IMG/VR virus record: IMGVR_UViG_3300034523_000112 | Location: 1 to 31,754 of that record | Strand: one strand, 5' to 3' | Length of the DNA stretch: 31,754 nt | Source of the DNA: a virus | Lineage: Duplodnaviria; Caudoviricetes | Shown: positions 1 to 31,754 of the stretch, one piece after another | Layout: every line of letters begins with the position of its first letter | How positions within the stretch are numbered: the stretch's first letter is position 1 | Translations under genes and position numbers: made by a program | Notes under the pieces: generated by a model | Told to the model about the DNA's origin: nothing | The model's input: the letters and a program-made list of their open reading frames with translations, nothing else | The model's database searches: none

Positions 1-379
1 CGCGACGCTCATCCAGCAGCGCTTCATCACTCACCGTACCCGGCGTAATGATGCGCACCACCTGACGTTCCACCGGGCCTTTGCTGGTGGCCGGATCGCC
101 GATCTGCTCGCAGATCACCACCGACTCACCCAGCTTTACCAGCTTGGCCAGATAGCCTTCGAGGGAGTGGTAAGGAATCCCACACATCGGAATTGACTGC
201 CCCGCCGACTGCCCGCGCGCGGTCAGCGTGATGTCCAGCAGCTTGGCAGCCTTCTTCGCGTCTTCGTAGAAGATCTCGTAGAAGTCGCCCATGCGGTAGA
301 ACATCAACTGATCAGGGTGCTGGTTTTTCAAGCGCCAGTACTGCTGCATCATTGGGGTGTGACTTGAAAGGTCTGTCAT
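1..379 (-). CDS. mutS: DNA mismatch repair protein MutS, 5' part (continues off the left edge)
   Basis: Manual translation of the minus strand from ATG 379: [71 protein letters not shown]...[15 protein letters not shown], the MutS domain I signature. Confidence 0.97.
338..365. other. Putative att core over the mutS HTPMMQQY codons
   Basis: Integrase lies ~0.9 kb away. Codons before HTP are AT-rich (ACA GAC CTT TCA AGT), unlike the GC-rich mutS body. The second att copy is not in the window. Confidence 0.55.
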
Positions 380-699
380 ACGGGGCTTTCGGCTCTACCT
401 GTCTATTTGACAATTCACATCTGTCTAATACTACAGGGATTTTTAAGCGCTGTAGGCGCGGGTTGAAGGTCGATATGGGGCTCAAGGAAACCTTGGTCCG
501 GCCGATGAAGCCTATAGCAGCAAGGAAATTCACCGTTATTTATGGCGGAACCCCAGGGATGCGCTAATGTCGTAATTGAAGAGGTTGGAAAGGGAAAGCG
601 TTTCGGAATTGAGTTATCCATTCATTTTCCCTATATCAATTATTCATGAAAATACTATTGACGAAGCATGTGTGTGTGGTTGATTGTTGTTGTGCTTGG

Positions 700-727
700 T
701 TGACACTCATGGCACCTCCTGTAGAAT
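700..727 (+). promoter_or_regulatory. Sigma70-type promoter for the moron operon
   Basis: TTGACA (700-705), 16 nt, TAGAAT (722-727), upstream of ATG 761. Confidence 0.65.
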
Positions 728-760
728 CCCGCGACTATTTTAGATTCGGGGTTTGCAAGG

Positions 761-1087
761 ATGAGTCCTACGGAGAAGGTTGAGGCGGTACGCCATTTGT
801 ACGAGTCGCTTCTCAACGCTGCAAACCGAGTGCTACACCAAGCCAAGAACTTCCACATCAGCGTGCTTCAGCTCGAAAATCCGACCTACGCTGAAATCGC
901 CGAGCATTTCAGACAAGTCGCCCTCCTCATCAGCTTTCTGGCCGATGAGATCGATGACTCGCTGACAGGCGACAAAGCTGATGAGTACGTTTCTTGCATG
1001 GAGGGCATTGCCAAAGCGATTGACGCCGACGACGCAGCTGCCCTTAACGAATTTGTGAAACAACTAGACGCGAGGCCTTTCCTGTGA
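761..1087 (+). CDS. Hypothetical acidic helical protein (moron)
   Basis: 108-aa ORF with its own promoter and a downstream terminator; no recognised family. Confidence 0.75.
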   Translation: MSPTEKVEAVRHLYESLLNAANRVLHQAKNFHISVLQLENPTYAEIAEHFRQVALLISFLADEIDDSLTGDKADEYVSCMEGIAKAIDADDAAALNEFVKQLDARPFL

Positions 1088-1218
1088 AAAAGCTATCTGA
1101 CTTCGAATTTGCCGCCATTGCTCGTAAAGCAGCCGCTATTCTCGAGTCCATTGAAGCCAAGCTAGACGCCATTGATTTGGCGCTTGAGTCTCATGTGGAC
1201 GAAAAGAAAGCTGCTTGA
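1084..1218 (+). CDS. Small 44-aa hypothetical protein coupled to the upstream gene
   Basis: GTGA overlap; MKKLSDFEFAAIARKAAAILESIEAKLDAIDLALESHVDEKKAA; ends just before the terminator. Confidence 0.6.
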   Translation: MKKLSDFEFAAIARKAAAILESIEAKLDAIDLALESHVDEKKAA

Positions 1219-1233
1219 TAGCGTTCAACAGTC

Positions 1234-1264
1234 AAAAAAACCTCGCTAATGCGGGGTTTTTTTT
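1234..1264. terminator. Bidirectional intrinsic terminator
   Basis: A7-CCTCGC-TAAT-GCGGGG-T8 between the convergent moron and integrase. Confidence 0.8.
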
Positions 1265-1292
1265 GCATTGGGTTTGATGGTTTGGGTGCGAC

Positions 1293-2279
1293 CTACAGCT
1301 TTTTTGGCATCTTCGGCGGCAGGCCCACGTTGATTTTGCGCAGGCGCAGATATCGCTGCGTCATCTTGGCGTCGGTGTGTCCGCCGAGCTTCTGTGCGTC
1401 GTTACCCTGGTCGTCGGTATCAGAAAGAGACTTGGCCCGCAGGTCATGGAGACTTGCATCCTCGACTCCGGCTTTCTTGCAGCTGATGGCGAAGGCGTCC
1501 TTCACTGAGCTGTAGTGCACCGGCTTTCCGCCGCGCGGTGAACAGAACAAAGTGAGCCCTCGGATCTTCCTCGGCAGCGCCTTGACTCTGGCAATCAGGT
1601 CCTCAAGGTCTGGCGTCATCTTCACCAGCAGCCTGGCATTGGTCTTTTCCTGCTTGAAGGCGATGCCCTCGGTGCTGATGTCTGCCAGGCGGATTGCCAG
1701 AACGTCACCGATGCGCTGGCCGGTCAGGTAGCACATCTCATAGATAACGCGCATGTTTGGGCTGGATTTGTCGCAAATCGCTTGGAACTCGCCATGGGTG
1801 ATGTACCGGTCGCGCTTGTGTTCCAGGTGTCGACGGACGCCGATGCACGGGTTTGAGTCGACGATCTGTTGCTCTAGGGCATAGGTAAAAACCGCCCGCA
1901 GGACCGAGATAACCCTGTTCGACATATTCGGTGTGTCGGCCATGTGTAGCTTGAGCGCGACGACGTGCCGCTGCAGCACCTCGCGGGGTTCGAAGTCGGC
2001 GAAGTTTTCCTTCAGGCGCTCGCACGCCGCTTCATACTGCTTGAGCGTGTTTGGCTTAAGTGGGGGCTTCGTTCGGTTGCGCATGTGTTCGAGCGCGTCG
2101 TCGATCAGCTTGGGCATACCGCCCTGGCTGCCCTTGTCCAGCAGCTTGGCGTACTCGGCCAGGGATGCCTGAAAGTCTGTGCCCAGGCGCTTCCATTTGC
2201 CCTTTCGAACCAGGTAATAAGCGCCATGTTTCTGGTACATGCACGCCGGCAGGTGCCGATCCTTCTTGCGCGGACGCAT
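1293..2279 (-). CDS. int: Tyrosine recombinase (phage integrase)
   Basis: TGQRIGD, HDLR, LGGH..KMTQRY catalytic motifs. Confidence 0.95.
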   Translation of the reverse strand: MRPRKKDRHLPACMYQKHGAYYLVRKGKWKRLGTDFQASLAEYAKLLDKGSQGGMPKLIDDALEHMRNRTKPPLKPNTLKQYEAACERLKENFADFEPREVLQRHVVALKLHMADTPNMSNRVISVLRAVFTYALEQQIVDSNPCIGVRRHLEHKRDRYITHGEFQAICDKSSPNMRVIYEMCYLTGQRIGDVLAIRLADISTEGIAFKQEKTNARLLVKMTPDLEDLIARVKALPRKIRGLTLFCSPRGGKPVHYSSVKDAFAISCKKAGVEDASLHDLRAKSLSDTDDQGNDAQKLGGHTDAKMTQRYLRLRKINVGLPPKMPKKL

Positions 2280-2290
2280 CGTTCTTCACC

Positions 2291-2485
2291 TCAACCCAGC
2301 CGAAGCTCCGGCCCCTTCCTTGATTGAATACCACCCAGCCGGCCAATAACAACCTGGCGCAGCACCTTCGGGTGACCATCACCGCCTACCGCGAACCCGT
2401 AGCGTTCGGCGGTCAGCCACTTTATCTGTGCCCCTGGCTTCTTGTAGCCGGTCAGGTCGGCAACTTCATCTGCTGTCAGAAACAT
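2291..2485 (-). CDS. Excisionase-like protein (DUF4224-like)
   Basis: MFLTADEVADLTGYK...QIKWL, directly upstream of int. Confidence 0.8.
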   Translation of the reverse strand: MFLTADEVADLTGYKKPGAQIKWLTAERYGFAVGGDGHPKVLRQVVIGRLGGIQSRKGPELRLG

Positions 2486-2503
2486 ACCTACCCCCTTTCG
2501 TGT

Positions 2504-2538
2504 CGCGACACGTTTTCGTTATCCGTGGATTGTGTCGC
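2504..2538. repeat. 35-bp imperfect inverted-repeat element, copy 1
   Basis: CGCGACACGTTTTCG-N10-ATTGTGTCGC; same layout at 16900-16934. Confidence 0.6.
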
Positions 2539-2552
2539 AACCATAGTTGTGA

Positions 2553-2801
2553 TCACTGACGCGTTACCTTTCCAGGTGGAAGTGCAGGCTTCGATTCGAT
2601 GAAGCTGCTGGCGCTGTTCTCGCCGCCGATATGGCGGAAGTAATCGATCTCTACCTTGGCACTCTCGATCAGCACGCGACTGATGTCGGAGACGGATTGG
2701 GCGCGGGATACCTCCTTGGCCAAGTCTTCGTCAGTGGCTTCACGCACCGCTTCAAGCTGTGCAAAGAGGTGGTCTCGCAGATCGCTCAGTTTGTTTTTCA
2801 T
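2553..2801 (-). CDS. Hypothetical phage protein
   Basis: 82-aa ORF coupled (ATGA) to the HNH-like gene. Confidence 0.8.
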   Translation of the reverse strand: MKNKLSDLRDHLFAQLEAVREATDEDLAKEVSRAQSVSDISRVLIESAKVEIDYFRHIGGENSASSFIESKPALPPGKVTRQ

Positions 2802-3355
2802 GACTTTCTCCTCTTAATCTCTTTTTTAATTTCGTTCTGCAGGTGCAGGATGTCGATTAGCTCCTCGGGCAGATCCTTGTGTTTTGCGTGACGGCGGATT
2901 TGGTTCTCGGAGCGCGTGCGCAAACAAAGGTTGTCCAGCTCAACGTTCCGAACATTCCCGTCCTTCGCCGCTACGATCATCCCTTCGGGGACTGGGCCGT
3001 TTGCCTGCTCCCAGGTGTGTGTATGAAGCGGCTTCCAAACATCCGGCTGGGAAACCTTCACAAGGATGTATCGCCCCTTCTGATGTATTGCTCCGACCGG
3101 CCTCGGGTCTTGGCCAGGTGGCTTGCCGCGCTTTTCCCAAGCCGAGAAGAATGCTTTTCTGGAAGACTCCGCGCGATGAGCCGCGCTCTTCCTAATCCCC
3201 AGCCCTTTAGCTCTTTGGCAAATTGCGGTAAGGGTGCGACCAGGTAGGAGATTCAACATGGAGTCATTGCCACCGGCTTCGTAAAACCGCCGAATAATGC
3301 CGTCCTCGGCTTCGCTCCAGCGCTTTGTTTGGCGCCCGCCTGCATCCTTACGCAC
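2798..3355 (-). CDS. HNH_3-like protein with N-terminal Myb/SANT-like repeat
   Basis: KRWSEAED...LPGRT...RAKGLG, then H..WEQANGPVPEGMIVAAKDGNVRNVELDNL. Confidence 0.75.
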   Translation of the reverse strand: MRKDAGGRQTKRWSEAEDGIIRRFYEAGGNDSMLNLLPGRTLTAICQRAKGLGIRKSAAHRAESSRKAFFSAWEKRGKPPGQDPRPVGAIHQKGRYILVKVSQPDVWKPLHTHTWEQANGPVPEGMIVAAKDGNVRNVELDNLCLRTRSENQIRRHAKHKDLPEELIDILHLQNEIKKEIKRRKS

Positions 3356-3515
3356 GACAGTGGTCCTGCTGAAAATGGTCAGCCAGCACCCGGCGTGCGT
3401 CGATGCCGCACGATGCCGACAGCTTGTAGATCTGGCCGAAGGTGGTTTCCCGGCGCTGCAAGGCGTTAAACAGCTCGATCAAACGCTGGGCCTTGGTACC
3501 GTTGCAGCGGTTCAT
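3348..3515 (-). CDS. Small 55-aa phage protein
   Basis: Manual [58 protein letters not shown]; ATGA overlap upstream, overlaps the next start. Confidence 0.7.
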   Translation of the reverse strand: MNRCNGTKAQRLIELFNALQRRETTFGQIYKLSASCGIDARRVLADHFQQDHCRA

Positions 3516-3793
3516 AGTTGGAACCTCTTTTCCTGTGGGAGTGGGGCGGCGGTGGCGGGCCCAATCTCGCCGGCAGAAACTACCAGAGAGACCCGTGCTG
3601 CCTCATCTTCTGGGGTGGCGGTGGTCGTGCCCTGCTGTAGGAGCGAACTGTCCGGCAAGCAGCTGATGCCGGTGCCCGCGATGATCCAGCAGGTGACCGA
3701 GCGCACGCTGTCGTGCTGTACATCGATCAGCTGCTCGCCTGCGGCGGCCTGGTCGATTACCAGCAGCAGGGCGATAGCGATCATTCGGCGCAT
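3512..3793 (-). CDS. Hypothetical protein with signal-peptide-like N-terminus
   Basis: [18 protein letters not shown]; fits the coupled operon. Confidence 0.65.
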
Positions 3794-4209
3794 GGGTGCG
3801 ACTCCAGCAGGCGGGCCAGGCGCAGGGCATTGTCAATTTCCCGATCCAACTCCTCGCCGGTTAAGTAGCGGTCGCCTCGCAACACGAGCAGGTCGTTGTC
3901 GACATCTTCGATCAGAGCCCTATCTCGCAGGTGGCGGTAGCGCCTGGCGTCTGCCGCCATCTTCACGCGCTCATCGATGCTCACTGATGCATCAGGGTCG
4001 TGGGTGTCGGCGGTTTGTTCAGACTGCCCCGCAGCAACCGTCTCTGCGCGGATGCGCTCGTAGACTTCCTGACGATGCACTGCTACCCCAGGAGGGGCAG
4101 TGATGCCCAGCCGTGTCTGCTGTCCGCTGACGCCAAGCACGGTAAGTATGATGTCGTCGCCGATCCGGATGTTTTCACTTGGCTTTCGAGTGAGAATCAA
4201 CATGGTCAA
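3781..4209 (-). CDS. csrA: Phage CsrA/RsmA-family protein with C-terminal extension
   Basis: [48 protein letters not shown], plus ~85 extra residues. Confidence 0.9.
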
Positions 4210-4279
4210 ACTCCTTTTTCAGGCAAGCCGGTGGCCCGCCGATATATGGAAATCAGTGAAGATTGGTTAATTCTTTTTG

Positions 4280-4750
4280 TTAGGACGCTTTGAGCAGTCC
4301 TGTTTTTCGTTTGCCTTCGCGTCGCACGAAAGCCGTTACGCCACACAGCTTCGCCTGGGCGTCAGCATGTTCCCGGCGCTTTTCTTCTGAAAGCTCGTCA
4401 TAGCGGATATTGCGAATTGCACCGGCCAACTTGCCCAGCTCTTGTTTTACCTTTCCGAATGCCGAGTGCCATGCGAACTCAACTTGTTCGTTTGGCTCAA
4501 CTACTTCATAGCCGGCTCCGCGAACATTACGAAGAACCAACTTATGCTCTTCAAGAAGTTCCTGGCGAAGGGCATCCATGCTGGCGAGAAAATCAAGTTG
4601 GTAAGACTTGAATTCATCGATGCTTTTTGGCTCTTGCAGGTGAAATGCTTCCTGGAGCCAGACCATGCTCACCAGATCGCCATATTTGAACTTCTCGGCA
4701 ATATCTTTAGCTGCCTGGCGCCATTCAGGGTGGAGTGTCGTATTGGTCAT
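4280..4750 (-). CDS. Hypothetical winged-helix-like protein, partner of the Cas7-like gene
   Basis: ATGA overlap with 4747-5331; LRQEL...LRNVRGAGYEVV resembles a wHTH recognition helix and wing. Confidence 0.7.
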   Translation of the reverse strand: MTNTTLHPEWRQAAKDIAEKFKYGDLVSMVWLQEAFHLQEPKSIDEFKSYQLDFLASMDALRQELLEEHKLVLRNVRGAGYEVVEPNEQVEFAWHSAFGKVKQELGKLAGAIRNIRYDELSEEKRREHADAQAKLCGVTAFVRREGKRKTGLLKAS

Positions 4751-5331
4751 TCCATCACCTCGACATTGAAGCGACCGAACGCACCACCTTTCTCTGGGCG
4801 GTAGTCGCAGAGACCAACGAACAGGCCTGCGTTCTCGGCGGCTCGGATTACATCTTCGCGCTCGATCATTTCGGGCGAATACATAATTTCAACGGTGGTG
4901 GTCCAGTCCGAAAACTTAGGTCGGTACCGGATAATCCGGGAGGTGCCCACCACCACGCTGCGCGCATCTACAAAGCGTGGGTTGGCGAACATCTTTTCTT
5001 GGTCGCGCGGCCCGGTGTATTCGAGCTTGCAACGATCATCCAGAACCAGCACAGCACGCTTGAACGCAGCACCCAGGCGCTGGATCTTTGCCGCACCAAC
5101 GAGTGCTGACTTAATGTTCTGGCCGGGCAGGAATGGACCGAGCTCTGCATCATGATATAGCGCTCCGAGCCATTCCGACTTGGCGATATCGGCGTGGTCC
5201 TCATCCAGCTTTTTGCGCTTGCTGGTTAGCACTTTGTGACCCTTGGTCGCTTCGTCCAACGGATTGGCGAACCGGTCGCTGTGCATCAGCAGCGGCGACT
5301 GGCCAATGAGTTTGAGTTTGATCGTCTGCAT
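4747..5331 (-). CDS. Solo Cas7/RAMP-like RNA-binding protein (Vipr-like)
   Basis: N-terminal strand IKLKLIGQSPLLMH; PFLPGQNIKSAL (cf. RAMP PxIPGSSxKGAL); C-terminal Gly-rich loop GLCDYRPEKGGAFGRF; no other cas genes nearby. Confidence 0.75.
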   Translation of the reverse strand: MQTIKLKLIGQSPLLMHSDRFANPLDEATKGHKVLTSKRKKLDEDHADIAKSEWLGALYHDAELGPFLPGQNIKSALVGAAKIQRLGAAFKRAVLVLDDRCKLEYTGPRDQEKMFANPRFVDARSVVVGTSRIIRYRPKFSDWTTTVEIMYSPEMIEREDVIRAAENAGLFVGLCDYRPEKGGAFGRFNVEVME

Positions 5332-5400
5332 TTTCCGTACCCTGCCTTGATGGTTGTTTCACTGCACTGATCACCAAGTGGTGACCAGTACGCTGATACA

Positions 5401-5465
5401 TCCAGCCCACGCCCCGCCATTCCTTACCGCGCCAAGCCGCGCCAAGCCAAACCGCGCAGCGCCAT
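5401..5465 (-). repeat. Pentamer tract A (13 units)
   Basis: Minus strand: AT GGC GC TGC GC GGT TT GGC TT GGC GC GGC TT GGC GC GGT AA GGA AT GGC GG GGC GT GGG CT GGA. Confidence 0.9.
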
Positions 5466-5518
5466 GGTGATGCTTTCGCATCGCACAGAGCTCTCAGTGA
5501 AAGCTCTGTACGCTGCTT

Positions 5519-5578
5519 TGCAGCCCATGCCACGCCTTACCAGACCCAGCCATGCCTAGCCGCACCATGGCTCGCCGC
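5519..5578 (-). repeat. Pentamer tract B (12 units)
   Basis: Minus strand: GC GGC GA GCC AT GGT GC GGC TA GGC AT GGC TG GGT CT GGT AA GGC GT GGC AT GGG CT GCA. Confidence 0.9.
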
Positions 5579-5628
5579 GTGATGCCTTAGCACCGGACAG
5601 CACCCTCACCGAAGGCGCTCGCCGCTGC

Positions 5629-6018
5629 TTATGCGATCGTGTAACCGTCAACCCGTCGCGCCGTCATGCGCAACTCGACACGACGCTCACCACCACCACG
5701 GCGAACCCGGAGCATCTGGTCGTCACTGATAGCGGAATGGCCGGTGAGGATTGCGCAGATCAGCACCACTAGATGGCGCGCTATGCCACGGCAGAACAGC
5801 TCTGTAGGAATTGCCGAGCGACTGGTGATACCGAGCTTGAAGAAGACGCGCTCAATGGATTTTTTGACGGTGCCGGGAGCGCAGCCAACGACACGAGCAA
5901 TTTCCTTGTTGGCCAAGCCAGCGCAGACAGCAAGGGCGGCACGCAGCTCTTGTTCAGCAAGTACGCCGGTGGTGCCTTGGAGCTTGCCGAAATTGATAAC
6001 CGTGCTCATCTCTTTCAT
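5629..6018 (-). CDS. LuxR-type HTH protein, first gene of the leftward operon
   Basis: EQELRA...AGLANKEIARVVGCAPGTVKKSIERVFFKLGITSR. Confidence 0.85.
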   Translation of the reverse strand: MKEMSTVINFGKLQGTTGVLAEQELRAALAVCAGLANKEIARVVGCAPGTVKKSIERVFFKLGITSRSAIPTELFCRGIARHLVVLICAILTGHSAISDDQMLRVRRGGGERRVELRMTARRVDGYTIA

Positions 6019-6045
6019 CCGTCACGTTCGTTGCTGATGGACAAA

Positions 6046-6074
6046 AATATAAGCAGATTTATATAAGTGATCAA
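6046..6074 (-). promoter_or_regulatory. PL-like promoter with overlapping operator
   Basis: Minus strand TTGATC-17 nt-TATATT; operator ATAA-GCAGAT-TTAT at 6049-6062. Confidence 0.7.
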
Positions 6075-6127
6075 GCAGTATTTTTATTATTTTTACCAGG
6101 CCGCTGATTTTTCCTAACCGGTACGCG

Positions 6128-6155
6128 AAAAAAAACCCGGTGATCCGGGTTTTTT
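6128..6155. terminator. Intrinsic terminator downstream of cI
   Basis: A8-CCCGG-TGAT-CCGGG-T6. Confidence 0.8.
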
Positions 6156-6173
6156 CGGGAGTTTGTGGTTGAG

Positions 6174-6953
6174 CTAGTAAAATGATGCGCCCCAGAAGAC
6201 GCGCCCCATGATGCGGATGTTGGCGTCTTCCATCTCGCGCACCGAATACGTCTCATCGGGATGCTCATTGGTATTGTAGCTTTTCATGCGGACGCCGCCG
6301 CCTGGCAGTCGGTAGAGCGCCTTTACCCTGATCTGCCCTCCGTGGTCTAGCACGTACATGCGACCGTCAACGACTTGAGTCTCGCGCAAGTGGGCAACAA
6401 CGGTGCCGCCGTCCTGTAGAACTGGGGTCATTGAGTTACCAGAGATCGCTGCAGCCACAACGTGTTCGGGTAGCACTCCTTGTTTCGAAAGTATCTCGGT
6501 GTTGAGGTCGAGATGAACCTTTACGCTAATCTCGACGACCGTCTTCGATGGGTCGCGAGGGTCGTCCAGCTCAATCAGATAGGGTATTTCCTCCGTCAGA
6601 AGAGAGTTGGAAGGCGCGTACCGGCTCGCACTCCTGAGCTCTTCAATCCTGTCTCGTAATGCAGAGTTGAGCGCTGCGTCATCCTCGTGTTCGCCGCGGA
6701 GGATCTCCTCAAGCTCACTACTGAAGTAGGACGCAACATCTTCTGGCGAAAGCATTTCGCCTTCCCCGGATGCTAGCCATGTGCTGTTCACGCCACATGC
6801 TCTGGCTATCTGAACCAGATAGGAAGATCGCAGCGTCTTCCCAGATTCGAGTTGGCTGATGGCTGTCTGCGCGATACCAACGGATTCGGCAAGCTGAGAC
6901 TGGGTAAGTCCTGCTTTCTTCCGGGCAAGTTTGATTCGGTCGGATAGATTCAT
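6174..6953 (-). CDS. cI: CI-like repressor (XRE HTH plus S24 domain)
   Basis: RIKLARKKAGLTQSQLAE..GIAQTAISQLESG; GNSMTP and RVKAL S24 motifs; divergent from cro. Confidence 0.92.
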   Translation of the reverse strand: MNLSDRIKLARKKAGLTQSQLAESVGIAQTAISQLESGKTLRSSYLVQIARACGVNSTWLASGEGEMLSPEDVASYFSSELEEILRGEHEDDAALNSALRDRIEELRSASRYAPSNSLLTEEIPYLIELDDPRDPSKTVVEISVKVHLDLNTEILSKQGVLPEHVVAAAISGNSMTPVLQDGGTVVAHLRETQVVDGRMYVLDHGGQIRVKALYRLPGGGVRMKSYNTNEHPDETYSVREMEDANIRIMGRVFWGASFY

Positions 6954-6964
6954 CCTCTGATCCT

Positions 6965-7025
6965 ATAAAGATACTTATGGGGTTGCAAAGAAGTTTGCTT
7001 CTGTGCAGTCTATAAAAAGACTTAT
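6965..7025. promoter_or_regulatory. Three OR-like 14-bp operators
   Basis: ATAA-AGATAC-TTAT (6965), AGAA-GTTTGC-TTCT (6989), ATAA-AAAGAC-TTAT (7012); spacing 24 and 23 bp. Confidence 0.75.
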
Positions 7026-7039
7026 CAGAGGCCGGCCTC

Positions 7040-7345
7040 ATGGCTCAAAAAATCAGCGAACTAATAAATCATTTCGGTAGCCAGTCGAAGACCGGGGATG
7101 CCCTCGGCGTGTCTCAAGCAACAGTTTCTTATTGGCTGGCCGGGTCGCAAAAGGTTAGCCCCGAAAAGGCAATGCTTGCCGAGATCGTAACCGGTGGCGC
7201 GATCAAGGCCTCTTCGCTCTGCGAGCTTATTGCTCAGGTCGAAGCTCGCCACAAGGTAGGTGAATCTTCCACTGAATTCCCGATCCGCGCACGTGGGCCT
7301 GATGGCTCTGTATGCGCATCCAGTACCCAGCAGATCACCCAATGA
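7040..7345 (+). CDS. cro: Cro-like HTH protein (YdaS/P22-type)
   Basis: LINHFGSQSKTGDALGVSQATVSYWL; divergent from cI. Confidence 0.85.
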   Translation: MAQKISELINHFGSQSKTGDALGVSQATVSYWLAGSQKVSPEKAMLAEIVTGGAIKASSLCELIAQVEARHKVGESSTEFPIRARGPDGSVCASSTQQITQ

Positions 7346-7536
7346 CTCCCGTATCAAGCGGCATTCCACTCGAAGAATTCATTGAGCGCAACGGCAGGAA
7401 GCAGGCGGCGAGAGAACTGGATTGCACCGGACCTGCTTTGTCGAAAGCAATCGCAGCAGGTAGGACCATTTTTGTGGATCTGGCCGCAGATGGCTCGGCA
7501 TCGGCAAAAGAAATTAGCAAGTTCCCGGGACGGTAA
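7342..7536 (+). CDS. Second Cro-like protein (lambda Cro type)
   Basis: IPLEEFIERNGRKQAARELDCTGPALSKAIAAGRTIFVDLAADGSASAKEISKFPG parallels lambda Cro (AINKAIHAGRKIF...ADGS...E.KPFP); ATGA-coupled start at 7342. Confidence 0.8.
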   Translation: MTPVSSGIPLEEFIERNGRKQAARELDCTGPALSKAIAAGRTIFVDLAADGSASAKEISKFPGR

Positions 7537-7730
7537 CGAGGTGTGTTCCTCGGATGCGCAGGTCTTGCCGCACTTTGGCTAGATACCTGAAGTATTCTAT
7601 GGCTACTGGATGTAACCCCAGTACAAGGATTCAAGAATGAAGCACGCAGACGCACCAGAGCAACAACCAACAGGACCGCCCTGATAGTGCGCCTGCTTCA
7701 AATTCTGTTTTTGGCATAGCCCAAAAAGCA

Positions 7731-7756
7731 GAAAACCCGCCTGGCAGCGGGTTCTC
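7731..7756. terminator. Terminator-like hairpin
   Basis: AACCCGC-CTGGCA-GCGGGTT; better U-tract on the minus strand. Confidence 0.5.
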
Positions 7757-7812
7757 AATCGGCACTTGTTAGAGCAAGCGCTTAGGTACTTCTTCGTCTA
7801 GAGGACGATTTC

Positions 7813-8145
7813 ATGCACCCAAAAAATAGCAACAATCAACCCATAGCGCAAGACTCACTCACACTTGTGGTTGATTTTTGCAATACACCTATCAGCAACA
7901 CAGGTGTCCAAATGCTCCAGGTCGTTGCCGGTATTGAATCGCGCGATGCGATCCAAAAGGCCCGCACCCTCGCTTCGGGTCTCGGTCAGATCTGTCGTCA
8001 CATGCATGACAGCCTGAACTACGGCGAGATGGTTTATTGCGACGGCATGGAAACCTTGGAGTTTGTCGCCGACAGCATCAGCGCTCTTCTTTGGTCCGTA
8101 CAGAAAGGCCTTCCCTCGGAAGTTGCAGAGAGGGAGCAAGCATGA
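7813..8145 (+). CDS. Hypothetical protein (possibly DUF3077-like)
   Basis: 110-aa ORF with GAGG RBS; family call tentative. Confidence 0.7.
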   Translation: MHPKNSNNQPIAQDSLTLVVDFCNTPISNTGVQMLQVVAGIESRDAIQKARTLASGLGQICRHMHDSLNYGEMVYCDGMETLEFVADSISALLWSVQKGLPSEVAEREQA

Positions 8146-8441
8146 ATATCCAGTCGAATGAAATTAAGGAGCTGGCTGACGAGGCGGAGTTCCAGGTGCT
8201 TGCGACCATTGATATTTGCAACTGGGTTGCAGCCATCGCTCGCGCCATCGCTCGCGACGTTGAGACTGGTGGCGGCGCTGATGTTCCGGTACTGGCGGAC
8301 TTGGCCAAGTATTTCGACGATTCCGGCGCGACGAGTCTTGAGGCAGCTTTTGAGCAATTCAAGAAGATTGCGGCCCTTGTTCCCGCGCCACGTTCTGCGC
8401 AGATCGAAAACGTGGCGCGGGAATCCGAGGTGCAGCCATGA
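8142..8441 (+). CDS. Hypothetical phage protein
   Basis: ATGA-coupled start MNIQSNEIKEL. Confidence 0.7.
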   Translation: MNIQSNEIKELADEAEFQVLATIDICNWVAAIARAIARDVETGGGADVPVLADLAKYFDDSGATSLEAAFEQFKKIAALVPAPRSAQIENVARESEVQP

Positions 8442-8662
8442 GCCGTGAAACCCTGCTCCCAGTTCGTCTGGAAAATGCGCTGCTCACGATAAACCAACTG
8501 AGCAAAATCCTGATCAACAACGAGGCGTTGCGCGGTTCCGATCCAGAGCCACAGCTCGAACACCTGGACGTCGACGCGGTAATGCGCGCTGTGCTGCTGA
8601 TCTCCGCCCAAGCGCATGACGATTTTTGCGAAGTCATGAATTCAGCGGGAGCTCGCGAATGA
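8438..8662 (+). CDS. Hypothetical phage protein
   Basis: 74-aa coupled ORF with GAGG RBS. Confidence 0.7.
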   Translation: MSRETLLPVRLENALLTINQLSKILINNEALRGSDPEPQLEHLDVDAVMRAVLLISAQAHDDFCEVMNSAGARE

Positions 8663-9387
8663 CTATCACCCCATTCAATGGCGGCGATGCCGTCACCATG
8701 TCCTCCCGCGAGATCGCCGAATTGGTCGAGTCTCGCCACGATAGTGTGAAACGCACCATCGAAAGGCTGGCCGAGCGAAAAGTAATTGGTTCTCCACCAA
8801 TGGTGGAATACCTTGACGGCCTTGGCCGGCCGGCCACTGAATACCTGTTCTCTGGCGAGAAGGGTAAGCGCGACAGCCTTGTCGTGGTCGCCCAGCTCAG
8901 CCCTGAGTTCACTGGCGCTCTGGTAGACCGCTGGCAAAAGCTGGAGGAGCAGGTGAAAGCCCCTGCACTGCCCGGCGACTACATCTCGGCTCTGGAACAC
9001 CTGCTGGAATCCAAGCGCTCCGAAAAGCTCGCGATCGAGCAACGTGACCATGCCATCGAAACCAAGGCTGAGATCGGTTCGCGTCGTGAAGCCACGGCCA
9101 TGGCCACCGCTTCGGCGGCTGTTCGGCAAGTGCAGAAACTCAAGGATGACTTGGGCCTCGGCACCCGGCAGGCGGCGATTCTCGCTGTAGAGAAGGCGCT
9201 TGGCCGCAAGTTCGGCGTGTCCGGCTACGTGCCTCTGCGCCGCTGGTGCAAGGACCGCGGCATTACCGCCCCCAAAGTATTCCACCCGACCTATGGCTTC
9301 GTTCGCTGCTGGCCTGCTGGCGCCTGGATGGACACTTACCAAATTGACTTGGCTGACCTGTTTGGCGCCGACGGAGCACAAGCATGA
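8659..9387 (+). CDS. Rha-family regulatory/antirepressor-like protein
   Basis: TMSSREIAELVESRHDSVKRTIERL...VAQLSPEFTGALVDRWQKLE. Confidence 0.85.
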   Translation: MTITPFNGGDAVTMSSREIAELVESRHDSVKRTIERLAERKVIGSPPMVEYLDGLGRPATEYLFSGEKGKRDSLVVVAQLSPEFTGALVDRWQKLEEQVKAPALPGDYISALEHLLESKRSEKLAIEQRDHAIETKAEIGSRREATAMATASAAVRQVQKLKDDLGLGTRQAAILAVEKALGRKFGVSGYVPLRRWCKDRGITAPKVFHPTYGFVRCWPAGAWMDTYQIDLADLFGADGAQA

Positions 9388-9689
9388 AAATTTCCCACGA
9401 ACAGCTCATGACCCAGATCGCCGAGTCTGCGGTTGAGTATCAACTGGCCGAAACCAAGCGCAACTCGCTGCGCCGCGAACTGAACACCATGTACCGCGTG
9501 TACTTCGATGCCTACGGGCGGCCCTTCGCCGACAGCAACAAGCGCGTGAACCCCCACGATAAAGAGTTCGAAGGCGTAATTGCTTTCACCGATGTGGCTT
9601 ACACGCGGTGGAAAGCTCAGCGTGACCTCGCGACCAAGCTGAAGCGCAAGATGCGCGTGCTCGTCGAGCGCCTGGAGCGTGCGCTGTGA
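9384..9689 (+). CDS. Hypothetical phage protein
   Basis: 101-aa coupled ORF. Confidence 0.75.
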   Translation: MKISHEQLMTQIAESAVEYQLAETKRNSLRRELNTMYRVYFDAYGRPFADSNKRVNPHDKEFEGVIAFTDVAYTRWKAQRDLATKLKRKMRVLVERLERAL

Positions 9690-10282
9690 GCAAAGTCTTG
9701 AATTTTCCAACACCAGCGCCCGTTGAGATCATCAATGAGGCCCACTTCGAAAAATTCGATGAGGCGGCACTGTTGCTCATGTGCTTTGAGGTGGCCGCAG
9801 ACGCTGTAGAGGCGGTCTCTGAAGGTGAAGGAATCACCGAGCGGGATTGTAGTCACGTTGGGCTGATGGAAGTATGCATGGCGCTGGCCGTGATGTTCAG
9901 GCGCAGGACTGGGCATGAAGTTCAGCAAGTCTCGGCTGACCATCTCGACCACCAGAGGAAGTGCTTGATGGAAGGGCTGGAGTCCAAATCCCTGCCTATT
10001 CCTATTCGGCCTCCAGCGCTCAGCCCGTTACCAACCGCAGCTTTCAAAGCCCTTTCGACGGCGGATTTGGCCCAGGTTGGATTCAACTACATCAGCCGAT
10101 CGCATGAGCACATCAAGGGTAACTGCCCGAAACTCATTGAGCTGGATCTCGCGCGCGCGCACTCGCTTGATGCTATGGGCGCGCTTGTCGTTCTGATTGA
10201 AAGGTTGTCTGGTGGTGTGACTTCGAATCCCGCCAGCGAAACGCCGATAGCCAACGCGCCTGGATCGGAGACGCTGCAATGA
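9686..10282 (+). CDS. Hypothetical phage protein
   Basis: 198-aa ORF, GTGA-coupled. Confidence 0.75.
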   Translation: MSKVLNFPTPAPVEIINEAHFEKFDEAALLLMCFEVAADAVEAVSEGEGITERDCSHVGLMEVCMALAVMFRRRTGHEVQQVSADHLDHQRKCLMEGLESKSLPIPIRPPALSPLPTAAFKALSTADLAQVGFNYISRSHEHIKGNCPKLIELDLARAHSLDAMGALVVLIERLSGGVTSNPASETPIANAPGSETLQ

Positions 10283-10515
10283 CTACTCCCTTGGAATCAA
10301 CTACCGGGACCCCGGTAGTTACCATTGCCACTGCCGAAGTGGTCGCCGGCCCCTGGCCCAACTATTCCAACTGCCGCCAACTGCCGGAGCGTGAGCGCTG
10401 GGAGATTTACGCCATGGCAAAAGCTTCCCGTGGAGCCCTTGAGGATCGCGGAGTGGTCATGACCGAGAGCTATCAAGCGTTCATTGCCCGGGTAACACGG
10501 GAGTTGGACTTATGA
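10279..10515 (+). CDS. Hypothetical phage protein
   Basis: 78-aa coupled ORF. Confidence 0.7.
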   Translation: MTTPLESTTGTPVVTIATAEVVAGPWPNYSNCRQLPERERWEIYAMAKASRGALEDRGVVMTESYQAFIARVTRELDL

Positions 10516-11276
10516 CTGCCGACACTCCACGCAAATTCCAGGGTGTCTGGATTCCCGCAGAGCGCTGGCTTGATCGAACCTTGTCGCCAAATGAGAAGGT
10601 CATGCTGGGCGAGATATCAAGCCTGGAGACAGGCCCCCGCGGCTGCTATGCAACGAACGCCCACTTTGCTGAATTCTTCGACCTGTCTATCTCCAGGGTT
10701 TCGGAGATCATCAGCGGTCTGGTTGATAAGGGTCACCTGCGGGTGGAATTGATCCGCGAAGGCAAGCGCGTAGTCGAGCGTCGTCTGCGACTTGTTGACC
10801 CCTTCGGTTTTCCGAATACCCCTTCGGGAAACGCGGCGAACCCCTTCGGAAAAGACGGCGAACCCCCTTCGGAAAACACGCAGGGGAACAATACACAGAG
10901 CAACAATACAAAGAGCATTAAAAACACTCCGGCATCAGGCGCAAAAAAAGTGCTTTCGGATGAAGGGTTTGAACGGTTCTGGAAGTTGTACCCGAAAAAG
11001 AAAGCTCGCAAGGAAGCGATCAAGGCATGGGCGAAGCTGAAACCGAACGATGAGCTACGCCAGACCCTGATCACCGCCCTGGGTAGCCACTGCGTTTCCG
11101 AAGACTGGACCAAGGACAACGGCCGCTACGTTCCGAATGCGGCTACTTGGCTCAACGGTGAGCGCTGGACTGATGAGCTGGTACCGGCATCTGCGGCAAA
11201 GGCGAACGCTTTCAACAACCTGCCCACCCACACCCCGGATATGTACCAAGGAGGCGAAGATGGCCCAGCGTTCTAA
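10512..11276 (+). CDS. Phage replication initiator (HTH)
   Basis: N-terminal HTH (CYATNAHFAEFFDLSISRVSEII), FERFWKLYPKK and ATWLNGERW motifs, internal iterons. Confidence 0.88.
   Translation: MTADTPRKFQGVWIPAERWLDRTLSPNEKVMLGEISSLETGPRGCYATNAHFAEFFDLSISRVSEIISGLVDKGHLRVELIREGKRVVERRLRLVDPFGFPNTPSGNAANPFGKDGEPPSENTQGNNTQSNNTKSIKNTPASGAKKVLSDEGFERFWKLYPKKKARKEAIKAWAKLKPNDELRQTLITALGSHCVSEDWTKDNGRYVPNAATWLNGERWTDELVPASAAKANAFNNLPTHTPDMYQGGEDGPAF
10798..10925 (+). repeat. Putative replication origin: four iterons plus an A-rich tract
   Basis: CCCCTTCGG four times at 20-23 bp spacing (from ~10799), then AACAATACA(C/A)AGAGC twice. Confidence 0.75.
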
Positions 11277-12057
11277 TTTCCGCCGCCAGCCTGAGCAGCG
11301 CACCTTCGCCGGCGAGTGCCCGGTCCACGGCGCGGTTGATCGCTCCGAGGTTGAGCAGTTCGACGGCTCTCTGGCAGTACGCCCGTGCAAACAATGCCAG
11401 TTCCACGGCCTGCGCGTAGCGCCACGGGGGAGCGACGAACATTCGCAGGCGCTGGCCAACCTGCAAGCCGAAAGCGTCAACAGCGCGCTTGTAGGCTCCG
11501 GCATCACGCCGCGGTTTGCCGATAGCACTCTCGCCACCTACCGCGTCACCACCCCATCCATGACCCTGGCGCTGGAAACTTGCCAGGGCTATGCCGACAA
11601 CTTCGGTGAGCACTTCCAGGCGGGGCGCAACCTGCTTTTGTGCGGGAACGTCGGTAACGGCAAGACGCACCTGGCCAGCGGCATCGTCCAGCATGTGATT
11701 CGTCAGCACCGTGCCGTGGCAGTGATCACCACCGCAGCCGAAATCATCCGCGTGTTCAAGCGCTCGATGGATCGAACCGCCGGCTACACCGAGGGCGATG
11801 TGATCAATGAGTTGGCGAGTTTCGACTTGTTGGTGATCGACGAGATTGGCGCCCAGGCCGGCACTCACTACGAGCTGTCGGTTCTGCATGAGGTGCTGGA
11901 TCGCCGTTACAACCTGGTTCGCCCGACAGTGGTGGTGTCCAACCTCAACGCCCAAGGTCTGAGCCAGTACATTGGCGAGCGAGCCCTTGACCGGCTGCGC
12001 GAGAACAAAGCGCTGCTGGTCGGTTTCACCTGGGAATCGGCGCGGGGGCGTAAATGA
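11260..12057 (+). CDS. DnaC/IstB-like ATPase (helicase loader)
   Basis: CPVHG Zn motif, Walker A GNVGNGKT, Walker B LLVIDEIG; GGAGG RBS before ATG 11260. Confidence 0.9.
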   Translation: MAQRSNFRRQPEQRTFAGECPVHGAVDRSEVEQFDGSLAVRPCKQCQFHGLRVAPRGSDEHSQALANLQAESVNSALVGSGITPRFADSTLATYRVTTPSMTLALETCQGYADNFGEHFQAGRNLLLCGNVGNGKTHLASGIVQHVIRQHRAVAVITTAAEIIRVFKRSMDRTAGYTEGDVINELASFDLLVIDEIGAQAGTHYELSVLHEVLDRRYNLVRPTVVVSNLNAQGLSQYIGERALDRLRENKALLVGFTWESARGRK

Positions 12058-13457
12058 ACCACGAGGACAAGTATTACCGTCTCGAGGCCGAGCAGGGCGT
12101 GCTGGGCGCGATCATGATCGCCTCGCTCAACGAAAGCGCCGGAATGCTGGACGAGATCATCTCGCAGATGAAGTCTGGCGACTTCTGGCACCAGGACAAC
12201 GCTGCGCTGTTCGATGTGATCTGCGACTGTCATGCGCAGCGTATGCCTGTTGACGCGGTGACGCTGGGCTCGATTCAGCACTATCTGCCCAGCGGGACAT
12301 CCACTCTCCAATACACCATCGACCTATGCCGAGGCGTCCCATCGGCGGCTAATTGGAAGAGCTATGCCCAGCAGGTTAGGAAGTGGGCGCTGGTGCGTCA
12401 GTTTCGCGACCTTGGGCGAATCGTGGACAGCGGCGTTTATGACGATCTGCCAGCAGATGAAATCCTTGATCAGTGTGATTTGGCGCTGGCCGACCTGCGT
12501 GACCTGAAGGCATCTGGAAAAGCAGGTTACAAGCGGATGAGCGATGTTTTGCCGATTGTGCTGGATCACATGGATGACGTGCTCAACGATAAGGCGCCTC
12601 CGAAGCTCTCTACCGGCCTGGCGGATCTGGACAAGCTGATTGGCTTTCTGCGCCAAAAATCAATGGTGGTGATTGGAGGTCGACCGGGCGGCGGCAAGAC
12701 AATGCTGGGGCTGCAGATCATGAATCACGTTGCTACTCGCGGCCACGGCGTAGGGCTGGTGGTAAGTCTTGAGATGCCTGGTGAACAACTGACACTGAGG
12801 ACCATTGCGAGCCTGGGCGGCGTAGACCTGCGTCGGATGGATGAGGTCAAGTGCCTGGAGCAAGAAGAGTGGAACCGGATAGGCGTCGCGGCCGGAAAAA
12901 TCAAGGAGGCAGAGCTCTACCTGCTCGACACTCCAGGCCTGACGATGCCAGCCATCCGAGCCGAGGCGTTGAAGCTCCAGCGCGAGGTTGGGCTCGACAT
13001 CCTGATGATCGACTACGTGCAGATTGTCGGGACTGACGGCAAGTCACAGAACCGTGCTGACGCAGTAGCCAAGGTGTCGATCGCCATCATGAACCTAAGC
13101 CGCGAGCTGGCGATTCCGATCTTGGTGCTGGCGCAACTCAATCGAGGCCCGGCCAATCGGCCAGGCAAGAAACCACAGGCCAGCGACCTCAAGGAAAGCG
13201 GCCAGATTGAGCAAGACGCGGACGCGGTGATCCTGGTGCATTACGACCGGGACTCTGAGATGGGCCAGCAGGGCGTCACCGAGTTGATTCTGGATAAGGG
13301 GAGGCAAGCCGAAGCCGGCTCATGCCTGGTACAGCGTCAAGGCCAGTTCGGGCGGTTCGTCAACTTCGTCGGACGCGAGCCCACCCAGGAAGAGGTGGAG
13401 ATCAGCCGCCCCTTCTCCAGCCAGTACAAGGGAAGGAAGAGCCATGAGAAGTTTTAA
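12054..13457 (+). CDS. dnaB: DnaB-like replicative helicase
   Basis: GRPGGGKT, SLEM, IDYVQ, LAQLNR, SDLKESGQIEQDAD. Confidence 0.95.
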   Translation: MNHEDKYYRLEAEQGVLGAIMIASLNESAGMLDEIISQMKSGDFWHQDNAALFDVICDCHAQRMPVDAVTLGSIQHYLPSGTSTLQYTIDLCRGVPSAANWKSYAQQVRKWALVRQFRDLGRIVDSGVYDDLPADEILDQCDLALADLRDLKASGKAGYKRMSDVLPIVLDHMDDVLNDKAPPKLSTGLADLDKLIGFLRQKSMVVIGGRPGGGKTMLGLQIMNHVATRGHGVGLVVSLEMPGEQLTLRTIASLGGVDLRRMDEVKCLEQEEWNRIGVAAGKIKEAELYLLDTPGLTMPAIRAEALKLQREVGLDILMIDYVQIVGTDGKSQNRADAVAKVSIAIMNLSRELAIPILVLAQLNRGPANRPGKKPQASDLKESGQIEQDADAVILVHYDRDSEMGQQGVTELILDKGRQAEAGSCLVQRQGQFGRFVNFVGREPTQEEVEISRPFSSQYKGRKSHEKF

Positions 13458-14037
13458 GCTGCTGGACCGCCTGCTGGGGCGCAACGCCGAACCGTTCGTG
13501 CCTGGTTCGCACTTGAGCGCGCTTAGCTCAAAGATGGAGGCTGGACAGTGCTGGATCGTCCCGGAGGGCGCCGTTGTTGTCGCGTCACCTCCAGAGCCGA
13601 AGTACCCGGAAGCCGAGCGAATCGCCGCGTCGATCCGAGATTTCCCCGAGGACTGGGGCTGGGAGCGCAAGGGGTACGACCTGGTCCACATCCCCAGCGG
13701 GTTCAGGCTGTGGGTGGCCAATGAAGACTATGGCTTGGCCGAGGTCCACCCAAATAACGGAAAGACGGACTTCACGAAGCCTGAGCAGGCAATCATCTGG
13801 CCGGCTGTGGCCGATTGGCTTGGACACCGAAAGGTCGGGTTCACTGGGAGACTTCCGAAGGCGACCATCACCGGGCGCAGAGGGACTTACTGGTGCTTTG
13901 CTCAAGAGCATCCGTGGGCTGGCGTAGGAAGCTCGCCCGCGGAGGCTTATCGAATCTGGAAGTTCGCCATTTCGGTGGAAGCGCGCGTCGACATAAGCCC
14001 TGGGGAATACCTTCAACTGCGGAGTGTGAAGCTATGA
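13444..14037 (+). CDS. Hypothetical phage protein
   Basis: 197-aa ORF overlapping the dnaB end. Confidence 0.7.
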   Translation: MRSFKLLDRLLGRNAEPFVPGSHLSALSSKMEAGQCWIVPEGAVVVASPPEPKYPEAERIAASIRDFPEDWGWERKGYDLVHIPSGFRLWVANEDYGLAEVHPNNGKTDFTKPEQAIIWPAVADWLGHRKVGFTGRLPKATITGRRGTYWCFAQEHPWAGVGSSPAEAYRIWKFAISVEARVDISPGEYLQLRSVKL

Positions 14038-14205
14038 CTCGCTCCAAAACGTTAGACGGGATCGTCAGAGGTGCTGAGGCCGAGCAGACAGGCGTTAGAT
14101 TCCAATATTCACGTTTTCCGCTACAAGCCACGGATTGCGGGACCTGCGCCCTGCATCCACAAATTGTGATTGTGGAGGTTTGTAAAAGCCTCGGGAGTGC
14201 CGCAA

Positions 14206-14490
14206 ATGAGTAACGTAACGGCGGCATTGCCGCGTAAAAGCCTGACCTCTGACGAGCGGGATTTTCTGAAACAAGGTAACCGGCTGCTGCTCGACAAGCC
14301 CAACGGCCGTATCGGCGCCGCCGCACTGATGGACCTGGTCGCAGACTGGGGAAACCACCGCGGCAGCCTCGGATTCCAAGACTACGCCCGCCGGTGGATC
14401 ACCGAAGGGCACGCCAAGAACAAAATCGCCGACAAGATGCTCCGTGAGCTGTTTGGCCTGAACGAACCGACACCGAGGAAAGCGGCATGA
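14206..14490 (+). CDS. Hypothetical phage protein
   Basis: MSNVTAALPRKSL; coupled to Q. Confidence 0.7.
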   Translation: MSNVTAALPRKSLTSDERDFLKQGNRLLLDKPNGRIGAAALMDLVADWGNHRGSLGFQDYARRWITEGHAKNKIADKMLRELFGLNEPTPRKAA

Positions 14491-14870
14491 ATACAAGAAA
14501 ACCTTCGCGTCTGCCGCTGGGCGATACCGAGTACATGCTTGAGCAATGGGGCTTCTGGCGCATGGATGGCATGGGCGTACCGAGCTATGTGTCACCGTCC
14601 TGGGCGATCATGCGGGACATGGTCCCGTCGACGAGCAAGTCATACGTCATCACGGACGAACTGGCCAGCGTCGTTGATGGTGCGGTCGCCAGGCTTTGCA
14701 AGCGTGCGCCAGAAATGGGCGACTTCATTTGGCTCTACTATGGAGCCAAGTGGCCAGCCAAGCGTATTGGCAACAAGTACGACATGAGCGAGGCAAAGGC
14801 CAGGGAGATCATCAAAACGGGAGTCGGATGGATAGACTGCTCACTGGAAAAATTCATCGAAGCCGCATAA
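14487..14870 (+). CDS. Antitermination protein Q
   Basis: MLEQWG.W...ITDELA..VDGAVARL...GVGWID; positioned before the late genes. Confidence 0.85.
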   Translation: MNTRKPSRLPLGDTEYMLEQWGFWRMDGMGVPSYVSPSWAIMRDMVPSTSKSYVITDELASVVDGAVARLCKRAPEMGDFIWLYYGAKWPAKRIGNKYDMSEAKAREIIKTGVGWIDCSLEKFIEAA

Positions 14871-14945
14871 AAAACTTGCACACGCGGAATAGCCCTGTTT
14901 TCATGGCACCGTGTTCAGCTTTTCAAGCGCGACACCACATCGAAA

Positions 14946-14970
14946 GCCCGGCCACTGCGCCGGGTTTTTT
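14946..14970 (+). terminator. Intrinsic terminator (tR'-like)
   Basis: GCCCGGC-CACTGC-GCCGGGT-TTTTT just downstream of Q. Confidence 0.8.
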
Positions 14971-15002
14971 ATTGCCTCGAGTTCAACCTTCTGGAGATGC
15001 GC

Positions 15003-15167
15003 ATGAAGCTAAAAGCCAAAAGCAATCTGCTGGAGCGCGCCAGAACGGCATGGGAGGCGGTCGCACGCCAAGTTGGCGAGAACGACTTCTCGCGCCATCC
15101 GCGCACCGGCGAGTATTTGCATCCCGGTGTCGCCATGGGTTGGCGGATCCACAAAAAGAATCTGTAG
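15003..15167 (+). CDS. Small 54-aa hypothetical protein
   Basis: GGAG RBS; MKLKAKSNLLERARTAWEAVARQVGENDFSRHPRTGEYLHPGVAMGWRIHKKNL. Confidence 0.6.
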   Translation: MKLKAKSNLLERARTAWEAVARQVGENDFSRHPRTGEYLHPGVAMGWRIHKKNL

Positions 15168-15179
15168 TTTCACCTGTAG

Positions 15180-15312
15180 CCAGGACAGCCCTCGGGAAGG
15201 CCTGGACGTCGATAGCCGGATAGTGCGACGTACGGAAATAACACCGGCAGCATGAGCAGCTCATTCCTGTGCTATTGGGGCTGGCTCAAGCAGACCGAGG
15301 GGAAAGACCCTC
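15180..15312 (+). ncRNA. Candidate structured RNA
   Basis: Several stems and a possible pseudoknot in an intergenic stretch. Confidence 0.35.
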
Positions 15313-15369
15313 ACACCTATTTCAAGGCTCTCCATGTCGGCGGGCCTTCGTCGTTTCTGGAGCACGGTA

Positions 15370-15882
15370 ATGACCGATCAAGCGAAGAATGATGCTCAAC
15401 CAGTGATTGATGCGGTCGTCGTTGGTGACGCCCAACTTCTGCTCCGCGCACTGCGTGGACTTGCCAAGGCGCTGCCCGAGGTGTTTATCCGTGTTACTGG
15501 TCAGTTGTTGAGTACCAAGCAGTGTGAAAGCGTAAGCGCCGTATGTTTCGGCTTCGGCGCCATCAGCGACTTCTATCACGTTGATGGCAAGGTATTTGGT
15601 GCGGTGTACACCGACACCTTCCTGCTGATTCGCCAGGCTGGCCCAATGGGTGTTGGCATGGCTTACGAAGAGGTCAGGAAGCTGGTACTTGAGGTGCGTG
15701 CCGAGTACGACGAAACGGTTCTGAAGAAGGCGATGCAGCTCAAGGAATCACTGGAAGAGCTGGACCGGCTACTGAGCGGCCACTCTTTCGCTGATAGCAA
15801 GCTGACCAGTATGGCTCACGCCGACCTGTTCAAAGGTCAAGCCCTGCTGGTAGCGGCCCTGAACCCGATCAAGCGTGAATGA
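15370..15882 (+). CDS. Hypothetical protein (moron region)
   Basis: GGAG RBS before ATG 15370; 170 aa. Confidence 0.7.
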   Translation: MTDQAKNDAQPVIDAVVVGDAQLLLRALRGLAKALPEVFIRVTGQLLSTKQCESVSAVCFGFGAISDFYHVDGKVFGAVYTDTFLLIRQAGPMGVGMAYEEVRKLVLEVRAEYDETVLKKAMQLKESLEELDRLLSGHSFADSKLTSMAHADLFKGQALLVAALNPIKRE

Positions 15883-15908
15883 TCCTGATCGGGTAGCGGA
15901 GAATGAAT

Positions 15909-16457
15909 TTATGGCTGGACCAAGATTTTTTGCAGGAAAGCGGTTTGGCGGGTTAACTCCTCACGCATTTGTGCTTCATCCGGAGCTTGAATGTAAATCT
16001 GAATGTCTGCCGTGTACGCCCAGACACTCTCTTCCTTCAGCCAGTGCCTACGCAGCCGCACTTCAAACGGAAGGGCGTTATCTGGGAACTCATCACTGTG
16101 AGCCAGAGCAATCACGATGCTCCGGGATAGCACTAGATAAGGATCCGGCGTCTCTGCCCACTGGCGGTTCCTAAAAATAACCGCCACATACATCGATCGC
16201 GTGATGCCAGCTTCAGTTTTCGTCGTTGTGTGCGCGCATCGGAAGGTTTCGAAGTCTTGGCCAGGGCCATTGATGGCGCGAATCAATTTCTTGAGTTCTG
16301 GCTCACCTTTGAGTTCTGGTATCTCGTTGATCCGTTCAGGCTCCTTCGACAACCAGATCATTGGGTGGTGGCCTGTCTCGATATCTGTCGCATACGGCAG
16401 GTTCCGATGCCCTGTGGTGTACGTGATTTGAACACTTGCTGTTTTTTCGTTTTCCAT
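15909..16457 (-). CDS. Hypothetical protein, antisense moron
   Basis: 182-aa ORF opposite to late transcription; lower GC than its neighbours. Confidence 0.7.
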   Translation of the reverse strand: MENEKTASVQITYTTGHRNLPYATDIETGHHPMIWLSKEPERINEIPELKGEPELKKLIRAINGPGQDFETFRCAHTTTKTEAGITRSMYVAVIFRNRQWAETPDPYLVLSRSIVIALAHSDEFPDNALPFEVRLRRHWLKEESVWAYTADIQIYIQAPDEAQMREELTRQTAFLQKILVQP

Positions 16458-16510
16458 GAGTTGCGTGCGTCCTTTCTGTGTGGAAGCCGAACGATAGCAC
16501 GGAGCCATAT

Positions 16511-16534
16511 GCCTGCCATTGAGCGGGCTTTTTT
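16511..16534 (+). terminator. Terminator-like hairpin before the holin
   Basis: GCCTGC-CATTGA-GCGGGC-T6. Confidence 0.6.
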
Positions 16535-16567
16535 ATTCCCTCACTCCCTAACCGGGAGGATATCGAG

Positions 16568-16897
16568 ATGAACATGCCAGACAAACCAGACACATGGGCG
16601 TTCGCGTTCGCATGGTTTAGCCAGCACTTCCCTTTGATCGGCGCCGCCTTGCTGTCTGCCGCGATGGCGGTGTTGCGGATCACTTACGGTGGCGGCACTC
16701 GACGCCAGATGCTGGTCGAGGGTGCCATCTGCGGTGGTTTGACCCTGACCATCATTAGCGGACTGGAGTTCTTCGGCCTGCCTCAGACCATGTCCACCTT
16801 TGTCGGCGGCTGGGTTGGCTTCCTGGGTGTGGAGAAGATCCGCGCCATTGCTGACCGGGTTACCGACTTCAAGCTTCCTGGCCGCAAGGTCGAATAA
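16568..16897 (+). CDS. Holin, lambda family
   Basis: Hydrophobic segments, LRI.YGGG and GGWVGFLGVEKIR motifs, M-N-M dual start. Confidence 0.9.
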   Translation: MNMPDKPDTWAFAFAWFSQHFPLIGAALLSAAMAVLRITYGGGTRRQMLVEGAICGGLTLTIISGLEFFGLPQTMSTFVGGWVGFLGVEKIRAIADRVTDFKLPGRKVE

Positions 16898-16899
16898 TC

Positions 16900-16934
16900 C
16901 GCGCCACGTTTTCGAATGCGCCAAATCGTGGCGC
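16900..16934. repeat. 35-bp imperfect inverted-repeat element, copy 2
   Basis: CGCGCCACGTTTTCG-N10-ATCGTGGCGC. Confidence 0.6.
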
Positions 16935-16951
16935 GCAACAAGGACCACACC

Positions 16952-17128
16952 ATGAGCACAGTCAGCGCCGAGTACTACCAGATCAAAGGCATGGTCAGTG
17001 ATATGCCAGCTGAAGAGCAGGCTGAGGTCGTCCGCGTAGAATCCCTGGTGGTGGAGCTGGCCAATACCTCTCAGTCAGCAGCGCTTGGTGTGATGCTGGC
17101 CTCGATCAAGCTTTCGCTGGAGGCGTGA
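16952..17128 (+). CDS. Small hypothetical protein
   Basis: AGGA RBS; MSTVSAEYYQIKG. Confidence 0.65.
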   Translation: MSTVSAEYYQIKGMVSDMPAEEQAEVVRVESLVVELANTSQSAALGVMLASIKLSLEA

Positions 17129-17316
17129 TGGCTTGCAGTGGATGCGCCGCCCGGCGCGAATGGCTCAACAAGATGAAGAGGCTGGCATATGAGCGAGCAA
17201 GTGAGCTGCTTACTGGTCGAGTTGCTGACCGAGCAGAAGAAGTAGACCTCCCTGCTCGAACAGATAGCGAGCCAGCAGATTCTGATGATCGAAGTGCTGG
17301 CGGACGAGCAGGGTGA
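17128..17316 (+). CDS. Small hypothetical protein (MACSGC start)
   Basis: TGATG-coupled ORF with CxxC. Confidence 0.45.
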   Translation: MACSGCAARREWLNKMKRLAYERASELLTGRVADRAEEVDLPARTDSEPADSDDRSAGGRAG

Positions 17317-17371
17317 GCAAGACCCGGACGCCATGCCGTTGACCTACATGGATGGGAGCAAGGTGACCTGA
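17189..17371 (+). pseudogene. Probable small gene interrupted by an amber codon
   Basis: GAGG RBS; MSEQVSCLLVELLTEQKK*TSLLEQIASQQILMIEVLADEQGEQDPDAMPLTYMDGSKVT; its TGA is coupled to the HNH ATG. Confidence 0.5.
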
Positions 17372-17703
17372 TGGCTCGCCTCCAGACCCTGGGTAATAGG
17401 GTCGCCACCCAAGGCAACAGACTGGCAACCGCGGCACCTGGTTCGTGGAGGACTGGCAAGACCACCTCTAGCCAGCGCGGGTACAACTACGAATGGCAGA
17501 AGGCCCGACTGGTGCACCTCAACGAGAACCCGCTCTGTGTGTACTGCCAGCGCGAGGACAAGGTGACGGCAGCGAACACCGTCGACCATGTCATCCCTCA
17601 CCGCGGTGACATGACGCTGTTCTGGGACCGGACCAACTGGATGAGTCTATGTGGCACCTGCCACTCCTCGAAGAAGCAGCGTGAGGAGGCGCAGGGAGCC
17701 TGA
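17371..17703 (+). CDS. HNH endonuclease (HK97 gp74-like packaging cofactor)
   Basis: RGY..EWQKAR...PLCVYC...VDHVIPHRGD...NWMSLCGTCHSSK, upstream of terS. Confidence 0.92.
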   Translation: MARLQTLGNRVATQGNRLATAAPGSWRTGKTTSSQRGYNYEWQKARLVHLNENPLCVYCQREDKVTAANTVDHVIPHRGDMTLFWDRTNWMSLCGTCHSSKKQREEAQGA

Positions 17704-17856
17704 AGCCATGTGTGGCACGTCACATCCCCGATGCGGCACGCCAATTCCCCGCGTCGAGACCAGGGGGCGGTCAAATTATGGAGACCGACTTTTCTCCAGA
17801 CCACTCCCCCTCTCACGCGCAGATTTTCTCCCCCTTTTGAAAAAGGAATTCAGCAA

Positions 17857-18264
17857 ATGGCAGGCGTTAAAGGCAAGAGCGGGGGCGCTCGCCCCAACTC
17901 TGGCGGCGCTCGGCCGGGTGCTGGCCGGAAAAAGAAGGTCGAGCCGGAATCAGCAAAAACATCCGCAGTGTCCGTGGAGCTCGAGGCACAACCACACGGC
18001 GGCGCATTGAAGCGCGAAAAGGCTGTACCGGTCCAGGCTCCAGAGATGGACATGCTGTCTCTTCTCACCAAGATCGCCCTGGGCCAGCTTGATGTAAGCC
18101 CGATCCAGGTGAGGGCTGCCATCGCGGCAGTTCAATACACCCACGTCAAAAAAGCTGATGGCGGCAAGAAAGACGAGCAGCAGAAGGCGGCCGAGCAGGC
18201 AGCTGGAAAGTTCTCCCGTCAGGCCCCTCCCAAACTAGTCGCAGCGAACGGTAAGCAGGTTTAA
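17857..18264 (+). CDS. terS: Terminase small subunit
   Basis: GGARPGAGRK N-terminus; directly precedes terL; AGGA RBS. Confidence 0.8.
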   Translation: MAGVKGKSGGARPNSGGARPGAGRKKKVEPESAKTSAVSVELEAQPHGGALKREKAVPVQAPEMDMLSLLTKIALGQLDVSPIQVRAAIAAVQYTHVKKADGGKKDEQQKAAEQAAGKFSRQAPPKLVAANGKQV

Positions 18265-18266
18265 CT

Positions 18267-19958
18267 ATGGAATGGTCGACAGCATGCCCCGACTGGGAGC
18301 GGCGGTTGATCGCCCGCGAATCGATTATTCCGCCTCCGATCTTTGTGGAGGAGGCCGAGCGAGCACTGCAAATCTTCAAAGAGCTCCGCGTCCCGGATCT
18401 ACCAGGTAAGCCACGGATGGCTGATTGCTGTGATGATTGGGTGTTCAACTTCGTTCGCTGCATCTTCGGGGCCTACGATGCTGAAACCGGAAAGCAACTG
18501 ATACGCGAGTTCGGTCTGCTGATCAGTAAGAAGAACACTAAGAGCACCATTGCCGCCGGCATCATGCTCACCGCGCTGATTCTCTGCTGGCGCGAGGAAG
18601 AGGAGCATTTGATCCTGGCTCCTACCCGAGAGGTAGCAGACAACGCATTCAAGCCTGCGGCGGCTATGGTTCGGGCGGATGCTGAGCTATCAGCGATGTT
18701 TCACATCCAGGATCACATCAGGACCATTACGGACCGCACCACACGCAACTCCTTGAAGGTCGTTGCAGCTGATACAGACACCGTGTCAGGCAAGAAGTCG
18801 GGCAAGGTCTTGGTAGATGAGCTTTGGGTCTTTGGTAAACGATCCAGCGCCGAGTCCATGTTTATGGAAGCGCTGGGCGGCCAGATCTCTCGTGACGAGG
18901 GATGGGTCATCTTTCTGACAACCCAAAGTGATGACCCTCCCGCGGGCGTGTTCAAGGAGAAGCTGAGCTACTGGCGAAACGTGCGGGACGGCAAGATCCT
19001 CGACCGTAAGACCCTGGGCATTTTGTACGAATTTCCCATTCAGATGATTGAAGACAAGGCCTACCTGAGGTCGGAAAACTTCTACATCACCAACCCCAAT
19101 ATAGGCCGCTCGGTTAGCGCTGAGTGGCTGGGTGACGAGCTCAAGAAGAAACAGGGCGCCTCTGATGGCACCCTTCAACAGTTTCTGGCAAAGCACCTCA
19201 ACATCGAGATAGGTCTCAACCTGCGCTCGGATCGTTGGGCTGGCGCAGAGTTCTGGGAGGTCCAGGCAGTACCGGAGGGCCTGACTTTCGAGCAGCTGAT
19301 TGACCGGTCTGAGGTTGTCGATGTTGGGATTGACGGCGGCGGCCTCGATGACTTGCTTGGTTTCGCTGTTGCTGGCCGCGACAAGCTCACCCGCCAGTGG
19401 CTGCTGTGGACGCATGCCTGGGCCCACCCTTCAGTGCTGGAGCGCCGGAAAAGCGAGGCGCCGCGCTTTCGCGACTTCTCCGTAGAAGGTGATTTGACTC
19501 TGGTTGAGACCATCGGCGAGGACGTGCAGGAGGTCGCCGAGTTGGTTGCCAGAGTCGAAGCTGCTGGCTTACTCGACAAGGTCGGGGTCGACCCGTCAGG
19601 CATCGGTGCCATTCTCGACGCGCTGGCCGAGGCTGGCATTCCGGAAGACAAGATCATCGGCATCAGCCAGGGCTGGAAGCTAAACGGCGCAATCAAGACC
19701 ACTGAGCGAAAGCTGGCCGAGGGCGGCCTGGTCCATGGCGGCCAACCAATGATGGCTTGGTGTTGCGGTAACGCCCGGGTGGTGCCTGCGGGCAACGCGA
19801 TCCTTATCACTAAGCAGGCGTCGGGCCTGGCGAAGATCGACCCATTGATGGCGGCGTTCAATGCCATCTCGCTGCTCTCGCTTAACCCCCAGGCCCAGAG
19901 CGGCCTCGACAATTACCTGGCTGATGGGTTCTTCGGACTTATCGGCTCGAACTCATAG
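18267..19958 (+). CDS. terL: Terminase large subunit
   Basis: KKNTKST Walker A variant, VLVDELW, GIDGGGLDDL, KIDPLMA. Confidence 0.95.
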   Translation: MEWSTACPDWERRLIARESIIPPPIFVEEAERALQIFKELRVPDLPGKPRMADCCDDWVFNFVRCIFGAYDAETGKQLIREFGLLISKKNTKSTIAAGIMLTALILCWREEEEHLILAPTREVADNAFKPAAAMVRADAELSAMFHIQDHIRTITDRTTRNSLKVVAADTDTVSGKKSGKVLVDELWVFGKRSSAESMFMEALGGQISRDEGWVIFLTTQSDDPPAGVFKEKLSYWRNVRDGKILDRKTLGILYEFPIQMIEDKAYLRSENFYITNPNIGRSVSAEWLGDELKKKQGASDGTLQQFLAKHLNIEIGLNLRSDRWAGAEFWEVQAVPEGLTFEQLIDRSEVVDVGIDGGGLDDLLGFAVAGRDKLTRQWLLWTHAWAHPSVLERRKSEAPRFRDFSVEGDLTLVETIGEDVQEVAELVARVEAAGLLDKVGVDPSGIGAILDALAEAGIPEDKIIGISQGWKLNGAIKTTERKLAEGGLVHGGQPMMAWCCGNARVVPAGNAILITKQASGLAKIDPLMAAFNAISLLSLNPQAQSGLDNYLADGFFGLIGSNS

Positions 19959-19965
19959 GCTGAAT

Positions 19966-21180
19966 ATGGCATCTCGTTGGTACAACCCGCTGTCATGGCG
20001 CATGTTCGGCTACACCGATCCGGCGACTGGCAACTATGTTGAGGTCGACATGGTCGCCGGCGGGAAGCGGACGAAGTCTGGCGTGAAGATCACTGCGAAG
20101 GCGGCGATCACGATTCCTATTGTATGGGCTTGCGTGAAGATCCTGAGCGAGTCCGCCGCAGGGCTGCCACTCAAGATTTTTGAGGACACGCCGTCCGGTC
20201 GCGTGCTGGCTGACACCAAGTCGCGGCAGGCCAGGGTGCTGAGAAAGCCCAACCCGTACATGACAAAGCTCAACTTCTTAAAGTGCGCAGTGGTGAACAT
20301 GGCGCTACGGGGCAATGCGTACAGCATCATTGAGCGCGCCGATAACGGTGATTGGATCGGCTTCATTCCGGTAAGCGCTGACAACGTCGAGATCGATACG
20401 TCTGATGACTTGATCTACTGGGTCACTATCGGCGGGAATCGTTCCCCGGTATCGCCAGAGAACATGCTGCATTTCAAGCTTTTCAGCATGGATGGAATCA
20501 ACGGACTGTCGCCTGTTGAGTACCAGGCCGAAACGATGGGGCTCGCCAAGACCGCGCAAAACTGGTCAGCGATGTTCATGCGCAAAGGCGGCTTTACCGG
20601 TGGCTACGTCATCTATGACCAGTTCCTGACCAAGGTCCAGCAAGCGCAGATCATGGAGAAGTTTCCTGATGTGCGTAAAGGCGACATCAACGATATCGGT
20701 TCAATGGGGATTTTGCAGGGCGGCCCGAAGATCGTGCCGGCCGGGCTGAGCCAAAAGGACAGCCAGTTCATTGAGTCACAGCAATTTCAGGAGGAGGCGA
20801 TTGCCGGCTGTTACGGCGTGCCTCTGTACTTGGCCAACCGCGCCGGCAAGACATCAATCATGGGGTCGAACCTGGAGCAACAAACCAGCGGTTACGTGAC
20901 ATTCGGCCTAAAGCCTTACCTCGACGCGATCGAGGACGAAATCAACGACAAGCTCTTCCGCGATAAACCCCAGTTTGTGGAGTTCATTGTCGAGGGGTTG
21001 CTGCGCGCAGATAGCGCGGGCCGAGCGGCCTATTACAAGGCAGCGCTTGGCGGTTCTGGTGGTTCTGGTTGGTTAAGCATCAACGCCGTCCGCGAGAAAG
21101 AAAACGAGCCCCGCCTGGCTGGCGAAGAATACGACCGGGTCACCCGGTGGGAGATGCAGACCAATGCGAAGCAAGATTGA
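19966..21180 (+). CDS. Portal protein, HK97 family
   Basis: VWACVKILSE..AGLPL, LRGNAY, GLSPV, SNLEQQ, LLRADS. Confidence 0.95.
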   Translation: MASRWYNPLSWRMFGYTDPATGNYVEVDMVAGGKRTKSGVKITAKAAITIPIVWACVKILSESAAGLPLKIFEDTPSGRVLADTKSRQARVLRKPNPYMTKLNFLKCAVVNMALRGNAYSIIERADNGDWIGFIPVSADNVEIDTSDDLIYWVTIGGNRSPVSPENMLHFKLFSMDGINGLSPVEYQAETMGLAKTAQNWSAMFMRKGGFTGGYVIYDQFLTKVQQAQIMEKFPDVRKGDINDIGSMGILQGGPKIVPAGLSQKDSQFIESQQFQEEAIAGCYGVPLYLANRAGKTSIMGSNLEQQTSGYVTFGLKPYLDAIEDEINDKLFRDKPQFVEFIVEGLLRADSAGRAAYYKAALGGSGGSGWLSINAVREKENEPRLAGEEYDRVTRWEMQTNAKQD

Positions 21181-21808
21181 AGTCCCTTTTGAAGTTAAGG
21201 CCAGTGATGAACTTGGCAACTTCGAAGGCTACGCGGCAGTGTTCAACAACGTCGATCTGGGTGATGACGTGATTCTCCCGGGTGCGTTCACCAAGGTGAA
21301 GACCACGCGCGCTGGGCGCCTGAAGCTGGCGCTGTTCCATGACCTTACACGTCTTGTCGGTTCAGCAGACTTCACCCAGGACAGTCACGGCCTTTACATC
21401 AAGGGCAAGGTTAACCTGGCGGTGAGCTATGCCCGTGATGCCTACGAGCTGATGAAAGAGGGCACGCTCGACAGTATGTCGATCGGCTTCAACACCATCC
21501 TCGCCGCATACGAGGAGCGTGAGGGCCGCAGCATCCGAATCATCAAACAGGCGGAACTCTGGGAGGCGTCATTGGTGCCCTTCGGCATGAACCCAGAGGC
21601 ACAGGTTACCGACGTGAAGTCGGATATCAGGATTTTTGAGAAGGCCCTGCGCGATCGCATGGGGCTCTCCCAAAAGGAGGCGGCAGCAGTCGCCTCGCTC
21701 GGCTACTCCGCAGTGCACCGCGATGGTGGTACTGAGGCCACGGCGATCGTGGAAGGGCTGAAATCACTCTCCACCACTTTTGACAATTTTTTTAAGGTGT
21801 CGCCATGA
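21164..21808 (+). CDS. Prohead protease, HK97 family
   Basis: FEGYAAVFNNVD, MSIGF, LWEASLV. Confidence 0.93.
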   Translation: MRSKIEVPFEVKASDELGNFEGYAAVFNNVDLGDDVILPGAFTKVKTTRAGRLKLALFHDLTRLVGSADFTQDSHGLYIKGKVNLAVSYARDAYELMKEGTLDSMSIGFNTILAAYEEREGRSIRIIKQAELWEASLVPFGMNPEAQVTDVKSDIRIFEKALRDRMGLSQKEAAAVASLGYSAVHRDGGTEATAIVEGLKSLSTTFDNFFKVSP

Positions 21809-23010
21809 CCGATCCAATCCAAGAAGTAAAAGCCACGCTTGAAACCCAGCTGAAGGAAGGTTTCACTGGCTTGCAAAAAAAATACGACGCTGTTGCCGAT
21901 GAGATGCAAAAAGGCAACACCGTCACTACCGAGATGAAATCGCAGATCGAAAAGCAGAAGGGCGAAATCGAGCGTGTGATCGAGCAGGTTCAGAAGCTGG
22001 AAGAGAAGGGCATTAAACTGCGCAGCCAGCCGGGCGAGGCCAAGAGCTTTATCGATCTGGTGAAAAATGACGACGCCTACAAGTCTTTGCAGGCGAAGAG
22101 CGTTTCCCTGGCCGATATCGAAGTGACCAAGTCCGACATGGCCAGCATGAAGGAAATGAAGGTCACCAGCGCCGGCATCGTTGCTCCTAACTACGATCCG
22201 GTTATCCAGCCCGGCATCCGCCAGGAACTGCGCATCCGCGATCTGTTGACCACGGTGCCGGTGTCTGGCCAGAACTACACCTATTTCAAAGAAAACCTGC
22301 ACACCCGCGGTGCGGCGCCGGTTGCCGAAGGCGGTTTGAAGCCCACCAGCAACGTGACTTTCACAACCCAAACCGATCGAGTCAAGAAGATCGCCGTCTG
22401 GATGCCAGTGACCGACGAGGCACTGGACGACGTTCCTCAACTGATGGCCTACCTGCAGGAACTGCTGCGTTACGACCTCAAGCTCGAGGAAGAGCGCCAG
22501 ATCCTGAAGGGTGATGGCACCGGTGAGAACTTGAATGGCCTGATGACCCAGGCCACCGTGTACGACGCGACGTTGACCAAGGCTGGCGATACCGCCATCG
22601 ATCTGGTGCGCCGCGCGATCTACCAGGTTCGCAAGCAGTCGATGCTTTCCGCCGACGGCATTGTGATGACCGAGCTCGACTGGATGAACATCGAGCTTCA
22701 GAAGGACGGCGAGAACCGCTACCTGTTCGCGAACCTGCAAGGATTGGTTACACCCGTCCTCTGGGGTCGCCCGGTTGTAACCTCGGACAGTGTCGATGAG
22801 GGTGATGTCGATACCGGCGGTGAGTTCCTGGTGGCGAACTTCGCGCGCTCTTCCGTGCTGTTCGACCGCATGTCGTTCCTGTTCAAGATGGGCCTGATCA
22901 ACGATCAATTCATCAAGAACGAACTTGCCCTGCTGGTTGAAGAGCGCCTCGGTCTTGGTGTACGCCGCCGTGAAGGCCTGGTCAAAGGTCGCTTCGCTGC
23001 CGCGGCGTAA
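21805..23010 (+). CDS. Major capsid protein, HK97 family
   Basis: Coiled-coil delta domain, VAEGGLKP, ILKGDGTG.NL.G, LWGRPVV. Confidence 0.95.
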   Translation: MTDPIQEVKATLETQLKEGFTGLQKKYDAVADEMQKGNTVTTEMKSQIEKQKGEIERVIEQVQKLEEKGIKLRSQPGEAKSFIDLVKNDDAYKSLQAKSVSLADIEVTKSDMASMKEMKVTSAGIVAPNYDPVIQPGIRQELRIRDLLTTVPVSGQNYTYFKENLHTRGAAPVAEGGLKPTSNVTFTTQTDRVKKIAVWMPVTDEALDDVPQLMAYLQELLRYDLKLEEERQILKGDGTGENLNGLMTQATVYDATLTKAGDTAIDLVRRAIYQVRKQSMLSADGIVMTELDWMNIELQKDGENRYLFANLQGLVTPVLWGRPVVTSDSVDEGDVDTGGEFLVANFARSSVLFDRMSFLFKMGLINDQFIKNELALLVEERLGLGVRRREGLVKGRFAAAA

Positions 23011-23027
23011 TCCCCTCAGCTTGCAAT

Positions 23028-23050
23028 GGCCGGCCCTGTGCCGGCCTTTT
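23028..23050 (+). terminator. Terminator after the capsid gene
   Basis: GGCCGGC-CCTGT-GCCGGCC-TTTT. Confidence 0.7.
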
Positions 23051-23066
23051 CGTTTCAGGAGGCAAC

Positions 23067-23285
23067 ATGAAAATCAAAGCAGTTTGGGGGTTCGTCGGTA
23101 ACGCGACCCTGCTGGGTGCCGAATCGACCACAGTGAAAGCTGGGCAGGTGTTTGGCGAAGTCGACGACGAATATGCCCATACCCTGATTGGCAAGGGGCT
23201 GGCGGAAGAAGTTGACGATGACGGACAGACTAAGTCGACAGCGCCCAAGCAATCGAAGTCGGCGGCCCCGAAAGAGAACAAGTAA
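23067..23285 (+). CDS. Small head-region protein
   Basis: 72-aa ORF, GGAGG RBS. Confidence 0.75.
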   Translation: MKIKAVWGFVGNATLLGAESTTVKAGQVFGEVDDEYAHTLIGKGLAEEVDDDGQTKSTAPKQSKSAAPKENK

Positions 23286-23585
23286 ATGATCGACCTGGCG
23301 CGCGTGAAGCTGCACCTCAGGGTGGACGACGATGAGGAAGACTCTCTCATCGGTGGATACATTGAGGCCGCCAAGTCCCATGTGGCTATGCATTGCGATC
23401 GGGAATTGGTCGAAGCAGCGCCAGTCGGGCCTGATCAGATGGGAATTACCCCAGACGTAGAACAGGCCATTCTGCTGCTGGTTGGCCATTGGTTCGCAAA
23501 CCGCGAAGGCGTGGCGATGGGCACCATATCAACCACCGTACCGCTGGCTGTTGAGCGGTTGCTCATGTACAGGAAGCGTTACTGA
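23286..23585 (+). CDS. Head-tail connector (HK97 gp6-like)
   Basis: VKLHLRVD..EED.LI; AILLLVGHWFANRE. Confidence 0.92.
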   Translation: MIDLARVKLHLRVDDDEEDSLIGGYIEAAKSHVAMHCDRELVEAAPVGPDQMGITPDVEQAILLLVGHWFANREGVAMGTISTTVPLAVERLLMYRKRY

Positions 23586-23905
23586 TGAGAGCCGGCCCAA
23601 TGCGTCACCGCTGCATGCGCCGTGGCTACATCGACGGCAAGGATGCCCTCGGCCAGCCCTCGAAGGTTTGGGGTGACCTGGGCAAGCTCTGGGCGGAGAT
23701 CAACATTCCCTCCGGTCGCATGTACGAGGCTGCGTCACAGATGCAGGTCACGGTCACTGCCGAGATCAACATCCGCTACCGCAAGGACGTGGTGGCGGGC
23801 CAGCACCTGGTGCACGACGGCACCACTTACGAAATCATCGCGCCGCTGGCCACCAACCAGCGCGACACGCTGAAACTCATGTGCAAAACGGTGAAGCCAA
23901 AATGA
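23585..23905 (+). CDS. Head closure protein
   Basis: MRAG.MRHR, LWAEI, IRYR motifs. Confidence 0.88.
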   Translation: MRAGPMRHRCMRRGYIDGKDALGQPSKVWGDLGKLWAEINIPSGRMYEAASQMQVTVTAEINIRYRKDVVAGQHLVHDGTTYEIIAPLATNQRDTLKLMCKTVKPK

Positions 23906-24372
23906 GCAACGGATCGCTGACAGTTCTGGGGCTTGGTGAGCTGCAGGCCGATTTCGAACGCCTGGCCACGTCCGTGGGCAACAAGATTGCCAGGGATGCA
24001 GTTATGGCTGGTGCCAGGGTGGCCAGGGACAAGGCCCGAAGTACTGCACCAGTTCGCACGGGAAAATTGAAGAAAAACATTATTGCGGTCAGCGTGAAAC
24101 AGGCTGACACGCCTGGCGGCGCTACTGCCGGTATTCGCGTAAAAAATCCAACGGGCAAACAATCCAAGGCGCTCAAGCGTCCCGGCAAAAAAGGGCGAAC
24201 CTCGAAAACGGATTACGAATCACCGTTCTACTGGAAGTTCCTGGAGCTGGGCACATCTAAGATGCAGGCCCATCCATTCATTCGACCATCTTGGGATGGC
24301 AGCCTGCCTCAGATCGAAAAGGCCGTCGCCGACAAGCTGGCCGAAGGCATCGACAACGCCATCACCCGGTAA
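23902..24372 (+). CDS. HK97 gp10-family protein
   Basis: APVRTGKLKKNI; FYWKFLELGTSKMQAHPFIRP. Confidence 0.9.
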   Translation: MSNGSLTVLGLGELQADFERLATSVGNKIARDAVMAGARVARDKARSTAPVRTGKLKKNIIAVSVKQADTPGGATAGIRVKNPTGKQSKALKRPGKKGRTSKTDYESPFYWKFLELGTSKMQAHPFIRPSWDGSLPQIEKAVADKLAEGIDNAITR

Positions 24373-24377
24373 ATCCA

Positions 24378-24725
24378 ATGATCGAGAAATCACTCATCGA
24401 CAGGCTTTCGCCTCTGGTCGACGGGCGAGTGTACTTCGGCGTTGCGCCGGTTGACGCCGTCCAGCCACGCCTGGTGATTCAAACGGTAGGCGCCACCACC
24501 GGTTTCACACTCGCCGGCTGGGATGGCTCCAGCGACCTCACTATTCAGCTCGACGCATGGGGGGAGAGCTTCCTCGAGGCGCTCACGCTTGCTGGCCAGG
24601 CCTTTACCGCGATGACTACGGATGACGCTGACTTCACCACCGGCAGCGCAGACCGCCTGGCGGATGTGTTCGAGAACGACACCAAACTTTTCAGCGTGAG
24701 CTGGGAATACACCCTGCAACCATAG
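24378..24725 (+). CDS. Tail terminator-like protein
   Basis: Position before the major tail gene; GRVY..VAP and IQLDAW. Confidence 0.8.
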   Translation: MIEKSLIDRLSPLVDGRVYFGVAPVDAVQPRLVIQTVGATTGFTLAGWDGSSDLTIQLDAWGESFLEALTLAGQAFTAMTTDDADFTTGSADRLADVFENDTKLFSVSWEYTLQP

Positions 24726-24733
24726 GAGGCCAC

Positions 24734-25201
24734 ATGGCCGTTCAAACTCCAACGAAAGCGAAGTTCGTCAAGACGCAGGGCACGGCTCTCAGCGTTTCCA
24801 AAGCCACCACGCTCGACCCCAAGGCGGTCGGCATTGAATGGGCCGATCTGTCCGTAACGATCAAACAGCCGCAGTTCCAGGGCGGGCAGTCGGATGAGAT
24901 CGAAGTAACGGTGCTCGCCAGCGAGGCAAAGGAGTTCACCGTAGGCCTGGCCGACAACGGCACCTTCAGCATGTCCGGTAACTGGAAAGCGGACGACGAA
25001 GCCCAGACCGTGCTGCGTACTGCTCGTGATGATGGTGAGCCGCGCGCCTTCAAGTCGCTGTTCAAGGACGGCTCGTCTTCGAGCTTCCTCGGCCTGGTAA
25101 CCCAGTTCACCTGGGACGCCGCACCGAACGGTACCGTCAACGGCACGTTCAACGTGCGTATCACTGGCGCCGTATCCTTCGACCTGCCGGTGGTGCCGTA
25201 A
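24734..25201 (+). CDS. Major tail tube protein
   Basis: GGQSDEIEVT.L.SEAKEF..GLADNG; position. Confidence 0.88.
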   Translation: MAVQTPTKAKFVKTQGTALSVSKATTLDPKAVGIEWADLSVTIKQPQFQGGQSDEIEVTVLASEAKEFTVGLADNGTFSMSGNWKADDEAQTVLRTARDDGEPRAFKSLFKDGSSSSFLGLVTQFTWDAAPNGTVNGTFNVRITGAVSFDLPVVP

Positions 25202-25674
25202 TGGCCCGGGCAAAAAACGGCGCCGTGACTGATCTGCGCTCCATGGCCCTGGATCCGATGCGCAACTTCAAGCATGAGCGCCTCACCATCGACGAGTGGG
25301 ATGGCGCCAAGGTCGTGGTCAGGGCGTTGAGCGCTGGTGACTGGGTTGAGTACCGCCGCCGCGCTGCTTTGGCGGTTGCTGAAGCCCGTCAGGATGCTGG
25401 GCTTCCGGCCCAGCCTCCAGCAACTGAAGGTGTCGAGGAGGCGCCGCTTGAGCCGCGGGTGGAGATTCATTCCTCTCCACTGTATGCGTTTGTCCTGGTG
25501 CGGGCGTTGCTCGATGAGAACAATGATCGAGTGTTCCAGGATGAGGATGTGCCTTCCGTAGCTGATGCCTTCAGCCCAGTGCATGACCGGCTCGTCGGCA
25601 AGGTTTTCGAGCTGAGTGGCGTAGCGGCCGGCGCTGGCGCGCAAGATCCGGTGGATGCTGCGGGAAACGACTGA
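25201..25674 (+). CDS. Tail assembly chaperone (gpG-like)
   Basis: Between the tail tube and tape measure genes; ends at a slippery site. Confidence 0.85.
   Translation: MARAKNGAVTDLRSMALDPMRNFKHERLTIDEWDGAKVVVRALSAGDWVEYRRRAALAVAEARQDAGLPAQPPATEGVEEAPLEPRVEIHSSPLYAFVLVRALLDENNDRVFQDEDVPSVADAFSPVHDRLVGKVFELSGVAAGAGAQDPVDAAGND
25662..25668 (+). other. Programmed -1 frameshift site G GGA AAC
   Basis: X XXY YYZ in frame; the -1 frame is open into the 25689-26018 ORF. Confidence 0.85.
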
Positions 25675-25688
25675 CGGAGGAGCCGGAG

Positions 25689-26018
25689 TTGGCATTTATG
25701 CTGACTCTTGCCCTCCGGCTTGGCATGACGCTCCAGGACCTGCGCTCACGGATGAGCGCGGAGGAGCTGTTTCTCTGGATGGCCTATAACCAGGAGTCTC
25801 CGCTAAGCGACACCCGCGGCGATATCCAGGCGTCGATCATTGCCGCGTCGGTATTCCAGGCCCAGGGCGCGAAGGTTTCGGCTGTTGATTTGTTGCCGAA
25901 GTGGAAGGAAGAACCAGAAAAGGTAATAGATGAGGCAGCCCAGGCAGAGGAGGGTGTCGAGCTGTTCAAGGCTTTCCTGATGGCAAGTTCCGACAAGGTC
26001 GCGCTAAAAGTTGATTGA
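25689..26018 (+). CDS. gpT-like frameshift extension of the tail chaperone
   Basis: LALRLGMTL..L...MSAEEL..WMAY....P; -1 frame of gpG. Confidence 0.82.
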   Translation: MAFMLTLALRLGMTLQDLRSRMSAEELFLWMAYNQESPLSDTRGDIQASIIAASVFQAQGAKVSAVDLLPKWKEEPEKVIDEAAQAEEGVELFKAFLMASSDKVALKVD

Positions 26019-26067
26019 AATCTGCCCGTGGTAGACTCTGGATTTTGCTCTGGATACTGAGGGTGGC

Positions 26068-26385
26068 ATGAACAAAAGGATATTAAGAGTAATTTGCTTT
26101 GTGGCTTCCAGTTCAGTGATGGCGGCTTCTTTCGCTAAAGACGCTGCTGAGTGCAAGGAAATGTCAGAGGCTGCGCGGAACATAATGTCTGCAAGGCAAT
26201 CTGGCGTTTCAATGTCGTCATTGATCGAGTTCACAGACAAGGCGCCTGAGGCGATTAAGCCTACTGCAAGCAAGATTATTTCGGATGCTTTCGAGCAACC
26301 CAGGGTTACCGATCCAGTATTGAAAGATCGCACGATTTCAGAGTTTGAAAACAAGTGGTTTCTTAGTTGTTACAAGAAGCCTTAA
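26068..26385 (+). CDS. Moron: small secreted protein
   Basis: Signal-peptide-like N-terminus, lower GC, TGnTAGACT upstream and a terminator downstream. Confidence 0.75.
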   Translation: MNKRILRVICFVASSSVMAASFAKDAAECKEMSEAARNIMSARQSGVSMSSLIEFTDKAPEAIKPTASKIISDAFEQPRVTDPVLKDRTISEFENKWFLSCYKKP

Positions 26386-26413
26386 TTGATTCATAGTTAA
26401 AACTGTAAAAACA

Positions 26414-26435
26414 GCTCGCCTCGGCGGGCTTTTTT
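26414..26435 (+). terminator. Moron terminator
   Basis: GCTCGCC-TC-GGCGGGC-T6. Confidence 0.75.
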
Positions 26436-26452
26436 ATTGCCTGGAGAAAAGC

Positions 26453-29400
26453 ATGGCAGGGCAAACCCTTCGTTCTTTGATCGTAAGTGTTTCCGCTGAA
26501 ACAAGTGCGTATCAACGCGAAATGGCCCGCGCTAGTCGCATGGGGCAGAGCTATCTCAGAACAATCACTTCTGGGAATAGGGATGCAACCAGCTCGTGGC
26601 GTTCGCAGGAAGCAGCCGTTCGCGCCCAGGGTGCGGCTATGCAATCCCTTACATCCACAGTAGGCAGCTACGCAGCGGCGATGGCCGGCGCCCTGGCGGT
26701 TGGCAATGTGATCCATCAGGCTGACGCCTGGAACCAAGTAAACGCGCGACTGAAGCAAGCGACTACCGGCACAGAAGACTTTGCAGTTAGCCAGAAATCG
26801 CTTTTTGAGCTCAGCCAGAGGACTGGCACGTCGTTCTCGGATAATGCTGGCTTGTTCAGTCGATCAGCTTCGTCGATGCGTGAGTTCGGATATTCCACAT
26901 CGGACGTTTTGGGAGTGACTGAAGCCCTTTCTGTAGGCCTTCAGGTGTCTGGTGCAAGTTCTACGGAGGCCTCCTCTGCCATCACGCAATTCGCCCAGGC
27001 CCTAGCCCAAGGGGTGCTCAGGGGCGAGGAGTTTAACTCCATAGCTGACAGTGGTGATCGAGTCCTGCGTGCGCTTGCAGCAGGAATGGGAGTTGCCAGA
27101 AGTGAACTCAAGGCCATGGCTGATAAGGGCCTTATAACCATCGATAAGCTTGTCCCTGCGCTGATCGGCCAGCTCGGCGTTTTGAATGCTGAGTTCAAGG
27201 CAATGCCTCCTTCCGTAAGCAGGTCGACTACGGCCCTGACAAATGCTTTCCAGGCTTGGATTGGAGGAGCTGACACAGCAACAGGCAGTACTGCGGTTCT
27301 TTCTGGAGCGATTGATCTTGTCGCCAAGAACATGGATGTCCTCGCCGCGTCGGCGTTAACTGCTGGCGCTGCCTATATCGGGTTGAAGTCAGGCGAGCTA
27401 ATTAAGGGATTGCGTGACCAAGTCAGCGCTTTGCGCGAAGCTCGATCCGCTGAAATTGGGCGGACTACTGCTCAGCTTGATGCGGCCACCGCTGCCGCCC
27501 GGCGCACTGCCGCAGAAGTAGTCGCCGCAGAGTCACAGGTTGCCGCGACCAGGTTTACCGATGCCCATACAGCCGCACTCAGTCGTCTGCGCCTGGCCAG
27601 GCTTGCGGATACACAAGCGACAGCCGCGCAAACTGCTGCGCAGGCCGCTCAAACGGCTGCGACGTCGCTGGCTGGTCGTGCCGGATCAGCGCTTCTTGGG
27701 GTAATGGGTGGTCCAGTCGGGCTAGCTGTTACTGCTGGAGCAGTGGCTGCCAGCTATCTGCTGTTTCGGGACAACAGTGACAAGGCTCGGCAGGCCACCG
27801 TCGATCTCAAGCGACCTGTAGAGGAGTTGCGCAAAGAGTTCGCTGCGCTCGGCAAAGAGCAGGCTCGATACAAACTCGATGGAGTGATTCAGCAGCAAGC
27901 CGATGCCCAGGTGGCAGCGCAGAAAGCATTGCGCGAGATCCGCGCCGCCGCCCAAGGCAATGACAAGTGGGGCGATACCTACTCGGCCAACCCATTCCAG
28001 CGCGACCGGGCGGTGACGGACTTCAATCGCCGCATTGCCGGCGGCCAGGGTATCGACTCGGCAAGCCAGCAACTGGTCGCAGCAATCGGTCCAAACGAGG
28101 AGATGACCAAGGCTATTAATGCTTCTGCATCCGCGTATGGCGAAGCGATCAAAGCCTCCGGCGATTACGGTGATGTCGCCAATATGCTCACCGCCCGCCT
28201 GAACGATGTGGCCACCGCTGCGGGCCAGGCGGGCGCCGGGCTGAAAAAGATTGCGGGGCCCGACAAGAAGACTATTGAGAGCTGGAACAGCTACACGAAA
28301 ACCCTCGTTGAGCGTTTGAACTCCGTCAGAGATGGGGGCGACCTGGTTGGCGAGGTGAACCGGAGGATTGAACGGGAAGGCGTTGACCAGGGTACTGCCG
28401 AGGGCTGGCGCATTCTGGCCGGCGCGATCAAGGGGTCTGAAACGGCGGCCAAGGCTTCTGAGGAGGCTCAGCAAAAAGCCAAAAAAGCCTCGGAGGACAT
28501 CCAGCGGCAAGCTGAGCAGCTCAACAATGCATACAAGCAAACCCTGGACAACCTTACCCAGCAGGTCGCGCTTTACGGTGAAACCACCGAGATAGGGCGT
28601 CTTCGCTACGAGCTCTCCACGGGCGAGCTGTCGAAGCTGTCGGAAAAGAACAAGGTCATGCTTCAGGGCAAGGCTATTGAGCTTGATGCGCTAAATGCCA
28701 GAAAGGCCTATGACGGCCTGATGTCTAGCCTTCAAACCAAAGAGCAAGCCCTGCTCGCAACGACGAAAGAACGGATGCAGGTGCTGGAAACAGCCAACCG
28801 TGCCGGCAAGCTATCGTCGGACGACTATCGCGCTGGCGCTGACGCTATCTCGAAAGCCACGGTTACCGAGGCGCCGGAGTTCGGTGGCATTGATTCATCG
28901 GTGGGCGGTCCTTCTGGTGAGCTGGTAAAGATTGCCGAGGCTGAAGCAGCCCTGAAAAAGTGGAACGACAAGCAGCTGTCCATGCAGGCAGATCTGCGCG
29001 ATCAGATCCTGGCCGACCAGCAAAGCACCAATGAGCAGAAGCTCGCCGCCGAGCAGCAGTACCTGGACCGGGTCGTCGAGATCAACCAGACGAATCAGGC
29101 GAGGCTTTCTGACATTCAGGGCGCCTATAAAGTGGCGGTGATCGGCACCTTCAGCGAGTTGTCAGGCCAGGCCGCCGATATGGTTGGCAAGATCGCTGGG
29201 GAGCAGTCCGGCGCGTACAAGGCATTGTTTGTAGCGCAAAAGGCGTTCGCGGTGGCGTCGATCATCATGAACGCACAGATCGCTGCGGCCAAAGCTCCGG
29301 CAGAACTGACCATCCTAGGTGGTATTCCGGTGGGCGCGGCACTGCTTGCTGCGGGTTATGCCAATGCGGGCATGGTCGCCGGCATGGCGCTGGCCGGTTT

Positions 29401-29830
29401 CTCTGAGGGTGGCTGGACAGGCCCAGGTGGCAAGCTGGAACCAAAGGGTGTTGTCCACGGCGATGAGGTCGTGATCCGCAAGGAGGTGGTAAATCAGCCT
29501 GGCATGAAGGACTACCTCATTGGGCTTAACCGGACCGGAAAGCCTGGCTATTCCGCTGGCGGCTTTGTTGGTATCCCTGGGGTTTCTCCATCATTCAATG
29601 CGAAGAGCGTTGTCGCTGGTGGTGGTTTTGGCGCCGCGCCGGAGATTCACTTGCACATCAATGGTGACGGATCCGGCGGAGCTGTCAATGCTCCCGAGGG
29701 ATACGAGCAGATGGGTATCGCGTTGTTGGCCACCGCCCGTTCCGAAATGCCGAAGATCGCCCGGCAGGTGATTCAGCAGGAAAAAGGCCAGAACGGCCTG
29801 CTTGATCCAAACAATCGGAGAAACAGCTGA
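26453..29830 (+). CDS. Tail tape measure protein
   Basis: 1125 aa, Ala-rich; QALAQGVLRGEEFNS; C-terminal GGWTGPGGKLEPKGVVH. Confidence 0.95.
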   Translation: MAGQTLRSLIVSVSAETSAYQREMARASRMGQSYLRTITSGNRDATSSWRSQEAAVRAQGAAMQSLTSTVGSYAAAMAGALAVGNVIHQADAWNQVNARLKQATTGTEDFAVSQKSLFELSQRTGTSFSDNAGLFSRSASSMREFGYSTSDVLGVTEALSVGLQVSGASSTEASSAITQFAQALAQGVLRGEEFNSIADSGDRVLRALAAGMGVARSELKAMADKGLITIDKLVPALIGQLGVLNAEFKAMPPSVSRSTTALTNAFQAWIGGADTATGSTAVLSGAIDLVAKNMDVLAASALTAGAAYIGLKSGELIKGLRDQVSALREARSAEIGRTTAQLDAATAAARRTAAEVVAAESQVAATRFTDAHTAALSRLRLARLADTQATAAQTAAQAAQTAATSLAGRAGSALLGVMGGPVGLAVTAGAVAASYLLFRDNSDKARQATVDLKRPVEELRKEFAALGKEQARYKLDGVIQQQADAQVAAQKALREIRAAAQGNDKWGDTYSANPFQRDRAVTDFNRRIAGGQGIDSASQQLVAAIGPNEEMTKAINASASAYGEAIKASGDYGDVANMLTARLNDVATAAGQAGAGLKKIAGPDKKTIESWNSYTKTLVERLNSVRDGGDLVGEVNRRIEREGVDQGTAEGWRILAGAIKGSETAAKASEEAQQKAKKASEDIQRQAEQLNNAYKQTLDNLTQQVALYGETTEIGRLRYELSTGELSKLSEKNKVMLQGKAIELDALNARKAYDGLMSSLQTKEQALLATTKERMQVLETANRAGKLSSDDYRAGADAISKATVTEAPEFGGIDSSVGGPSGELVKIAEAEAALKKWNDKQLSMQADLRDQILADQQSTNEQKLAAEQQYLDRVVEINQTNQARLSDIQGAYKVAVIGTFSELSGQAADMVGKIAGEQSGAYKALFVAQKAFAVASIIMNAQIAAAKAPAELTILGGIPVGAALLAAGYANAGMVAGMALAGFSEGGWTGPGGKLEPKGVVHGDEVVIRKEVVNQPGMKDYLIGLNRTGKPGYSAGGFVGIPGVSPSFNAKSVVAGGGFGAAPEIHLHINGDGSGGAVNAPEGYEQMGIALLATARSEMPKIARQVIQQEKGQNGLLDPNNRRNS

Positions 29831-30168
29831 TGGCAGAGGTATTCAACTGGTCGCCCCGGGTTGGCTCTTCCGGTGACGATCAGCCTGACGTGCTTGAGTC
29901 AAAGTTCGGTAACGGCTACAGCCAGCGATTATCGGTCGGAATAAACAATGTCGCTGGCGCGTACACCGTTTCCTTCACGGGCGGGGAGGCTTATATCAAG
30001 CCGATCCGAGAGTTTTTCAAACGGCACAAGGGGGCAAATCACTTTCTGTGGACTCCGCCGCTTGAGGTTCAGGGGGCGTTCATCACCACCGGAGGCTGGC
30101 AACTGCAAACCCACGGCAACAAGAAGTACACCCTTAGCACCACTTTCCAGCAGGTATTCAACCCATGA
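29830..30168 (+). CDS. Minor tail protein M-like (distal tail)
   Basis: FGNGYSQR...GIN; F.WTPP; F.QVF.P. Confidence 0.9.
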   Translation: MAEVFNWSPRVGSSGDDQPDVLESKFGNGYSQRLSVGINNVAGAYTVSFTGGEAYIKPIREFFKRHKGANHFLWTPPLEVQGAFITTGGWQLQTHGNKKYTLSTTFQQVFNP

Positions 30169-30851
30169 TCACTTTGGACGATCAGAAGTTAGAGCCCGGC
30201 GCGATTATCCAGTTGATCGAGCTGGATGGTGAGGCGCGGGACATGGGCATCTTGCGGTACCACGCGCACCAGCAGTCCACGCCGATCATCTGGAAGGGTG
30301 AGACATACCTGCCCATGCCTTACGAAACGGGCGGCTTTGGGCGCAGCGTTGAGGGCAACAACTCCACCCCCATGCTGAAGATCAGCAATATCGACGGAAC
30401 GATTACAGCGCTATGCCGGCGCTTTCAGGGGATGAGCGGGGTCAAGCTGACGGTTCGACAGACCTACGTCAAATATCTAGACCCTGCGAATTTCCCAGAG
30501 GGCAACCCGACGGCCAGCACCATGGAAAGGCTCGACATCTCCTATATCAACCAGGTCACCAGCCTGTTGCGTGAAGAGGTGGTGTTTTCATTAGCCCCTC
30601 CGACCGCTGTTAAAGGTCAGAGGTTGCCGGGCGGCCTGATCATGAACCGGTGCGAATGGTGCCTTTGGGGCGAGTACCGCGGCCCCGACTGCAACTACAC
30701 CGGCATCAAGATGTTCGACCTCGACGGCAACCCAGTGGACGACCCAGCGCTGGATCGCTGCGGCGGCCGCCCGAGTGATTGCGAGTTACGTTTTGGCAAG
30801 GGCAACCCCTTGTCGTTCGGTGGCGCACCAGGCGCCGCGCTCATCGGATAG
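30165..30851 (+). CDS. Minor tail protein L-like
   Basis: C.W...YRG.DCNY.G...DRC....SDC.LRFG Cys pattern. Confidence 0.92.
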   Translation: MITLDDQKLEPGAIIQLIELDGEARDMGILRYHAHQQSTPIIWKGETYLPMPYETGGFGRSVEGNNSTPMLKISNIDGTITALCRRFQGMSGVKLTVRQTYVKYLDPANFPEGNPTASTMERLDISYINQVTSLLREEVVFSLAPPTAVKGQRLPGGLIMNRCEWCLWGEYRGPDCNYTGIKMFDLDGNPVDDPALDRCGGRPSDCELRFGKGNPLSFGGAPGAALIG

Positions 30852-30858
30852 GCAAACC

Positions 30859-31611
30859 ATGAACAAAGTGATGCTGAAACAAATTCAGGTGCACGCTGAG
30901 GCGGAATTTCCCAAGGAAAGCTGCGGCGTGGTGATCCGTGAGGAGGGGCGGCTGAAGTACGTTCCATGTCGAAACGATGCCAAGACACCGAGCGAGCACT
31001 TCATCATCAACCCCGAGGATAAGTGTGACGCGGAGGACCGAGGCGAGGTGACAATGATCATCCATAGCCATCCGGACGTTCCGCCCGTACCGAGCATGGC
31101 GGATCGGGTGAGCTGCGAATTGCACGAAAAGCCTTGGGGGATCGTCAGCTGGCCGTCGGGCGAGTACTTCGAGTTCAAGCCCGAAGGTTACCAGGCTCCG
31201 CTGGTGGGCCGCGAATTCGGTCACGGCCTGCTCGATTGCTACGCGCTGTGCCGAGATTACTATCTTCGCGAGCACGGAATCGAACTGCCCAATTATCCGC
31301 GCAGGGACGGCTGGTGGAACGCCGGTGAAAGCCTCTACGAGAAGTACTACGAGGAGGCCGGCTTCTACCCCGTAGCCGAGCCGCGCAAAGGCGACATGAT
31401 CGTCATGCAGATCAATGCAGACGCACCCAATCATGCGGGCATCTATCTGGGCGACGGCCTTCTCGCCAGCGAGCCAGGCCTGCACCCGGCCCCAGGCACA
31501 TTCCTGCATCACCGATACAACAAGAAATCCACCCGCGACGTGTACGGCGGCATGTGGGCTGATTACACCGTGCTGATTCTTCGGCACCAGCGCGTTCCGG
31601 AGGCTGACTGA
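30859..31611 (+). CDS. Tail assembly protein K-like (JAB plus NlpC/P60)
   Basis: ESCG, HSHPD, DCY, NHAGIY. Confidence 0.92.
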   Translation: MNKVMLKQIQVHAEAEFPKESCGVVIREEGRLKYVPCRNDAKTPSEHFIINPEDKCDAEDRGEVTMIIHSHPDVPPVPSMADRVSCELHEKPWGIVSWPSGEYFEFKPEGYQAPLVGREFGHGLLDCYALCRDYYLREHGIELPNYPRRDGWWNAGESLYEKYYEEAGFYPVAEPRKGDMIVMQINADAPNHAGIYLGDGLLASEPGLHPAPGTFLHHRYNKKSTRDVYGGMWADYTVLILRHQRVPEAD

Positions 31612-31754
31612 TGGCAATGCGAACAAAGATCAGCCCTCAGCCGCTGGTGGTGCTGGTGAAGCTCTACGGCGTGCTTGGGGCTCGTTTTGGGCGCGTGCAT
31701 CACCTCGCCGTAGCATCGTGTGCCGAGGCAATTCACGCGCTTGGTGTAAAAATA
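31611..31754 (+). CDS. Tail assembly protein I-like (partial)
   Basis: VKLYGVLGARFGRVHHLAVAS.AEAIHAL. Confidence 0.85.
   Translation, partial: MAMRTKISPQPLVVLVKLYGVLGARFGRVHHLAVASCAEAIHALGVKI

Follow-up and report, generated by a model that had tools for sequence, protein, structure and literature searches.

The phage DNA analysed here, a stretch of 31,754 bases that we call the window, very probably carries a type II VIPR cassette whose guides, judged from sequence comparison, likely silence the early left operon of sibling prophages. The carrier itself likely escapes this silencing through mismatches in its own copies of the two sites. The cassette was assigned to type II from the homology of its Vipr and vap1 products to those of SUSP1. 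A preliminary description of the same DNA had proposed a candidate RNA-guided system that might not be wholly undescribed, and VIPR was indeed published in 2026; the system, its code, targets in Pseudomonas prophages, the lack of self-targets and lower self-scores are already found in the preprint text (10.64898/2026.04.26.720920, 10.64898/2026.10.15.759431). This is a known system, and the window is a new example of it with natural targets for both guides.

The close relatives of the window come from Pseudomonas. Its genes are arranged in the order N-terminal part of mutS, integrase, excisionase, small leftward genes, cI/cro, replication, Q, holin and head/tail, and the window is therefore an integrated lambdoid prophage. 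The cassette belongs to the leftward early run on the minus strand and is flanked by a LuxR-type HTH gene and a csrA-like gene (Table 1; csrA-like gene at 3781-4209). Both tracts, vipr and vap1 lie on this strand, which confirms that the array is sense to the genes downstream of it; the non-coding stretch, earlier put at about 260 nt, actually measures 297 nt (5628-5332). A search for a promoter dedicated to the array returned two consensus sites against 1.5 expected by chance, and none inside the array. Directly after the cassette, the csrA-like gene (minus strand) encodes a CsrA-domain protein with a C-terminal extension, homologs of which are common in sibling prophages. At the other end of the leftward run, positions 1-1290 contain the N-terminal mutS part and then a 108-aa ORF (761-1087) without known family, before the integrase, and the attachment site is probably located within this segment. 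The plus strand also holds a tandem pair of Cro-like genes (7040-7345 and 7312-7536) and, downstream of the Q gene, an Rfam Proteo-phage-1 RNA (15174-15252; 78.6 bits, gathering score 42).

Table 1. Features of the cassette, its surroundings and its target sites (window positions unless a locus is named).
Feature	Position	Strand	Evidence or remark
Excisionase (2291-2485) and integrase (1293-2279)	1293..2485	-	terminal end of the leftward gene run of the cassette
Own counterpart of the guide-1 target	3412..3447	+	17/24; inside 55-aa ORF 3348-3515 (minus strand)
Own diverged counterpart of the guide-2 target	4238..4270	+	13/22 paired bases; just upstream of the retained hairpin and the csrA-like gene
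vap1-type accessory gene, 156 aa	4280..4750	-	homolog of the gene directly after vipr in SUSP1
vipr, predicted RAMP-family guide-binding protein, 194 aa	4747..5331	-	PDB 36pp_D; phrog_4652; LESphi2 90%
Tail hairpin 2	5359..5396	-	fold z -5.4
Guide tract 2 (vrRNA2 repeat region)	5404..5468	-	GGY in phase in 9/12 pentamers
Tail hairpin 1, then a short GAAA-loop hairpin	5478..5516	-	fold z -6.8
Guide tract 1 (vrRNA1 repeat region)	5522..5586	-	GGY in phase in 10/12 pentamers; ends in GGGCT, common to related tracts
Leading hairpin unit, no tract upstream	5590..5628	-	RNA fold z -3.5; starts right after the LuxR-type HTH stop
LuxR/GerE-type HTH gene, upstream neighbour	5629..6018	-	Pfam GerE E 9e-9; cassette starts at its stop codon
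Copies of the guide-2 target element	L063:2485-2575; L065:2452-2542; 24 loci L166-L189; window 4205-4270		sequence conservation

The two tracts of 12-13 GGY-NN pentamers that had been noticed before stand out from the remainder of the window, where GGY is in phase in at most 5 of 12 pentamers. In 60 dinucleotide shuffles of the window, the peak GGY score was 4 (27 shuffles), 5 (28) or 6 (5). For type II VIPR, adjacent tracts of 9-16 YNNGG units with variable NN are expected, and the two tracts agree with this. Degenerate units are present in both tracts. The array follows the layout hairpin, tract, hairpin, tract, hairpin, and its three hairpins, each 38-39 nt long, were absent from the preliminary description. 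A leading hairpin without preceding tract also heads the arrays of five relatives (L002, L003, L006, L007, L052). An alignment of 14 tail units from the window and four relatives revealed changes on both sides in 8 of 13 predicted hairpin pairs; the hairpin structure is thus conserved as RNA. Hammerhead ribozymes between the guides were considered and rejected, as an Rfam search of the array gave no match. Two contigs (X11, X12) carry the same cassette with 112 additional nt separating the two guides (window 5480-5518). This is the size of one unit and consistent with a third guide unit, suggesting that guides come and go as whole units.

The motifs that had been quoted as RAMP hallmarks are present in the 194-aa protein. 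By phmmer, its residues 1-193 align to 'SUSP1 Vipr protein', a chain deposited in the PDB (E 1.8e-39), with 72 of 190 aligned residues identical, and this full-length match bears out the VIPR assignment that had been suggested before. The putative fold is assigned by homology to the solved SUSP1 chain. In SUSP1 Vipr, mutation of K33, K82, R138 or D177 is reported to abolish silencing and mutation of R39 to reduce it (10.64898/2026.04.26.720927); the window protein keeps R39 and, as counterparts of the former four, K33, K82, R137 and D176. Of the thumb and G-loop positions, H17, K33, R39, K82, G87, R137, D176 and R178 are identical to SUSP1 and Y177 replaces W178, and five further named Vipr positions differ between the two proteins. 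The earlier label of a Cas7-like protein has to be given up, since Vipr forms a separate RAMP clade and the protein has no Pfam hit. Cas7 or a known defence family was ruled out as its identity, as neither the 194-aa nor the 156-aa protein is matched in Pfam, NCBIfam or PADLOC. In agreement with the earlier remark that cas genes and CRISPR repeats are not visible, no Cas family was found among the 56 ORFs of the window scanned against Pfam, and no CRISPR array among the 20 largest of 45 direct-repeat families in this partial prophage.

Vipr had also been described as a solo protein, which does not hold because the adjacent 156-aa ORF is its vap1 partner. The coupling of the two frames by an ATGA overlap was confirmed. 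The 156-aa protein is 30% identical to the product of the gene directly 3' of SUSP1 vipr (E 9e-11), and the name vap1 is given by the position of that gene next to vipr in SUSP1; the Atlas matches of the window protein are unnamed clusters. According to the VIPR preprint text, both vipr and vap1 are needed in natural SUSP1 infection. Homologs of the 156-aa protein occur in 54 of 58 vipr loci, and same-strand GGY tracts lie near vipr in 44 of the 58 related loci, with NN differing among relatives. The strict scan found no tract in the other 14 loci, several of which have little upstream sequence. Among the vipr-vap1 loci without a canonical GGY tract in the scan (L011-L014, L016, L030, L032, L034, L040, L046, L047 and L051), non-canonical repeats may be used. 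Locus L039 carries three further GGY tracts (L039:3542-3743, minus strand), possibly a second or orphan array; they lie upstream of vipr at a distance of about 1.3 kb, on the opposite strand.

For target searches, the guides were decoded by the published one-base-skip rule, by which an NN pair is followed by one skipped target base. The model of the preliminary description, one protomer per GGY, NN pairing and silencing without a nuclease, is the same as that reported in the preprints (10.64898/2026.04.26.720920, 10.64898/2026.04.26.720927). The pairing of NN with a target stands, and the preprints refine it to double-stranded DNA read with a one-base skip. As described in their text for SUSP1 and P. 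fulva, Vipr forms a filament on GGY, pairs in a gapped manner with double-stranded DNA and silences transcription from either strand.

With one skipped base, the reverse strand of guide 1 was first seen to resemble the 55-aa ORF of the window itself (17/24), and searches made independently of this gene lead to the same target. The ten NN units of guide 1, with at most one mismatch, match 8 of 401 Pseudomonas genomes, and all eight matches lie in homologs of the 55-aa gene; the reversed pattern has no match in the 401 genomes. A strict nine-unit pattern gave no viral matches, and a perfect guide-1 target was not found. With one position relaxed (a wobble of guide U against target G), which for guide 1 as for guide 2 was picked after the targets had been seen, 33 viral contigs are matched, 33/33 in the 55-aa gene, and a shuffled control of the relaxed pattern matched none. 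Guide 1 reaches 20/24, past 80%, in 34 of the 45 loci that carry the 55-aa gene, and 19/20 over its central ten units. The skipped base is the third codon position and varies at nine of ten positions. Skip rules of 0, 2 and 3 were rejected, as they gave no targets and, outside the arrays, did not exceed 17/24. The only match of the 55-aa protein is phrog_22608, a family of unknown function, and its Atlas scores are below 0.9.

The target of guide 2 is a conserved non-coding element of sibling prophages, whose start lies only a few bases past the LuxR-type stop codon. Guide 2 matches it at 20/20 in two loci (L063, L065) and at 80% or more in 26 of the 45 loci with the 55-aa gene. All 24 viral matches obtained after relaxing one position fall in this same intergenic element, and 22 of the 24 have AG where the window guide has GG. 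A single change at 5415 in the cassette of contig X11 converts guide 2 to the commonest target allele at this relaxed position; the resulting version matches at 22/22 in 4 of 50 loci versus 0 for the window guide. Guide 2 is less specific than guide 1: its 12 matches in the 401 Pseudomonas genomes comprise five in the prophage element, six in potE orthologs and one in xdhC, and 5 of 7 viral matches of the strict nine-unit pattern are unrelated.

Many Pseudomonas prophages have this element, about 55 nt in length, behind the gene that opens their early left operon; it consists of a T-run, an A-rich core and a GC-rich hairpin, followed by a ribosome site. Rfam searches at E up to 1 gave no match for the element in L063, L065, L003 or L075, its consensus fold is weak (-4.3 kcal/mol), and literature searches on put-type antiterminators provided no lead to it among the papers listed. 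On one side of the window cassette lies the LuxR-type stop codon, on the other a copy of the element that is colinear but diverged. We rejected the idea that the cassette had removed or split the guide-2 site, as this copy is still present downstream of vap1. L002, which carries no guide 2, has an element that diverged in a similar way, and L003, L006 and LESphi2 keep a copy at 16-17/22. Targeting of the empty site is not supported as a general rule for the clade: among 21 guides parsed from seven loci, some of them duplicates, the element is among the top hits only for guide 2 of the window.

Both guide sites pass 80% in 22 of the 45 loci with the 55-aa gene. In these loci, the element is followed by the 55-aa gene and then, where they lie within the flank, by excisionase and integrase. 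The integrase is at least 95% identical to that of the window in 20 of the 45 loci, one of which shares the array of the window, and in these 20 loci the excisionase starts 93-885 bases past the guide-1 site. Many of the targeted prophages are thus probably rivals for the same attachment site. At the self-match threshold of 80%, taken from the VIPR preprints, both self sites fall short (17/24 and 13/22), while sibling alleles reach 20/24 for guide 1 and up to 21/22 for guide 2; U-G or G-T wobble could accommodate the commonest mismatches. The guides of relatives likewise decode to prophages of this set, for which a skip of 1 is required, and none of them matches its own locus equally well: guide 1 of L002 and guide 2 of L007 each reach 21/22, and a LESphi2-type guide 1 reaches 21/24 in L007, itself VIPR-bearing. 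The Pseudomonas typographi locus (L052:5150-5960) contains at least six parsed guides, one of which has a run of identical GGCAA units and looks blank or slipped; most of the L052 guides have no match in the small prophage set.

These observations can be combined into a putative course of events. The array would be transcribed along with the early left operon and its RNA would be cut at the hairpins, for which we suggest RNase III as a candidate. Vipr filaments, guided to the early left operon of a rival, could then block transcription upstream of xis and int and might thereby affect excision or integration of the rival. The window thus provides a case in which both guides have clear natural targets, and it suggests that VIPR is deployed against closely related prophages competing for one integration site, by blocking the excisionase/integrase operon. 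SUSP1, which silences the recombinase of its satellite, offers a parallel.

Within the guide-1 footprint, residues 31-32 of the 55-aa allele of the window deviate from the consensus; between residues 10 and 49, they are the only ones to do so. Among 53 homologs, which leave out the window, the array-sharing contig (L001, L066) and the duplicate L087, K31 occurs in none and L32 in four, and 43 have IYAMS. Residues 31-32 are changed in the same way in the contig whose array is identical and in a contig in X1. In the 16.6-kb contig X12, guide 1 is accompanied by a different divergent 55-aa allele, which by hand reading pairs at about 16/24 among the rows listed; X11 probably shares this allele. 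The VIPR preprints put forward the idea that a guide that skips wobble positions can be escaped only through an amino-acid change, and a change at two otherwise conserved residues fits this idea. Guide 1 is hence seen with two distinct mismatched alleles and with no matched one, an association that is no more than suggestive, because non-matching alleles make up 10 of the 53 homologs anyway. In none of these ten loci, which depart from IYAMS, was vipr found within the flanks examined, so that a mismatched allele need not be an escape allele.

A further reading goes beyond silencing of rivals and is unlikely: the cassette would act as a nuclease-free selfish allele, with VIPR-bearing recombinants silencing and outcompeting siblings that have an empty site at the shared attachment site. 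This would amount to a homing-like drive by silencing, in which every gain or loss of a guide would involve a complete tract-plus-hairpin unit, with cuts at the hairpins separating the units as in CRISPR repeats. In this reading, what guide 2 recognizes is the insertion spot of the cassette itself, a few bases past the LuxR-type stop codon, in its state without cassette.

That the system is a genuine VIPR with outdated guides that have ceased to silence current rivals effectively is quite unlikely. The imperfect guide-1 matches, the degenerate units and the prevalence of AG over the GG of guide 2 in element copies would all fit such a decay, but the wobble compatibility of the commonest mismatches, the intact vipr and vap1 frames and the retained key residues argue against it. 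We regard it as very unlikely that the guides mainly regulate a host gene, for instance potE, or the carrier itself, whose left operon would be tuned by partial matches. Each guide has a colinear counterpart in the window, guide 2 matches the potE orthologs at 19/20 in 6 of the 401 genomes, and the P. fulva complex is described as co-purifying with presumed off-target DNA (10.64898/2026.04.26.720927). However, the self sites remain below the threshold that sibling alleles reach, the potE matches represent a single ortholog family in which the last guide unit fails, and the guide variant of X11 tracks a phage allele. Simple repeats beside an orphan RAMP-like gene, without any RNA guidance, could be argued from the lack of family matches for both proteins and from the loci without tract, but this extremely improbable account is largely refuted by the match to a solved Vipr, by NN that vary across relatives next to covarying tail hairpins, and by specific decoded targets with null controls.

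The preferred reading, a type II VIPR cassette directed at sibling prophages, places the window close to SUSP1 (10.64898/2026.04.26.720920, 10.64898/2026.04.26.720927, 10.64898/2026.10.15.759431; PDB 36PP). As far as the preprint text describes SUSP1, the two share the gene order, with a homologous Vipr (38% identity) followed by vap1, tracts of GGY/NN that carry structured 3' tails, targets read with a one-base skip at codon wobble positions and a cassette without nuclease. In contrast to SUSP1, all guides of the window lie upstream of vipr and are preceded by an extra leading hairpin, and the tails are long hairpins, known from predicted folds, instead of the pseudoknot described for SUSP1. 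Moreover, the window derives from a temperate Pseudomonas phage with sibling prophages as predicted targets, whereas SUSP1 targets a satellite. Class 1 CRISPR systems with Cas7/Csm3 share the RAMP-type backbone that, according to the preprints, polymerizes on guide RNA; the window differs by the lack of a Cas family or CRISPR array, by its 5-nt period and by gapped pairing.

The type II VIPR of a P. fulva prophage resembles the window in several respects given in the preprint text: it resides in a Pseudomonas prophage, combines vipr with vap1, has guides against resident Pseudomonas prophages and shows no self-match at 80%. Its three guides, compared with two in the window, are described as directed mainly at lysis-lysogeny regulators. 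The P. fulva VIPR clade is defined by more than 90% identity to P. fulva Vipr, and the window was compared with it by the quoted residues only. R136, C171, V173, D175, Y176, R177 and A79 of P. fulva Vipr (Fig. S19) correspond to R137, V172, L174, D176, Y177, R178 and G79 in the window; because the quoted numbering is shifted by one and three positions differ, the window Vipr is probably not the characterized P. fulva protein, and the two probably belong to different sub-clades. The sub-clade of the window and its two targets were not found in the VIPR preprint text, although the data files and Fig. S15 may list them, and the terms 'aeruginosa', 'LESB58' and 'excisionase' are absent from the supplement PDF of 10.64898/2026.04.26.720920.

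The closest named carrier is the Pseudomonas phage vB_Pae_LESphi2 (OQ594955), whose P21_9 is 90% identical to the window Vipr and P21_8 71% identical to its vap1. The LESphi2 cassette occupies the same position after a LuxR-type gene and has the same hairpin-tract layout, but it carries three different guides and, between its array and vipr, has kept the element in near-consensus form. Published VIPR infection work, according to the preprint text, covers SUSP1 and lambda in E. coli only, and the near-identical cassette of LESphi2 represents a ready test system for prophage-against-prophage VIPR. In the LESphi2 record of the Liverpool epidemic strain (OQ594955.1, L112), VIPR is located at 4403-5945 and both genes are annotated as hypothetical only.

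What the first reader, a model, noticed from the sequence alone, without database searches (positions are those of the whole stretch)
5365..5627. Array units are punctuated by structure-conserved, sequence-divergent hairpins
Seen on the minus strand: three CAGCG motifs (plus-strand CGCTG at 5623, 5511, 5391), each followed by a long stem: AGCGCCTTC-GGT-GAGGGTGCT; TACAGAGCTTTC-ACT-GAGAGCTCTGTG; TACTGGTCACC-ACTT-GGTGATCAGTG. Each tract is preceded by a tetraloop hairpin (GGTGC-TAAG-GCATC; GATGC-GAAA-GCATC), has a non-GGY second unit and ends GGG-CT-G(C/G)A. G-U pairs work on the minus strand, which supports RNA in that orientation. Inference: these are processing or boundary signals yielding ~112-120-nt guide RNAs, analogous to CRISPR repeats (three boundaries, two guides).
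Basis: partly seen in the sequence, partly recalled or inferred. Interest (0 to 1): 0.75.

Follow-up and report, generated by a model that had tools for sequence, protein, structure and literature searches.

The report
RNase III cassettes release VIPR guides
A Pseudomonas prophage carries two guide units of the recently described VIPR system between three conserved hairpins that are likely cut by the host enzyme RNase III, and both guides match genes of closely related rival prophages better than the phage's own copies, so they would likely silence competitors while sparing itself.

Summary
The hairpins are real. They punctuate a type II VIPR guide array (two GGY/NN tracts) upstream of vipr (full-length match to SUSP1 Vipr, E 2e-39) and vap1 in a Pseudomonas prophage. 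The long stem covaries across homologs (11 of 13 pairs change on both sides), and G·U pairs favour the minus strand. Corrections: CAGC is the 3' arm of a short covarying hairpin, not a free motif, and 112/120 nt is the unit period. The long stems carry an RNase III signature: U·G plus U-A near the loop in 176 of 213 stems versus 21 of 1363 control hairpins, and G-C excluded at the third pair from the inferred cut (1 of 213). This predicts mature guides of about 85 and 93 nt (untested). With the 1-nt skip code both guides hit the early-left operon of kin prophages (39 and 28 of 44 loci; 0 of 44 with other skips), and the phage's own copy has diverged. The system is known; RNase III processing was not in the three VIPR preprints as far as searched, but this scan proposed it before on other DNA (e1-8346140).

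The parts
5629..6018 (-). LuxR/GerE-type HTH gene, first gene of the early-left operon; its stop codon abuts the first hairpin
   Evidence: (PF00196 E 9e-09)
5595..5627 (-). Leader boundary: CAGC (5627-5624) plus long stem P2 (5623-5595) with an internal loop at pairs 3-4; no upstream short hairpin arm
   Evidence: nearly the same leader in 188-aa (P. fulva-type) Vipr loci
5581..5594 (-). Tetraloop hairpin P3; predicted 5' cap of guide 1 after cutting
   Evidence: role inferred
5527..5581 (-). Guide tract A, 11 pentamer units; decodes (1-nt skip) to a 55-aa early gene of kin prophages
5512..5526 (-). Short hairpin P1 (GCTG...CAGC); predicted 3' cap of guide 1
   Evidence: covariation; role inferred
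5483..5511 (-). Long stem P2, 13 bp, with U·G, U-A, C-G at pairs 11-13 and A-U at pair 5; predicted RNase III site (cuts 5510/5509 and 5483/5482)
   Evidence: cut sites inferred
5469..5482 (-). GAAA-tetraloop hairpin P3; predicted 5' cap of guide 2
   Evidence: role inferred
5409..5463 (-). Guide tract B, 11 units; decodes to a conserved intergenic element just downstream of the first early-left gene of kin prophages
5392..5408 (-). Short hairpin P1 of the last boundary
5360..5391 (-). Terminal long stem P2 (5391-5364, 12 bp) plus AGTG; lacks the U·G/U-A pair set and P3, so predicted to be a weaker site
   Evidence: inference
4747..5331 (-). vipr, 194 aa RAMP-like guide-binding protein; H17, K33, R137, D176, Y177, R178 match the residues used by SUSP1 Vipr
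4280..4750 (-). vap1-family accessory gene, 156 aa
   Evidence: phrog_5926, same family as the gene after vipr in a Felixounavirus
4213..4256 (-). Remnant of the intergenic element targeted by guide B, with the targeted core replaced
   Evidence: read by eye against kin loci
3348..3515 (-). Own copy of the 55-aa target gene; guide A site at 3415-3446 scores 17 of 22 because two codons differ (Lys-Leu for Ala-Met)
6046..6074 (-). Sigma70-like promoter match that could drive the operon; not above chance
   Evidence: 2 found, 1.6 expected

Best explanation
This is a type II VIPR guide array in which each long hairpin is likely a minimal RNase III substrate, so the host enzyme would cut the early-left transcript into two capped guide RNAs (predicted 85 and 93 nt) that likely direct Vipr filaments to silence the early-left operon of rival kin prophages. 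Shown: conserved three-part boundary (short hairpin P1, long stem P2, hairpin P3), adjacent vipr-vap1, the base-pair signature in P2, the two target matches and the divergence of the phage's own copies. Inferred: transcription on the minus strand; cuts after the second pair of P2 on the 5' side and at the end of P2 on the 3' side, removing 26-28 nt; P1 plus a 2-nt overhang protecting the 3' end (in place of the SUSP1 pseudoknot) and P3 protecting the 5' end; a transcription roadblock upstream of the rival's xis and int genes, which would stop it excising or integrating.
For: Vipr: full-length match to the solved SUSP1 Vipr; vap1 family shared. Covariation on a MAFFT alignment not fitted to the structure: 87% of cells paired versus 69% shuffled, 15 of 22 pairs with double changes, slid controls 35-55%. 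RNase III signature: in 213 unique stems from 87 loci, pair 11 is U·G in 198, pair 12 U-A in 186, pair 5 G-C/C-G in 1, pair 6 G-C or G·U in 170; both apex pairs in 176 of 213 versus 21 of 1363 control hairpins. PMC1540722 gives for E. coli RNase III an 11-bp helix between cut and loop, a 28-nt product, UA/UG distal box, G-C at pb1 and A-U/U-A at pb2 with G-C/C-G inhibitory. All 5 long hairpins of a SUSP1-family locus show the same pairs, and the predicted cut leaves a 42-nt tail, against the ~40 nt published. Predicted guides of 47 Pseudomonas units have median 91 nt, in line with '<100 nt'. Targets: both guides fall 0.4-4.1 kb apart on the same strand in 8 of the 13 genomes (of 391) hit by both; in 44 kin loci guide A scores at least 18/22 in 39 and guide B in 28, 0 of 44 at skips 0, 2, 3; skipped bases of A are third codon positions (98% versus 83% conserved). 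Guide A carriers score 17, 16, 16 through two different protein alleles.
Against: No RNA end was observed and no cleavage tested. The 213 stems share ancestry and were picked with sequence anchors and at least 9 of 12 pairs, so counts overstate independence. The paper's text says the distal box set lies directly next to the loop, which could put it one pair higher than here; the exact match in register rests on my recall of the crystallised substrate. Pair 4 is often mismatched or C-G, and the window's last stem lacks the U·G/U-A pairs. The distal box is reported not to be conserved in sequence across substrates or species. The 44 loci were fetched with the target gene of guide A, so that count is not independent. 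The 3'-most unit of A matches 0 of 41 sites and the last two units of B match 4 and 8 of 28, while the structures suggest engagement from the 3' end. Guide B also has a 21/22 chance-like hit in a host gene. All VIPR-bearing kin lack the B site, with or without guide B, so that loss is not specific escape; 5 of 44 non-carriers also score 17 or less for A.
Confidence: 0.68

Rival explanations
1. The hairpins are boundaries, but Vipr (as a Cas6-like RAMP) or Vap1 recognises the conserved apex pairs and cuts or protects them; RNase III is not needed.
For: Vipr is a RAMP relative; guides co-purify with Vipr when the locus is expressed in E. coli. Conserved pairs could be a protein-binding site.
Against: The conserved positions coincide with RNase III determinants in two different tail types. 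No nuclease activity of Vipr is mentioned in the texts seen. Other VIPR types use ribozymes, which suggests Vipr itself does not cut.
Confidence: 0.14
2. The long stems are not cut; they are retained 3' tails that stop exonucleases after cuts by a single-strand endonuclease (such as RNase E), giving guides close to the 112-120-nt unit length.
For: P1-P2-P3 is very stable (-34.7 kcal/mol, 94% of the ensemble); the discovery paper describes a structured 3' tail on each guide.
Against: Stability alone does not explain a fixed 28-30-nt length, a required U·G, and exclusion of G-C at one pair in GC-rich DNA. Published guides are about 100 nt or shorter.
Confidence: 0.13
3. The boundaries are self-cleaving ribozymes, as in hammerhead-interspersed VIPR arrays.
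For: Such arrays exist in types I and V.
Against: No Rfam family at E below 1.6; no hammerhead core visible; conserved single-stranded residues are few.
Confidence: 0.03
4. The hairpins are terminators or DNA-level recombination sites with no role in RNA maturation.
For: Near-identical hairpin modules recur in arrays with different guides and different Vipr clades, so they may aid guide exchange.
Against: No U-tracts and no terminator match in the array; 19% of pairs are G·U on one strand only and 164 of 167 stems are more stable on the guide strand (selection favours this).
Confidence: 0.02

Closest known systems
Type II VIPR, Pseudomonas fulva prophage clade (10.64898/2026.04.26.720920; 10.64898/2026.04.26.720927)
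   Same: Guide array, vipr, vap1 in a Pseudomonas prophage; targets in other prophages; no self-match above 80%. Loci with the 188-aa Vipr that fits all nine published residue numbers (P0088) use the same leader and internal hairpins at the same insertion point.
   Different: This Vipr is 194 aa and 54% identical to that clade; the last tail differs; two guides. Tail structure and processing of that clade are not described in the text seen.
SUSP1 VIPR (Felixounavirus; PDB 36pp)
   Same: Vipr homolog over the full length, same Vap1 family, tract then cap stem then long hairpin; the long hairpins show the same RNase III-like pairs.
   Different: 38% identity; SUSP1 guides end in a pseudoknot, here a 4-5-bp hairpin; the covariance model does not hit the SUSP1-family locus; lytic phage against a satellite versus prophage against kin.
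Minimal E. coli RNase III substrate uR1.1 (PMC1540722)
   Same: 11-bp helix above the cut, 28-nt product, U-A/U·G near the loop, G-C then A-U/U-A in the proximal box.
   Different: Natural array in Pseudomonas, flanked by short hairpins; distal-box register not confirmed from the text; cleavage untested.
CRISPR repeat processing (Cas6; tracrRNA plus RNase III in type II) (recalled)
   Same: A polycistronic precursor is cut at structured boundaries into single guides.
   Different: Boundaries differ in sequence, need no tracrRNA and no dedicated nuclease; guides read DNA with a gapped code.

Membership tests
VIPR type II | vipr gene (RAMP homolog with G-loop and thumb residues) | tested here: met
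   E 1.8e-39 to SUSP1 Vipr; H17, K33, R137, D176, Y177, R178 present
VIPR type II | vap1 accessory gene next to vipr | tested here: met
   phrog_5926 in both the window and the Felixounavirus locus
VIPR type II | Tracts of 9-16 GGY/NN units followed by a structured tail | tested here: met
   11-12 units each; covarying tail
VIPR type II | Targets found with the 1-nt skip rule and not with other skips | tested here: met
   39 and 28 of 44 at skip 1; 0 of 44 at skips 0, 2, 3
VIPR type II | Discrete guides expressed and bound by Vipr; transcriptional silencing | not testable with these tools
   only contig-level presence of a related array in RNA libraries
P. fulva VIPR clade (over 90% Vipr identity) | Vipr over 90% identical to the P. 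fulva protein | tested here: not met
   published residue numbers fit P0088 9 of 9 and not this protein; 54% identity. The identification of P0088 as that clade is inferred from the numbering.
SUSP1-type vrRNA | 3' pseudoknot tail | tested here: not met
   P1 loop of 3-7 nt followed directly by P2; model R1 does not match L133
RNase III substrate | At least 11-bp helix above the cut | tested here: met
   stems of 28-30 nt, 12-13 bp; last stem of the window has 10 bp above the inferred cut
RNase III substrate | Proximal box: G-C at position 1, A-U/U-A and no G-C/C-G at position 2 | tested here: met
   pair 6 G-C or G·U in 170 of 213; pair 5 G-C/C-G in 1 of 213 (79 mismatched)
RNase III substrate | Distal box U-A/U·G at the right distance from the cut | tested here: inconclusive
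   pairs present in 176 of 213; distance ambiguous by one pair in the text seen; exact fit only by recall
RNase III substrate | rnc-dependent cleavage | not testable with these tools
   needs experiment
Hammerhead-interspersed VIPR array | Hammerhead ribozyme between guides | tested here: not met
   no Rfam ribozyme match

The most novel reading that the evidence does not exclude
Type II VIPR arrays, in both Pseudomonas prophages and SUSP1-like phages, are matured by host RNase III at portable cassettes that switch fold: in the precursor CAGC pairs with the downstream RRUG to supply a second proximal box (166 of 167 and 139 of 167 compatible at the two free positions), and after the double cut the halves refold into a 3' cap for one guide and a 5' cap for the next. 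Guides so released police kin phages that compete for the same attachment site, and carriers escape their own guide by amino-acid changes because the code skips wobble bases.
Probability: 0.5. Interest if true: 0.68.

Novelty: new member of a known kind. Interest (0 to 1): 0.55.

Why it matters
How type II VIPR guides are cut out of their arrays is not addressed in the three VIPR preprints as far as searched. The model names the enzyme, the cut sites and the guide ends, and one rnc-null experiment tests it. If right, it gives a design rule for multiplexed VIPR arrays, predicts that RNase III levels or inhibitors tune phage-phage competition, and shows an RNA-guided system that borrows a host nuclease without a tracrRNA. 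The locus also offers a clean natural pair for self versus non-self tests: the same site with and without a two-codon change.

Tried and rejected
Exact search of guide A in IMG/VR: 0 hits. Exact search of 10 units of guide B: 2 hits in one phage type with a reverse-transcriptase-like neighbour and no sign of being a Pseudomonas phage; treated as chance. Many 3-mismatch genome hits are recurrent host coding sequences; the 21/22 hit of guide B in G035 lies antisense in a host metabolic gene (gene label by my recognition); not taken as a target. Rfam: nothing on the array or on six target loci. Pfam: nothing for Vipr; no solved structure for Vap1. RNA data were sought with the LESphi2-type array L003, not the window: contigs from RNA libraries of 3 studies cover the array (X1, X2, X14), X6 and X13 cover vipr but not the array, contig breaks fall at 2352-2487 near the last hairpin; contigs show no ends, strand or level, and holes prove nothing. 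Three raw-read runs gave 0 reads. Alignment A2 had two wrong coordinates and was replaced by A3. P3 could not be scored well in alignments because of variable loops (58-69% paired); by single folding it is present in 129 of 167 tails. The exact uR1.1 sequence was not found in text. Figures S6, S8, S15 and Data S3 of the discovery paper could not be seen and may already show P. fulva guide ends or these targets.

Full report
Setting. The window is a Pseudomonas prophage: mutS fragment and integrase at the left end, cI (6174-6953) and cro (7040) in the middle, head and tail genes at right (mutS, integrase and structural labels by my recognition). The finding lies in the leftward early operon between a LuxR-type gene (6018-5629) and a 194-aa ORF (5331-4747). 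That ORF matches the solved SUSP1 Vipr over its full length (E 1.8e-39) and keeps the residues used for GGY binding and silencing. The next ORF is in the same PHROG as the gene after vipr in a Felixounavirus. The only long GGY/NN tracts in the window are the two between the hairpins. This is a type II VIPR locus as defined in 10.64898/2026.04.26.720920 (whole text read; figures not visible; supplement PDF only term-searched).

Observation. All described elements are present at the stated places, fold far better than shuffles and better on the minus strand. CGCTG itself is common (96 in the window).

Anatomy. Homologous loci came from IMG/VR (51), GTDB (7), metagenomes (73), phage records and Pseudomonas genomes. 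Each internal boundary has three parts. P1: the tract's last GG-GCTG pairs with CAGC; in 167 unique tails from 73 loci both free positions pair in all cases, switching between G-C and A-U (the inner CT/AG were anchors). P2: a 12-13-bp stem of 28-30 nt whose sequence turns over; on a 24-row MAFFT alignment 11 of 13 pairs change on both sides, RNAalifold finds P1 and P2 unaided, and a model-fitted set of 83 rows agrees. P3: a short hairpin starting at the conserved RRUG (129 of 167). The model finds three sites in the window, none in 41 VIPR-free kin loci and none in the SUSP1-family locus (81 sources). Loci whose 188-aa Vipr fits all nine residue numbers published for P. fulva Vipr (P0088) share the leader and internal hairpins and the insertion point (14 of 81 leader-motif hits had arrays). 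That clade's guides were shown by small-RNA sequencing and pull-down in the paper, so discrete guides are expected here too; this Vipr is a sister clade at 54%.

Likely processing. Within the otherwise free P2, some pairs are fixed: of 213 unique stems from 87 loci, pair 11 is U·G in 198, pair 12 U-A in 186, pair 5 G-C/C-G in only 1, pair 6 G-C or G·U in 170. Both apex pairs occur in 176 of 213 (36 of 45 leaders, 89 of 104 internal, 51 of 64 terminal) against 21 of 1363 control hairpins. PMC1540722 (Results, first part of Discussion and legends read) defines the minimal E. coli RNase III substrate as an 11-bp helix above the cut, a 28-nt product, a UA/UG distal box and a proximal box with G-C and A-U/U-A, the latter at the third pair from the cut. 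Setting pair 5 as that third pair puts the cuts after pair 2 and at the end of P2, and excises 28 nt from a 30-nt stem. The distal-box distance is ambiguous by one pair in the text; by recall of the crystallised substrate it fits exactly. The five long hairpins of a SUSP1-family locus show the same pairs, and the predicted cut leaves a 42-nt tail, close to the ~40 nt in print. For the window the model gives guides 5594-5510 (85 nt) and 5482-5390 (93 nt), each folding P3 at the 5' end and P1 at the 3' end. CAGC can alternatively pair with RRUG (the leader's preferred fold; 166 and 139 of 167 compatible), which would supply a second proximal box; the middle boundary, however, prefers P1-P2-P3 (94% of ensemble). 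The last stem lacks the apex pairs and may be cut less well. All of this is inference from sequence; passages of PMC3867540 and PMC3074117 warn that distal-box sequence is not conserved across species.

Targets. With the 1-nt skip rule and up to 3 mismatches, guide A hit 40 of 391 Pseudomonas genomes (reversed control 12) and guide B 76 (control 7). Many hits are host coding noise, but of 13 genomes hit by both, 8 have the two sites 0.4-4.1 kb apart on one strand. These are kin prophages (of 44 IMG/VR kin loci, 19 show the same integrase and 13 mutS within the fetched DNA). Site A lies in a 55-aa gene upstream of xis and int, with skipped bases at third codon positions; site B is an intergenic element after the first early-left gene, where this phage carries its VIPR cassette. 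In the 44 loci (fetched with the 55-aa protein; the one guide A carrier removed) A scores at least 18/22 in 39 and B in 28, 0 of 44 at other skips, and unit-shuffled guides average 0.02 and 0.28 loci. The three guide A carriers score 17, 16 and 16, through two different protein alleles; three kin phages with another VIPR but not guide A keep the full site (20/22). By hand, 3 of 3 versus 5 of 44 gives p near 0.004, but two carriers share an allele. The B site is absent from all VIPR-bearing kin, so its loss follows the insertion rather than the guide. Both guides are complementary to the coding strand. Mismatches at the 3'-most units are a caution, since the structures suggest 3'-to-5' engagement (10.64898/2026.04.26.720927, part 1 of 6 and passages). 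A roadblock upstream of xis-int would parallel SUSP1 silencing a satellite recombinase (10.64898/2026.10.15.759431, parts 1-2 of 8 and passages).

Novelty. The system and its prophage-versus-prophage role are published. 'RNase' does not occur in the main texts of the discovery and structure preprints and only as RNase A in the third; no held paper has VIPR, vrRNA and RNase III together. A fourth preprint treats VIPR only as periodic arrays (passages). Unseen figures and data files may bear on guide ends and targets. This scan reached the RNase III reading earlier on another genome (e1-8346140); I had noted it before that look-up, and the repeat is not independent evidence. Verdict: new member of a known kind, with a specific, testable maturation model and decoded targets; interest 0.55.

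Noticed in passing
L132 (OQ594955.1, phage LESphi2) 2024-2500; L003-L006: The P. aeruginosa prophage LESphi2 carries a 90% identical Vipr with three guides and four hairpins, annotated only as hypothetical. Its first guide matches 20/22 upstream of vipr in L007.
   Followed up: partly
L007 2371; L296; L280; L288: Guides aimed at other VIPR phages: L007 guide 2 matches the vap gene of 188-aa-type loci 21/22; an L296 guide matches vipr genes 19/22; an L280 guide matches this window's LuxR-type gene 19/22 near 5724; an L288 guide resembles guide B and its best hit is the same element.
   Followed up: partly
kin loci such as L204, L223, L256; remnant at window 4213-4256: A conserved intergenic element after the first early-left gene of many Pseudomonas prophages, with hairpin potential and no Rfam match; function unknown; it is the target of guide B.
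   Followed up: partly
window 3348-3515: Conserved 55-aa gene of unknown function (weak phrog_22608/8961) upstream of xis-int; a few VIPR-free loci (L229, L233) carry changes at the guide A site that could be escape alleles.
   Followed up: partly
L214, L215, L220 and window: Two Vipr clades (188 and 194 aa, 54% identical) occupy the same slot behind the same leader hairpin, which suggests the cassette is swapped downstream of a shared first hairpin.
   Followed up: partly
230 homologous tracts: The last unit before the tail is biased to AA/AT (154 of 230) and matched 0 of 41 sites for guide A; it may be structural rather than read.
   Followed up: partly
L052: Pseudomonas typographi locus with an 87% identical Vipr and an array of eight hairpins.
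   Followed up: no
window 3781-4209: Phage-borne CsrA/RsmA-family gene directly downstream of vap1.
   Followed up: no
L140, L141: Phage contigs with a reverse-transcriptase-like gene whose N-terminus repeats the end of the upstream gene, resembling a diversity-generating retroelement (label by recognition); unrelated to this finding.
   Followed up: no
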